Virus record (IMG/VR): IMGVR_UViG_2565956710_000002 | Direction: 5' to 3' (one strand) | Source of the DNA: a virus | Taxonomy: Duplodnaviria; Heunggongvirae; Uroviricota; Caudoviricetes | Length of the DNA: 14,827 nucleotides | Shown here: positions 1 to 14,827 of the stretch, one piece after another | Layout: every line of letters starts with the position of its first letter | How positions within the stretch are numbered: the first letter of the stretch is position 1 | Notes under the pieces: generated by a model | What the model saw: the letters and a program-made list of their open reading frames with translations, nothing else | What the model was told of the DNA's origin: nothing | Database searches by the model: none | Program-made: the position numbers and the translations under genes

Positions 1-1254
1 ATGCTGGAACAAATGGGCATTGCCGCGAAGCAAGCCTCGTATAAATTAGCGCAACTCTCCAGCCGCGAAAAAAATCGTGTGCTGGAAAAAATCGCCGATG
101 AACTGGAAGCACAAAGCGAAAGTATCCTCAACGCTAACGCGCAGGATGTTGCAGACGCGCGTGCCAATGGCCTTAGCGAAGCGATGCTTGACCGTCTGGC
201 ACTGACGCCCGCACGGCTGAAAGGCATTGCCGACGATGTGCGCCAGGTGTGCAATCTCGCCGATCCGGTGGGGCAGGTAATCGATGGCGGCGTACTGGAC
301 AGCGGCCTGCGTCTGGAGCGCCGTCGCGTGCCGCTGGGGGTGATTGGCGTGATTTATGAAGCGCGCCCGAACGTGACGGTTGATGTTGCTTCCCTGTGCC
401 TGAAAACCGGTAACGCGGTGATCCTGCGCGGCGGCAAAGAAACCTGTCGCACTAACGCTGCAACGGTAGCGGTGATTCAGGACGCCCTGAAATCCTGCGG
501 CTTACCGGCGGGTGCCGTGCAGGCAATTGATAATCCTGACCGTGCGCTGGTCAGTGAAATGCTGCGTATGGATAAATACATCGACATGCTGATCCCGCGC
601 GGTGGGGCTGGTTTGCATAAACTGTGCCGCGAGCAGTCGACAATCCCGGTGATCACAGGCGGTATAGGCGTATGCCATATTTACGTTGATGAAAGCGCAG
701 AGATCGCTGAAGTATTAAAAGTGATCGTCAACGCGAAAACTCAGCGACCAAGCACATGTAATACGGTAGAAACCTTGCTGGTAAATAAAAACATCGCCGA
801 TAGCTTCCTGCCCGCATTAAGCAAGCAAATGGCGGAAAGCGGCGTGACGTTACACGCAGATGCTGCTGCGCTGGCGCAGTTGCAGACAGGCCCCGCGAAG
901 GTGGTGGCGGTTAAAGCCGAAGAGTATGACGATGAGTTTCTGTCATTAGATTTGAACGTCAAAATCGTTAGCGATCTTGACGATGCCATCGCCCATATTC
1001 GTGAACACGGCACGCAACACTCCGATGCGATCCTGACCCGCGATATGCGCAACGCCCAGCGTTTTGTTAACGAAGTGGATTCCTCCGCTGTTTACGTTAA
1101 CGCCTCTACGCGTTTTACCGACGGCGGCCAGTTTGGACTGGGGGCGGAAGTTGCGGTAAGCACACAAAAACTCCACGCGCGCGGCCCAATGGGGCTGGAA
1201 GCACTGACCACTTATAAGTGGATCGGCATTGGTGATTACACCATTCGTGCGTAA
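1..1254 (+). CDS. proA: gamma-glutamyl phosphate reductase (glutamate-5-semialdehyde dehydrogenase)
   Basis: Full 417-aa ORF starting at ATG at position 1; translation is recognisable as enterobacterial ProA (aldehyde dehydrogenase fold, host-like GC). Followed by tRNA-Thr as in the E. coli proA-thrW locus. Confidence 0.95.
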
Positions 1255-1257
1255 ATA

Positions 1258-1323
1258 AAACCGGGTGATGCAAAAGTAGCCATTTGATTCACAAGGCCAT
1301 TGACGCATCGCCCGGTTAGTTTT
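1258..1323 (+). terminator. imperfect long stem-loop downstream of proA with trailing T-run; possible proA terminator overlapping the thrW promoter region
   Basis: AAACCGGGTGATGC (1258-1271) can pair with GCATCGCCCGGTT (1305-1317) with one G-U position, followed by AGTTTTAA. The loop is large (~33 nt), so this is not a canonical intrinsic terminator. Confidence 0.3.
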
Positions 1324-1368
1324 AACCTTGTCCACCGTGATTCACGTTCGTGAACATGTCCTTTCAGG

Positions 1369-1444
1369 GCCGATATAGCTCAGTTGGTAGAGCAGCGCAT
1401 TCGTAATGCGAAGGTCGTAGGTTCGACTCCTATTATCGGCACCA
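1369..1444 (+). tRNA. thrW: tRNA-Thr, anticodon CGU
   Basis: 76-nt sequence GCCGATATAGCTCAGTTGGTAGAGCAGCGCATTCGTAATGCGAAGGTCGTAGGTTCGACTCCTATTATCGGCACCA. It has a 7-bp acceptor stem (GCCGATA/TATCGGC), D-loop AGCTCAGTTGGTAGAGC, anticodon loop with CGT, T-loop GGTTCGACTCC and an encoded CCA. Position after proA matches E. coli thrW. Confidence 0.95.
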
Positions 1445-1445
1445 T
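1421..1445. repeat. att core direct repeat, copy 1 (3' end of tRNA-Thr)
   Basis: 25-bp GTTCGACTCCTATTATCGGCACCAT is repeated exactly at 14311-14335. The arms adjacent to both copies share motifs (CCCAAGTC, ATTTAAAAAC). Confidence 0.8.
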
Positions 1446-1558
1446 CACCTAGTTTTCCCAAGTCAACCCACATCAACAAAATCATTTAAAAACATATATA
1501 TTACGTTGTTTTCATACGTTTGAGGTCAACCCTTGTCTCTTGAAATCAACACGCTGTT

Positions 1559-1607
1559 GGGGGCACAATCAGGGGCATGTTCTGTTCGGTCTAGGAAATG
1601 TGCCCCC
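1559..1607 (+). promoter_or_regulatory. 9-bp perfect inverted repeat in the integrase leader, ending 1 nt before the int start codon
   Basis: GGGGGCACA at 1559-1567 and TGTGCCCCC at 1599-1607. A related G-run/C-run arrangement sits upstream of the second integrase (14449-14487). Confidence 0.35.
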
Positions 1608-1608
1608 A

Positions 1609-2799
1609 ATGATGCTGAATGCCCGCAAGGTTGAAGCTGCGAAAGGAAAAGAGAAGAGCTACAAGCTGTTTGATGGAGGTGGCCTATACCTTCAGGTCGA
1701 ACCTAATGGCTCGCGTTACTGGCGTATGAAATACCGTTTTGCTGGTAAAGAGAAACGATTGTCCTTTGGTGTTTATCCAACAGTCACACTTGCTGATGCC
1801 AGACAAAAACGAGAAGACGCGAAGAAACTACTCGCAGCAGGTGAAGATCCCGGCGAAGTCAAAAAAGCCAAAAAGCAGGCTTTAAATGCAGCGAGTGAGA
1901 CACTTAACCCATTCAGAGAAGTGGCGTTAGAGTGGCACAAAATGAAATCACCCAAATGGTCTGAGGGCTATGCTTCCGACATCATTGAGGCATTCGAGAA
2001 AGACATTTTCCCGCATATTGGGCACAGACCTATAGCTGATATTCAGCCCCTTGAACTGCTTGAAGTTCTGAGGTTGATAGAAGCTCGAGGCGCTATGGAG
2101 AAAGCGAAGAAAGTCCGTCAGCGATGCGGTGAAGTTTTTCGCTATGCCATCGTAACGGGTAGGGCAATCTACAATCCGGCACCGGATCTTGCCAGTGTGA
2201 TGCAAGGACATGAAGCAGTCCACTATCCATTCCTCAAAGCCAACGAACTACCGGAGTTCTTTAATGCCCTTAATTCTTATTCAGGAAGTCCAATTGTATT
2301 GTTGGGGGCGCATTTACTTATCCTGACAGGTCTACGAACTGGAGAACTACGAGCAGGTGAGTGGCGAGAGGTGGATTTTGATAATGCGGTGTGGGAGATC
2401 CCAAAAGAACGTATGAAAATGCGTAGGAGCCATATTGTCCCGTTGTCAAAACAAGCATTATCCCATCTCAAAAGTTTGAAAGAACTAACTGGGAACTACC
2501 CGCTGATGTTCCCTGGACGCAACGATCCCAGCAAATTTATGAGTGAAGCAAGCATTAATCAGGTGTTTAAACGTATTGGATATGCAGGGCGTGTTACGGG
2601 GCATGGTTTCAGGCATACGATGAGTACAATCCTACATGAGAAAGGATTTAACAGCGCTTGGATTGAAACCCAGCTTGCTCATTCGGACAAAAACTCTATT
2701 CGTGGAATTTATAACCATGCCCAATATCTCGAAGGGAGAAGAGAAATGATGCAATGGTATGCTAATTATTTATCTGAGCAAATTGGTACTCATAAATGA
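1609..2799 (+). CDS. int: tyrosine recombinase, P4-type integrase
   Basis: The ORF track gives 1540-2799 from a TTG; I place the start at the ATG at 1609 (MMLNARKVEAAKGKEKSYKLFDGGGLYL...) because it aligns with the N-terminus of the second integrase at 14489 (MKLNARQIDTAKPKEKAYKLADGGGLYL). The C-terminal catalytic region has HxxR (GHGFRHT) and the family layout. Sits next to the tRNA att site. Confidence 0.9.
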   Translation: MMLNARKVEAAKGKEKSYKLFDGGGLYLQVEPNGSRYWRMKYRFAGKEKRLSFGVYPTVTLADARQKREDAKKLLAAGEDPGEVKKAKKQALNAASETLNPFREVALEWHKMKSPKWSEGYASDIIEAFEKDIFPHIGHRPIADIQPLELLEVLRLIEARGAMEKAKKVRQRCGEVFRYAIVTGRAIYNPAPDLASVMQGHEAVHYPFLKANELPEFFNALNSYSGSPIVLLGAHLLILTGLRTGELRAGEWREVDFDNAVWEIPKERMKMRRSHIVPLSKQALSHLKSLKELTGNYPLMFPGRNDPSKFMSEASINQVFKRIGYAGRVTGHGFRHTMSTILHEKGFNSAWIETQLAHSDKNSIRGIYNHAQYLEGRREMMQWYANYLSEQIGTHK

Positions 2800-3620
2800 A
2801 TATTTTAAAAATTAATAATACTGATTCTCTGCTCAGAGATTACTACCAGTTGGATGAAGCTTCAGAAAAAATTGGTTGTAGTGAAAAGGATATACTCTGG
2901 TTTGCCAGAGAACGAGATGTAGAGCTATGCATGGAATTCCATGATGATGAGTATGATGTTTCATGTGGTTTGAAGATTGATGGTCAAATGGATGAGTTCT
3001 TATCTAATCTGAAATATTTACCACGAGATAGAAATGGCAATATTATGTTGTCAGACTTAAGTTCTATAAGAATCCCTGATGAAGATAATTTAATTGATAA
3101 AAATGGTTTTATTCGATGCTTCATATCCGGTTTATGGGCTGTTGATTATGAATATAAAGATCTGTTAGTTAAGCATGAGGGGCAACCGGATTCCTGGCCT
3201 ATTCATTTTCTACTGGCGGGTACGCCTAATATAAATTGTAAGGTAATTCTTTATGTAAATTATGATGAAAAAGAAAATTATTATCTTTTTGAGGTTTTGT
3301 GGATTACAAAGGTACAGATTCAAAAATTCATTGATATAGTCTTATGCGAACAAAAGCGGATAAAAAACGCCAATAAATATAAATCACAATCTGAGGCGCA
3401 AAAACAAAAACATGCTGTTCCTCGAGCTGAAATACTCATGGCTATTATTTCGCTCTATCATCGTGATATGAGGCTAAGAAGAGAGAGTCCAGCAGCGATA
3501 GCTGATTATCTTTTTCAACATGCCAGTGAGTTCTGGCCTAAGACCGGAGAACCGCCTTTGAGCTATGATACTGTTGTTAGTTTGCTACGTAGTTGCATGA
3601 AAAACATTAAGTTTAACTAA
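2796..3620 (+). CDS. hypothetical protein (274 aa), AT-rich, translationally coupled to int
   Basis: ATG at 2796 overlaps the int stop (ATGA). Strongly AT-rich compared with int and alpha (judged by eye, not computed). No motif I recognise. Confidence 0.7.
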   Translation: MNILKINNTDSLLRDYYQLDEASEKIGCSEKDILWFARERDVELCMEFHDDEYDVSCGLKIDGQMDEFLSNLKYLPRDRNGNIMLSDLSSIRIPDEDNLIDKNGFIRCFISGLWAVDYEYKDLLVKHEGQPDSWPIHFLLAGTPNINCKVILYVNYDEKENYYLFEVLWITKVQIQKFIDIVLCEQKRIKNANKYKSQSEAQKQKHAVPRAEILMAIISLYHRDMRLRRESPAAIADYLFQHASEFWPKTGEPPLSYDTVVSLLRSCMKNIKFN

Positions 3621-3745
3621 ATATTAACAATTGTTGTGGCTAATGATTTTGAATTTTTTTCATTAGTCACATTTTTCTCATTTATAACCTATGTTTTAAT
3701 TTTCCGTGTTGAAGCCAATAGACTTAGATAAACGGAGAATGATGA

Positions 3746-4036
3746 ATGTTATCTAAACATGATAATACTACTTTGCAACGACCTTCAATGGATTCTCTGA
3801 TCGATATGAAGTTTATTACTTCCGATTGTTTATTAAGTGATAAATGGATTTATCGATTGATTTCTCTGAATCGCTTTCCAAAACCTATAAAAATAGGTCG
3901 GATGTCACGATGGCGCGCTGCTGATTATTATAAGTGGCGAGATGGGTTTGAAGAAAACTCAGGTCAACAGTTTGAGGGGATGAGAAATAAGGCAAGAGCA
4001 ATTAATAAAGGGAATAGATTATCACCTACTCCCTAA
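3746..4036 (+). CDS. AlpA/Vis-like helix-turn-helix regulator (prophage excisionase-like)
   Basis: Segment MKFITSDCLLSDKWIYRLISLNRFPKPIKIGRMSRWRAADYYKW resembles the AlpA family HTH (FPKPIKxG-RSxRW...W). GGAG lies 8 nt upstream of the ATG at 3746. An inverted repeat GTGGCTAATGA/TCATTAGTCAC (3635-3671) is upstream. Confidence 0.65.
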   Translation: MLSKHDNTTLQRPSMDSLIDMKFITSDCLLSDKWIYRLISLNRFPKPIKIGRMSRWRAADYYKWRDGFEENSGQQFEGMRNKARAINKGNRLSPTP

Positions 4037-4068
4037 GCCTTAATTGATAGTTAGTAATATTTAACTGA

Positions 4069-4242
4069 TTAGCCTTTAGGGTCAATCCCGCGTGATTGGA
4101 GTTCTTTGCGTAAAATTCTTTTAATCCAAGTTGCCAACGCGCTATCTCCATCTTTGCGCATTTCGTTTTCGAGTTGCAACCTAAAATCGTCGGTAAGACG
4201 CATTTGGAATGGTGGAGAACGTTTCTCTTGTGGTGTTGACAT
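4069..4242 (-). CDS. Arc/Mnt-type ribbon-helix-helix DNA-binding protein (57 aa), putative satellite repressor
   Basis: Hand translation of the minus strand: MSTPQEKRSPPFQMRLTDDFRLQLENEMRKDGDSALATWIKRILRKELQSRGIDPKG. The pattern F-x-h-R-h...G-x-S-x-x-x-x-I-x-x-x-L matches Arc/Mnt (FNLRWP...ENGRSVNSEIYQRVM). Not in the ORF track because it is under 60 aa. Its start codon lies inside operator copy 1. Confidence 0.6.
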   Translation of the reverse strand: MSTPQEKRSPPFQMRLTDDFRLQLENEMRKDGDSALATWIKRILRKELQSRGIDPKG

Positions 4243-4264
4243 GGTAATTACCCTAGAATATGAT
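4236..4264 (+). promoter_or_regulatory. sigma70-type promoter (TTGACA-N17-TATGAT) for the rightward early operon
   Basis: TTGACA at 4236-4241, a 17-nt spacer, then TATGAT at 4259-4264. Predicted transcription start is near 4271, reading toward the early operon that starts at 4374. Confidence 0.55.
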
Positions 4265-4282
4265 GACTACATGGTAATTACC
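4239..4282. promoter_or_regulatory. tandem palindromic operators (2 x ACATGGTAATTACC, 30-bp period)
   Basis: Exact 14-mer at 4239-4252 and 4269-4282, each containing the perfect palindrome GGTAATTACC. Copy 1 overlaps the -35/spacer, copy 2 overlaps the predicted +1. Adjacent to the RHH gene. Confidence 0.5.
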
Positions 4283-4310
4283 ATTGTAAGTATAGTTCGC
4301 TTGTAAAAGC

Positions 4311-4345
4311 AATGCCCGATTGTGCGGGAACACAAATCGGGCATT
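4311..4345 (+). other. strong stem-loop in the early-operon leader
   Basis: AATGCCCGATTGTG (4311-4324) pairs with CACAAATCGGGCATT (4331-4345): 11 bp, a one-nt bulge, then 3 bp, with loop CGGGAA. No U-tract follows. Confidence 0.45.
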
Positions 4346-4373
4346 TAACCAACCGTTATAAGAGGTAACGAAG

Positions 4374-4550
4374 ATGGCTAAACAGAAGTGTACCTGGTTA
4401 TTTGCGGCGATCAACCGCAGTCAACGCAATGCCCGTCCTGTGATGTTAAGGATCACCGCAGATAACGAGCGGTCAGCGCGGCGCAGACTTGCCCCGGACT
4501 ATGTACTGAGCTTTGCCGGGCGCATTCCCTGCGGAGGTGAACATGCGTAA
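4374..4550 (+). CDS. small protein (58 aa), first gene of early operon; function unknown
   Basis: ATG at 4374 with AGAGG 8 nt upstream. Translation: MAKQKCTWLFAAINRSQRNARPVMLRITADNERSARRRLAPDYVLSFAGRIPCGGEHA. The stop overlaps the next gene's start region. Not in the ORF track (under 60 aa). Confidence 0.45.
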   Translation: MAKQKCTWLFAAINRSQRNARPVMLRITADNERSARRRLAPDYVLSFAGRIPCGGEHA

Positions 4551-4902
4551 TTATCCGCATCCCGGCGAACGCTGGCAGCATGAACGTGGCTGGACGGTCA
4601 CGATTATCCGATTAATAGAAGCCTCGCCCTCTGTGGCGCTGGTTAATCCTGAATTCAGCTGTGAAGTGCTGATACGTCATGACAGCGACAACCAGCTTTC
4701 TTCCTGCCCTCTGGCATGGTTTGAACAGCGATATACGCGCCTGTTTGATGTACCGCTCTTTAAGCCTGCACCAGCTCCTGCAGGCGGTAGTGGTTCCGGC
4801 CCGCTGACACTGCATCCGTCTGTGCTATTTATCCGCTGGCGGGAGCGTAGCATATGGCGTTCTGCTGAGCCTGATGACGGTCACTATTCAAAGTTTCTCT
4901 GA
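4543..4902 (+). CDS. hypothetical protein (119 aa from the ATG; ORF track extends to a TTG at 4513)
   Basis: ATG at 4543 preceded by GGAGG with a 5-nt spacer. Contains a flexible PAPAPAGGSGSGP linker. Phage-like GC. Confidence 0.55.
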   Translation: MRNYPHPGERWQHERGWTVTIIRLIEASPSVALVNPEFSCEVLIRHDSDNQLSSCPLAWFEQRYTRLFDVPLFKPAPAPAGGSGSGPLTLHPSVLFIRWRERSIWRSAEPDDGHYSKFL

Positions 4903-4933
4903 CACAATACCGCTGAAAACGGAGTAATCCACG

Positions 4934-5218
4934 ATGAATATTTCAAACGGGCACAACGGTGCTCAGGGCCACACTTTGCCTGAAAAACACAATACCGGTG
5001 TTTTTGCCTATGGGTTGTCAGAGGACAGTTTCGGAAAGCTGACCCGCGCAAGAAATGCCTGCGACATGCTCCAGCTTCTCTTTTCTGAATACCCGTCTCA
5101 GGCCGGAGCACTGGACACTGGCTGTGCGCATGGTGTCGCCGCGCTGATGGAGTACCTGCTGGCAGATTTGACGGATATTGCACACAGCTGCGCACTGATT
5201 GAAGGAGGTTCCAGATGA
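4934..5218 (+). CDS. hypothetical protein (94 aa), early operon
   Basis: ATG at 4934 with GGAG upstream; the stop overlaps the next start (ATGA at 5215-5218). Confidence 0.6.
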   Translation: MNISNGHNGAQGHTLPEKHNTGVFAYGLSEDSFGKLTRARNACDMLQLLFSEYPSQAGALDTGCAHGVAALMEYLLADLTDIAHSCALIEGGSR

Positions 5219-5598
5219 ACCAGCCGCAGGTTTCCATTTTCCCGGCAGAAATGACCACCGCGCTTTACCGGCGGGCTATTGCTTCAGCATGGCGGCAGAA
5301 AATGCTGAACGAAACTGGCAGTGATCAGTATGGTCCGCACAGCCTGACGGTGGAGCGTATTGAAATGGCCATTGCGCTGCATATCGAGTGCGTACTGATT
5401 AACGAGTACGGCGAAGCACAGGGCGCCGCTGCCGCGCTGGCACTGCTGACTGACATGCTGGAGCCGTCACTGCTGACCGCGCCGCCGGTACTGACCGCGC
5501 GCGGCTGTGAAGTGATGGCGGAGATGTACCGCACGCTTCCGGCGGCCTTTGATGACTTCTGCAGTACCGGTGTGACGTTGTATCAGGGGGAAGTATGA
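5215..5598 (+). CDS. hypothetical protein (127 aa), early operon, coupled to the primase
   Basis: ATG at 5215 preceded by GAAGGAGG. The stop overlaps the alpha start (ATGA at 5595-5598). Confidence 0.65.
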   Translation: MNQPQVSIFPAEMTTALYRRAIASAWRQKMLNETGSDQYGPHSLTVERIEMAIALHIECVLINEYGEAQGAAAALALLTDMLEPSLLTAPPVLTARGCEVMAEMYRTLPAAFDDFCSTGVTLYQGEV

Positions 5599-8267
5599 CA
5601 ATACAGACGGTTACGCAGATTTCAGCCGCCGCACGGGGGAAATGGCCCGTTATTCTCCAGATGCTGCGTATTGATGTACCTGAAAACGGCAGGCACGGTC
5701 CCTGCCCGAAATGTGGGGGCAAGGATCGTTTTCGCCTTGATGACCTTGACGGGCGCGGGACGTGGATCTGCAGCCAGTGTGGCAATGGTGACGGTCTGGA
5801 TCTGGTTAAGCTCGTAACCGGTTACAGCGTCAGAAAGGCTGCGCAGGAGGTGGCGCAGGTGCTTAATGTGCCGGATGTGCAGGAACTGCCTGTTAAGCCT
5901 GCCAGACAAAAAGCCCCTAAACGCGACATGGGTCTTACCGTGGCGGCGCTGATGAAAGAGAGCCACACGGGAGAAAGCGCCTATCTGACAGGAAAAGGGT
6001 TCGCCGGATACCCGGCCTCTCTGACCGGAAGCGTGCAGCATATCAGCGGTAAGGATTTTCCTGCCGGTTCCCTGCTGTTACCACTCACGACCAACACCGG
6101 AGCCGTGACTGGTGCACAGCTTATCGCCCCGACGGGTGAAAAAAGCATACTGCCCGGCAGCACGATGAAAGGCGCGTTTGTGTCGCTCAGCCCGTTACCG
6201 TCTGAACCACCGGTACAGGTGGTGATTACCGAAGGTTACGCTACGGCGCTGACGGTAAGTCAGCTCACTGCCGGATGCGTAGTGGCTGCCATATCTGCGG
6301 GCAACCTGCCCAATGTGGCGCAGTCGCTGCGGGCACGCTGGCCTGAGGTAAAAATTATCATCGCCGGTGATAACGATTTTCAGGACGGAGGTGAGAATCC
6401 CGGCAGAGCCTTTGCTGAACGGGCGGCAAAAGCTGTTGGCGGCTGGATGACGCTGCCACCAGGAGAGATTAAGGCTGACTGGAATGACTTTCATCGGGAG
6501 CACGGTATTACCCGTGCCCGTGAAGCCTTTCGCAACGGTCTGGTACTGTGCGGGGAAGGCCGCACGCAACTGCCGCACGGGTTCCGTCTTACCCAGGAAT
6601 ATCTCTGGTATGAAAAGCAGGTACAGCGCAACGGTGAGACGGAGATCCAGAACGTCAAAATATGCAGCCCGCTGCGCGTGACGGCAATCACCTGCGATGC
6701 CGATGGCGGTAACTTCGGACGACTGCTGGAATGGGAAGATACGTGGGGTGAGTGTCGCCGCTGGGCGATGCCGATGGAAATGCTGAGCGGCAGTGGTGAG
6801 GAACTGCGCCGGGTACTGCTGGTTAACGGGCTGTCTTATATCAGCACCACCGGTGAGGCACGCGCACGCCTGATGGAATATATCTCACTGTGTAAACCGG
6901 AACGCCGCGTGACCTGCGTCAGTCGTACTGGCTGGCATGGTCAGGTTTACGTCCTGCAGGATGAGGTCAGCGGTGAAGGTGCAGAGGGTGTCATTCTCCA
7001 GACCACTTCCGTGCAGGGGCGTGATTTCCGCGTGTCGGGCACAACAGAGGAATGGCGGGAGCATGTATCCCGCTACTGTACCGGCAACTCCCGCGTGGCA
7101 TTTGCTGTCAGCCTGGCCTTTGCTGCACCACTGTTACGGCTGGTTGGTATGGACGGCGGCGGCTACCACCTCAAAGGGGAATCGACAGACGGTAAGACCA
7201 CCACCATGAAAGCGGCAACCTCCGTCTGCGGCGGGCCTGACTACTGGCAGACATGGCGGGCCACCGGCAACGCGCTGGAGGGATGCGCCAGCCGCCGCAA
7301 CGATGCCGCCATGATGCTTGATGAGATCCGGGAAGTTGACGGACGCGAGGCAGGCAATATCGCCTACATGCTGGCAAACGGTCAGGGCAAAGGCCGTGCC
7401 GGTACGGACGGTGAGCTGCGTACCCGTAAGCAGTGGCGCCTGTTGTTCTTTTCAACTGGCGAGTTGTCTCTGACCGAACATGCGGCAAAGGCCGGTGAGC
7501 GTACTTTTGCCGGGATGGAAGTCAGGATGATCCAGATCCCCAGCGATTCCGGGAAGTTTGGCGTTTTTGAGGAGCTGCACGGCTTCGACAGCGGCAAGGC
7601 TCTGGCAGAGCATCTTGAATGGGCCACGTCCTGCTACTACGGTTCGCCGTTCCGGGAGTGGCTGAAAGCACTGACCGCTGATCTTAACGGACTAACGGCA
7701 CAGGCAAAATCGCTGATGAAGGAATATGCTGCCGCCCTGACTCCGAAAGATGCAGGCAATCAGGTGGGCCGGGCTGTGAACCGCTTTGCTCTGGTGGCGA
7801 TGGCAGGTGAACTGGCAACCCGTCTGGGTATCACCGGCTGGCCTGAGGGTGAAGCACTGCGGGCAACCCGCGTCTGCCTGAACGCATGGCTGAAAGATCG
7901 CGGGCACACCGCCAATCAGGAAGATATCGCCGCACTGGAGCAGGTTCGCAGTTTCTTCACCGCGAATCAGTACAGCCGCTTTGCAGACTGGTATGACGAG
8001 CGCAACCGCCCCGGCAATATGGTGGGCTGGCGCAGGGTGGAGAAAGGCAGTACCGCGCAGGGCACGGAAGCTGTCACTACGTTCTATGTCATGCCGTCCG
8101 GCTGGAAAGAAATCTGCAGGGGATTTGACCCGCGCAAGGTGGCGCGTCTGTGCGCAGATCGTGGATACCTGCTGCCCTCCACTGATGGCAAACTCCAGAC
8201 AACCATTCGCCCGCCAGAGATGAATCCCCGCAGGCTCTATGTCTTCAACAGCGAGGTGCCGGGTTAA
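5595..8267 (+). CDS. P4 alpha-type primase-helicase (zinc-ribbon + TOPRIM primase + P-loop NTPase)
   Basis: 890 aa. N-terminal zinc ribbon CPKCGG...CSQCG; TOPRIM motifs ITEGYATAL and IIIAGDNDFQDGGENPG; Walker A GESTDGKTT. An iteron array follows immediately downstream. Confidence 0.9.
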   Translation: MTIQTVTQISAAARGKWPVILQMLRIDVPENGRHGPCPKCGGKDRFRLDDLDGRGTWICSQCGNGDGLDLVKLVTGYSVRKAAQEVAQVLNVPDVQELPVKPARQKAPKRDMGLTVAALMKESHTGESAYLTGKGFAGYPASLTGSVQHISGKDFPAGSLLLPLTTNTGAVTGAQLIAPTGEKSILPGSTMKGAFVSLSPLPSEPPVQVVITEGYATALTVSQLTAGCVVAAISAGNLPNVAQSLRARWPEVKIIIAGDNDFQDGGENPGRAFAERAAKAVGGWMTLPPGEIKADWNDFHREHGITRAREAFRNGLVLCGEGRTQLPHGFRLTQEYLWYEKQVQRNGETEIQNVKICSPLRVTAITCDADGGNFGRLLEWEDTWGECRRWAMPMEMLSGSGEELRRVLLVNGLSYISTTGEARARLMEYISLCKPERRVTCVSRTGWHGQVYVLQDEVSGEGAEGVILQTTSVQGRDFRVSGTTEEWREHVSRYCTGNSRVAFAVSLAFAAPLLRLVGMDGGGYHLKGESTDGKTTTMKAATSVCGGPDYWQTWRATGNALEGCASRRNDAAMMLDEIREVDGREAGNIAYMLANGQGKGRAGTDGELRTRKQWRLLFFSTGELSLTEHAAKAGERTFAGMEVRMIQIPSDSGKFGVFEELHGFDSGKALAEHLEWATSCYYGSPFREWLKALTADLNGLTAQAKSLMKEYAAALTPKDAGNQVGRAVNRFALVAMAGELATRLGITGWPEGEALRATRVCLNAWLKDRGHTANQEDIAALEQVRSFFTANQYSRFADWYDERNRPGNMVGWRRVEKGSTAQGTEAVTTFYVMPSGWKEICRGFDPRKVARLCADRGYLLPSTDGKLQTTIRPPEMNPRRLYVFNSEVPG

Positions 8268-8301
8268 GGCTTTGCGTGAGTCTTATTTATTAAGGGTAAC
8301 A

Positions 8302-8489
8302 GGTGAAACAGGTGGAACAACCGTATTTTACAGGGCTGAACCTGTTCCACCTTCTGAAATAGTGAGGTGGAACAGATGTAACGCCAGCCAATCCGCTGTT
8401 CCACCTTGTTACCCGCGATGTTCCACCGGTGCAGTGTATATAAATGTCTTATAAAACAAAGCCGTAACACATGTTTCACCTGTTCCACC
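8302..8489. repeat. iteron array (TGTTCCACC/GGTGGAACA x8), putative alpha-binding origin (ori/crr-like)
   Basis: Copies at 8302-8310 (variant GGTGAAACA), 8311-8319, 8343-8351, 8366-8374, 8397-8405, 8419-8427, 8472-8480 (variant TGTTTCACC) and 8481-8489, in both orientations. An AT-rich stretch lies at 8431-8470. Phage P4 ori/crr use TGTTCACC octamers bound by alpha. Confidence 0.6.
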
Positions 8490-8577
8490 GCATCAGGGAC
8501 ATAAAGCAGACTGAAACAGAGGGCATTTTTATCTGGCTGGCTTTCATAGCCACGCCTGAATAACCGCAAGCGCCCGT

Positions 8578-8633
8578 TGTGCCAGCCACCACACACTGAA
8601 CACCGATAGTGTGCTTGTGTCAGCCACGACACA
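8578..8633 (+). promoter_or_regulatory. putative Delta/Ogr-dependent late promoter (two TGT-N12-ACA dyads) upstream of the sid-like gene
   Basis: TGT-GCCAGCCACCAC-ACA at 8578-8595 and TGT-GTCAGCCACGAC-ACA at 8616-8633. The centres are 38 bp apart and 81 and 43 bp upstream of the ATG at 8668, consistent with about -55 and -17 relative to a start near 8642. There is no good -35. Confidence 0.45.
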
Positions 8634-8667
8634 ATTGACGTAACGAACCAACCCGACAGGAGAAGTC

Positions 8668-9411
8668 ATGAACAATACCGCAGTAAATAACAACCTTTCC
8701 ACTTTTCCGGCTGTAACGCAGCGGGCACTGGAAACCATGAACACAGCCAGAAACGCATGGCTTGAAGCACGTCGTCAGCAGAAAGCGGCAGCGGATAATA
8801 TTGCGACAATCCGCCAGCGTCGCGCTGAAATGGAAGCCACGACGAACACACTGAATGAGGAGTGGCGCACGCTGTTTCGTGAAAGTCAGGGCGTGGTCTC
8901 AAAGGAAATGAAAAAACTGCGCACGGAAATTGCGCTGGGACGAGAAACGCTTGAGGATTTTGATGAGCTGCTGGCGGCTCAGGAAAGCGAAAATGCACTT
9001 TTGCCGCAGAAAGCTGCAGAATTAGCCGGAAAGTATATCCACGCGCATAACATTCTTGTGGATATTCGCGCAAAACAAATCTGGGAGGATTTTATGCAGT
9101 CGCATGGAAAAGCGCTTATTCAGACGCTGAGCCTGCTTAAATCCACAATGGGCCGGGAAGCCAGTGCCGTTGTGGGTGTGGTGAATTCAGTTAATGACCC
9201 GGACACAGTGCTGAAAGACTTTATTCATAAACATATCACCAGACCGGCTCTGGCTAACGATGCGATGCCTGAGCAGGACCCGGTGTTTAAACTGGCGGGA
9301 GTTGCCCCGGATTATGCGGCGCGTCTGGATTTCAGTAATCAACTCTCTCCGGCAGCTATGCATAAAATTAAGGTTCGTCAGGAACTTGCTGAGAAGGAGA
9401 AAGCAGTATGA
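8668..9411 (+). CDS. putative Sid-like capsid size-determination/external scaffold protein (assignment tentative)
   Basis: 247 aa, helical/coiled-coil-like composition, first gene after the late-promoter dyads. Size and position match P4 Sid. AGGAG 5 nt upstream of the ATG. Confidence 0.6.
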   Translation: MNNTAVNNNLSTFPAVTQRALETMNTARNAWLEARRQQKAAADNIATIRQRRAEMEATTNTLNEEWRTLFRESQGVVSKEMKKLRTEIALGRETLEDFDELLAAQESENALLPQKAAELAGKYIHAHNILVDIRAKQIWEDFMQSHGKALIQTLSLLKSTMGREASAVVGVVNSVNDPDTVLKDFIHKHITRPALANDAMPEQDPVFKLAGVAPDYAARLDFSNQLSPAAMHKIKVRQELAEKEKAV

Positions 9412-9959
9412 CGGCCCGAGGCACGCCTGACCAGGCACTTACCAGTTTTCGGAATGCCCGCATTCTGTGGGCCGGACATAATGAGAGCCGAAAAGCCGTT
9501 GAACAACAGATAACATCTCTCCTCGCTGCCACAGAAAAACCAGCAGATTATGCCCGACAGCTCGAATTACTGCGGGAACGTCTGGATGTGCTGAAATGGC
9601 AAATTAACTGTGCTGCGCGCGAATGCATTTACTCGCAGCATTTACTGATGGAGGCCTGCACAGAAGCCGCTCTCAGCAATTTTATGCAGGCGAATGGGGC
9701 AGCCCTGACATCTGCACTGGCTCCGTTCCTGAAGGGGCGCGGAGGGGTTGACGTTGCGTCCCGTATATTACGCAGTGCTCTGGTTCGCCAGCTGGCAATA
9801 ACACCGCCTGAAATTGCTGGGGATTATCGTGAGATCCTGGATGAATCCGGTTTGATGCCTGACCCCGGGATGATTCGTGATTGCCAGGGTTCTTACACCC
9901 CGGCACAACATCTGCGTTTTCAGCAACGCCTGAATGACATTAACGATATACAGGAGTGA
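9408..9959 (+). CDS. putative Psu-like protein (polarity suppression / capsid decoration); assignment tentative
   Basis: 183 aa, start overlaps the upstream stop (ATGA). Segments KWQINCAAREC, FMQANGAALTSALAPFL and YTPAQHLRF match my recollection of P4 Psu. Sits between the sid-like and ogr/delta-like genes. Confidence 0.6.
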   Translation: MTARGTPDQALTSFRNARILWAGHNESRKAVEQQITSLLAATEKPADYARQLELLRERLDVLKWQINCAARECIYSQHLLMEACTEAALSNFMQANGAALTSALAPFLKGRGGVDVASRILRSALVRQLAITPPEIAGDYREILDESGLMPDPGMIRDCQGSYTPAQHLRFQQRLNDINDIQE

Positions 9960-9964
9960 TATTA

Positions 9965-10237
9965 ATGGCACTTAAATGTCCGGAATGCGGTACAGTTGCA
10001 CACGCCAGAACAGCAGCCTATGAAGCTCCGTCAGTTAAACGCTCGTGGTATCAGTGCCAGAATCTGGAATGTTCCTGCACATTTACGGCACTGGAGAGTG
10101 TGGATAAGATAATCATGAAACCCCGGCGCAATGAACAGGAACCAGACAAATCACAACCCCCGGTAAAACAACAGCAAACGCTCAATCGCTATGGCTCCGC
10201 GTCAAAACTGTCAAGCCGTCAGCAGATTCCTGTCTGA
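9965..10237 (+). CDS. Ogr/Delta-family zinc-finger late transcription activator
   Basis: MALKCPECGTVAHARTAAYEAPSVKRSWYQCQNLECSCTFTALESVDKIIMKP matches P2 Ogr (CPxC...AHART...YQCQN..CS.TF..ESV..I.KP). GGAG lies 8 nt upstream of the ATG at 9965; the ORF track begins 9 nt earlier at a GTG. Confidence 0.85.
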   Translation: MALKCPECGTVAHARTAAYEAPSVKRSWYQCQNLECSCTFTALESVDKIIMKPRRNEQEPDKSQPPVKQQQTLNRYGSASKLSSRQQIPV

Positions 10238-10258
10238 TTAGAAAAAAACGCCCACGTA

Positions 10259-10284
10259 ATCCCGGTCGAGTACCGGGATTTTTA
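10259..10284 (+). terminator. rho-independent terminator after the late operon
   Basis: 8-bp GC-rich stem ATCCCGGT/ACCGGGAT with loop CGAGT, followed by TTTTT. Confidence 0.6.
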
Positions 10285-10631
10285 ACACCTTTTCCCTGGC
10301 TGGCCTGAGAGCGTATGAGTGCATGTCTATGGCGCATGAAAATGCATGAGTCTTATGCACCCTTTTTGAGGCGAAAACCTTTGTGTGGTGGTATCTGAGA
10401 CGATTTATGGCATGCATGAAAACCAGTCTGTTAAGCGAAGCGGGCAGGCGTGCGGGGCTGCCCGCGTAAGGGCGTTGAATGGTATAACTATGGCACGGTT
10501 ACCGCATGTTTTGAGCTGTAATCGAAGTTATGAAAATTACTATATAAAGCGGTCGCTGTTGTGGAGATACGATTGCGGGAAGTGATGGAAAGAGCTATAA
10601 AAAGTACAGAGGATAGTTTAATGAGGGTATT

Positions 10632-11909
10632 ATGAACCGTCAGCCGTTTACTTCAGCAGCACTTAAACGAAACTTAAGTGAAAGTGAGAAGGCTTATTAT
10701 TTTAAAAAAAATAATGTTGCTGAGTTAGAATCATTAATTAGTGATGCCGTTTTAATTGCTAATGAGAATTTTCGCTCTGGTGTGAGTGTAAAGAAACTAA
10801 ATATTAAGGGACGCTGCGTTTACACTGCTTCATGTTTGAAGGAAAAAATAATACTTAGACATTGCAATGCAAATTTAAAATGCCTTGAATCGCTTCGTCC
10901 CAAACAACGAAATACAATAATTAGTGAGCTTAAAATTTATTTGGAAGAAGGTACTCCATTCAAAATATATCGTTTGGATATAAAGTCTTTCTTTGAATCA
11001 ATTGATTTACCGCAGCTTTTTCAGCTCTTACATAACGAAACACGACTGTCTAGACATACAAAAAATTTGCTAGAATGGTATCTTAAATCGTGTGAAAGGC
11101 TTCACTCTTCGAAAGGATTACCTAGAGGGTTAGAAATTAGTCCTATGTTATCAGAATTGTACTTGGCACAATTTGATAATAGTATTCATAGGCATCCAGA
11201 AGTATTTTATTATTCAAGATTTGTAGATGATATGGTAATCGTTTCAAGTGGTTGTGAATGTGAAGCGTCCTTTATGGAATTTATACAAGATGTATTACCA
11301 AAGGGATTGGCTTTAAATAAAAATAAATTAAAAATATCTCCATGCATACCAAAGAGAAGTAAGGGTTCAAATAAACAGGATAAATTGCTTCATGAATTTG
11401 ACTTTCTAGGGTACTCGTTTTCTATAATAGACACACCTTTGAGCAAAGATGGTGAGATTAATAGCTGTTACAGAAAGGTTGTTGTTAATTTATCTAAATC
11501 TCGCCTGAAGAAAATTAAAACAAGAATAGCTAGGTCTTTCTACTCTTATCATATTAATGGTGATTTTAAACTATTGCTAGACAGGATTTCTTTTTTGACT
11601 AGCAACAGGGATTTAAATCGCAAAATAAAATCGTTAAGTTCTTTAGAAAAAAGCAAGATAAGTACAGGTATTTATTACAGTAATGCGAAGTTAGATGTTG
11701 ACTCCATATCCCTAAAAAAATTAGATGACTTTTTGCTATATTGTGTGCAATCTAATACTGGGCGTTTGAATAGTGTTGCAAAAAAACCTTTTAATTTGAA
11801 GCAAAAAAAAGAACTGCTAAGAAATAGTTTTAGAAAAGGCTTTGTGGATAGAGTATATAGAAAGTATAACTTTAAGCGCTATACTGAGATTACAAAAATA
11901 TGGTTATAA
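10632..11909 (+). CDS. reverse transcriptase 1 (425 aa), first gene of dual-RT operon; UG3-like by architecture (unverified)
   Basis: RT motifs read from the translation: motif 2 YRLDIKSFFESID (D116), motif 4 GLPRGLEISPMLSELYLAQFD, motif 5 FVDD (D199-D200, nt 11226-11231), motif 7 FDFLGYSF, plus a ~170-aa C-terminal extension. Strongly AT-rich. Overlaps the next gene by 10 nt. Confidence 0.85.
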   Translation: MNRQPFTSAALKRNLSESEKAYYFKKNNVAELESLISDAVLIANENFRSGVSVKKLNIKGRCVYTASCLKEKIILRHCNANLKCLESLRPKQRNTIISELKIYLEEGTPFKIYRLDIKSFFESIDLPQLFQLLHNETRLSRHTKNLLEWYLKSCERLHSSKGLPRGLEISPMLSELYLAQFDNSIHRHPEVFYYSRFVDDMVIVSSGCECEASFMEFIQDVLPKGLALNKNKLKISPCIPKRSKGSNKQDKLLHEFDFLGYSFSIIDTPLSKDGEINSCYRKVVVNLSKSRLKKIKTRIARSFYSYHINGDFKLLLDRISFLTSNRDLNRKIKSLSSLEKSKISTGIYYSNAKLDVDSISLKKLDDFLLYCVQSNTGRLNSVAKKPFNLKQKKELLRNSFRKGFVDRVYRKYNFKRYTEITKIWL

Positions 11910-13918
11910 AGAAAAACATTAAACTTGATAAGAAAGATTATCTCAGGGCTTTACTATGTGATACACTGCCCGGTGATTGTCCAATTATTTTTTCAAATGA
12001 TGGCTTATATATAAACTTAACAGAATATGATAGAGTTTGTAATGATTTGTTACATTTTACTCCGGTTTCTTCTTTCTTAAAAAAAATAGTTAACCCTAAT
12101 TTAGACTCTTCTATTAGTGTCGCAGATCGCCACCGAGAAAAGAAGAAACAAAGCTCCCCATTTGGCTATTGTATAGTAAAAGATGCCTTTAGCCAAAGAC
12201 ATCTTTCTTTAATTCACCCAAGATCTCAAATTAATTATTCGGAATTTTATAAAACATACTCATCCGTTATCACATTAAATACTTTAAAAAGTAATTTTTC
12301 TATTCGCTACCCACGTAAGGTCGCTAACTCTTTCTTTTTATATGAAAATAATGCTTTGGAAAAATATAAAGGGGAAGATATCGAAACAACAAAGGATGAG
12401 TTAATGAGGAAATATTCATCCTCTTATTTTAGTTATGGCGGTTTCAACAGGATATATAAACTATTTCAAAGTAAGATGTTTATTGAGCTTGAGAAAAGAT
12501 TCTCGGTGATGTGGATGTTAGATGTATCACATTGTTTTGATAGCATATATACGCATTCGGTTTCTTGGGCATTAAAAAATAAATCATATATCAAAAAACA
12601 TGTTAAACACAGCAATCAATTTGGACAAGAATTAGATACACTGATGCAACGTAGCAATAATAATGAAACAAATGGAATACCTATTGGTTCAGAGTTTAGC
12701 AGGGTTTTTGCAGAATTAATATTTCAGCGAATTGATTGCAATATTGAGTCATGCCTTCTTAGTGAACATGGATGGGTTAATAATAAAGATTATGTTATAT
12801 TGAGATATGTAGATGATTTTATTGTTTTTTGTAATGGTGAGTCAAGTGCCGAAGTTATTACAAAAATAATTAATGTGAAGTTAAATGAATATAATCTACA
12901 ATTAAATGTAAACAAGCTTAAGAAGTATTCTAGGCCATTTTGCACTAGCAAGACAAGTTTGATTGTCAAAGTTAATGAATTAATTCGCAATTTAGAAATT
13001 AAACTGTATGAAAAACGTGATAGTGGCTTTACTTTAAATAAAATAAGAAGTAAGCATGATTTAAAGATATATGTAATTAATCATGTCAAGTCTATATGCA
13101 TTGAAAATCAAGTGTCTTATTCTGATGTTTCATCATATATAATATCATCTCTTTCCAAAAGATTAATATCAATAATTGATATATTACGAGTTCAAGAAAA
13201 TGAAGATGATGTAGATGTAAAAAAAAGGATTAAGGACTTAATTTTCACAATAACCGATATTATGTTGTTCTTTTTCAGTGTTAACCCAACTGTTTCATCA
13301 TCTTATAAATTATCAAAGACAATGGTTGTTGTTAATAACTATTTGAATGAAATATCTAGTGACTATAGTAGTATTTTTATGACTACGTTAGTGAATACTG
13401 CGGAAAACATTAATTTTGGTGAGAATGATAATGGGCTGTTTATTGATGATTTCATTTCAATTGAAAAGGTTAATTTAATCTTGGCTGCTACTTTTTTTGG
13501 AGATAATTATCTTATAAGTGACAGTTTTTTTCATGGAGTTATACATAAAAAGAAATTGGACTACTTTACTATAATCTCACTGCTATTCTATTTTAGAAAC
13601 AGAAGATCATTCCGAAAATTGAAGTGTATAATAGAGGGTGAAATAAAGGAAATATTAAGTTCTAATATGGATTTGCTGCAATCATCGGAAAAGGCACATT
13701 TATTTTTGGATGTCATGTCATGTCCATTTGTCTCAATAGAGACAAGGCGTTTTTTATATAGAAAATATCTCAAGAGCTATGAGCCAAAGCTGAACAGAAG
13801 TCATCTGGAGATTGAGAATGATTTGCAATCTCTGCTTCAAACATATTGGTTTGTCAAGTGGGATGAGTTAGATATTGTGAAAATGATTGAGAAAAAAGAA
13901 TTGAAAGAAAGCTATTAA
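11900..13918 (+). CDS. reverse transcriptase 2 (672 aa), second gene of dual-RT operon; UG8-like by architecture (unverified)
   Basis: Motif 2 WMLDVSHCFDSIY (D208), motif 4 GIPIGSEFSRVFAELIFQRID, motif 5 YVDD (D305-D306, nt 12812-12817). About 200 aa N-terminal and 350 aa C-terminal extensions with no recognisable nuclease domain. ATG at 11900 overlaps the upstream stop at 11907-11909. Confidence 0.85.
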   Translation: MVIKKNIKLDKKDYLRALLCDTLPGDCPIIFSNDGLYINLTEYDRVCNDLLHFTPVSSFLKKIVNPNLDSSISVADRHREKKKQSSPFGYCIVKDAFSQRHLSLIHPRSQINYSEFYKTYSSVITLNTLKSNFSIRYPRKVANSFFLYENNALEKYKGEDIETTKDELMRKYSSSYFSYGGFNRIYKLFQSKMFIELEKRFSVMWMLDVSHCFDSIYTHSVSWALKNKSYIKKHVKHSNQFGQELDTLMQRSNNNETNGIPIGSEFSRVFAELIFQRIDCNIESCLLSEHGWVNNKDYVILRYVDDFIVFCNGESSAEVITKIINVKLNEYNLQLNVNKLKKYSRPFCTSKTSLIVKVNELIRNLEIKLYEKRDSGFTLNKIRSKHDLKIYVINHVKSICIENQVSYSDVSSYIISSLSKRLISIIDILRVQENEDDVDVKKRIKDLIFTITDIMLFFFSVNPTVSSSYKLSKTMVVVNNYLNEISSDYSSIFMTTLVNTAENINFGENDNGLFIDDFISIEKVNLILAATFFGDNYLISDSFFHGVIHKKKLDYFTIISLLFYFRNRRSFRKLKCIIEGEIKEILSSNMDLLQSSEKAHLFLDVMSCPFVSIETRRFLYRKYLKSYEPKLNRSHLEIENDLQSLLQTYWFVKWDELDIVKMIEKKELKESY

Positions 13919-14059
13919 TTTGATAAATATGAGTCGTGGTCAGTTTCAAAATACTTACGTCATCGTCGTCGGTGTATTTTATATCGATTATGAAGACGAT
14001 TTCGCTGGAACTGAAATCGGCTTGAATGCTTAAACTTAAGCTAAAAAAACAGTTTGAGA

Positions 14060-14090
14060 CCAAAGCCTAAATTATTAGGCTTTGGATTTT
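14060..14090 (+). terminator. stem-loop with short T-run downstream of the RT operon (terminator or structured RNA element)
   Basis: CCAAAGCCTAA (14060-14070) pairs perfectly with TTAGGCTTTGG (14075-14085), loop ATTA, followed by ATTTT. Confidence 0.5.
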
Positions 14091-14310
14091 CAGGTTCAGT
14101 TGAGAGTAATTGCTGTCTGTTTATTGCTTAACCAATACAGTTAGTGGTGCTTACACACCTGATGTTGAGAAACTGACCACACCAATACAACCTTTTGTTT
14201 GTCTTCAACTGTGTAGACTACTAAACACGAATCAGCAGTTAGGGGCATGTATGGGGGCATTGGTTTTAATTTTTTATAAAATATCAATTTTTTCATATTG
14301 TTAAGTTATT

Positions 14311-14335
14311 GTTCGACTCCTATTATCGGCACCAT
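14311..14335. repeat. att core direct repeat, copy 2 (junction between the two tandem elements)
   Basis: Exact 25-bp copy of the tRNA 3' end (1421-1445), followed by arm motifs similar to those after copy 1. Confidence 0.8.
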
Positions 14336-14488
14336 TCTAACGTCTCCCCAAGTCTACTCAAGTATTTAAAAACCTCTTATAATCAGTATATTAATGCCCC
14401 TTTTAGTCTTTTGACGTCTATTTAAGTACCCCAAACTCTACAAGCAATTGAGGGGATTTGCTGTTCAGTTTAGTGGAGATACCCCCAA

Positions 14489-14827
14489 GTGAAACTCAAT
14501 GCCCGTCAAATAGACACTGCCAAGCCAAAAGAGAAGGCTTACAAGTTGGCTGATGGTGGTGGTCTGTACCTCCTGGTAAAACCTGGTGGAGGAGAATATT
14601 GGCGTCTCAAGTATCGTGTAGCTGGTAAAGAGAAGCTGTTAGCACTAGGTGTGTATCCTGAGGTCACCTTAGCTGATGCTCCTGCAAAACTTGAAGAAGC
14701 TAAAAGAGGTATCTCTGGGGGAATCGATCTGATGGAAGTGAAGCGAGAGGAAAAGATTGCCCGGGAAACGCAGTTAAACAACACCTTCAAAGATATTGCC
14801 CTTGAGTGGCACAGTAACAAATTATAA
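14489..14827 (+). CDS. second P4-type integrase, N-terminal 112 codons ending at an in-frame TAA (likely truncated or disrupted)
   Basis: GTG start. MKLNARQIDTAKPKEKAYKLADGGGLYLLVKPGGGEYWRLKYRVAGKEK aligns with the first integrase N-terminus. Reading frame ends EWHSNKL-TAA at 14825-14827, where the first integrase continues for ~290 more residues. Confidence 0.7.
   Translation: MKLNARQIDTAKPKEKAYKLADGGGLYLLVKPGGGEYWRLKYRVAGKEKLLALGVYPEVTLADAPAKLEEAKRGISGGIDLMEVKREEKIARETQLNNTFKDIALEWHSNKL

Follow-up and report, generated by a model that had tools for sequence, protein, structure and literature searches.

The stretch of DNA analysed here (14,827 nucleotides, referred to below as the window) was found to hold a P4-like satellite prophage of E. 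coli, located at tRNA-Thr, and sequences with 100% identity to the window are present in several complete genomes. The satellite is 12.9 kb long and its insertion target is tRNA-Thr(CGU) (1369-1444), whose 3' end is represented in a 25-bp att repeat at 1421-1445 and 14311-14335. In addition to the tRNA and the att repeat, Pfam matches revealed the genes that are expected of a P4-like satellite, namely those for an integrase, an AlpA/Vis protein, an alpha primase, Sid, Psu and Delta. No clear homologue of epsilon/Ash was identified in the window satellite. The integrase gene (1540-2799) is the leftmost satellite gene and is followed by an ORF of 274 aa to which no function was assigned, and then by the AlpA/Vis-like gene (3746..4036, plus strand; Pfam Phage_AlpA, E = 4e-4), which PHROG classifies as excisionase/transcriptional regulator. 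This gene is convergent with a small minus-strand gene (4069..4242), and a terminator-like hairpin (4009..4034, minus strand) lies downstream of the latter. The early operon extends on the plus strand from 4374 to 8267 and its ORFs abut or overlap. It comprises an icd/kil-like gene (4374-4550; NCBIfam phage_ICD_like, E = 5.5e-24), three small ORFs (4543-4902, 4934-5218 and 5215-5598, the last of which encodes DUF5375) and the gene for a P4 alpha-type primase (5595-8267; Pfam DUF927, Toprim and Zn_Ribbon_Prim). To the right of the primase are the Sid-like, Psu and Delta genes, followed by both reverse transcriptases of the DRT3 defence system.

The preliminary description of this DNA had reported a 57-aa minus-strand ORF divergent from the early operon, and this ORF is indeed present at 4069..4242. 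It starts with ATG, and its product, MSTPQEKRSPPFQMRLTDDFRLQLENEMRKDGDSALATWIKRILRKELQSRGIDPKG, is labelled as a hypothetical protein in RefSeq (WP_001605077.1). Homologues of 56-58 aa were found in relatives belonging to the Enterobacterales, Pasteurellaceae, Orbaceae and Aeromonadales, and the start, the stop and the length of the ORF are kept across genera. Between the window gene and 14 homologues, the differences at codon positions 1, 2 and 3 amount to 192, 109 and 409, respectively. Given this bias towards the third codon position, we consider the ORF to be a real gene under purifying selection.

With regard to the protein, the AlphaFold monomer model (pLDDT 78.5) has a confident helix-turn-helix core and displays the predicted RHH fold, in which an N-terminal extended strand precedes two helices with a tight turn between them. 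DSSP assigned no strand to the monomer model, as expected for a single chain, and only about seven residues lie beyond the RHH core, after helix B. Profile matches were weak but consistent with this fold. PHROG 228, "Arc-like repressor", matches the window protein with E = 0.003, Pfam Arc is matched by 13 of 41 homologues (best E = 1.5e-4), and distant relatives match HicB (1.6e-5), RHH_5, RHH_1, NikA-like and Arc. The best profile matches in the PDB are the RHH proteins HP0222, CopG and AmrZ, at E = 0.3-0.7, and hhalign against Arc of phage P22 gave a probability of 18-22% in the expected register, with PQFNLRW against PPFQMRL. The window protein itself has no Pfam or NCBIfam match that passes a curated cut-off. 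For the Arc family proper (Pfam PF03869), where this cut-off is 20.4 bits, the window protein gave no match and the O157 homologue reached 14.3 bits. The Arc/Mnt-like character that had been attributed to the protein must consequently be divided: membership in the RHH (MetJ/Arc) superfamily is well supported, whereas membership in the Arc family proper is marginal.

An exhaustive search of representatives returned only 40 at E <= 0.001, which indicates that the family is narrow. A profile search in a collection of 5.8 billion proteins yielded, among the matches listed, close family members, none of which has a precomputed Pfam domain; it provided no transitive link. Foldseek found no matches with the first RHH monomer model as query. 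Sequence searches in the PDB returned designed helical-repeat proteins, which were discarded as compositional artefacts.

The early promoter had been described as TTGACA-N17-TATGAT, and we confirmed it at 4236..4264 on the plus strand, with TTGACA at 4236-4241, a 17-bp spacer, TATGAT at 4259-4264 and a predicted start near 4271. It agrees with the consensus at 11 of 12 positions and is the top promoter-like site of the region 3600-4800 in a consensus scan. The exact 14-mer ACATGGTAATTACC occurs twice, as reported, at 4239-4252 and at 4269-4282, with 30 bp from start to start, and each copy contains the perfect 10-bp palindrome GGTAATTACC (4243-4252 and 4273-4282). We refer to these candidate operators as O1 (4239..4252) and O2 (4269..4284). 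The second includes a perfect 14-bp palindrome, ATGGTAATTACCAT, at 4271-4284, and O1 and O2 together constitute a 12-nt inverted repeat. O1 extends from the last bases of the -35 element into the spacer, of which it takes up the first 11 bp, and includes CAT (4240-4242), which is the complement of the start codon of the RHH gene, while O2 overlaps the predicted early start site near 4271, both as first described; O2 in fact spans the predicted start sites of two divergent promoters. When up to three mismatches were allowed on both strands, six matches were found in the window, four of which are the O1 and O2 palindromes read on both strands; shuffles gave 1.28 +/- 1.23 matches and reached six in one case out of 200. 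No further copies of the 14-mer site were found in the window outside the early promoter.

The upstream regions of the RHH homologue were read in 68 loci from other species. The combination of a promoter and two sites recurs in about 60 loci of other genera, and it is therefore not a product of chance. In this recurrent layout, a -35 element of the TTGACA type coincides in part with the small gene's start codon and is separated by 17-18 bp from a TAnnnT -10 element. The centre of the first palindrome lies 12 bp from where the -35 element begins, a position that is the same in nearly all related loci, and O2 follows O1 at a distance of 30-31 bp in most cases, with extremes of 27 and 35 bp. These sites are symmetric, lie on the core promoter, keep their position from locus to locus and change together with the DNA-reading residues of the protein, as operators would, and binding of the RHH protein to them is predicted. 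Repression of the early operon, from icd to the primase, by the RHH protein had been proposed before; it is well supported by the conserved layout and by the covariation, from which we infer it. On the other hand, the idea that the protein occupies the tandem sites as dimers of dimers, in the manner of Arc and Mnt, could not be established, given that the sites are 30-31 bp apart and that each of them is itself a palindrome of 10-14 bp. Arc half-sites are 11 bp apart, and the omega repressor places two dimers on 7-bp half-sites. The candidate arrangements for each palindrome are a single RHH dimer or, as in the omega repressor, a pair of dimers on such half-sites.

The operator class tracks the N-terminal arm and the beta-strand of the RHH protein, whereas helix B and the tail are nearly invariant. 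The operator GGTAATTACC is found with the arm and beta-strand SP[PQ][FY]QMRL, TTGTAATTACAA with KTDQYQ[IL]RL, GGTATATACC with SPQFPMRL, and GTGTAATTACAC with NPPFQFRL. The change of the operator centre from AATT to ATAT accompanies the replacement of Q13 by proline in the protein. Q13 aligns with Asn11 of Arc, a base-contacting residue. This covariation is partly confounded by shared descent. Nevertheless, there are loci in which homologues of AlpA, integrase, Icd and primase either escape detection or are less than 45% identical, and in these the RHH protein is still 66-80% identical and the operator class is unchanged; the fact that both are kept between unrelated flanking genes argues against shared ancestry as the explanation. 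Two other loci, L059 and L060, share 94% identity with the window in the part that lies rightward of about position 4340, but differ from it in RHH protein and operator class to the left, a mosaic that resembles an immunity-region swap. These two loci were dropped as a means of separating RHH from AlpA because the breakpoint at about 4340 swaps the entire left arm, and the separation was made instead with the loci that have unrelated flanking genes.

The RHH gene appears to have a promoter of its own at 4283..4312 on the minus strand, with a -10 element TACAAT at 4288-4283, a -35 element TTGCTT at 4312-4307 and an 18-bp spacer; the predicted start, near 4276, lies within O2. A minus-strand TAnnnT abuts O2 in every listed locus with a GG-type operator, and TTGnTT is found 16-18 bp upstream of it. 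The predicted starts of the early and RHH promoters are about 5 bp apart, and O2 is located between their -10 elements, so that occupancy of O2 would affect both promoters. The conserved -10 element next to O2 makes it plausible that the RHH protein represses its own gene, a possibility that had already been raised, but the -35 element is poor (3/6), the promoter is absent from the calls of the consensus scan, and clades with TG-type operators show no evident counterpart of it.

The switch had initially been described as protein-based. It is not purely so, as a conserved SymR-like antisense RNA is predicted over the ribosome site of icd. This putative cis-antisense RNA of about 75 nt (4301..4379, minus strand) would run from 4379 to about 4301. 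Its promoter is predicted within the icd coding sequence (4387..4414, minus strand), with a -35 element TTGATC at 4414-4409, a 16-bp spacer and a -10 element TACACT at 4392-4387, and the predicted start at 4379 corresponds to icd +6. The 5' end of the RNA is complementary to codons 1-2 of icd, its 5' hairpin carries an anti-Shine-Dalgarno sequence, and a terminator hairpin (4345-4311, minus strand) is followed by a T-run at 4308-4305. Among 40 distinct sequences, the -10 element, which is situated at icd +19 to +14, retains its T in 40, its A in 39 and its final T in 39, although the overlapping icd codons encode different residues.

The leader comprises a long hairpin (4311-4345) and a small hairpin with the Shine-Dalgarno sequence in its loop, and both co-vary across genera. 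For the minus strand, the consensus structure has an energy of -22.1 kcal/mol, as against -13.3 for the plus strand; the proportion of pairing cells is likewise 93.2% versus 84.5%, and the wobble cells number 87 versus 24. Compensatory changes occur at 14 pairs on the minus strand, and none of 500 shuffles reached the observed values. Moreover, a T-run follows the hairpin on the minus strand only, with a mean of 5.6 T in 9 nt as compared with 1.3. As energy, pairing, compensatory changes and T-run all favour the minus strand, we assign the functional structure to that strand. The antisense RNA has a folding energy of -28.5 kcal/mol (z = -4.97). A role of the leader hairpin as a sense RNA resembling P4 CI/C4, or as an attenuator, was considered and rejected, in view of the lack of C4/isrK matches and of a plus-strand T-run and of the better pairing on the minus strand.

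The SymR model of Rfam (RF01809) has a gathering score of 61 bits, which was not reached by the window (31.6 bits) or by the loci L009 (42.1), L008 (27.8) and L057 (26.7), but the sub-threshold matches in these four loci fall at the place and on the strand of the antisense RNA. Reciprocally, a covariance model built from our alignment (R1) recovers the SymR of E. coli K-12 in full length (35.9 bits, E about 7.5e-6). The predicted geometry is also that of SymR, with a start at +6 of the target ORF and an anti-Shine-Dalgarno 5' hairpin followed by an intrinsic terminator. Judged from its sequence, the predicted RNA is SymR-like in architecture and in sequence, but it is not a member of the family according to the Rfam cut-off.

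P4 is the textbook case of RNA-based prophage immunity. Its leader, from PLE to kil, contains an IsrK-like element and a CI RNA of the C4 family; the CI RNA and the IsrK-like seqA are the P4 immunity factors, and they keep the alpha operon silent in the prophage (PMC3632133). In the window, the Rfam models for C4 (RF01695) and isrK (RF01394) gave no match at E <= 1, whereas they matched P4, the positive control, with 74.9 and 60.8 bits. C4/IsrK were detected in three of the 31 related loci scanned, all three from Pasteurellaceae and all alongside the cassette formed by the promoter, the RHH gene with its operators and the antisense RNA. Since these loci also keep C4 and IsrK, the cassette is not necessarily the only, or the main, immunity factor.

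DNA relatives of the cassette were found in 653 of 5426 complete E. coli genomes (about 12%). An identical pair of 14-mers is present in an O157:H7 element with capsid genes, in which the RHH gene has no RefSeq annotation, and the cassette is also found in a capsid-forming element of Pasteurella; it is therefore not restricted to P4-like elements. A satellite of strain CFT073 has the same antisense RNA (49.6 bits), but the RHH position is taken by a different small protein, of the YlcI/YnfO family, and a different pair of repeats flanks the -10 element. For the islands of Gram-negative bacteria, the global repressor has been described as unclear, with AlpA as an activator, and their induction has been explained via AlpA without a repressor (PMC6092414). 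A repressor is likewise unmentioned in the preprint on capsid-forming islands. We found no description of the RHH protein or of the antisense RNA in the literature on P4-like elements, islands and capsid-forming islands, of which our coverage is incomplete, so that this absence is unproven.

Taken together, it is likely that a three-part cassette, composed of the early promoter, the RHH protein with O1 and O2, and the antisense RNA, controls the replication operon of the satellite. The near-consensus sigma-70 early promoter would drive icd/kil, the three small genes and the alpha primase, and the RHH protein would shut it by binding to O1, in the -35 element and spacer, and to O2, at the start site. 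Recognition probably involves the N-terminal arm and the beta-strand (residues about 8-16). Bound at O2, the protein would also limit its own weak promoter and thus its own synthesis. The antisense RNA, presumably constitutive, could pair with the Shine-Dalgarno sequence and the start codon of icd and would thereby prevent the translation of leaky transcripts from this toxic gene. In this way the cassette would fulfil the role that the IsrK-like and C4 (seqA/CI) RNAs have in P4, and an incoming element with a matching operator class would be silenced as well. Induction may result from read-through across the RHH gene of transcription from the AlpA promoter, by analogy with PLL in P4, or from a factor encoded by the helper; the AlpA/Vis-like gene is a possible origin of such transcription.

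It is also conceivable, but unlikely, that the antisense RNA is the main silencer, as RNA is in P4 and P1, and that the RHH protein is an accessory regulator which alone confers no immunity; it might resemble Cro, or it might, like Mnt, influence promoter choice by directing RNA polymerase away from the early promoter and towards its own. The promoter and the structure of the antisense RNA are at least as conserved as the operators, the RNA is retained in the CFT073 satellite next to another small protein, and the Pasteurellaceae members have C4 and IsrK as well. However, the antisense RNA covers only the translation start of icd and could not stop a promoter with 11 of 12 consensus positions unless termination were coupled to translation. 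The position of O1, within the -35 element and spacer, is moreover the classic one for repression, and the existence of several protein and operator specificity classes is reminiscent of immunity types.

Many RHH proteins are antitoxins, and the RHH protein could accordingly be the antitoxin-like partner of a toxic Icd/Kil protein, within an autoregulating TA-type module that stabilises the element and has no function as a life-cycle switch. Distant relatives match MazE and CopG-antitoxin models in addition to HicB, some sources call the family HicB-like, and Icd-like proteins inhibit cell division, as their family name implies. We nevertheless give this explanation little credence. A type II antitoxin would not be expected to be encoded divergently from its toxin, as the RHH gene is from icd, and the few residues after helix B do not provide a toxin-binding domain. 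Furthermore, in many loci the promoter is followed first by an ORF that does not resemble Icd, and the controlled operon includes the primase.

It is very improbable that the 14-mers bind another factor, such as AlpA/Vis, the integrase at arm sites, the primase at iterons or a host protein, and that the small ORF is unrelated to them. P4 Vis does bind P4 promoters and, according to the repeat annotation of P4, the origin contains short repeats to which the alpha protein binds. Against this, the operator class accompanies the RHH class in loci without detectable homologues of AlpA, integrase or primase, the 14-mer sites of the window are confined to the early promoter, and palindromes of 10-14 bp suit an RHH dimer with two-fold symmetry. 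Finally, that the RHH ORF is unexpressed and owes its conservation to overlapping regulatory DNA or RNA is scarcely credible: some RefSeq genomes do not annotate the ORF, and neither its promoter nor its ribosome site is strong, but the marked bias at the third codon position, the conserved length, start and stop, and the confidently predicted helix-turn-helix core all speak for a protein.

The cassette can be compared with several known systems. In the immI region of P22, the Arc and Mnt repressors act at the overlapping divergent promoters Pant and Pmnt. The similarity between P22 Arc and the window protein is marginal, as judged from the hhalign probability and from the lack of a Pfam Arc match for the latter. 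Arc binds as a tetramer to one 21-bp operator, whereas the window has two separate palindromes 30 bp apart, and immI controls an antirepressor, whereas in the window the target would be the replication operon, with an antisense RNA as an additional layer. P4 represents the same type of element, with the same operon (promoter, kil/icd, small ORFs, DUF5375 and alpha primase), and its immunity performs the same task, which is to prevent expression of the alpha operon in the prophage (PMC3632133). Nevertheless, P4 has neither an RHH gene nor palindromic operators between vis and PLE, while the window lacks C4/IsrK, and the RNA of P4 is processed from the sense leader, while that of the window is predicted to be cis-antisense, on the opposite strand.

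SymR resembles the predicted RNA in that both are about 77 nt, have their promoter inside the target ORF and start at +6 of the target (PMC1891008). In K-12, symR starts at 9836 and the ATG of symE is at 9841-9839. Both RNAs have an anti-Shine-Dalgarno 5' hairpin followed by a terminator hairpin, and the model matches are reciprocal. The targets differ, as SymE has an AbrB fold and the window target is an Icd/Kil-like protein, and so does the control of transcription, which is exerted by LexA in SymE/SymR and, as we infer, by the RHH protein in the window. A parallel in logic is provided by plasmids. In pMV158 (CopG and RNAII) and in R1 (CopB and CopA), a small repressor acts on the promoter of the initiator operon and an antisense RNA to the leader blocks translation. 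The circuit proposed for the window follows the same logic, and CopG is also an RHH protein. In contrast to the window, however, the plasmid repressors are co-transcribed with the rep gene; the window gene is divergent and belongs to a phage satellite, and homology is limited to the RHH fold. A repressor divergent from the excision and replication operon of a satellite is also found in the Stl/Rpr proteins of Gram-positive phage-inducible chromosomal islands (PMC6092414). The Stl proteins, which are large repressors of the helix-turn-helix type, lose their activity when they bind proteins of the helper phage, whereas no anti-repressor is known for the window protein.

The features described here make up a coherent regulatory device, and in molecular terms the proposed switch would be an ordinary RHH-plus-operator circuit. 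Its novelty is that this familiar circuit is found with a new family, in a new context, and with an unexpected antisense-RNA partner. More speculatively, the RHH protein and its operators might, together with the SymR-like RNA, form a mobile, exchangeable immunity cassette that represents the long-missing master-repressor module of Gram-negative satellites. Such a module could serve P4-like elements as well as capsid-forming and, probably, classical islands, and the place of the RHH protein could be taken by other small proteins, such as the YlcI/YnfO-type protein of CFT073. It might be overcome by helper phages or by AlpA-driven read-through, and one possible route is through the near-invariant helix B and C-terminal tail, WIKRxLRKELxxRGIxPKG.

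Should the cassette be confirmed, it would be of importance to the satellite field. It would distinguish immunity types of satellites and account for the mosaic swaps observed at the promoter. It would also offer simple handles, such as operator mutations and deletion of the gene, for studies of satellite induction, and it would link the chromosomal SymR to a family of satellite antisense RNAs. If confirmed, a small gene that is left unannotated in some genomes would encode a protein repressor, with an additional antisense safeguard on the toxic first gene of the operon.

The 12.9-kb element is bounded by a 25-bp direct repeat of the tRNA-Thr 3' end (window 1421-1445 and 14311-14335). A second integrase gene begins directly past the right repeat (14489-14827), and another element therefore lies there in tandem. 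Two reverse-transcriptase genes on the plus strand (10632-13918), which are annotated as drt3a and drt3b (antiviral DRT3) in an identical genome, are located in the hotspot that separates delta from the right attachment site. For the 274-aa ORF located between the integrase and AlpA (2796-3620, plus strand), no family match was found in Pfam, PHROGs or NCBIfam.

With regard to the predicted RHH repressor, residues 36-57 (4069-4137; LATWIKRILRKELQSRGIxPKG), comprising helix B together with the C-terminal tail, hardly vary between clades of different operator specificity. Such constancy hints at a conserved protein-protein contact, which could serve cooperativity or involve a protease or an anti-repressor. 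A degenerate candidate for a third operator, TTGTAAGTATAG, is observed at 4285-4296, and in several related loci the -10 of the predicted RHH promoter is overlapped by a good TTGTAATTACAA-type site 12 bp past operator 2. The ACATGGTAATTACC pair at 30 bp spacing, as present in the window, was also found in an element with capsid genes of E. coli O157:H7 ECP17-46 (L072; NZ_CP040572.1). Its RHH homologue (L072 6001-6174, minus strand) has no RefSeq annotation and is covered by a spurious "Icd-like" pseudo-CDS on the opposite strand. In three Pasteurellaceae loci (L037, L043 and L045, about 2470-2740, minus strand), the RHH cassette is followed downstream by isrK-like and C4 RNAs, which precede the genuine Icd-like ORF. 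A single locus can thus carry both the protein-based system and the RNA system of the P4 type.

The predicted SymR-like cis-antisense RNA (window 4301-4379, minus strand) is conserved and spans the ribosome site and start codon of icd, the first gene of the early operon. Its predicted promoter lies within icd (4387-4414, minus strand), and the hairpin of its terminator shares bases with the -35 of the predicted RHH promoter. This RNA was not called by Rfam at the gathering threshold. A model made from satellite sequences only recovered symR of E. coli K-12 (L073 9836-9912), which is located in the hsd-mcr "immigration control" region. SymR may be derived from satellite antisense RNAs or share common ancestry with them.

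An RNA of the window type was also identified in a satellite of E. coli CFT073 (L074; NC_004431.1 from 1380001), with 49.6 bits. There, a 59-aa small protein of the YlcI/YnfO family (L074 473-652, minus strand), rather than an RHH protein, occupies the equivalent position, and two GTGGGCCACACCT repeats flank the -10 of a TTGACG-N17-TATAGT promoter (about 690-851). Given that a different small protein and different repeats are paired with the same SymR-like RNA, this arrangement suggests that the repressor modules are interchangeable.

Follow-up and report, generated by a model that had tools for sequence, protein, structure and literature searches.

A Probable PICI/SaPI-Type Replication Origin Beside the Primase-Helicase Gene of a P4-Like Satellite

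Described origins and the satellite in the window

In theta plasmids such as pSC101, R6K, RK2, and P1, a winged-helix initiator binds short repeats located beside an AT-rich unwinding element, and the iterons and the initiator co-evolve and set both specificity and incompatibility. The Rep proteins of these plasmids are not helicases and depend on DnaA, DnaB, and DnaC, and iteron arrays are commonly used in copy control as well. In the satellite P4, the alpha protein binds the type I repeats, TGTTCACC, according to the GenBank annotation of P4 and to a title cited in PMC8628076, and the same annotation gives the cluster lying just downstream of the alpha gene as crr, a cis-acting element that is not the start site. 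The Rep proteins of SaPIs recognize their iterons via a C-terminal winged helix, and the SaPI ori is composed of 6 to 12 iterons situated directly 3' of rep, with an AT-rich center and at least two opposed iterons on each side (PMC9371898). The origins of Escherichia coli PICIs follow the same plan as the SaPI ori, and in EcCICFT073 rep and ori drive plasmid replication, which is abolished by the deletion of either rep or ori (PMC6092414). P4 and the PICIs have been termed "fundamentally different" (PMC6092414).

The window analyzed in the present study, a stretch of 14,827 nucleotides, holds a complete integrated 12.9-kb P4-like satellite, which resides in tRNA-Thr and is bounded by a 25-bp direct repeat (Table 1). 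The core set of P4-like satellites, i.e., int, alpA, an alpha-like primase gene, sid, psu, and delta, is present, and the product of the sid-like gene is 24% identical to P4 Sid (E 1e-12) and matches phrog_6165 (E 9e-93), an assignment in line with the RefSeq annotation of a near-identical locus. A homologue of epsilon/ash was not identified in the element, and the 19-nt cohesive end (cos) of P4 has no match in the window even when 3 or 4 mismatches are allowed; a divergent cos is possible. Downstream of the replicase gene lies an array of short repeats at 8293-8489, which is very probably the vegetative replication origin of the satellite and, together with the replicase, would make up a Rep-ori module of the PICI/SaPI type. 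The anatomy of the array, its conservation in the family, its non-coding status, the concerted change of its iterons, their covariation with the winged helix of the replicase, and the homology of the replicase to initiators known to bind iterons are seen directly in the data.

Table 1. Features of the satellite and of the region around the iteron array, with positions in the window
Feature	Position	Strand	Remarks
attL, 3' end of tRNA-Thr(CGU)	1421-1445	+	left boundary; tRNA at 1369-1444
P4-type integrase gene	1540-2799	+	
AlpA-like gene	3746-4036	+	
Icd-like gene	~4374-4550	+	annotated in a near-identical RefSeq locus
DUF5375 gene (P4 orf106 family)	5215-5598	+	
Replicase (primase-helicase) gene, 890 aa	5595-8267	+	Pfam, BLASTP, and PDB sequence matches
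Winged-helix coding region (aa 836-890)	8100-8264	+	proposed iteron reader; includes K866, wing base
Intergenic region with iteron array			400 bp between replicase and sid-like genes
Left outer tandem set, 9-bp spacing	8293-8319	+	AGGGTAACA (degenerate), GGTGAAACA, GGTGGAACA
Iteron TGTTCCACC	8343-8351	+	reversed relative to left set; conserved copy at ~+77 in relatives
Iteron GGTGGAACA, then decayed tandem copy GATGTAACG	8366-8383	+	
Inner right-facing set	8397-8427	+	TGTTCCACC, TGTTACCCG (degenerate), TGTTCCACC
AT-rich stretch	8428-8471		proposed DNA unwinding element; GC 0.25-0.34
Right outer tandem set, TGTTTCACC-TGTTCCACC	8472-8489	+	inverted partner of 8302-8319
Psid-type late promoter	8578-8633	+	two TGT-N12-ACA (Ogr/Delta-type) sites; outside the proposed origin, adjoining it
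sid-like gene	8668-9411	+	first of helper-exploitation operon (sid, psu, ogr/delta)
Psu gene	9408-9959	+	Pfam Psu
Ogr/Delta zinc-finger protein gene	9956-10237	+	Ogr_Delta match
Defense genes DRT3a and DRT3b	10632-13918	+	
attR	14311-14335	+	right boundary; exact 25-bp repeat of the tRNA-Thr 3' end

The iteron array, its surroundings, and its conservation

A search of the window for TGTTCCACC with up to one mismatch returned eight sites at 8302-8489, six exact and two reading TGTTTCACC, which start at 8302 (-, TGTTTCACC), 8311 (-), 8343 (+), 8366 (-), 8397 (+), 8419 (+), 8472 (+, TGTTTCACC), and 8481 (+). Outside the array, the sole match in the 14.8-kb window lies at 3-11. Over the whole window, about 2.6 such matches are expected by chance, and 9 were not reached in any of 200 shuffles; eight copies in 188 bp are far beyond chance because the window-wide rate would give only ~0.03 per 188 bp. 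Alignment with relatives revealed three degenerate copies in register with the copies of those relatives, AGGGTAACA at 8293-8301, GATGTAACG at 8375-8383, and TGTTACCCG at 8407-8415, by which the array is extended to 8293-8489. The copy at 8375-8383 has decayed in the window, and its counterpart reads GGTGGAACG in the close relatives L004 and L005 and GGTGTAACG in class B loci, which are defined below. The array thus starts 26 bp past the stop codon of the replicase gene if the degenerate copy is counted, or 35 bp past it if not. When the copies are read as GGTGGAACA, their orientations follow the order + + - + - - (AT-rich stretch) - -, and the arrangement is asymmetric, with six confident copies to the left of the AT-rich stretch and two to the right; the two outer tandem pairs, 8302-8319 and 8472-8489, constitute an 18-nt inverted repeat.

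The GC content falls to 0.25-0.30 over 8430-8479, and within the intergenic region stability is lowest for the 30-mer at 8432-8461, with a dG of -31.1 versus a window mean of -39.7, which places it in the top 3.3% of the window. The AT-rich stretch is therefore only moderately unstable, and the element has more AT-rich DNA elsewhere. In most relatives, the 40-mer with the lowest GC content occupies the matching relative position, about +145 to +210 from the stop codon.

Two ORFs of the window overlap the repeats, 8264-8632 on the minus strand and 8239-8454 on the plus strand, and their existence is what would allow the repeats to lie inside a real gene. That reading can be practically dismissed, however, because only the window and the 100%-identical locus L032 keep the minus-strand frame uninterrupted across the array, this frame is already broken in 98%-identical relatives, and no reading frame is consistently open across the array in 50 loci. 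Neither ORF has a Pfam match above threshold or a PHROG match, and no CDS is annotated in the intergenic region of the near-identical RefSeq locus, so coding was rejected for both. A known RNA family at the array was likewise rejected, since Rfam has no match in the intergenic region and yields only the tRNA in the window. What the sequence-only reading had described at the DNA level stands: the search recovered exactly its eight copies (six exact, two with one mismatch) in both orientations within ~190 bp, the AT-rich stretch that it placed at 8431-8470 between the repeats is real but moderate, the minus-strand ORF that it doubted is non-coding, and the repeats do not fall within a conserved coding gene.

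The occurrence of the array was surveyed in 55 genome loci, 60 viral contigs, and 80 metagenome contigs, whose encoded replicase relatives are 56-100% identical. A short word repeated on both strands was found in all 150 distinct downstream segments, within 260 bp past the stop codon in 146 of them; in the other four it is shifted by ~1.1 kb, behind an inserted tyrosine-recombinase-like ORF. An apparent loss of the array in three loci proved false when the array was located ~1.1 kb downstream. As a null, windows inside replicase genes were inspected, and 598 of 599 contained three or fewer copies of any 8-mer. Measured from the stop codon, the family layout is composed of a tandem set at +26/35/44, which is the counterpart of the left outer set of the window, a reversed copy at ~+77, copies at ~+99/108 and at ~+128-147, an AT-rich stretch at ~+145-200, and a reversed tandem set at ~+192-220. 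The relatives keep the 9-bp spacing of the outer tandem sets, their opposite orientation, the inner copies, and the AT-rich stretch ahead of the set on the right.

The word that is repeated, on the other hand, is specific to each lineage: GGTGGAACA, GGTGTAACA, GGGGTAACA, CTGGTAACA, GTGGTAACA, GTGGGAACA, GTGGATACA, TGTAGTACA, and others were found. Between class A, to which the window belongs, and class B, whose replicases are 91% identical to those of class A, the aligned high-match copies have all changed from G to T at the same position, whereas the spacers have diverged freely and the degenerate copies did not undergo the switch. Such concerted change is what would be expected for sites that co-evolve with one binding protein. 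In the loci L050 and L051, the replicase gene lacks the Toprim primase and encodes only the DUF927 and C-terminal domains, and the same arrays are kept; for this reason the helicase plus C-terminal part is the candidate binder of the iterons.

The array is confined to a single cluster. From attL to attR no second, crr-like cluster was found, the degenerate form GGTNNAACA matching only the eight array sites and an isolated one at 10162, and the flanks of related loci likewise contain no second iteron cluster. These results bear on the possibility that the array is a replicase-binding control region, working in the manner of crr or through handcuffing or incompatibility, with initiation taking place elsewhere. 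The annotation of the P4 cluster just downstream of alpha as crr, and not as the start site, speaks for such a role, as does the common use of iteron arrays in copy control. Against it, in addition to the lack of a second cluster, the AT-rich stretch sits between opposed iteron sets inside the array, and the homologous arrays of PICIs and SaPIs are themselves origins (PMC6092414, PMC9371898). We consider a pure control region quite improbable. The choice between origin and crr that was initially offered for this array does not apply to it, in that one cluster with a PICI/SaPI-type layout occupies both the crr slot and the ori1 slot.

The intergenic region is bipartite, with the iteron array followed, 88 bp after its end, by the first Delta/Ogr site of a separate Psid-type late promoter. 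The ATG at 8668 follows the ends of the two TGT-N12-ACA sites of this promoter, 8578-8595 and 8616-8633, by 72 and 34 nt, and the geometry is the same in P4, in which the Psid sites are located at 9493-9510 and 9531-9548 and the ATG of sid at 9583; the relatives keep TGT and ACA, and the N12 varies. Scans of 8150-8750 found neither a sigma-70 promoter nor an intrinsic terminator. It is conceivable from this setting that the repeats are transcriptional operators, which would autoregulate or terminate the replicase operon or gate the late promoter, and whose binder could be a protein other than the replicase: the array has an operon on either side and is only 88 bp upstream of the first Delta/Ogr site, and since the scan detected no intrinsic terminator downstream of the replicase gene, another mechanism may limit read-through. 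Yet the Delta/Ogr sites are a conserved motif separate from the iterons, the array stays with the replicase gene in the locus L006, where an Ogr-like gene replaces sid downstream, and the type of iteron covaries with the winged helix of the replicase, as described in the next section. An operator function in place of an origin is therefore very unlikely, and a regulatory role of the array could coexist with its function as an origin.

The replicase and residue 866 of its winged helix

The replicase is composed of a Zn-ribbon plus Toprim primase resembling that of P4 alpha (aa 5-316), a DUF927 helicase, and a C-terminal domain; Pfam identified Zn_Ribbon_Prim, Toprim_3, and DUF927 (E 2e-90). The catalytic motifs are all intact, and the Walker A motif (G528-T536), the four Zn cysteines, and the Toprim residues E213 and D259-D261 do not vary among the family members. 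The helicase core matches the PDB sequences of SaPIbov1 Rep (8tch, E 4.5e-15) and SCCmec Cch (5dgk, E 2.9e-13), and when a profile of the C-terminal family was searched against PDB sequences, nothing was returned. An AlphaFold2 model of residues 638-890, built from a shallow alignment of 58 sequences that are all at least 55% identical to the query, has a mean pLDDT of 79, rising above 90 over the last ~100 residues. Fold searches with the C-terminal model led to the same two proteins, SaPIbov1 Rep and SCCmec Cch, at 11-15% identity in the fold alignments, and the modeled winged helix superposes on a DNA-bound winged helix. By sequence and fold, the helicase core and the C-terminal domain are thus homologous to those of SaPI Rep and SCCmec Cch.

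The relationship with P4 alpha is of a different extent. BLASTP aligned the two proteins over residues 5-316 of the replicase only (321 aligned positions, 38% identity, E 1e-48). Pfam assigns Zn-ribbon, Toprim, D5_N, DUF5906, and the origin-binding Pox_D5 (PF03288) to P4 alpha, and detected no D5_N, DUF5906, or Pox_D5 (PF03288) in the replicase. The P4 alpha origin-binding domain was absent among the fold-search matches listed, and a profile-profile comparison (hhalign) of the C-terminal family of the replicase with that of P4 alpha gave a probability of 0.1%, so that no homology of the winged helix to that domain was detectable. Because the likeness is confined to the N-terminal primase and the hhalign probability is so low, the binding of repeats by P4 alpha cannot be transferred to the replicase by homology.

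In an alignment of 44 replicases with about 900 columns, a single column, that of residue 866, separates two super-groups of iterons. Lys866 occurs with words of the form GG(T/G)G(G/T)AACA and Arg866 with xTGG-type and other words; across 62 unique combinations of protein and iteron, no word is common to the Lys and Arg groups, and three loci outside the set from which the rule was derived, L039, L047, and L056, conform to it. In the helicase-core tree, residue 866 changes state four or more times, and the iteron changes with it on every occasion. In the model, this residue sits at the wing base, immediately ahead of the first strand of the hairpin. Two pairs of replicases that are ~97% identical, L023/L024 and L025/L028, carry different iterons. 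Beyond residue 300, the first pair differs at 13 positions, 5 of which are in the last 57 residues, and the second at 6 positions, 4 of which are in the last 57 residues, so that a disproportionate share of the differences falls in this segment; position 846 is changed in both pairs, and either 866 or 867 is changed in each.

The candidate specificity residues would be Lys/Arg866 and possibly also residue 846, with which the recognition helix begins, and in a tentative code for iteron positions 1-4, NG(T/G)G would pair with Lys and N(T/A)GG with Arg. For iteron position 5, at which class A has G and class B has T, no simple residue rule was found, and no clean separation of the two classes was seen among the residues of the wing and the recognition helix. 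The association of residue 866 with the iterons is no proof of contact because fewer than 200 bp separate the winged-helix segment from the array, so that recombination could exchange both at once, and it could partly reflect this physical linkage.

Relation to P4, PICIs, and SaPIs

The satellite resembles P4 as a replicon with one multifunctional protein (primase, helicase, and predicted origin binding), and its array is downstream of the primase gene, as crr is in P4, and upstream of a Psid promoter of identical geometry, as ori1 is. The repeated words are nearly identical, TGTTCACC in P4 and TGTTCCACC in the window. These likenesses raise the possibility of common descent for the array and P4 ori1/crr, in which case an alpha-type domain would bind the array and the octamer would have been expanded by one base. 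The two words do differ by a single inserted base, the distance from the last iteron to the first Delta site (88 bp versus 79 bp in P4) and the geometry of Psid agree with common ancestry, the N-terminal primase is homologous to that of alpha, and the wings are alike by eye (KLQTTI versus GIQTNL), this being the very 8-column match that hhalign selects and that we treated as not significant. The helicase family and the origin-binding domain, however, differ: the replicase is without Pox_D5, D5_N, and DUF5906, its hhalign probability is negligible, and its listed fold matches are SaPI Rep and Cch. At the DNA level, the type I octamer has no exact copy in the array of the window or in any related array locus, the array region has no similarity to phage records, P4 included, and blastn of the whole window against P4 matched only int-related segments. 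The flanking sets are inverted here and direct in P4 ori1, and P4 has ori1 and crr 4.5 kb apart in contrast with the single cluster of the window. Because the word of the window is one of at least eight in the family, its closeness to the P4 word may be a coincidence. Descent from the P4 elements thus appears unlikely.

The sequence-only reading had proposed an alpha-binding origin or cis-replication region with an iteron one base longer than that of P4. Its call of an origin has held up through the layout, conservation, covariation, and homology described above, and its premise of binding by an alpha-type protein has not, given that the likeness is limited to residues 5-316. The notion of an expanded P4 system finds no support in view of the different C-terminal domain, the hhalign result, and the absence of the exact octamer, and comparison with P4, along the lines that it had suggested, shows no DNA similarity in the array region.

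The features of a PICI/SaPI Rep-ori module were found instead: a DUF927 initiator, a C-terminal winged helix, an ori position 3' of rep, and opposed iterons with an AT-rich stretch. As in the pri-rep-ori arrangement of the Gram-negative PICI EcCICFT073, to which the locus is likened by published layout, the proposed origin comes directly 3' of a fused primase-initiator gene, and as in E. coli PICIs, opposed sets of iterons stand on either side of an AT-rich region and one direction of transcription runs through int, alpA, pri-rep, ori, and the phage-interference genes. The SaPI initiator-helicases SaPIbov1 Rep, SaPI1 Rep1, and SaPI5 PriRep5 belong to the nearest known systems, and SaPI5 PriRep5 also has a fused primase-Rep arrangement, the likeness here being one of arrangement. 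Differences exist as well. Unlike that of PICIs, the interference module of the satellite is P4 sid, psu, and ogr/delta, without the PICI capsid and packaging genes, and the satellite also has a homologue of P4 DUF5375 (orf106); the iterons of SaPIs are 5-6 bp in contrast with 9 bp in the window, and the P4-like element of the window belongs to a Gram-negative host.

A further relative, L059, is a 12-kb circular PICI-like plasmid with int, PerC, and Icd-like genes and a Toprim-DUF927 replicase that is 33.5% identical to that of the window over the full length. Its array starts 24 bp past the stop codon and consists of three GTTGGTTCA spaced at 9 bp, then AT-rich DNA, and then three copies in inverted orientation. 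The array of the window conforms to this plan. Compared with the simple 3+3 arrangement, it is longer and has less symmetry, 8-11 copies being counted in it, inner ones among them.

In the mechanism that we propose for this PICI/SaPI-type origin, on the model of SaPI Rep, the adjacent primase-helicase would recognize the 9-bp iterons via the winged helix at its extreme C-terminus, and two hexamers might assemble on the opposed iteron sets flanking the AT-rich stretch at 8428-8471. We infer that binding, melting, and origin firing occur at the array: the AT-rich stretch would melt, the helicase would load itself, the fused Toprim primase would lay the first primers, and a host polymerase would be responsible for DNA synthesis. 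Unlike the initiators of theta plasmids, that of the window is itself a helicase fused to a primase and, therefore, should load itself. Points that weigh against the proposed origin are the moderate instability of the AT-rich stretch, the six-to-two asymmetry of the array, the decay of one copy in the window, the linkage that could partly underlie the association of residue 866, the iteron length of 9 bp versus 5-6 bp in SaPIs, and the shallow alignment behind the model.

P4-like satellite replication is usually described from P4 alone, and a large branch of these satellites probably uses a PICI/SaPI-type origin and initiator instead, with one origin in place of the two elements that P4 needs. 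The element would be a hybrid, in which the helper-exploitation module and late promoter of P4 are joined to a PICI/SaPI-type replication cassette, and as such it makes the published separation of P4-like satellites from PICIs less sharp (PMC6092414). We tentatively extend this to a broader scheme, which seems to us possible although somewhat doubtful, in which P4-like satellites comprise at least two replicon classes, the present one arising by recombination of the P4 helper module with a PICI/SaPI Rep-ori, and in which a small change of the winged helix re-programs the reading of iterons and gives rise to incompatibility groups. If this is true, re-programming of the iterons would create such groups and permit several satellites to coexist in a cell. 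The natural pairs of iteron and winged helix in L023/L024 and L025/L028 provide material on how a self-loading helicase reads DNA and on the evolution of incompatibility.

The kind of feature described here is already well known, and the example is new. The literature searched contained no account of this origin or of a split between alpha-type and Rep-type P4-like satellites; it likewise yielded nothing on DUF927 in P4-like elements, and searches with the iteron words returned unrelated primer sequences only. The origin should be recognizable in any relative within the first ~250 bp past the DUF927 replicase gene. More than 30% of Enterobacterales genomes have been reported to contain P4-like satellites (PMC8628076), and the array-bearing intergenic region of the window is present in 328 of 5,426 complete E. 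coli genomes, at 90-99.6% identity.

Variant copies within the iteron array

The proposed replication origin, a 9-bp repeat array (window 8293-8489) 3′ of the primase-helicase (replicase) gene, contains two copies that read GGGTAACA / TGTTACCC (window 8293-8301 and 8407-8415) and are unchanged across the arrays of class A, the iteron-word group to which the window belongs, and class B, unlike the main iterons, which differ between these two classes. Both agree with the iteron of class C, GGGGTAACA, and may either be left over from an ancestral word or have another role. The iteron at 8366 is followed in tandem by a further copy (window 8375-8383), which in the window has decayed to GATGTAACG, while the close relatives L004 and L005 read GGTGGAACG at this place; because of this decay, the origin in the window is one iteron short of those of its nearest relatives.

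Replicases and arrays of related loci

The replicase gene or its surroundings differ in several of the loci used for comparison (see table). In L039 a tyrosine recombinase-like ORF has been inserted between the two, and the same insertion is found in L047, L056 and L112, all four loci being of one sub-lineage; in each it shifts the array ~1.1 kb downstream. The replicases of L050 and L051 are without Zn-ribbon or Toprim and carry instead an unrecognised N-terminus of ~130 aa, but the same iteron arrays are retained by both loci. The absence of these two domains next to the same arrays shows that the primase part is exchanged as a module. In L035, L040, L053 and L056 the replicase frame is interrupted, apparently by frameshifts, and the downstream iteron array is still there; this agrees with a published account in which, as P4-like elements decay, the core gene that has become a pseudogene is often the primase (PMC13586616). 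L059 appears to be a PICI-like element on record as a free circular plasmid, and its origin is of the textbook 3+3 iteron form.

Features of the window and of related loci
Feature	Location	Remarks
274-aa ORF	window 2796-3620	start overlaps the integrase stop codon
Two reverse-transcriptase genes	window 10632-13918	antiviral system DRT3a/DRT3b by annotation of a near-identical RefSeq locus
Second P4-type integrase gene, start	window 14489-14827	just past attR; Arm-DNA-binding domain, E 9e-24
335-aa ORF, tyrosine recombinase-like	L039 6649-7656	between replicase gene and iteron array
Rep-only relatives, 689-693 aa	L050 3632-5698; L051 3614-5692	DUF927 and C-terminal domain
L059	NZ_CP148430.1	12,152-bp circular plasmid; int, PerC, Icd-like and AntA/AntB genes, Toprim-DUF927 replicase

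Accessory genes and boundaries of the satellite

The 274-aa ORF had no match in Pfam or PHROG, and its junction with the integrase gene (2789-2822) is the least stable and most AT-rich DNA of the whole window. No match to the P2/P4 cohesive end of 19 nt, GGCGAGGCGGGGAAAGCAC, was present anywhere in the window, even with 3-4 mismatches allowed, although the element has sid, psu and delta; it may have a divergent cos site or depend on a helper other than P2. The DRT3a/DRT3b genes occupy the satellite's defence hotspot position, with the ogr/delta gene on one side and attR on the other.

A direct repeat of 25 bp marks both ends of the element: one copy is the 3′ end of tRNA-Thr(CGU) (1421-1445, within the tRNA region at window 1369-1445) and the other lies at 14311-14335. 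The satellite length measured between these repeats is ~12.9 kb. The integrase gene that begins just outside attR has 78% DNA identity to P4 int, and its location suggests that another island would lie in tandem at the same tRNA-Thr site.

Follow-up and report, generated by a model that had tools for sequence, protein, structure and literature searches.

Introduction

AbiK, DRT4 and DRT6 are single class 1 UG reverse transcriptases (RTs) that are protein-primed and template-independent, and they produce random or other ssDNA with neither a second RT nor an ncRNA. DRT10/UG17 combines a class 2 UG RT with an ncRNA and SLATT, and a short ncRNA template in this system gives rise to telomerase-like tandem repeats. 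DRT type 3 (DRT3) comprises two RTs, UG3 and UG8, and its representative from E. coli ECOR12, EcoDRT3, reportedly goes back to work by Gao et al. in 2020. The DRT3 mechanism was published in 2026: RNA-templated synthesis of poly(GT) and protein-templated synthesis of poly(AC) yield dsDNA (Wang, Yoneyama et al. 2026, PMC13174585); Deng et al. 2026 is a second source on the mechanism, as summarised in PMC13314766. The statement in the original prediction for the locus analysed here, that the mechanism of the two-RT class is poorly characterised, is thus out of date. In EcoDRT3, the template role of the ACACAC sequence in the ncRNA has been shown experimentally, and template mutations abolish defence (PMC13174585). 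P4-like satellites are a hotspot for anti-phage systems (Rousset et al. 2022, PMC9122126), and UG3+UG8 pairs in P2/P4 variable regions were reported in 2022 (Mestre et al. 2022, PMC9226505).

The window, i.e., the whole stretch of 14,827 nucleotides that was analysed, carries such a pair. With a probability of roughly 0.93, drt3a, drt3b, and an ncRNA encoded in cis make up an intact DRT type 3 system of three parts, which forms the cargo of a P4-like satellite at thrW and works in the manner of EcoDRT3. The locus itself is already known and represents an ordinary, already-annotated copy of DRT3.

The Satellite and Its Cargo Slot

The satellite backbone includes genes for an integrase, an alpha-type primase, two Psu-like proteins, and Ogr/Delta; the upstream Psu-like gene is probably Sid. 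This backbone is common to 843 E. coli genomes and ends at about 10460-10476. The element and its slot are delimited by the following features:

1369-1444: tRNA-Thr(CGT)
1421-1444: proximal att repeat, at the 3' end of tRNA-Thr
10477..10631, + strand: cargo-specific leader 5' of drt3a, with a drop in GC and the backbone end just before it
14311..14334, + strand: distal att repeat, an exact 24-nt copy, which ends the satellite and the cargo slot

The 24-nt att sequence has two exact matches in the window, where 0 are expected by chance. As originally described, the cargo is located between delta and the distal repeat and is AT-rich, its GC content being 0.26-0.34 over 10500-14000 compared with 0.49-0.62 in the backbone. 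In sister satellites, the slot after delta is occupied by retron St85, an ABC-three-component system, or one hypothetical gene. The backbone, the differing cargo of similar elements, and the att bounds together place the locus in the P4-like satellite hotspot. The region from delta to drt3a gave no blastn match in the phage collection, and a P2/P4 cos consensus does not occur in the window within 3 mismatches, the best site (13/19) being at chance level. In an alignment of related DRT3 loci, a leader segment (~10548-10582) aligns with a cos-like site of those loci.

Two Overlapping Reverse Transcriptase Genes

The cargo contains two same-strand ORFs, whose coordinates had been given correctly:

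10632..11909, + strand: drt3a (425 aa, ATG start), UG3, a reverse transcriptase of UG class 2
11900..13918, + strand: drt3b (672 aa, ATG start), UG8, a reverse transcriptase of UG class 1 that has an alpha-repeat domain

The upstream gene, drt3a, overlaps drt3b by 10 nt (11900-11909); the overlap is identical in five relatives (L082, L084, L085, L086, and L089) and measures 4 nt in a sixth (L088). Only four other cargo ORFs reach at least 60 aa (61-69 aa), all of which overlap drt3b or the ncRNA. Every RT motif quoted in the original prediction was recovered from the translations, namely RLDIKSFFESI, GLPRGLEISPMLSELYL, FVDD (residues 197-200), and FLGY in RT1 (the drt3a product) and MLDVSHCFDSI, GIPIGSEFSRVFAELIF, and YVDD (303-306) in RT2 (the drt3b product).

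The profile search on defence-RT families that had been proposed as a check places both ORFs above the Drt3a and Drt3b equivalog cut-offs. RT1 scores 363.1 bits against NCBIfam NF041747 (cut-off 200), with residues 1-424 on profile positions 1-412 of 412, and RT2 scores 614.7 bits against NF041748 (cut-off 350); neither ORF is truncated relative to the family profiles. PADLOC Drt3a (2.1e-131) and Drt3b (7.7e-204) are by far the best matches of RT1 and RT2, respectively. Given the strength of these family-specific scores and of Pfam RVT_1 (E-values of 1.3e-16 and 2.2e-14 for the two RTs), the RT palm lies far beyond chance. RT1 matches PDB 9z6y_A ('Drt3a') over its full length (E=2.5e-56, 35% identity), and RT2 matches 9z6y_H over residues 3-672 (E=3.6e-113, 36% identity) as well as the EcoDRT3b structure 26cz; the identity of RT1 to EcoDRT3a is 32%. 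Judging from these full-length matches to solved DRT3 chains, the folds of both RTs can be regarded as already fixed.

At 99.8-99.9% DNA identity, the locus is annotated as drt3a/drt3b in RefSeq E. coli genomes; among the matches listed, at least 15 complete E. coli genomes, which come from unrelated sources, carry it at this level, and a DRT3b protein identical to RT2 is already in NCBI. Thus, the original proposal of a DRT3-like dual RT was right as to DRT type 3 (UG3+UG8) and its P4-like slot, whereas the terms 'candidate' and 'divergent relative' do not suit a pair that passes the equivalog cut-offs and is named in RefSeq. The locus has the sequence marks of the type: Drt3a, Drt3b, their gene order, the catalytic Asp residues, the ncRNA, the priming Tyr, and the gates.

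It might be argued that the pair does not represent a DRT at all but stems from mobile or other retroelements, with RTs of the group II intron (maturase) or retron kind. Through the common RT palm they do give weak matches to group II intron TIGR04416, at 71.8 and 43.3 bits, and to retron St85, at 50.9 bits, and the sister satellites hold a retron in the same slot. However, these values are far under the respective cut-offs of 300 and 235, while Drt3a and Drt3b exceed theirs. In the Rfam scan of the window (E<=1), neither a group II intron nor a retron RNA turned up, so that by profile cut-offs and Rfam the window falls outside both groups. The Pfam search detected no maturase or endonuclease domain in either RT, as the original prediction had noted, and the downstream RNA has the architecture of DRT3. 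A retroelement origin therefore deserves practically no credence.

Catalytic, Gating, and Priming Residues

The residues relevant to the activity of a DRT3 system are encoded, all on the + strand, at the following positions:

10977-10979: drt3a catalytic D116
11220-11231: drt3a FVDD box, residues 197-200
11226-11231: drt3a D199/D200
11975-11977: drt3b D26
12197-12199: drt3b R100
12521-12523: drt3b D208
12701-12703: drt3b R268
12806-12817: drt3b YVDD, residues 303-306
12812-12817: drt3b D305/D306
13913-13915: drt3b C-terminal Y672

The nucleotides proposed for D-to-A substitution (11226-11231 and 12812-12817) are the correct ones for D199/D200 and D305/D306. D116, D199, and D200 of DRT3a are invariant in 74 homologs, and D208, D305, and D306 of DRT3b in 31. 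The functional residues of EcoDRT3b map to D26, R100, D208, F213, R268, YVDD 303-306, and Y672, all invariant in 31 sequences; R100 is equivalent to EcoDRT3b R71, R268 to R241, D26 to E22, and Y672 to the priming Y666. Y672 is the last residue of DRT3b and is invariant in the 31 homologs, and a Tyr occurs within the last four DRT3b residues in nearly all related loci with a complete drt3b ORF.

The FVDD box of RT1 had been proposed as a possible sign of specialisation between the two RTs. This reading is not supported, since the DRT3a box opens with Y in 39 of the 74 homologs and with F in the other 35. The two RTs are specialised for other reasons, RT1 being RNA-templated and RT2 protein-templated (PMC13174585).

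At the Glu gate, D26 is a naturally occurring variant. Substitution of E by D at the DRT3b gate occurs in a substantial fraction of homologs, and EcoDRT3b E22D is partially active and still makes poly(dCdA) (PMC13174585). In the clade of 31 homologs, which spans many genera, Asp is invariant at this position, which indicates purifying selection.

The Downstream ncRNA

The feature as originally delimited ended at 13918, leaving out an ncRNA that begins shortly after the drt3b stop:

13936..14180, + strand: DRT3 ncRNA, minimal extent, from the P1 5' strand to the P1 3' strand
13936..13947, + strand: P1 5' strand GTGGTCAGTTTC, pairing with 14169-14180
14099..14106, + strand: conserved GTTGAGAG box, opening the stem-loop directly 5' of the template
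14153..14158, + strand: ACACAC, predicted to be the template from which DRT3a makes poly(dT-dG)
14159..14180, + strand: conserved linker CTGATGTTGA and, after it, the P1 3' strand GAAACTGACCAC (14169-14180)

This region can be aligned with the sequences 3' of drt3b in seven relatives. RNAalifold applied to the ncRNA alignment gives 35 pairs, 14 of them compensatory, and the segment that contains the ncRNA (13934-14186, 253 nt) has an MFE of -88.3 kcal/mol (z=-7.9). The GTTGAGAG box is invariant in an eight-sequence alignment (A2) and recurs in the majority of the distant loci. ACACAC is found at most 300 nt 3' of drt3b in 69 of 71 loci, compared with 4/71 each for the two controls, the opposite strand and the inside of the gene. 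Among 68 distant loci, 50 have their best P1 helix in the same position range (5-25 nt past the drt3b stop for the 5' strand and 8-21 nt past the ACACAC start for the 3' strand) with unrelated sequences; the commonest positions are 16-18 nt and 16 nt, respectively. In alignment A3, which leaves out the sequence of the window itself, 81% of P1 cells are paired, as against 58% in shuffles (0/500 reach 81%) and 39-49% in slid controls. It should be noted that MAFFT misplaces the 5' strand of three loci (L004, L088, and L089) in A3, which inflates the counts of 'broken' pairs.

The ncRNAs of 19 other loci were used to build a covariance model (R1) that contains no structure except P1 and has 0.5 bit per position. 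Its best match in the entire window lies at 14149-14168 (17.6 bits, E about 0.02), which covers the 20-nt template core only. The full-length ncRNA was not recovered in the window by this model; the shortfall is likely due to the low information content of R1 and to extra hairpins in the window's ncRNA, which amount to about 70-100 nt beyond most homologs and are common to E. coli/Yersinia relatives (78-80% protein identity). The case for the ncRNA comes not from R1 but from aligning the region directly with that of closer relatives and from the position-specific P1 scan. An Rfam 15 scan of the window at E<=1 returned the tRNA and two sub-threshold, chance-level matches, with no family at the ncRNA. 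P1 is kept via compensatory changes, and the topology agrees with that of the experimentally defined 161-nt EcoDRT3 ncRNA. By these sequence comparisons, 13936-14180 is predicted to be the third essential component of DRT3, and the functional unit reaches about 14180 rather than 13918. A clone ending at 14100, such as the originally proposed 10285-14100, is expected to be inactive, because ACACAC (14153-14158) and the P1 3' strand would be cut off.

The ORF at 14110-14304 (64 aa from a TTG start) is not regarded as coding, since it lies across part of the ncRNA, whose conservation consists of compensatory pairing and indels of varied length.

Another reading takes the locus for a decayed or inactive remnant whose genes look intact but no longer defend. 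No sigma-70 match was found by consensus scan on the + strand of 10477..10631; promoter and terminator sites were no commoner than in shuffled sequence, with nothing usable 5' of drt3a or 3' of the ncRNA. The extra hairpins and the partial activity of E22D might also be taken as marks of decay. Against this, both ORFs are full length with all catalytic, priming, and gating residues kept, the Asp gate does not vary within its clade, and the hairpins are shared with relatives in which P1 is maintained by compensatory changes. Moreover, the near-identical copies in complete E. coli genomes of unrelated origin speak against decay. Decay is thus very unlikely, and an intact system remains the preferred reading.

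Proposed Mechanism

Since identity to the studied systems is only 32-36%, the mechanism of this locus is one that we infer by homology to the E. coli systems. Most likely, DRT3a would bind the ncRNA and repeatedly copy ACACAC in a telomerase-like manner into poly(dT-dG). DRT3b would need no nucleic-acid template and would prime on its own C-terminal tyrosine (here Y672); an acidic gate (D26) and an arginine switch (R268) would then direct the alternating addition of dA and dC, giving poly(dC-dA). Both strands would anneal to form poly(GT/AC) duplex DNA, which RecBCD would normally hold at a low level. When a phage inhibits RecBCD (e.g., through lambda Gam), this DNA would accumulate and the infection would abort. 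By analogy, such DNA products, assembly into a 6:6:6 complex, a trigger of this kind, and defence against phages would accordingly be expected at this locus.

A true DRT3 homolog might nonetheless belong to a lineage with a product or trigger other than that of EcoDRT3. The low identity to characterised systems, Asp in place of Glu at the dATP gate, the longer ncRNA, and its 10-nt template-P1 linker (roughly 4-5 nt in EcoDRT3) are compatible with such a shift, and at least two DRT3 triggers, lambda Gam and T1 ST61, have already been reported. However, the same ACACAC template recurs in nearly all loci, R268, R100, YVDD, and the priming Tyr are identical, and poly(dCdA) is still obtained with E22D, which makes a different product or trigger very unlikely. 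A related idea is that this lineage differs from EcoDRT3 in regulation, product length, or trigger. The grounds for it are the sequence divergence, the Asp gate, the ncRNA core of about twice the length, the extra hairpins, and the longer linker; as the system is satellite-borne, it may even be tuned to satellite-helper-phage conflicts. This idea is speculative and improbable. The preferred reading is still a system that works as EcoDRT3 does.

The discovery value of the locus is small, with gene names supplied by the NCBI pipeline, mechanism and structure published in 2026, and the P2/P4 placement reported in 2022. As a natural divergent variant (Asp gate, FVDD, long ncRNA), it could offer a comparison point for the design tolerance of DRT3.

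Comparison with Known Systems

As in other P4-like hotspots, the cargo follows psu/delta, ahead of the att/int junction, and differs between sister elements. The difference here is that att stands between the cargo and int, so that the integrated cargo is at the end far from int.

RT2 resembles AbiK, DRT4 (UG15), and DRT6 in its RT plus alpha-repeat build and its protein-priming logic, and its weaker matches include Drt4, Drt6, AbiK, and AbiP2 as well as PDB 7r08, 21ou, and 7z0z. However, RT2 is not of the DRT4/AbiK type: it scores 112 bits against the Drt4 equivalog (cut-off 450) and is paired with Drt3a and an ncRNA. For RT1, the second-best PADLOC family is that of DRT10/UG17 (RT_UG17, 8.3e-30), which falls short of Drt3a by about 100 orders of magnitude. 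In the window, RT1 is partnered by a second RT, and a SLATT effector gene would not fit into the cargo, because the remaining ORFs of at least 60 aa there all overlap drt3b or the ncRNA.

Of the solved structures, the one that matches both proteins best is the DRT3 6:6:6 complex of PDB 9z6y/9z6z, which is probably the complex of Deng et al. 2026 as far as the description in PMC13314766 goes. Its proteins have 426 and 650 aa, compared with 425 and 672 aa here. The DRT3b of the window has a ~16-residue insertion at positions 48-75, and 9z6y shows a Glu gate and YVDD in Drt3a where the window has an Asp gate and FVDD.

Compared with EcoDRT3 (ECOR12; PMC13174585; PDB 26CZ), DRT3a is longer (425 vs. 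398 aa) and has FVDD instead of YVDD at 32% identity, and DRT3b has 672 rather than 667 aa, with Asp26 in place of Glu22. The priming Tyr is the very last residue here and the penultimate one in EcoDRT3b. The P1 outer ends span 245 nt, compared with about 130 nt in EcoDRT3, which gives a core about 2x as long, and, unlike in EcoDRT3, no terminator hairpin follows P1 in the window. The two systems nonetheless share the drt3a-drt3b-ncRNA order on one strand, ACACAC in a single-stranded joint just 5' of the P1 3' strand, and a DRT3b with YVDD, R71/R241-type gates, and a priming Tyr that is the C-terminal residue or its neighbour.

Reverse transcriptase pair

The AT-rich cargo of the satellite includes two reverse transcriptase (RT) genes on the same strand, with an overlap of 10 nt:

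10632-11909: drt3a (425 aa; DRT3a, UG3)
11900-13918: drt3b (672 aa; DRT3b, UG8)

Every motif quoted for these ORFs in the original prediction was found in the translations, the nucleotide coordinates proposed there for D-to-A mutants are right, and the AT-richness was confirmed (26-34% GC for the pair vs. 49-62% in neighbouring genes). Pfam RVT_1 is present in both proteins. In PADLOC, the first is matched by Drt3a (2.1e-131; next family RT_UG17, 8.3e-30) and the second by Drt3b (7.7e-204; next family Drt6, 1e-40), and the NCBIfam equivalogs are matched over the whole profile (Drt3a, 363.1 bits with a cut-off of 200; Drt3b, 614.7 bits with a cut-off of 350). Derivation of the pair from a retron or a group II intron is excluded, as the NCBIfam group II intron and retron models, like those for Drt2 and Drt4, score far under their own cut-offs for both proteins, and the matching RNAs are absent from the window in Rfam searches.

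The DRT3 locus of the window was already known. DRT3 was established as a family in 2020; Mestre et al. (2022, PMC9226505) described the ncRNA motif and found DRT3 within the variable regions of P2/P4, papers from 2026 gave the structure and mechanism (PMC13174585; Deng et al. 2026, via the summary in PMC13314766), and RefSeq annotates the locus itself, naming the pair drt3a and drt3b in the E. coli genomes that carry it. NCBI also contains a DRT3b protein identical to that of the window. Among the complete E. coli genomes listed, 15 have the 4.1-kb locus at 99.8-99.9% identity, and at least 80% of it is present in 22 of 5426 genomes.

Both proteins align with chains of 9z6y, a DRT3 complex structure in the PDB (DRT3a, E=2.5e-56, 35% identity; DRT3b, E=3.6e-113, 36% identity). 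With respect to the characterised E. coli system (EcoDRT3; PMC13174585, PDB 26cz), DRT3a is 32% identical to EcoDRT3a and DRT3b matches EcoDRT3b, which allowed the residues named in PMC13174585 to be mapped through the 26cz alignment.

Table. Functional residues of EcoDRT3b and their equivalents in DRT3b of the window
E22: D26 (nt 11975-11977)
R71: R100
D182: D208
F187: F213
R241: R268 (nt 12701-12703)
Y276-D279: Y303-D306 (D305/D306, nt 12812-12817)
Y666: Y672 (C-terminal residue; nt 13913-13915)

All mapped residues are invariant in a 31-sequence alignment (40-90% identity). Glu-to-Asp at the E22 position is a known natural variant, and EcoDRT3b E22D makes poly(dCdA), at a reduced level (PMC13174585). 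In DRT3a, D116, D199, and D200 (the last two at nt 11226-11231) are invariant among 74 homologs, whose catalytic box opens with Y (39/74) or F (35/74). Thus, FVDD, which had been put forward as a possible signal of specialisation in this RT, is a normal state of the family.

Downstream ncRNA

DRT3 requires a cis-encoded ncRNA downstream of drt3b, the ACACAC of which templates poly(dT-dG) (PMC13174585); an exposed 'CACACA'-like motif was noted earlier by Mestre et al. 2022 (PMC9226505). This ncRNA is the part of the system that the original prediction overlooked. Its elements in the window sequence are as follows:

14153-14158, plus strand: ACACAC, predicted template
13936-13947 (GTGGTCAGTTTC): 5' strand of the closing helix, P1
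14169-14180 (GAAACTGACCAC): 3' strand of P1, paired with the former
Approx. 13958-13995, 14060-14085, and 14107-14148: lineage-specific hairpins

Among comparison loci collected with the DRT3b alignment, ACACAC lies on the coding strand within 300 nt downstream of drt3b in 69 of 71, vs. 4/71 for the opposite strand and 4/71 for an in-gene control. In relatives at 51-80% DRT3b identity, the conserved element begins 17 nt past the drt3b stop codon and ends 22 nt past the template. Compensatory changes affect 5 of the 12 P1 pairs in a small set of closer relatives. Of 68 more distant loci, 50 have their best helix in the same position range (5' strand 5-25 nt past the drt3b stop codon, most commonly 16-18; 3' strand 8-21 nt past the first base of ACACAC, most commonly 16), with unrelated helix sequences. 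In an alignment from which the window sequence was left out, 81% of P1 cells were paired, compared with 58% in shuffles (0/500 reach 81%) and 39-49% with a slid partner, and double changes occurred in 13 of 14 helix pairs. A covariance model made without the window sequence has its best match in the whole window at the template core (14149-14168), as a local match only. The window RNA at 13934-14186 (253 nt) has a predicted fold of -88.3 kcal/mol (z=-7.9 vs. shuffles). It is unlikely that the locus is an inactive DRT3 remnant, given the intact residues, the clade-wide conservation, and the covarying RNA.

In an E. coli relative with 80% identity (L082), a tandem repeat of about five copies of CCCATGCTT (approx. 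4265-4310 of L082) directly follows the closing helix of the ncRNA. The window sequence at this position is unrelated; this comparison suggests that the ncRNA ends near P1. The useful correction concerns boundaries: the system extends to approx. 14180, and the clone proposed originally, which ends at 14100, would lose the template.

Satellite and its variable slot

The element and its insertion site comprise the following features:

Start of window: aldehyde-dehydrogenase-family gene, the proA equivalent (from the order proA, tRNA-Thr, integrase in O157:H7)
1369-1444: tRNA-Thr(CGT), after the proA equivalent
After the tRNA: P4-like gene set (integrase, AlpA-like regulator, Icd-like gene, TOPRIM/DUF927 alpha-type primase, two Psu-like genes, Ogr/Delta zinc-finger gene)
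2796-3620, plus strand: AT-rich (approx. 33% GC) accessory ORF, 274 aa, its ATG overlapping the integrase stop codon (ATGA)
3633-3673: long, perfect-looking hairpin of approx. 14 bp (GUUGUGGCUAAUGA...UCAUUAGUCACAUU), directly 3' of this ORF
14311-14334: distal att repeat, 24 nt identical to the 3' end of the tRNA, closing the element
14489-14827, plus strand: N-terminus of a second P4-type integrase, right after the att repeat

The upstream Psu-like gene is probably sid. The position of the second integrase directly past the distal att indicates a tandem of two islands at thrW; the strain H22 copy of this integrase is a truncated pseudogene, behind which lies the vat autotransporter island. 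In a sister element at the same site (L092, E. coli O157:H7 493/89), the sid-psu-delta-cargo block lies in inverted orientation to int, and the cargo adjoins int in a P4-like order; in the window, every gene has the same direction, and att separates cargo from int. Two P4-like satellite architectures thus occur at one tRNA site.

The post-delta backbone is common to 843 complete E. coli genomes only as far as approx. 10460-10476, and sister elements that share sid, psu, and delta have different cargo at this point (a hypothetical gene on its own, an ABC-three-component system, or retron St85). The slot is thus truly variable, as Rousset et al. 2022 (PMC9122126) described for P4-like satellites. 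Directly after delta, a 7-bp hairpin rich in GC (TCCCGGT/ACCGGGA) with TTTTT behind it (10260-10283, plus strand) reads like an intrinsic terminator, in which case drt3 would need its own promoter; a consensus promoter/terminator scan did not list this hairpin. A 30-nt direct repeat (73% identity, core CTGGCTGGCCTGAG) at 7831-7860, inside the primase gene, and 10293-10322, in the conserved post-delta region, may be due to chance or may be a replication- or packaging-related site. In related DRT3 satellites of other genera, GGCGAGGCGGGGATAGCAT lies just upstream of drt3a (L088, 646-664; L089, 652-670) and agrees at 17 of 19 positions with the P2/P4 cohesive-end sequence. The aligned window segment (approx. 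10548-10582) has diverged, and the best match to this consensus anywhere in the window or the E. coli sister elements is 13-14/19; the cos of the window lineage has been lost or is a different one.

At the int-proximal end, the 274-aa ORF, labelled 'hypothetical protein' in RefSeq and without a PHROG, PADLOC, or significant Pfam match, may be a further cargo gene. The hairpin behind it, which came up as a spurious match of a P1-only covariance model, is probably a terminator. Between the AlpA-like and Icd-like genes, 4308-4379 (minus strand) gave a sub-threshold Rfam SymR match (31.6 bits, gathering score 61, E=0.011) and is probably not SymR but the immunity or antisense region of the satellite; in strain H22, a small minus-strand CDS lies slightly nearer the AlpA-like gene.

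Proposed mechanism and comparison with known DRT3

By homology to characterised DRT3 (PMC13174585; Deng et al. 2026, from the summary in PMC13314766), DRT3a with the ncRNA would most likely synthesise poly(dT-dG) on the ACACAC template, and DRT3b would prime on Y672 and, without a nucleic-acid template, add dA and dC in alternation as governed by D26 and R268. Annealing of both strands would yield poly(GT/AC) duplex DNA inside the DRT3a-DRT3b-ncRNA complex. This product would be held back by RecBCD, and phage RecBCD inhibitors, e.g., lambda Gam, would lead to abortive infection. A lineage-specific product or trigger, differing from known DRT3, has little support.

The experimentally defined EcoDRT3 ncRNA (161 nt, supplement) shares its topology with that of the window, i.e., a closing helix around internal stem-loops, and in both, ACACAC lies in a single-stranded joint just 5' of the 3' strand of this helix. 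The outer helix ends are approx. 130 nt apart in EcoDRT3 vs. 245 nt in the window, and the extra hairpins of the window ncRNA also occur in its relatives from E. coli and Yersinia.

Follow-up and report, generated by a model that had tools for sequence, protein, structure and literature searches.

A structured RNA downstream of drt3a and drt3b in a P4-like satellite of E. coli is very probably a DRT3 non-coding RNA

Mestre et al. described a conserved structured RNA encoded within 300 nt downstream of UG8, the second reverse transcriptase of DRT3 defence systems (bioRxiv 10.1101/2021.12.02.470933). This RNA carries a globally conserved, exposed 'CACACA'-like motif whose distance to the reverse transcriptase (RT) stop codon "varies greatly", and its sequence and structure are group-specific. 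Wang, Yoneyama et al. showed that in EcoDRT3 the ncRNA encoded downstream of drt3b is essential, and that a 5'-ACACAC-3' loop within it templates poly(dTdG) synthesis by DRT3a while poly(dCdA) is the protein-templated product of DRT3b (bioRxiv 10.64898/2026.05.04.722794). The products form double-stranded DNA that is restrained by RecBCD, phage Gam triggers immunity, and a 'stem-loop 4' adjoins the template in the ncRNA (bioRxiv 10.64898/2026.05.04.722794). A cryo-EM complex of Drt3a, Drt3b and ncRNA in a 6:6:6 ratio is available as PDB 9z6y and 9z6z (Deng et al., 2026, as cited in PMC13314766).

Here, we analysed a stretch of 14,827 nt (IMG/VR record IMGVR_UViG_2565956710_000002; hereafter the window) in which a structured region follows two RT genes. 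This region, 13919-14100, very probably forms the 5' two-thirds of a DRT3 ncRNA whose conserved core spans 13936-14180 on the + strand. It shares with the RNAs of Mestre et al. its position, strand, ACACAC motif, group-specific structure and variable offset. The window's RNA is no different in kind from these and falls among the longer versions, with its template at +235 from the drt3b stop. It is an ordinary member of the described DRT3 family.

The DRT3 module and its host element

The window is 100% identical to E. coli chromosomal sequence (e.g. strain H22) and is a P4-like satellite integrated at tRNA-Thr, with a DRT3 defence module as its cargo. The features of the satellite and its surroundings are as follows.

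1369-1444: tRNA-Thr
1540-2799: integrase, assigned solely from its position adjoining the tRNA
5595-8267: primase-helicase (domain search)
8668-9411 and 9408-9959: two ORFs with Psu domains (domain search)
9956-10237: Ogr/Delta zinc-finger protein (domain search)
10632-11909, + strand: drt3a (UG3, class 2 reverse transcriptase; PADLOC Drt3a, E = 2.1e-131; Pfam RVT_1)
11900-13918, + strand: drt3b (UG8, class 1 reverse transcriptase; PADLOC Drt3b, E = 7.7e-204, full length)
14310-14334, + strand: attR, a copy of the tRNA-Thr 3' end (24 of 25 positions identical to 1420-1444) that marks the right end of the satellite
from 14489: a second integrase gene (domain search)

The two overlapping RT genes occupy the variable cargo region of the satellite, between delta and attR, and attR lies 130 nt past the end of the ncRNA. 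Mestre et al. also noted UG3 and UG8 in P4-like prophages, within their variable regions (bioRxiv 10.1101/2021.12.02.470933).

Both proteins resemble characterized DRT3 enzymes. Drt3a matches the chain labelled 'Drt3a' in PDB 9z6y (9z6y_A, E = 2.5e-56) and shares 32% identity with EcoDRT3a; its catalytic motif is intact, FVDD aligning with the YVDD of EcoDRT3a. Drt3b matches 9z6y_H, 'Drt3b' (E = 3.6e-113), and its catalytic YVDD (Y303-V304-D305-D306) is invariant in a 33-sequence alignment. RefSeq gives the name drt3b to an identical E. coli gene. The two genes overlap by 10 nt, drt3b ends in TAA at 13916-13918, and the order drt3a, drt3b, ncRNA is maintained on the + strand (10632-11909, 11900-13918 and 13936-14180). 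Because PADLOC names the pair Drt3a and Drt3b, what the earlier note on this DNA had called a dual-RT operon is a DRT3 defence system. By analogy with EcoDRT3, Drt3a would be the enzyme that copies the ncRNA template.

We also considered a retron and rejected it: the ncRNA sits downstream of the RTs, not upstream with flanking inverted repeats, the RTs score far better as Drt3a and Drt3b than as retron RTs, and there is no Rfam match. An Rfam search of the whole window with E up to 1 returned tRNA-Thr and two sub-threshold chance matches, and nothing in 13900-14300. Rfam holds no family for the DRT3 ncRNA.

The EcoDRT3 ncRNA (E. coli ECOR12, 161 nt, Table S3 of bioRxiv 10.64898/2026.05.04.722794) was found 16 nt past the drt3b stop in one of our loci, L101, which corresponds to PDB 26cz and whose Drt3b is 31% identical to that of the window. 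PDB 9z6y corresponds to a second clade, that of locus L094, with a Drt3b 36% identical to the window's. At only 31-36% Drt3b identity, both characterized DRT3 systems are distant relatives of this one.

Extent, fold and conservation of the RNA

We collected DRT3 loci from E. coli genomes, a genome scan, metagenome and viral contigs, and exact-protein look-ups. The metagenome and viral loci were retrieved with a 33-protein Drt3b alignment, the look-ups provided Drt3b homologues 51-90% identical to the window's, and the scan of genome contigs with a single Drt3b protein returned one locus. In the window's clade, sampled by 18 homologues whose Drt3b is 61% or more identical, sequence conservation runs unbroken from 13936, which is 18 nt past the drt3b stop, to about 14185 and then collapses.

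The same interval stands out by its predicted fold. The region 13919-14100 folds at -57.6 kcal/mol (z = -5.97; 0 of 200 shuffles as good) and the core 13936-14180 reaches a minimum free energy (MFE) of -86.8 kcal/mol (z = -7.97), whereas 14181-14310, directly downstream of the core, is unstructured (z = -0.25). The + strand of the core folds better than the - strand (-86.8 vs -70.2 kcal/mol), and this, together with conserved G-U pairs, points to the + strand for the ncRNA. Its parts, and a predicted promoter at its 5' end, are listed below; all lie on the + strand.

13901-13929: predicted promoter, with -35 TTGAAA at 13901-13906, a 17-nt spacer, TG at 13921-13922 and a -10-like TAAATA at 13924-13929
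13936-14180: conserved structured core, 245 nt, of the probable DRT3 ncRNA (conservation, fold, covariation)
13936-13947: 5' strand of helix P1, GUGGUCAGUUUC, pairing with 14169-14180
13948-13957: conserved junction AAAAUACUUA
13958-13998: stem-loop A, a variable hairpin with base CGUC (13958-13961) paired with GACG (13995-13998)
14002-14103: P2 domain, three hairpins enclosed by long-range helices
14019-14030: small hairpin GGC/GCU in P2
14035-14058: hairpin CUUAAGCU/AGUUUGAG in P2
14060-14085: 11-bp hairpin, a clade-specific peripheral arm in the P2 multiloop
14104-14152: stem-loop directly 5' of the template, with base GAGUA (14104-14108) paired with UGCUU (14148-14152)
14153-14158: ACACAC, the predicted template for poly(dTdG) synthesis by Drt3a (function from the literature)
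14159-14168: invariant linker CUGAUGUUGA
14169-14180: 3' strand of P1, GAAACUGACCAC

P1 closes the molecule. Read in reverse complement, its 5' strand GTGGTCAGTTTC (13936-13947) matches GAAACTGACCAC (14169-14180) at every position, and the helix is used by both the 382-nt and the 245-nt folds. All 12 of its base pairs form in 22 of the 26 loci that carry the ACACACCTGATGYTGA motif, including distant clades in which both strands have an entirely different sequence, and five pairs show compensatory changes. A candidate extension, P1b, may pair AAUA (13950-13953) with UGUU (14163-14166). These bases are nearly invariant, so covariation speaks neither for nor against it; other clades have a related AAUAU motif after P1, and P1 and P1b taken together as helix 1 are 98% paired.

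Inside P1, the base of stem-loop A is 96% paired with compensatory changes in three of its four pairs, and its upper stem differs in sequence and length among homologues. The P2 domain is enclosed by pairing of 14002-14008 with 14096-14103 (with a bulge at 14100) and of 14011-14016 with 14088-14093 (P2b). This long-range helix (helix 3) is 88.8% paired, and 8 of its 13 pairs are compensatory. Within it, the GGC/GCU hairpin is 96.7% paired with one compensatory pair, and the CUUAAGCU/AGUUUGAG hairpin is 95% paired with compensatory changes in four of the six pairs tested. The stem-loop that precedes the template has a base that is 97% paired (one compensatory pair) and an inner stem that is 77% paired (three compensatory pairs). 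The first two positions of that base, 14104-14105, could alternatively extend P2 by pairing with 14000-14001, and the columns involved hardly vary. A hairpin abuts ACACAC in every clade that we inspected, making the stem-loop at 14104-14152 a candidate template-boundary element. The single-stranded ACACAC-CUGAUGUUGA then leads into the 3' strand of P1.

We evaluated a curated consensus of these helices on a 21-sequence alignment. In total, 94.8% of cells were paired, compared to 33-44% for slid-partner controls, a comparison that favours the tested structure because it was partly derived from the window's own MFE. Compensatory changes occurred in 22 of the 47 pairs, and none of 500 shuffles equalled the alignment on even one of the five measures. 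The full MFE structure of the window, mapped onto 18 homologues, was 85% paired with 38 compensatory pairs; the 18-21 aligned sequences amount to a handful of independent lineages. RNAalifold and the window MFE agree on the overall plan of the fold.

The earlier note, made from the letters of the DNA, had suggested a structured template or scaffold ncRNA after the second RT. That suggestion is borne out by the identity of the RTs as Drt3a and Drt3b, by the DRT3 ncRNA documented downstream of such genes and by the strong covariation; folding and comparison of homologous loci revealed a conserved, covarying structure. Its extent, 13919-14100, needs correction to 13936-14180, as it missed 80 nt of the 3' end and with them the template.

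The resulting architecture parallels that of EcoDRT3. In both systems the RNA follows drt3b, opens with a closing helix P1 that begins 16-18 nt past the stop, contains internal hairpins and leaves ACACAC unpaired, with a stem-loop directly upstream of it and the 3' strand of P1 a few nucleotides downstream. EcoDRT3 also has a promoter-like TTG...TAnnnT motif, equally far from the 5' end of its RNA. The two differ in size, at 245 nt for the window and about 133 nt plus a terminator for EcoDRT3, and the window has an additional long-range helix, P2, with three arms. Further, the EcoDRT3 RNA ends in a strong intrinsic terminator, whereas the window has none after P1; a consensus scan of the stretch from 14181 to attR called no terminator. 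When searched with a covariance model built on the EcoDRT3 clade (R1, five sequences), 13700-14500 gave no meaningful match, the best being 7.1 bits (E about 0.1) in a spurious alignment that deletes the template region. Since sequence and structure are group-specific in DRT3 RNAs (Mestre et al.), this miss counts against membership in the EcoDRT3 subgroup and not in the family.

The 9z6y system has the same three components as the window, and several short motifs, read by eye, are common to the RNA of the L094/9z6y clade and that of the window: AAUAU after P1, (U)GAGAG before the short stem-loop abutting ACACAC, and GAUGAG just before the P1 3' strand. The RNA of that clade differs in placing the template about 125 nt past the stop, and it has neither the three-arm P2 domain nor the 11-bp arm. 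More distantly, the template RNAs of DRT10 and DRT9 and telomerase RNA combine a short single-stranded template, a helix immediately 5' of it as boundary and a tandem-repeat product. Their RT clades and RNA folds differ from those considered here, and DRT3 adds a second, protein-templated RT, so we take the resemblance as functional and as no claim of membership.

The ncRNA probably has a dedicated promoter that overlaps the last codons of drt3b, with a start near G13936, as judged from motif conservation. The predicted -35 element, TTGAAA, encodes Leu-Lys of drt3b. The conserved Leu codon lies five codons before the drt3b stop and is TTG in 47 of 49 loci; elsewhere in the genes, TTG accounts for 20% of Leu codons. 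In 31 of those 47 loci, TGnTA follows 17-18 nt after the TTG and ends at +11 from the stop, and P1 starts at +17 to +20, 6-9 nt after TGnTA. The EcoDRT3 ncRNA, by its entry in Table S3, starts 7 nt past the equivalent hexamer. The -10-like hexamers mostly do not have the canonical final T, the window's included, and a promoter consensus scan did not call the proposed ncRNA promoter. The EcoDRT3 study does not discuss an ncRNA promoter (bioRxiv 10.64898/2026.05.04.722794). The description of the region as an untranslated tail of the RT operon is correct in that the ncRNA lies within this tail; the start predicted near 13936 puts its status as a tail in doubt.

The ACACAC motif, the 11-bp hairpin and competing readings

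Of 95 distinct loci, 93 have ACACAC on the drt3b strand in the 450 nt that follow the gene, at offsets of +28 to +240 from the drt3b stop, compared to 8 with GTGTGT. The only copy near this operon is the one at 14153-14158, beyond the 11-bp hairpin. In the window alone the hexamer is at chance level (5 found, 5.6 expected), so the weight of the motif rests on its conservation across loci. The motif is predicted to be exposed and is flanked on its 5' side by the predicted stem-loop at 14104-14152. A GGUG/CACC hairpin that covers the template in the window MFE (helix 11) was rejected, as substitutions in homologues break the pairing and it is not conserved.

The 11-bp hairpin raises the question of where the RNA ends. 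Its stem, CCAAAGCCTAA/ATTA/TTAGGCTTTGG at 14060-14085, is perfect and is followed by ATTTTC, with four T; it lies 142 nt from the drt3b stop, in agreement with the approximately 140 nt given by the earlier note. On these features one could read 13919-14100 as a plain 3' UTR of drt3a-drt3b ending at a terminator at 14060-14085, with any functional ncRNA confined to about 14100-14185. A perfect, GC-containing stem followed by UUUU suits such a reading, a strong intrinsic terminator is indeed found at the end of the validated EcoDRT3 ncRNA, and the EcoDRT3-clade model weakly aligns its own terminator to this hairpin. We nonetheless consider it very unlikely, as P1 and P2 both span the hairpin and covary, and the conserved sequence runs on without a break between 13936 and about 14185. 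In addition, the T-run forms part of the P2b 3' strand: UUUUCAG, directly after the hairpin, covaries with CUGAAA and so changes together with its partner.

Comparison of homologues points the same way. Every one of the 18 homologues at or above 61% Drt3b identity forms a hairpin of 7-11 bp at this position. Several of the stem sequences are unrelated to one another, and a plain MAFFT alignment already shows compensatory changes in six of eight pairs. In the three loci whose Drt3b is 51-54% identical, this position spans only 3 nt. The homologous hairpins contain an internal loop or mismatch or have a shorter stem, and the UUUU tail is common only to the closest relatives, with a longer run in one locus (L111) and at most three U in the rest. 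A terminator consensus scan did not call the hairpin, because only four T follow it. We therefore rejected the hairpin as an intrinsic terminator, given the conserved, covarying helices and the template that lie beyond it. The perfect stem and T-run that had been pointed out are real, but they do not end the unit, since P1 and P2 enclose them.

More remote still is a compact ncRNA contained within 13919-14100, built from two small hairpins, ATCGTCGTC/GAAGACGAT and CGATTTC/GAAATCG, with the 11-bp hairpin as its end. The letters of the window do allow these pairings. ATCGTCGTC (13962-13970) is complementary to GAAGACGAT (13992-14000) but for a single mismatch, G13968/A13994, just as had been noted, and GAAATCG is found at 14013-14019 as given, with CGATTTC at 13997-14003 rather than 13998-14004. 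The two pairings partly exclude each other, because bases 13997-14000 are common to both. What decides against this reading is their behaviour across homologues. The ATCGTCGTC/GAAGACGAT register, one of several allowed by a CGTC repeat, is 71% paired and indistinguishable from shuffles; the conserved register at this place is instead CGUC (13958-13961) with GACG (13995-13998), the base of stem-loop A. CGATTTC/GAAATCG is pairable in 89-95% of cells and could be a transient alternative conformer, but it shows no compensatory changes and is broken by non-wobble substitutions, which argues against a conserved pairing. It overlaps both strands of P2, which competes with and outperforms it, and the substitutions that break it are compensated in P2b. 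A compact RNA of this extent would also be without ACACAC, the sole feature common to nearly all DRT3 ncRNAs.

It is hardly credible that the conservation reflects a cis-acting site of the P4-like satellite (an integrase arm or packaging site) or a small ORF rather than an RNA: the region does lie 130 nt from attR, and mechanically called ORFs at 13854-14063 (- strand) and 14110-14304 (+ strand) overlap it, but the element stays with drt3b across loci whose flanking genes are unrelated, the region varies by compensatory base changes and by indels that are not multiples of three, ORF 14110-14304 has no Pfam match, and no copy of the P4 cos consensus occurs in the window with up to three mismatches allowed.

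Proposed mechanism and significance

A DRT3 ncRNA with its core at 13936-14180 would fit the mechanism described for other DRT3 systems. In the fold supported by covariation, P1 closes the RNA around the variable hairpin, the three-hairpin P2 domain and the stem-loop abutting the template, and ACACAC is single-stranded in the stretch joining this stem-loop to the P1 3' strand. By analogy with other DRT3 systems, Drt3a would bind this RNA and copy ACACAC repeatedly into poly(dTdG) in a telomerase-like manner, with the adjacent stem-loop presumably setting the template boundary. The DNA product would be restrained by RecBCD and would accumulate once phage Gam inhibits RecBCD, and the RNA may double as a scaffold for the Drt3a-Drt3b complex, as these steps are understood from the same relatives.

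We think it unlikely that this locus goes further, with a clade-specific role for the P2 domain or the UUUU-tailed hairpin, with an ncRNA that is an independent unit expressed from the promoter at the end of drt3b, or with both. If the clade-specific parts are functional, they might provide extra protein contacts that alter assembly of the complex. The UUUU-tailed hairpin, 63 nt upstream of the template, might likewise, if functional, cause a partial stop of transcription that tunes the amount of template RNA.

The main value of the finding lies in annotation. The RefSeq records of these E. coli genomes give the names drt3a and drt3b but no feature for the RNA, and with Rfam lacking a model, an essential third component of DRT3 is invisible to standard pipelines. 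The boundaries 13936-14180 matter for cloning and deletion, as a clone that stops near 14100, at what looks like a terminator, would lack the template. The expansions peculiar to this clade and the promoter predicted within drt3b would add modestly to the mechanism known from other DRT3 systems.

A promoter-like motif at the end of drt3b

The 3' end of drt3b, the downstream reverse-transcriptase gene of the DRT3 phage-defence system, carries a promoter-like arrangement:

13901-13929, spanning the end of drt3b: promoter-like motif, with a TTG leucine codon as -35, a 17-nt spacer, and TGnTAAATA directly past the stop codon

Of 49 diverse loci, 47 use TTG for this leucine, whereas TTG makes up 20% of the leucine codons in the remainder of the genes. 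Across the loci compared, the spacing between this motif and the first base of P1, the helix that closes the DRT3 non-coding RNA (ncRNA), is constant.

In the loci encoding the most distant Drt3b proteins (L021-L083, 26-30% identical to that of the window), the C-terminal Leu/TTG motif is missing and ACACAC, the template for Drt3a, lies merely 28-45 nt past the stop. The RNA of these systems must have a much shorter 5' part and be expressed by a different route.

Genes and sites within the satellite

Three further stretches of the P4-like satellite are as follows:

8668-9411: open reading frame matching the Psu (polarity suppression) family
9408-9959: adjoining open reading frame, also matching the Psu family
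10238-10631: 394-nt gap between the delta-like gene and drt3a

For the first reading frame the Psu match is confined to the C-terminal half (E = 1.8e-9), and the two frames presumably correspond to Sid and Psu, the pair carried by P4-like satellites. In the early region of the satellite, Rfam gives a match below threshold to the antitoxin RNA SymR (4308-4379, - strand; score 31.6 bits, gathering score 61, E = 0.011), which is probably due to chance. The P4/P2 cos consensus GGCGAGGCGGGGAAAGCAC was not found anywhere in the window, even allowing three mismatches, and the packaging site of the satellite was therefore not located.

Repeats and borders at the tRNA-Thr gene

The following features lie at or near the borders of the satellite:

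14242-14248 and 14254-14260: two direct copies of GGGGCAT in the stretch that separates the ncRNA from attR, the right end of the satellite
1420-1444 and 14310-14334: duplicated tRNA-Thr 3' end, 24 of 25 positions identical
14489-14827: second Arm-DNA-binding integrase gene, starting directly past attR

Several homologous loci (L002, L108, L121 and L001) have comparable GGGGCAT/GGGGGCAT pairs in the equivalent position, and these repeats may be arm-type binding sites for the integrase. Separately, two E. coli loci with 80% identical Drt3b, L003 (about 1058-1140) and L115, carry a 9-nt tandem repeat, CCCATGCTT, that starts directly past the 3' helix of the ncRNA; one RefSeq record annotates this repeat as coding for a hypothetical protein, read from the other strand.

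The tRNA-Thr 3'-end duplicates bound a 12.9-kb P4-like satellite. Because the second integrase gene directly follows attR, two islands lie in tandem at this tRNA-Thr, and the second junction alone is present in many E. coli genomes.
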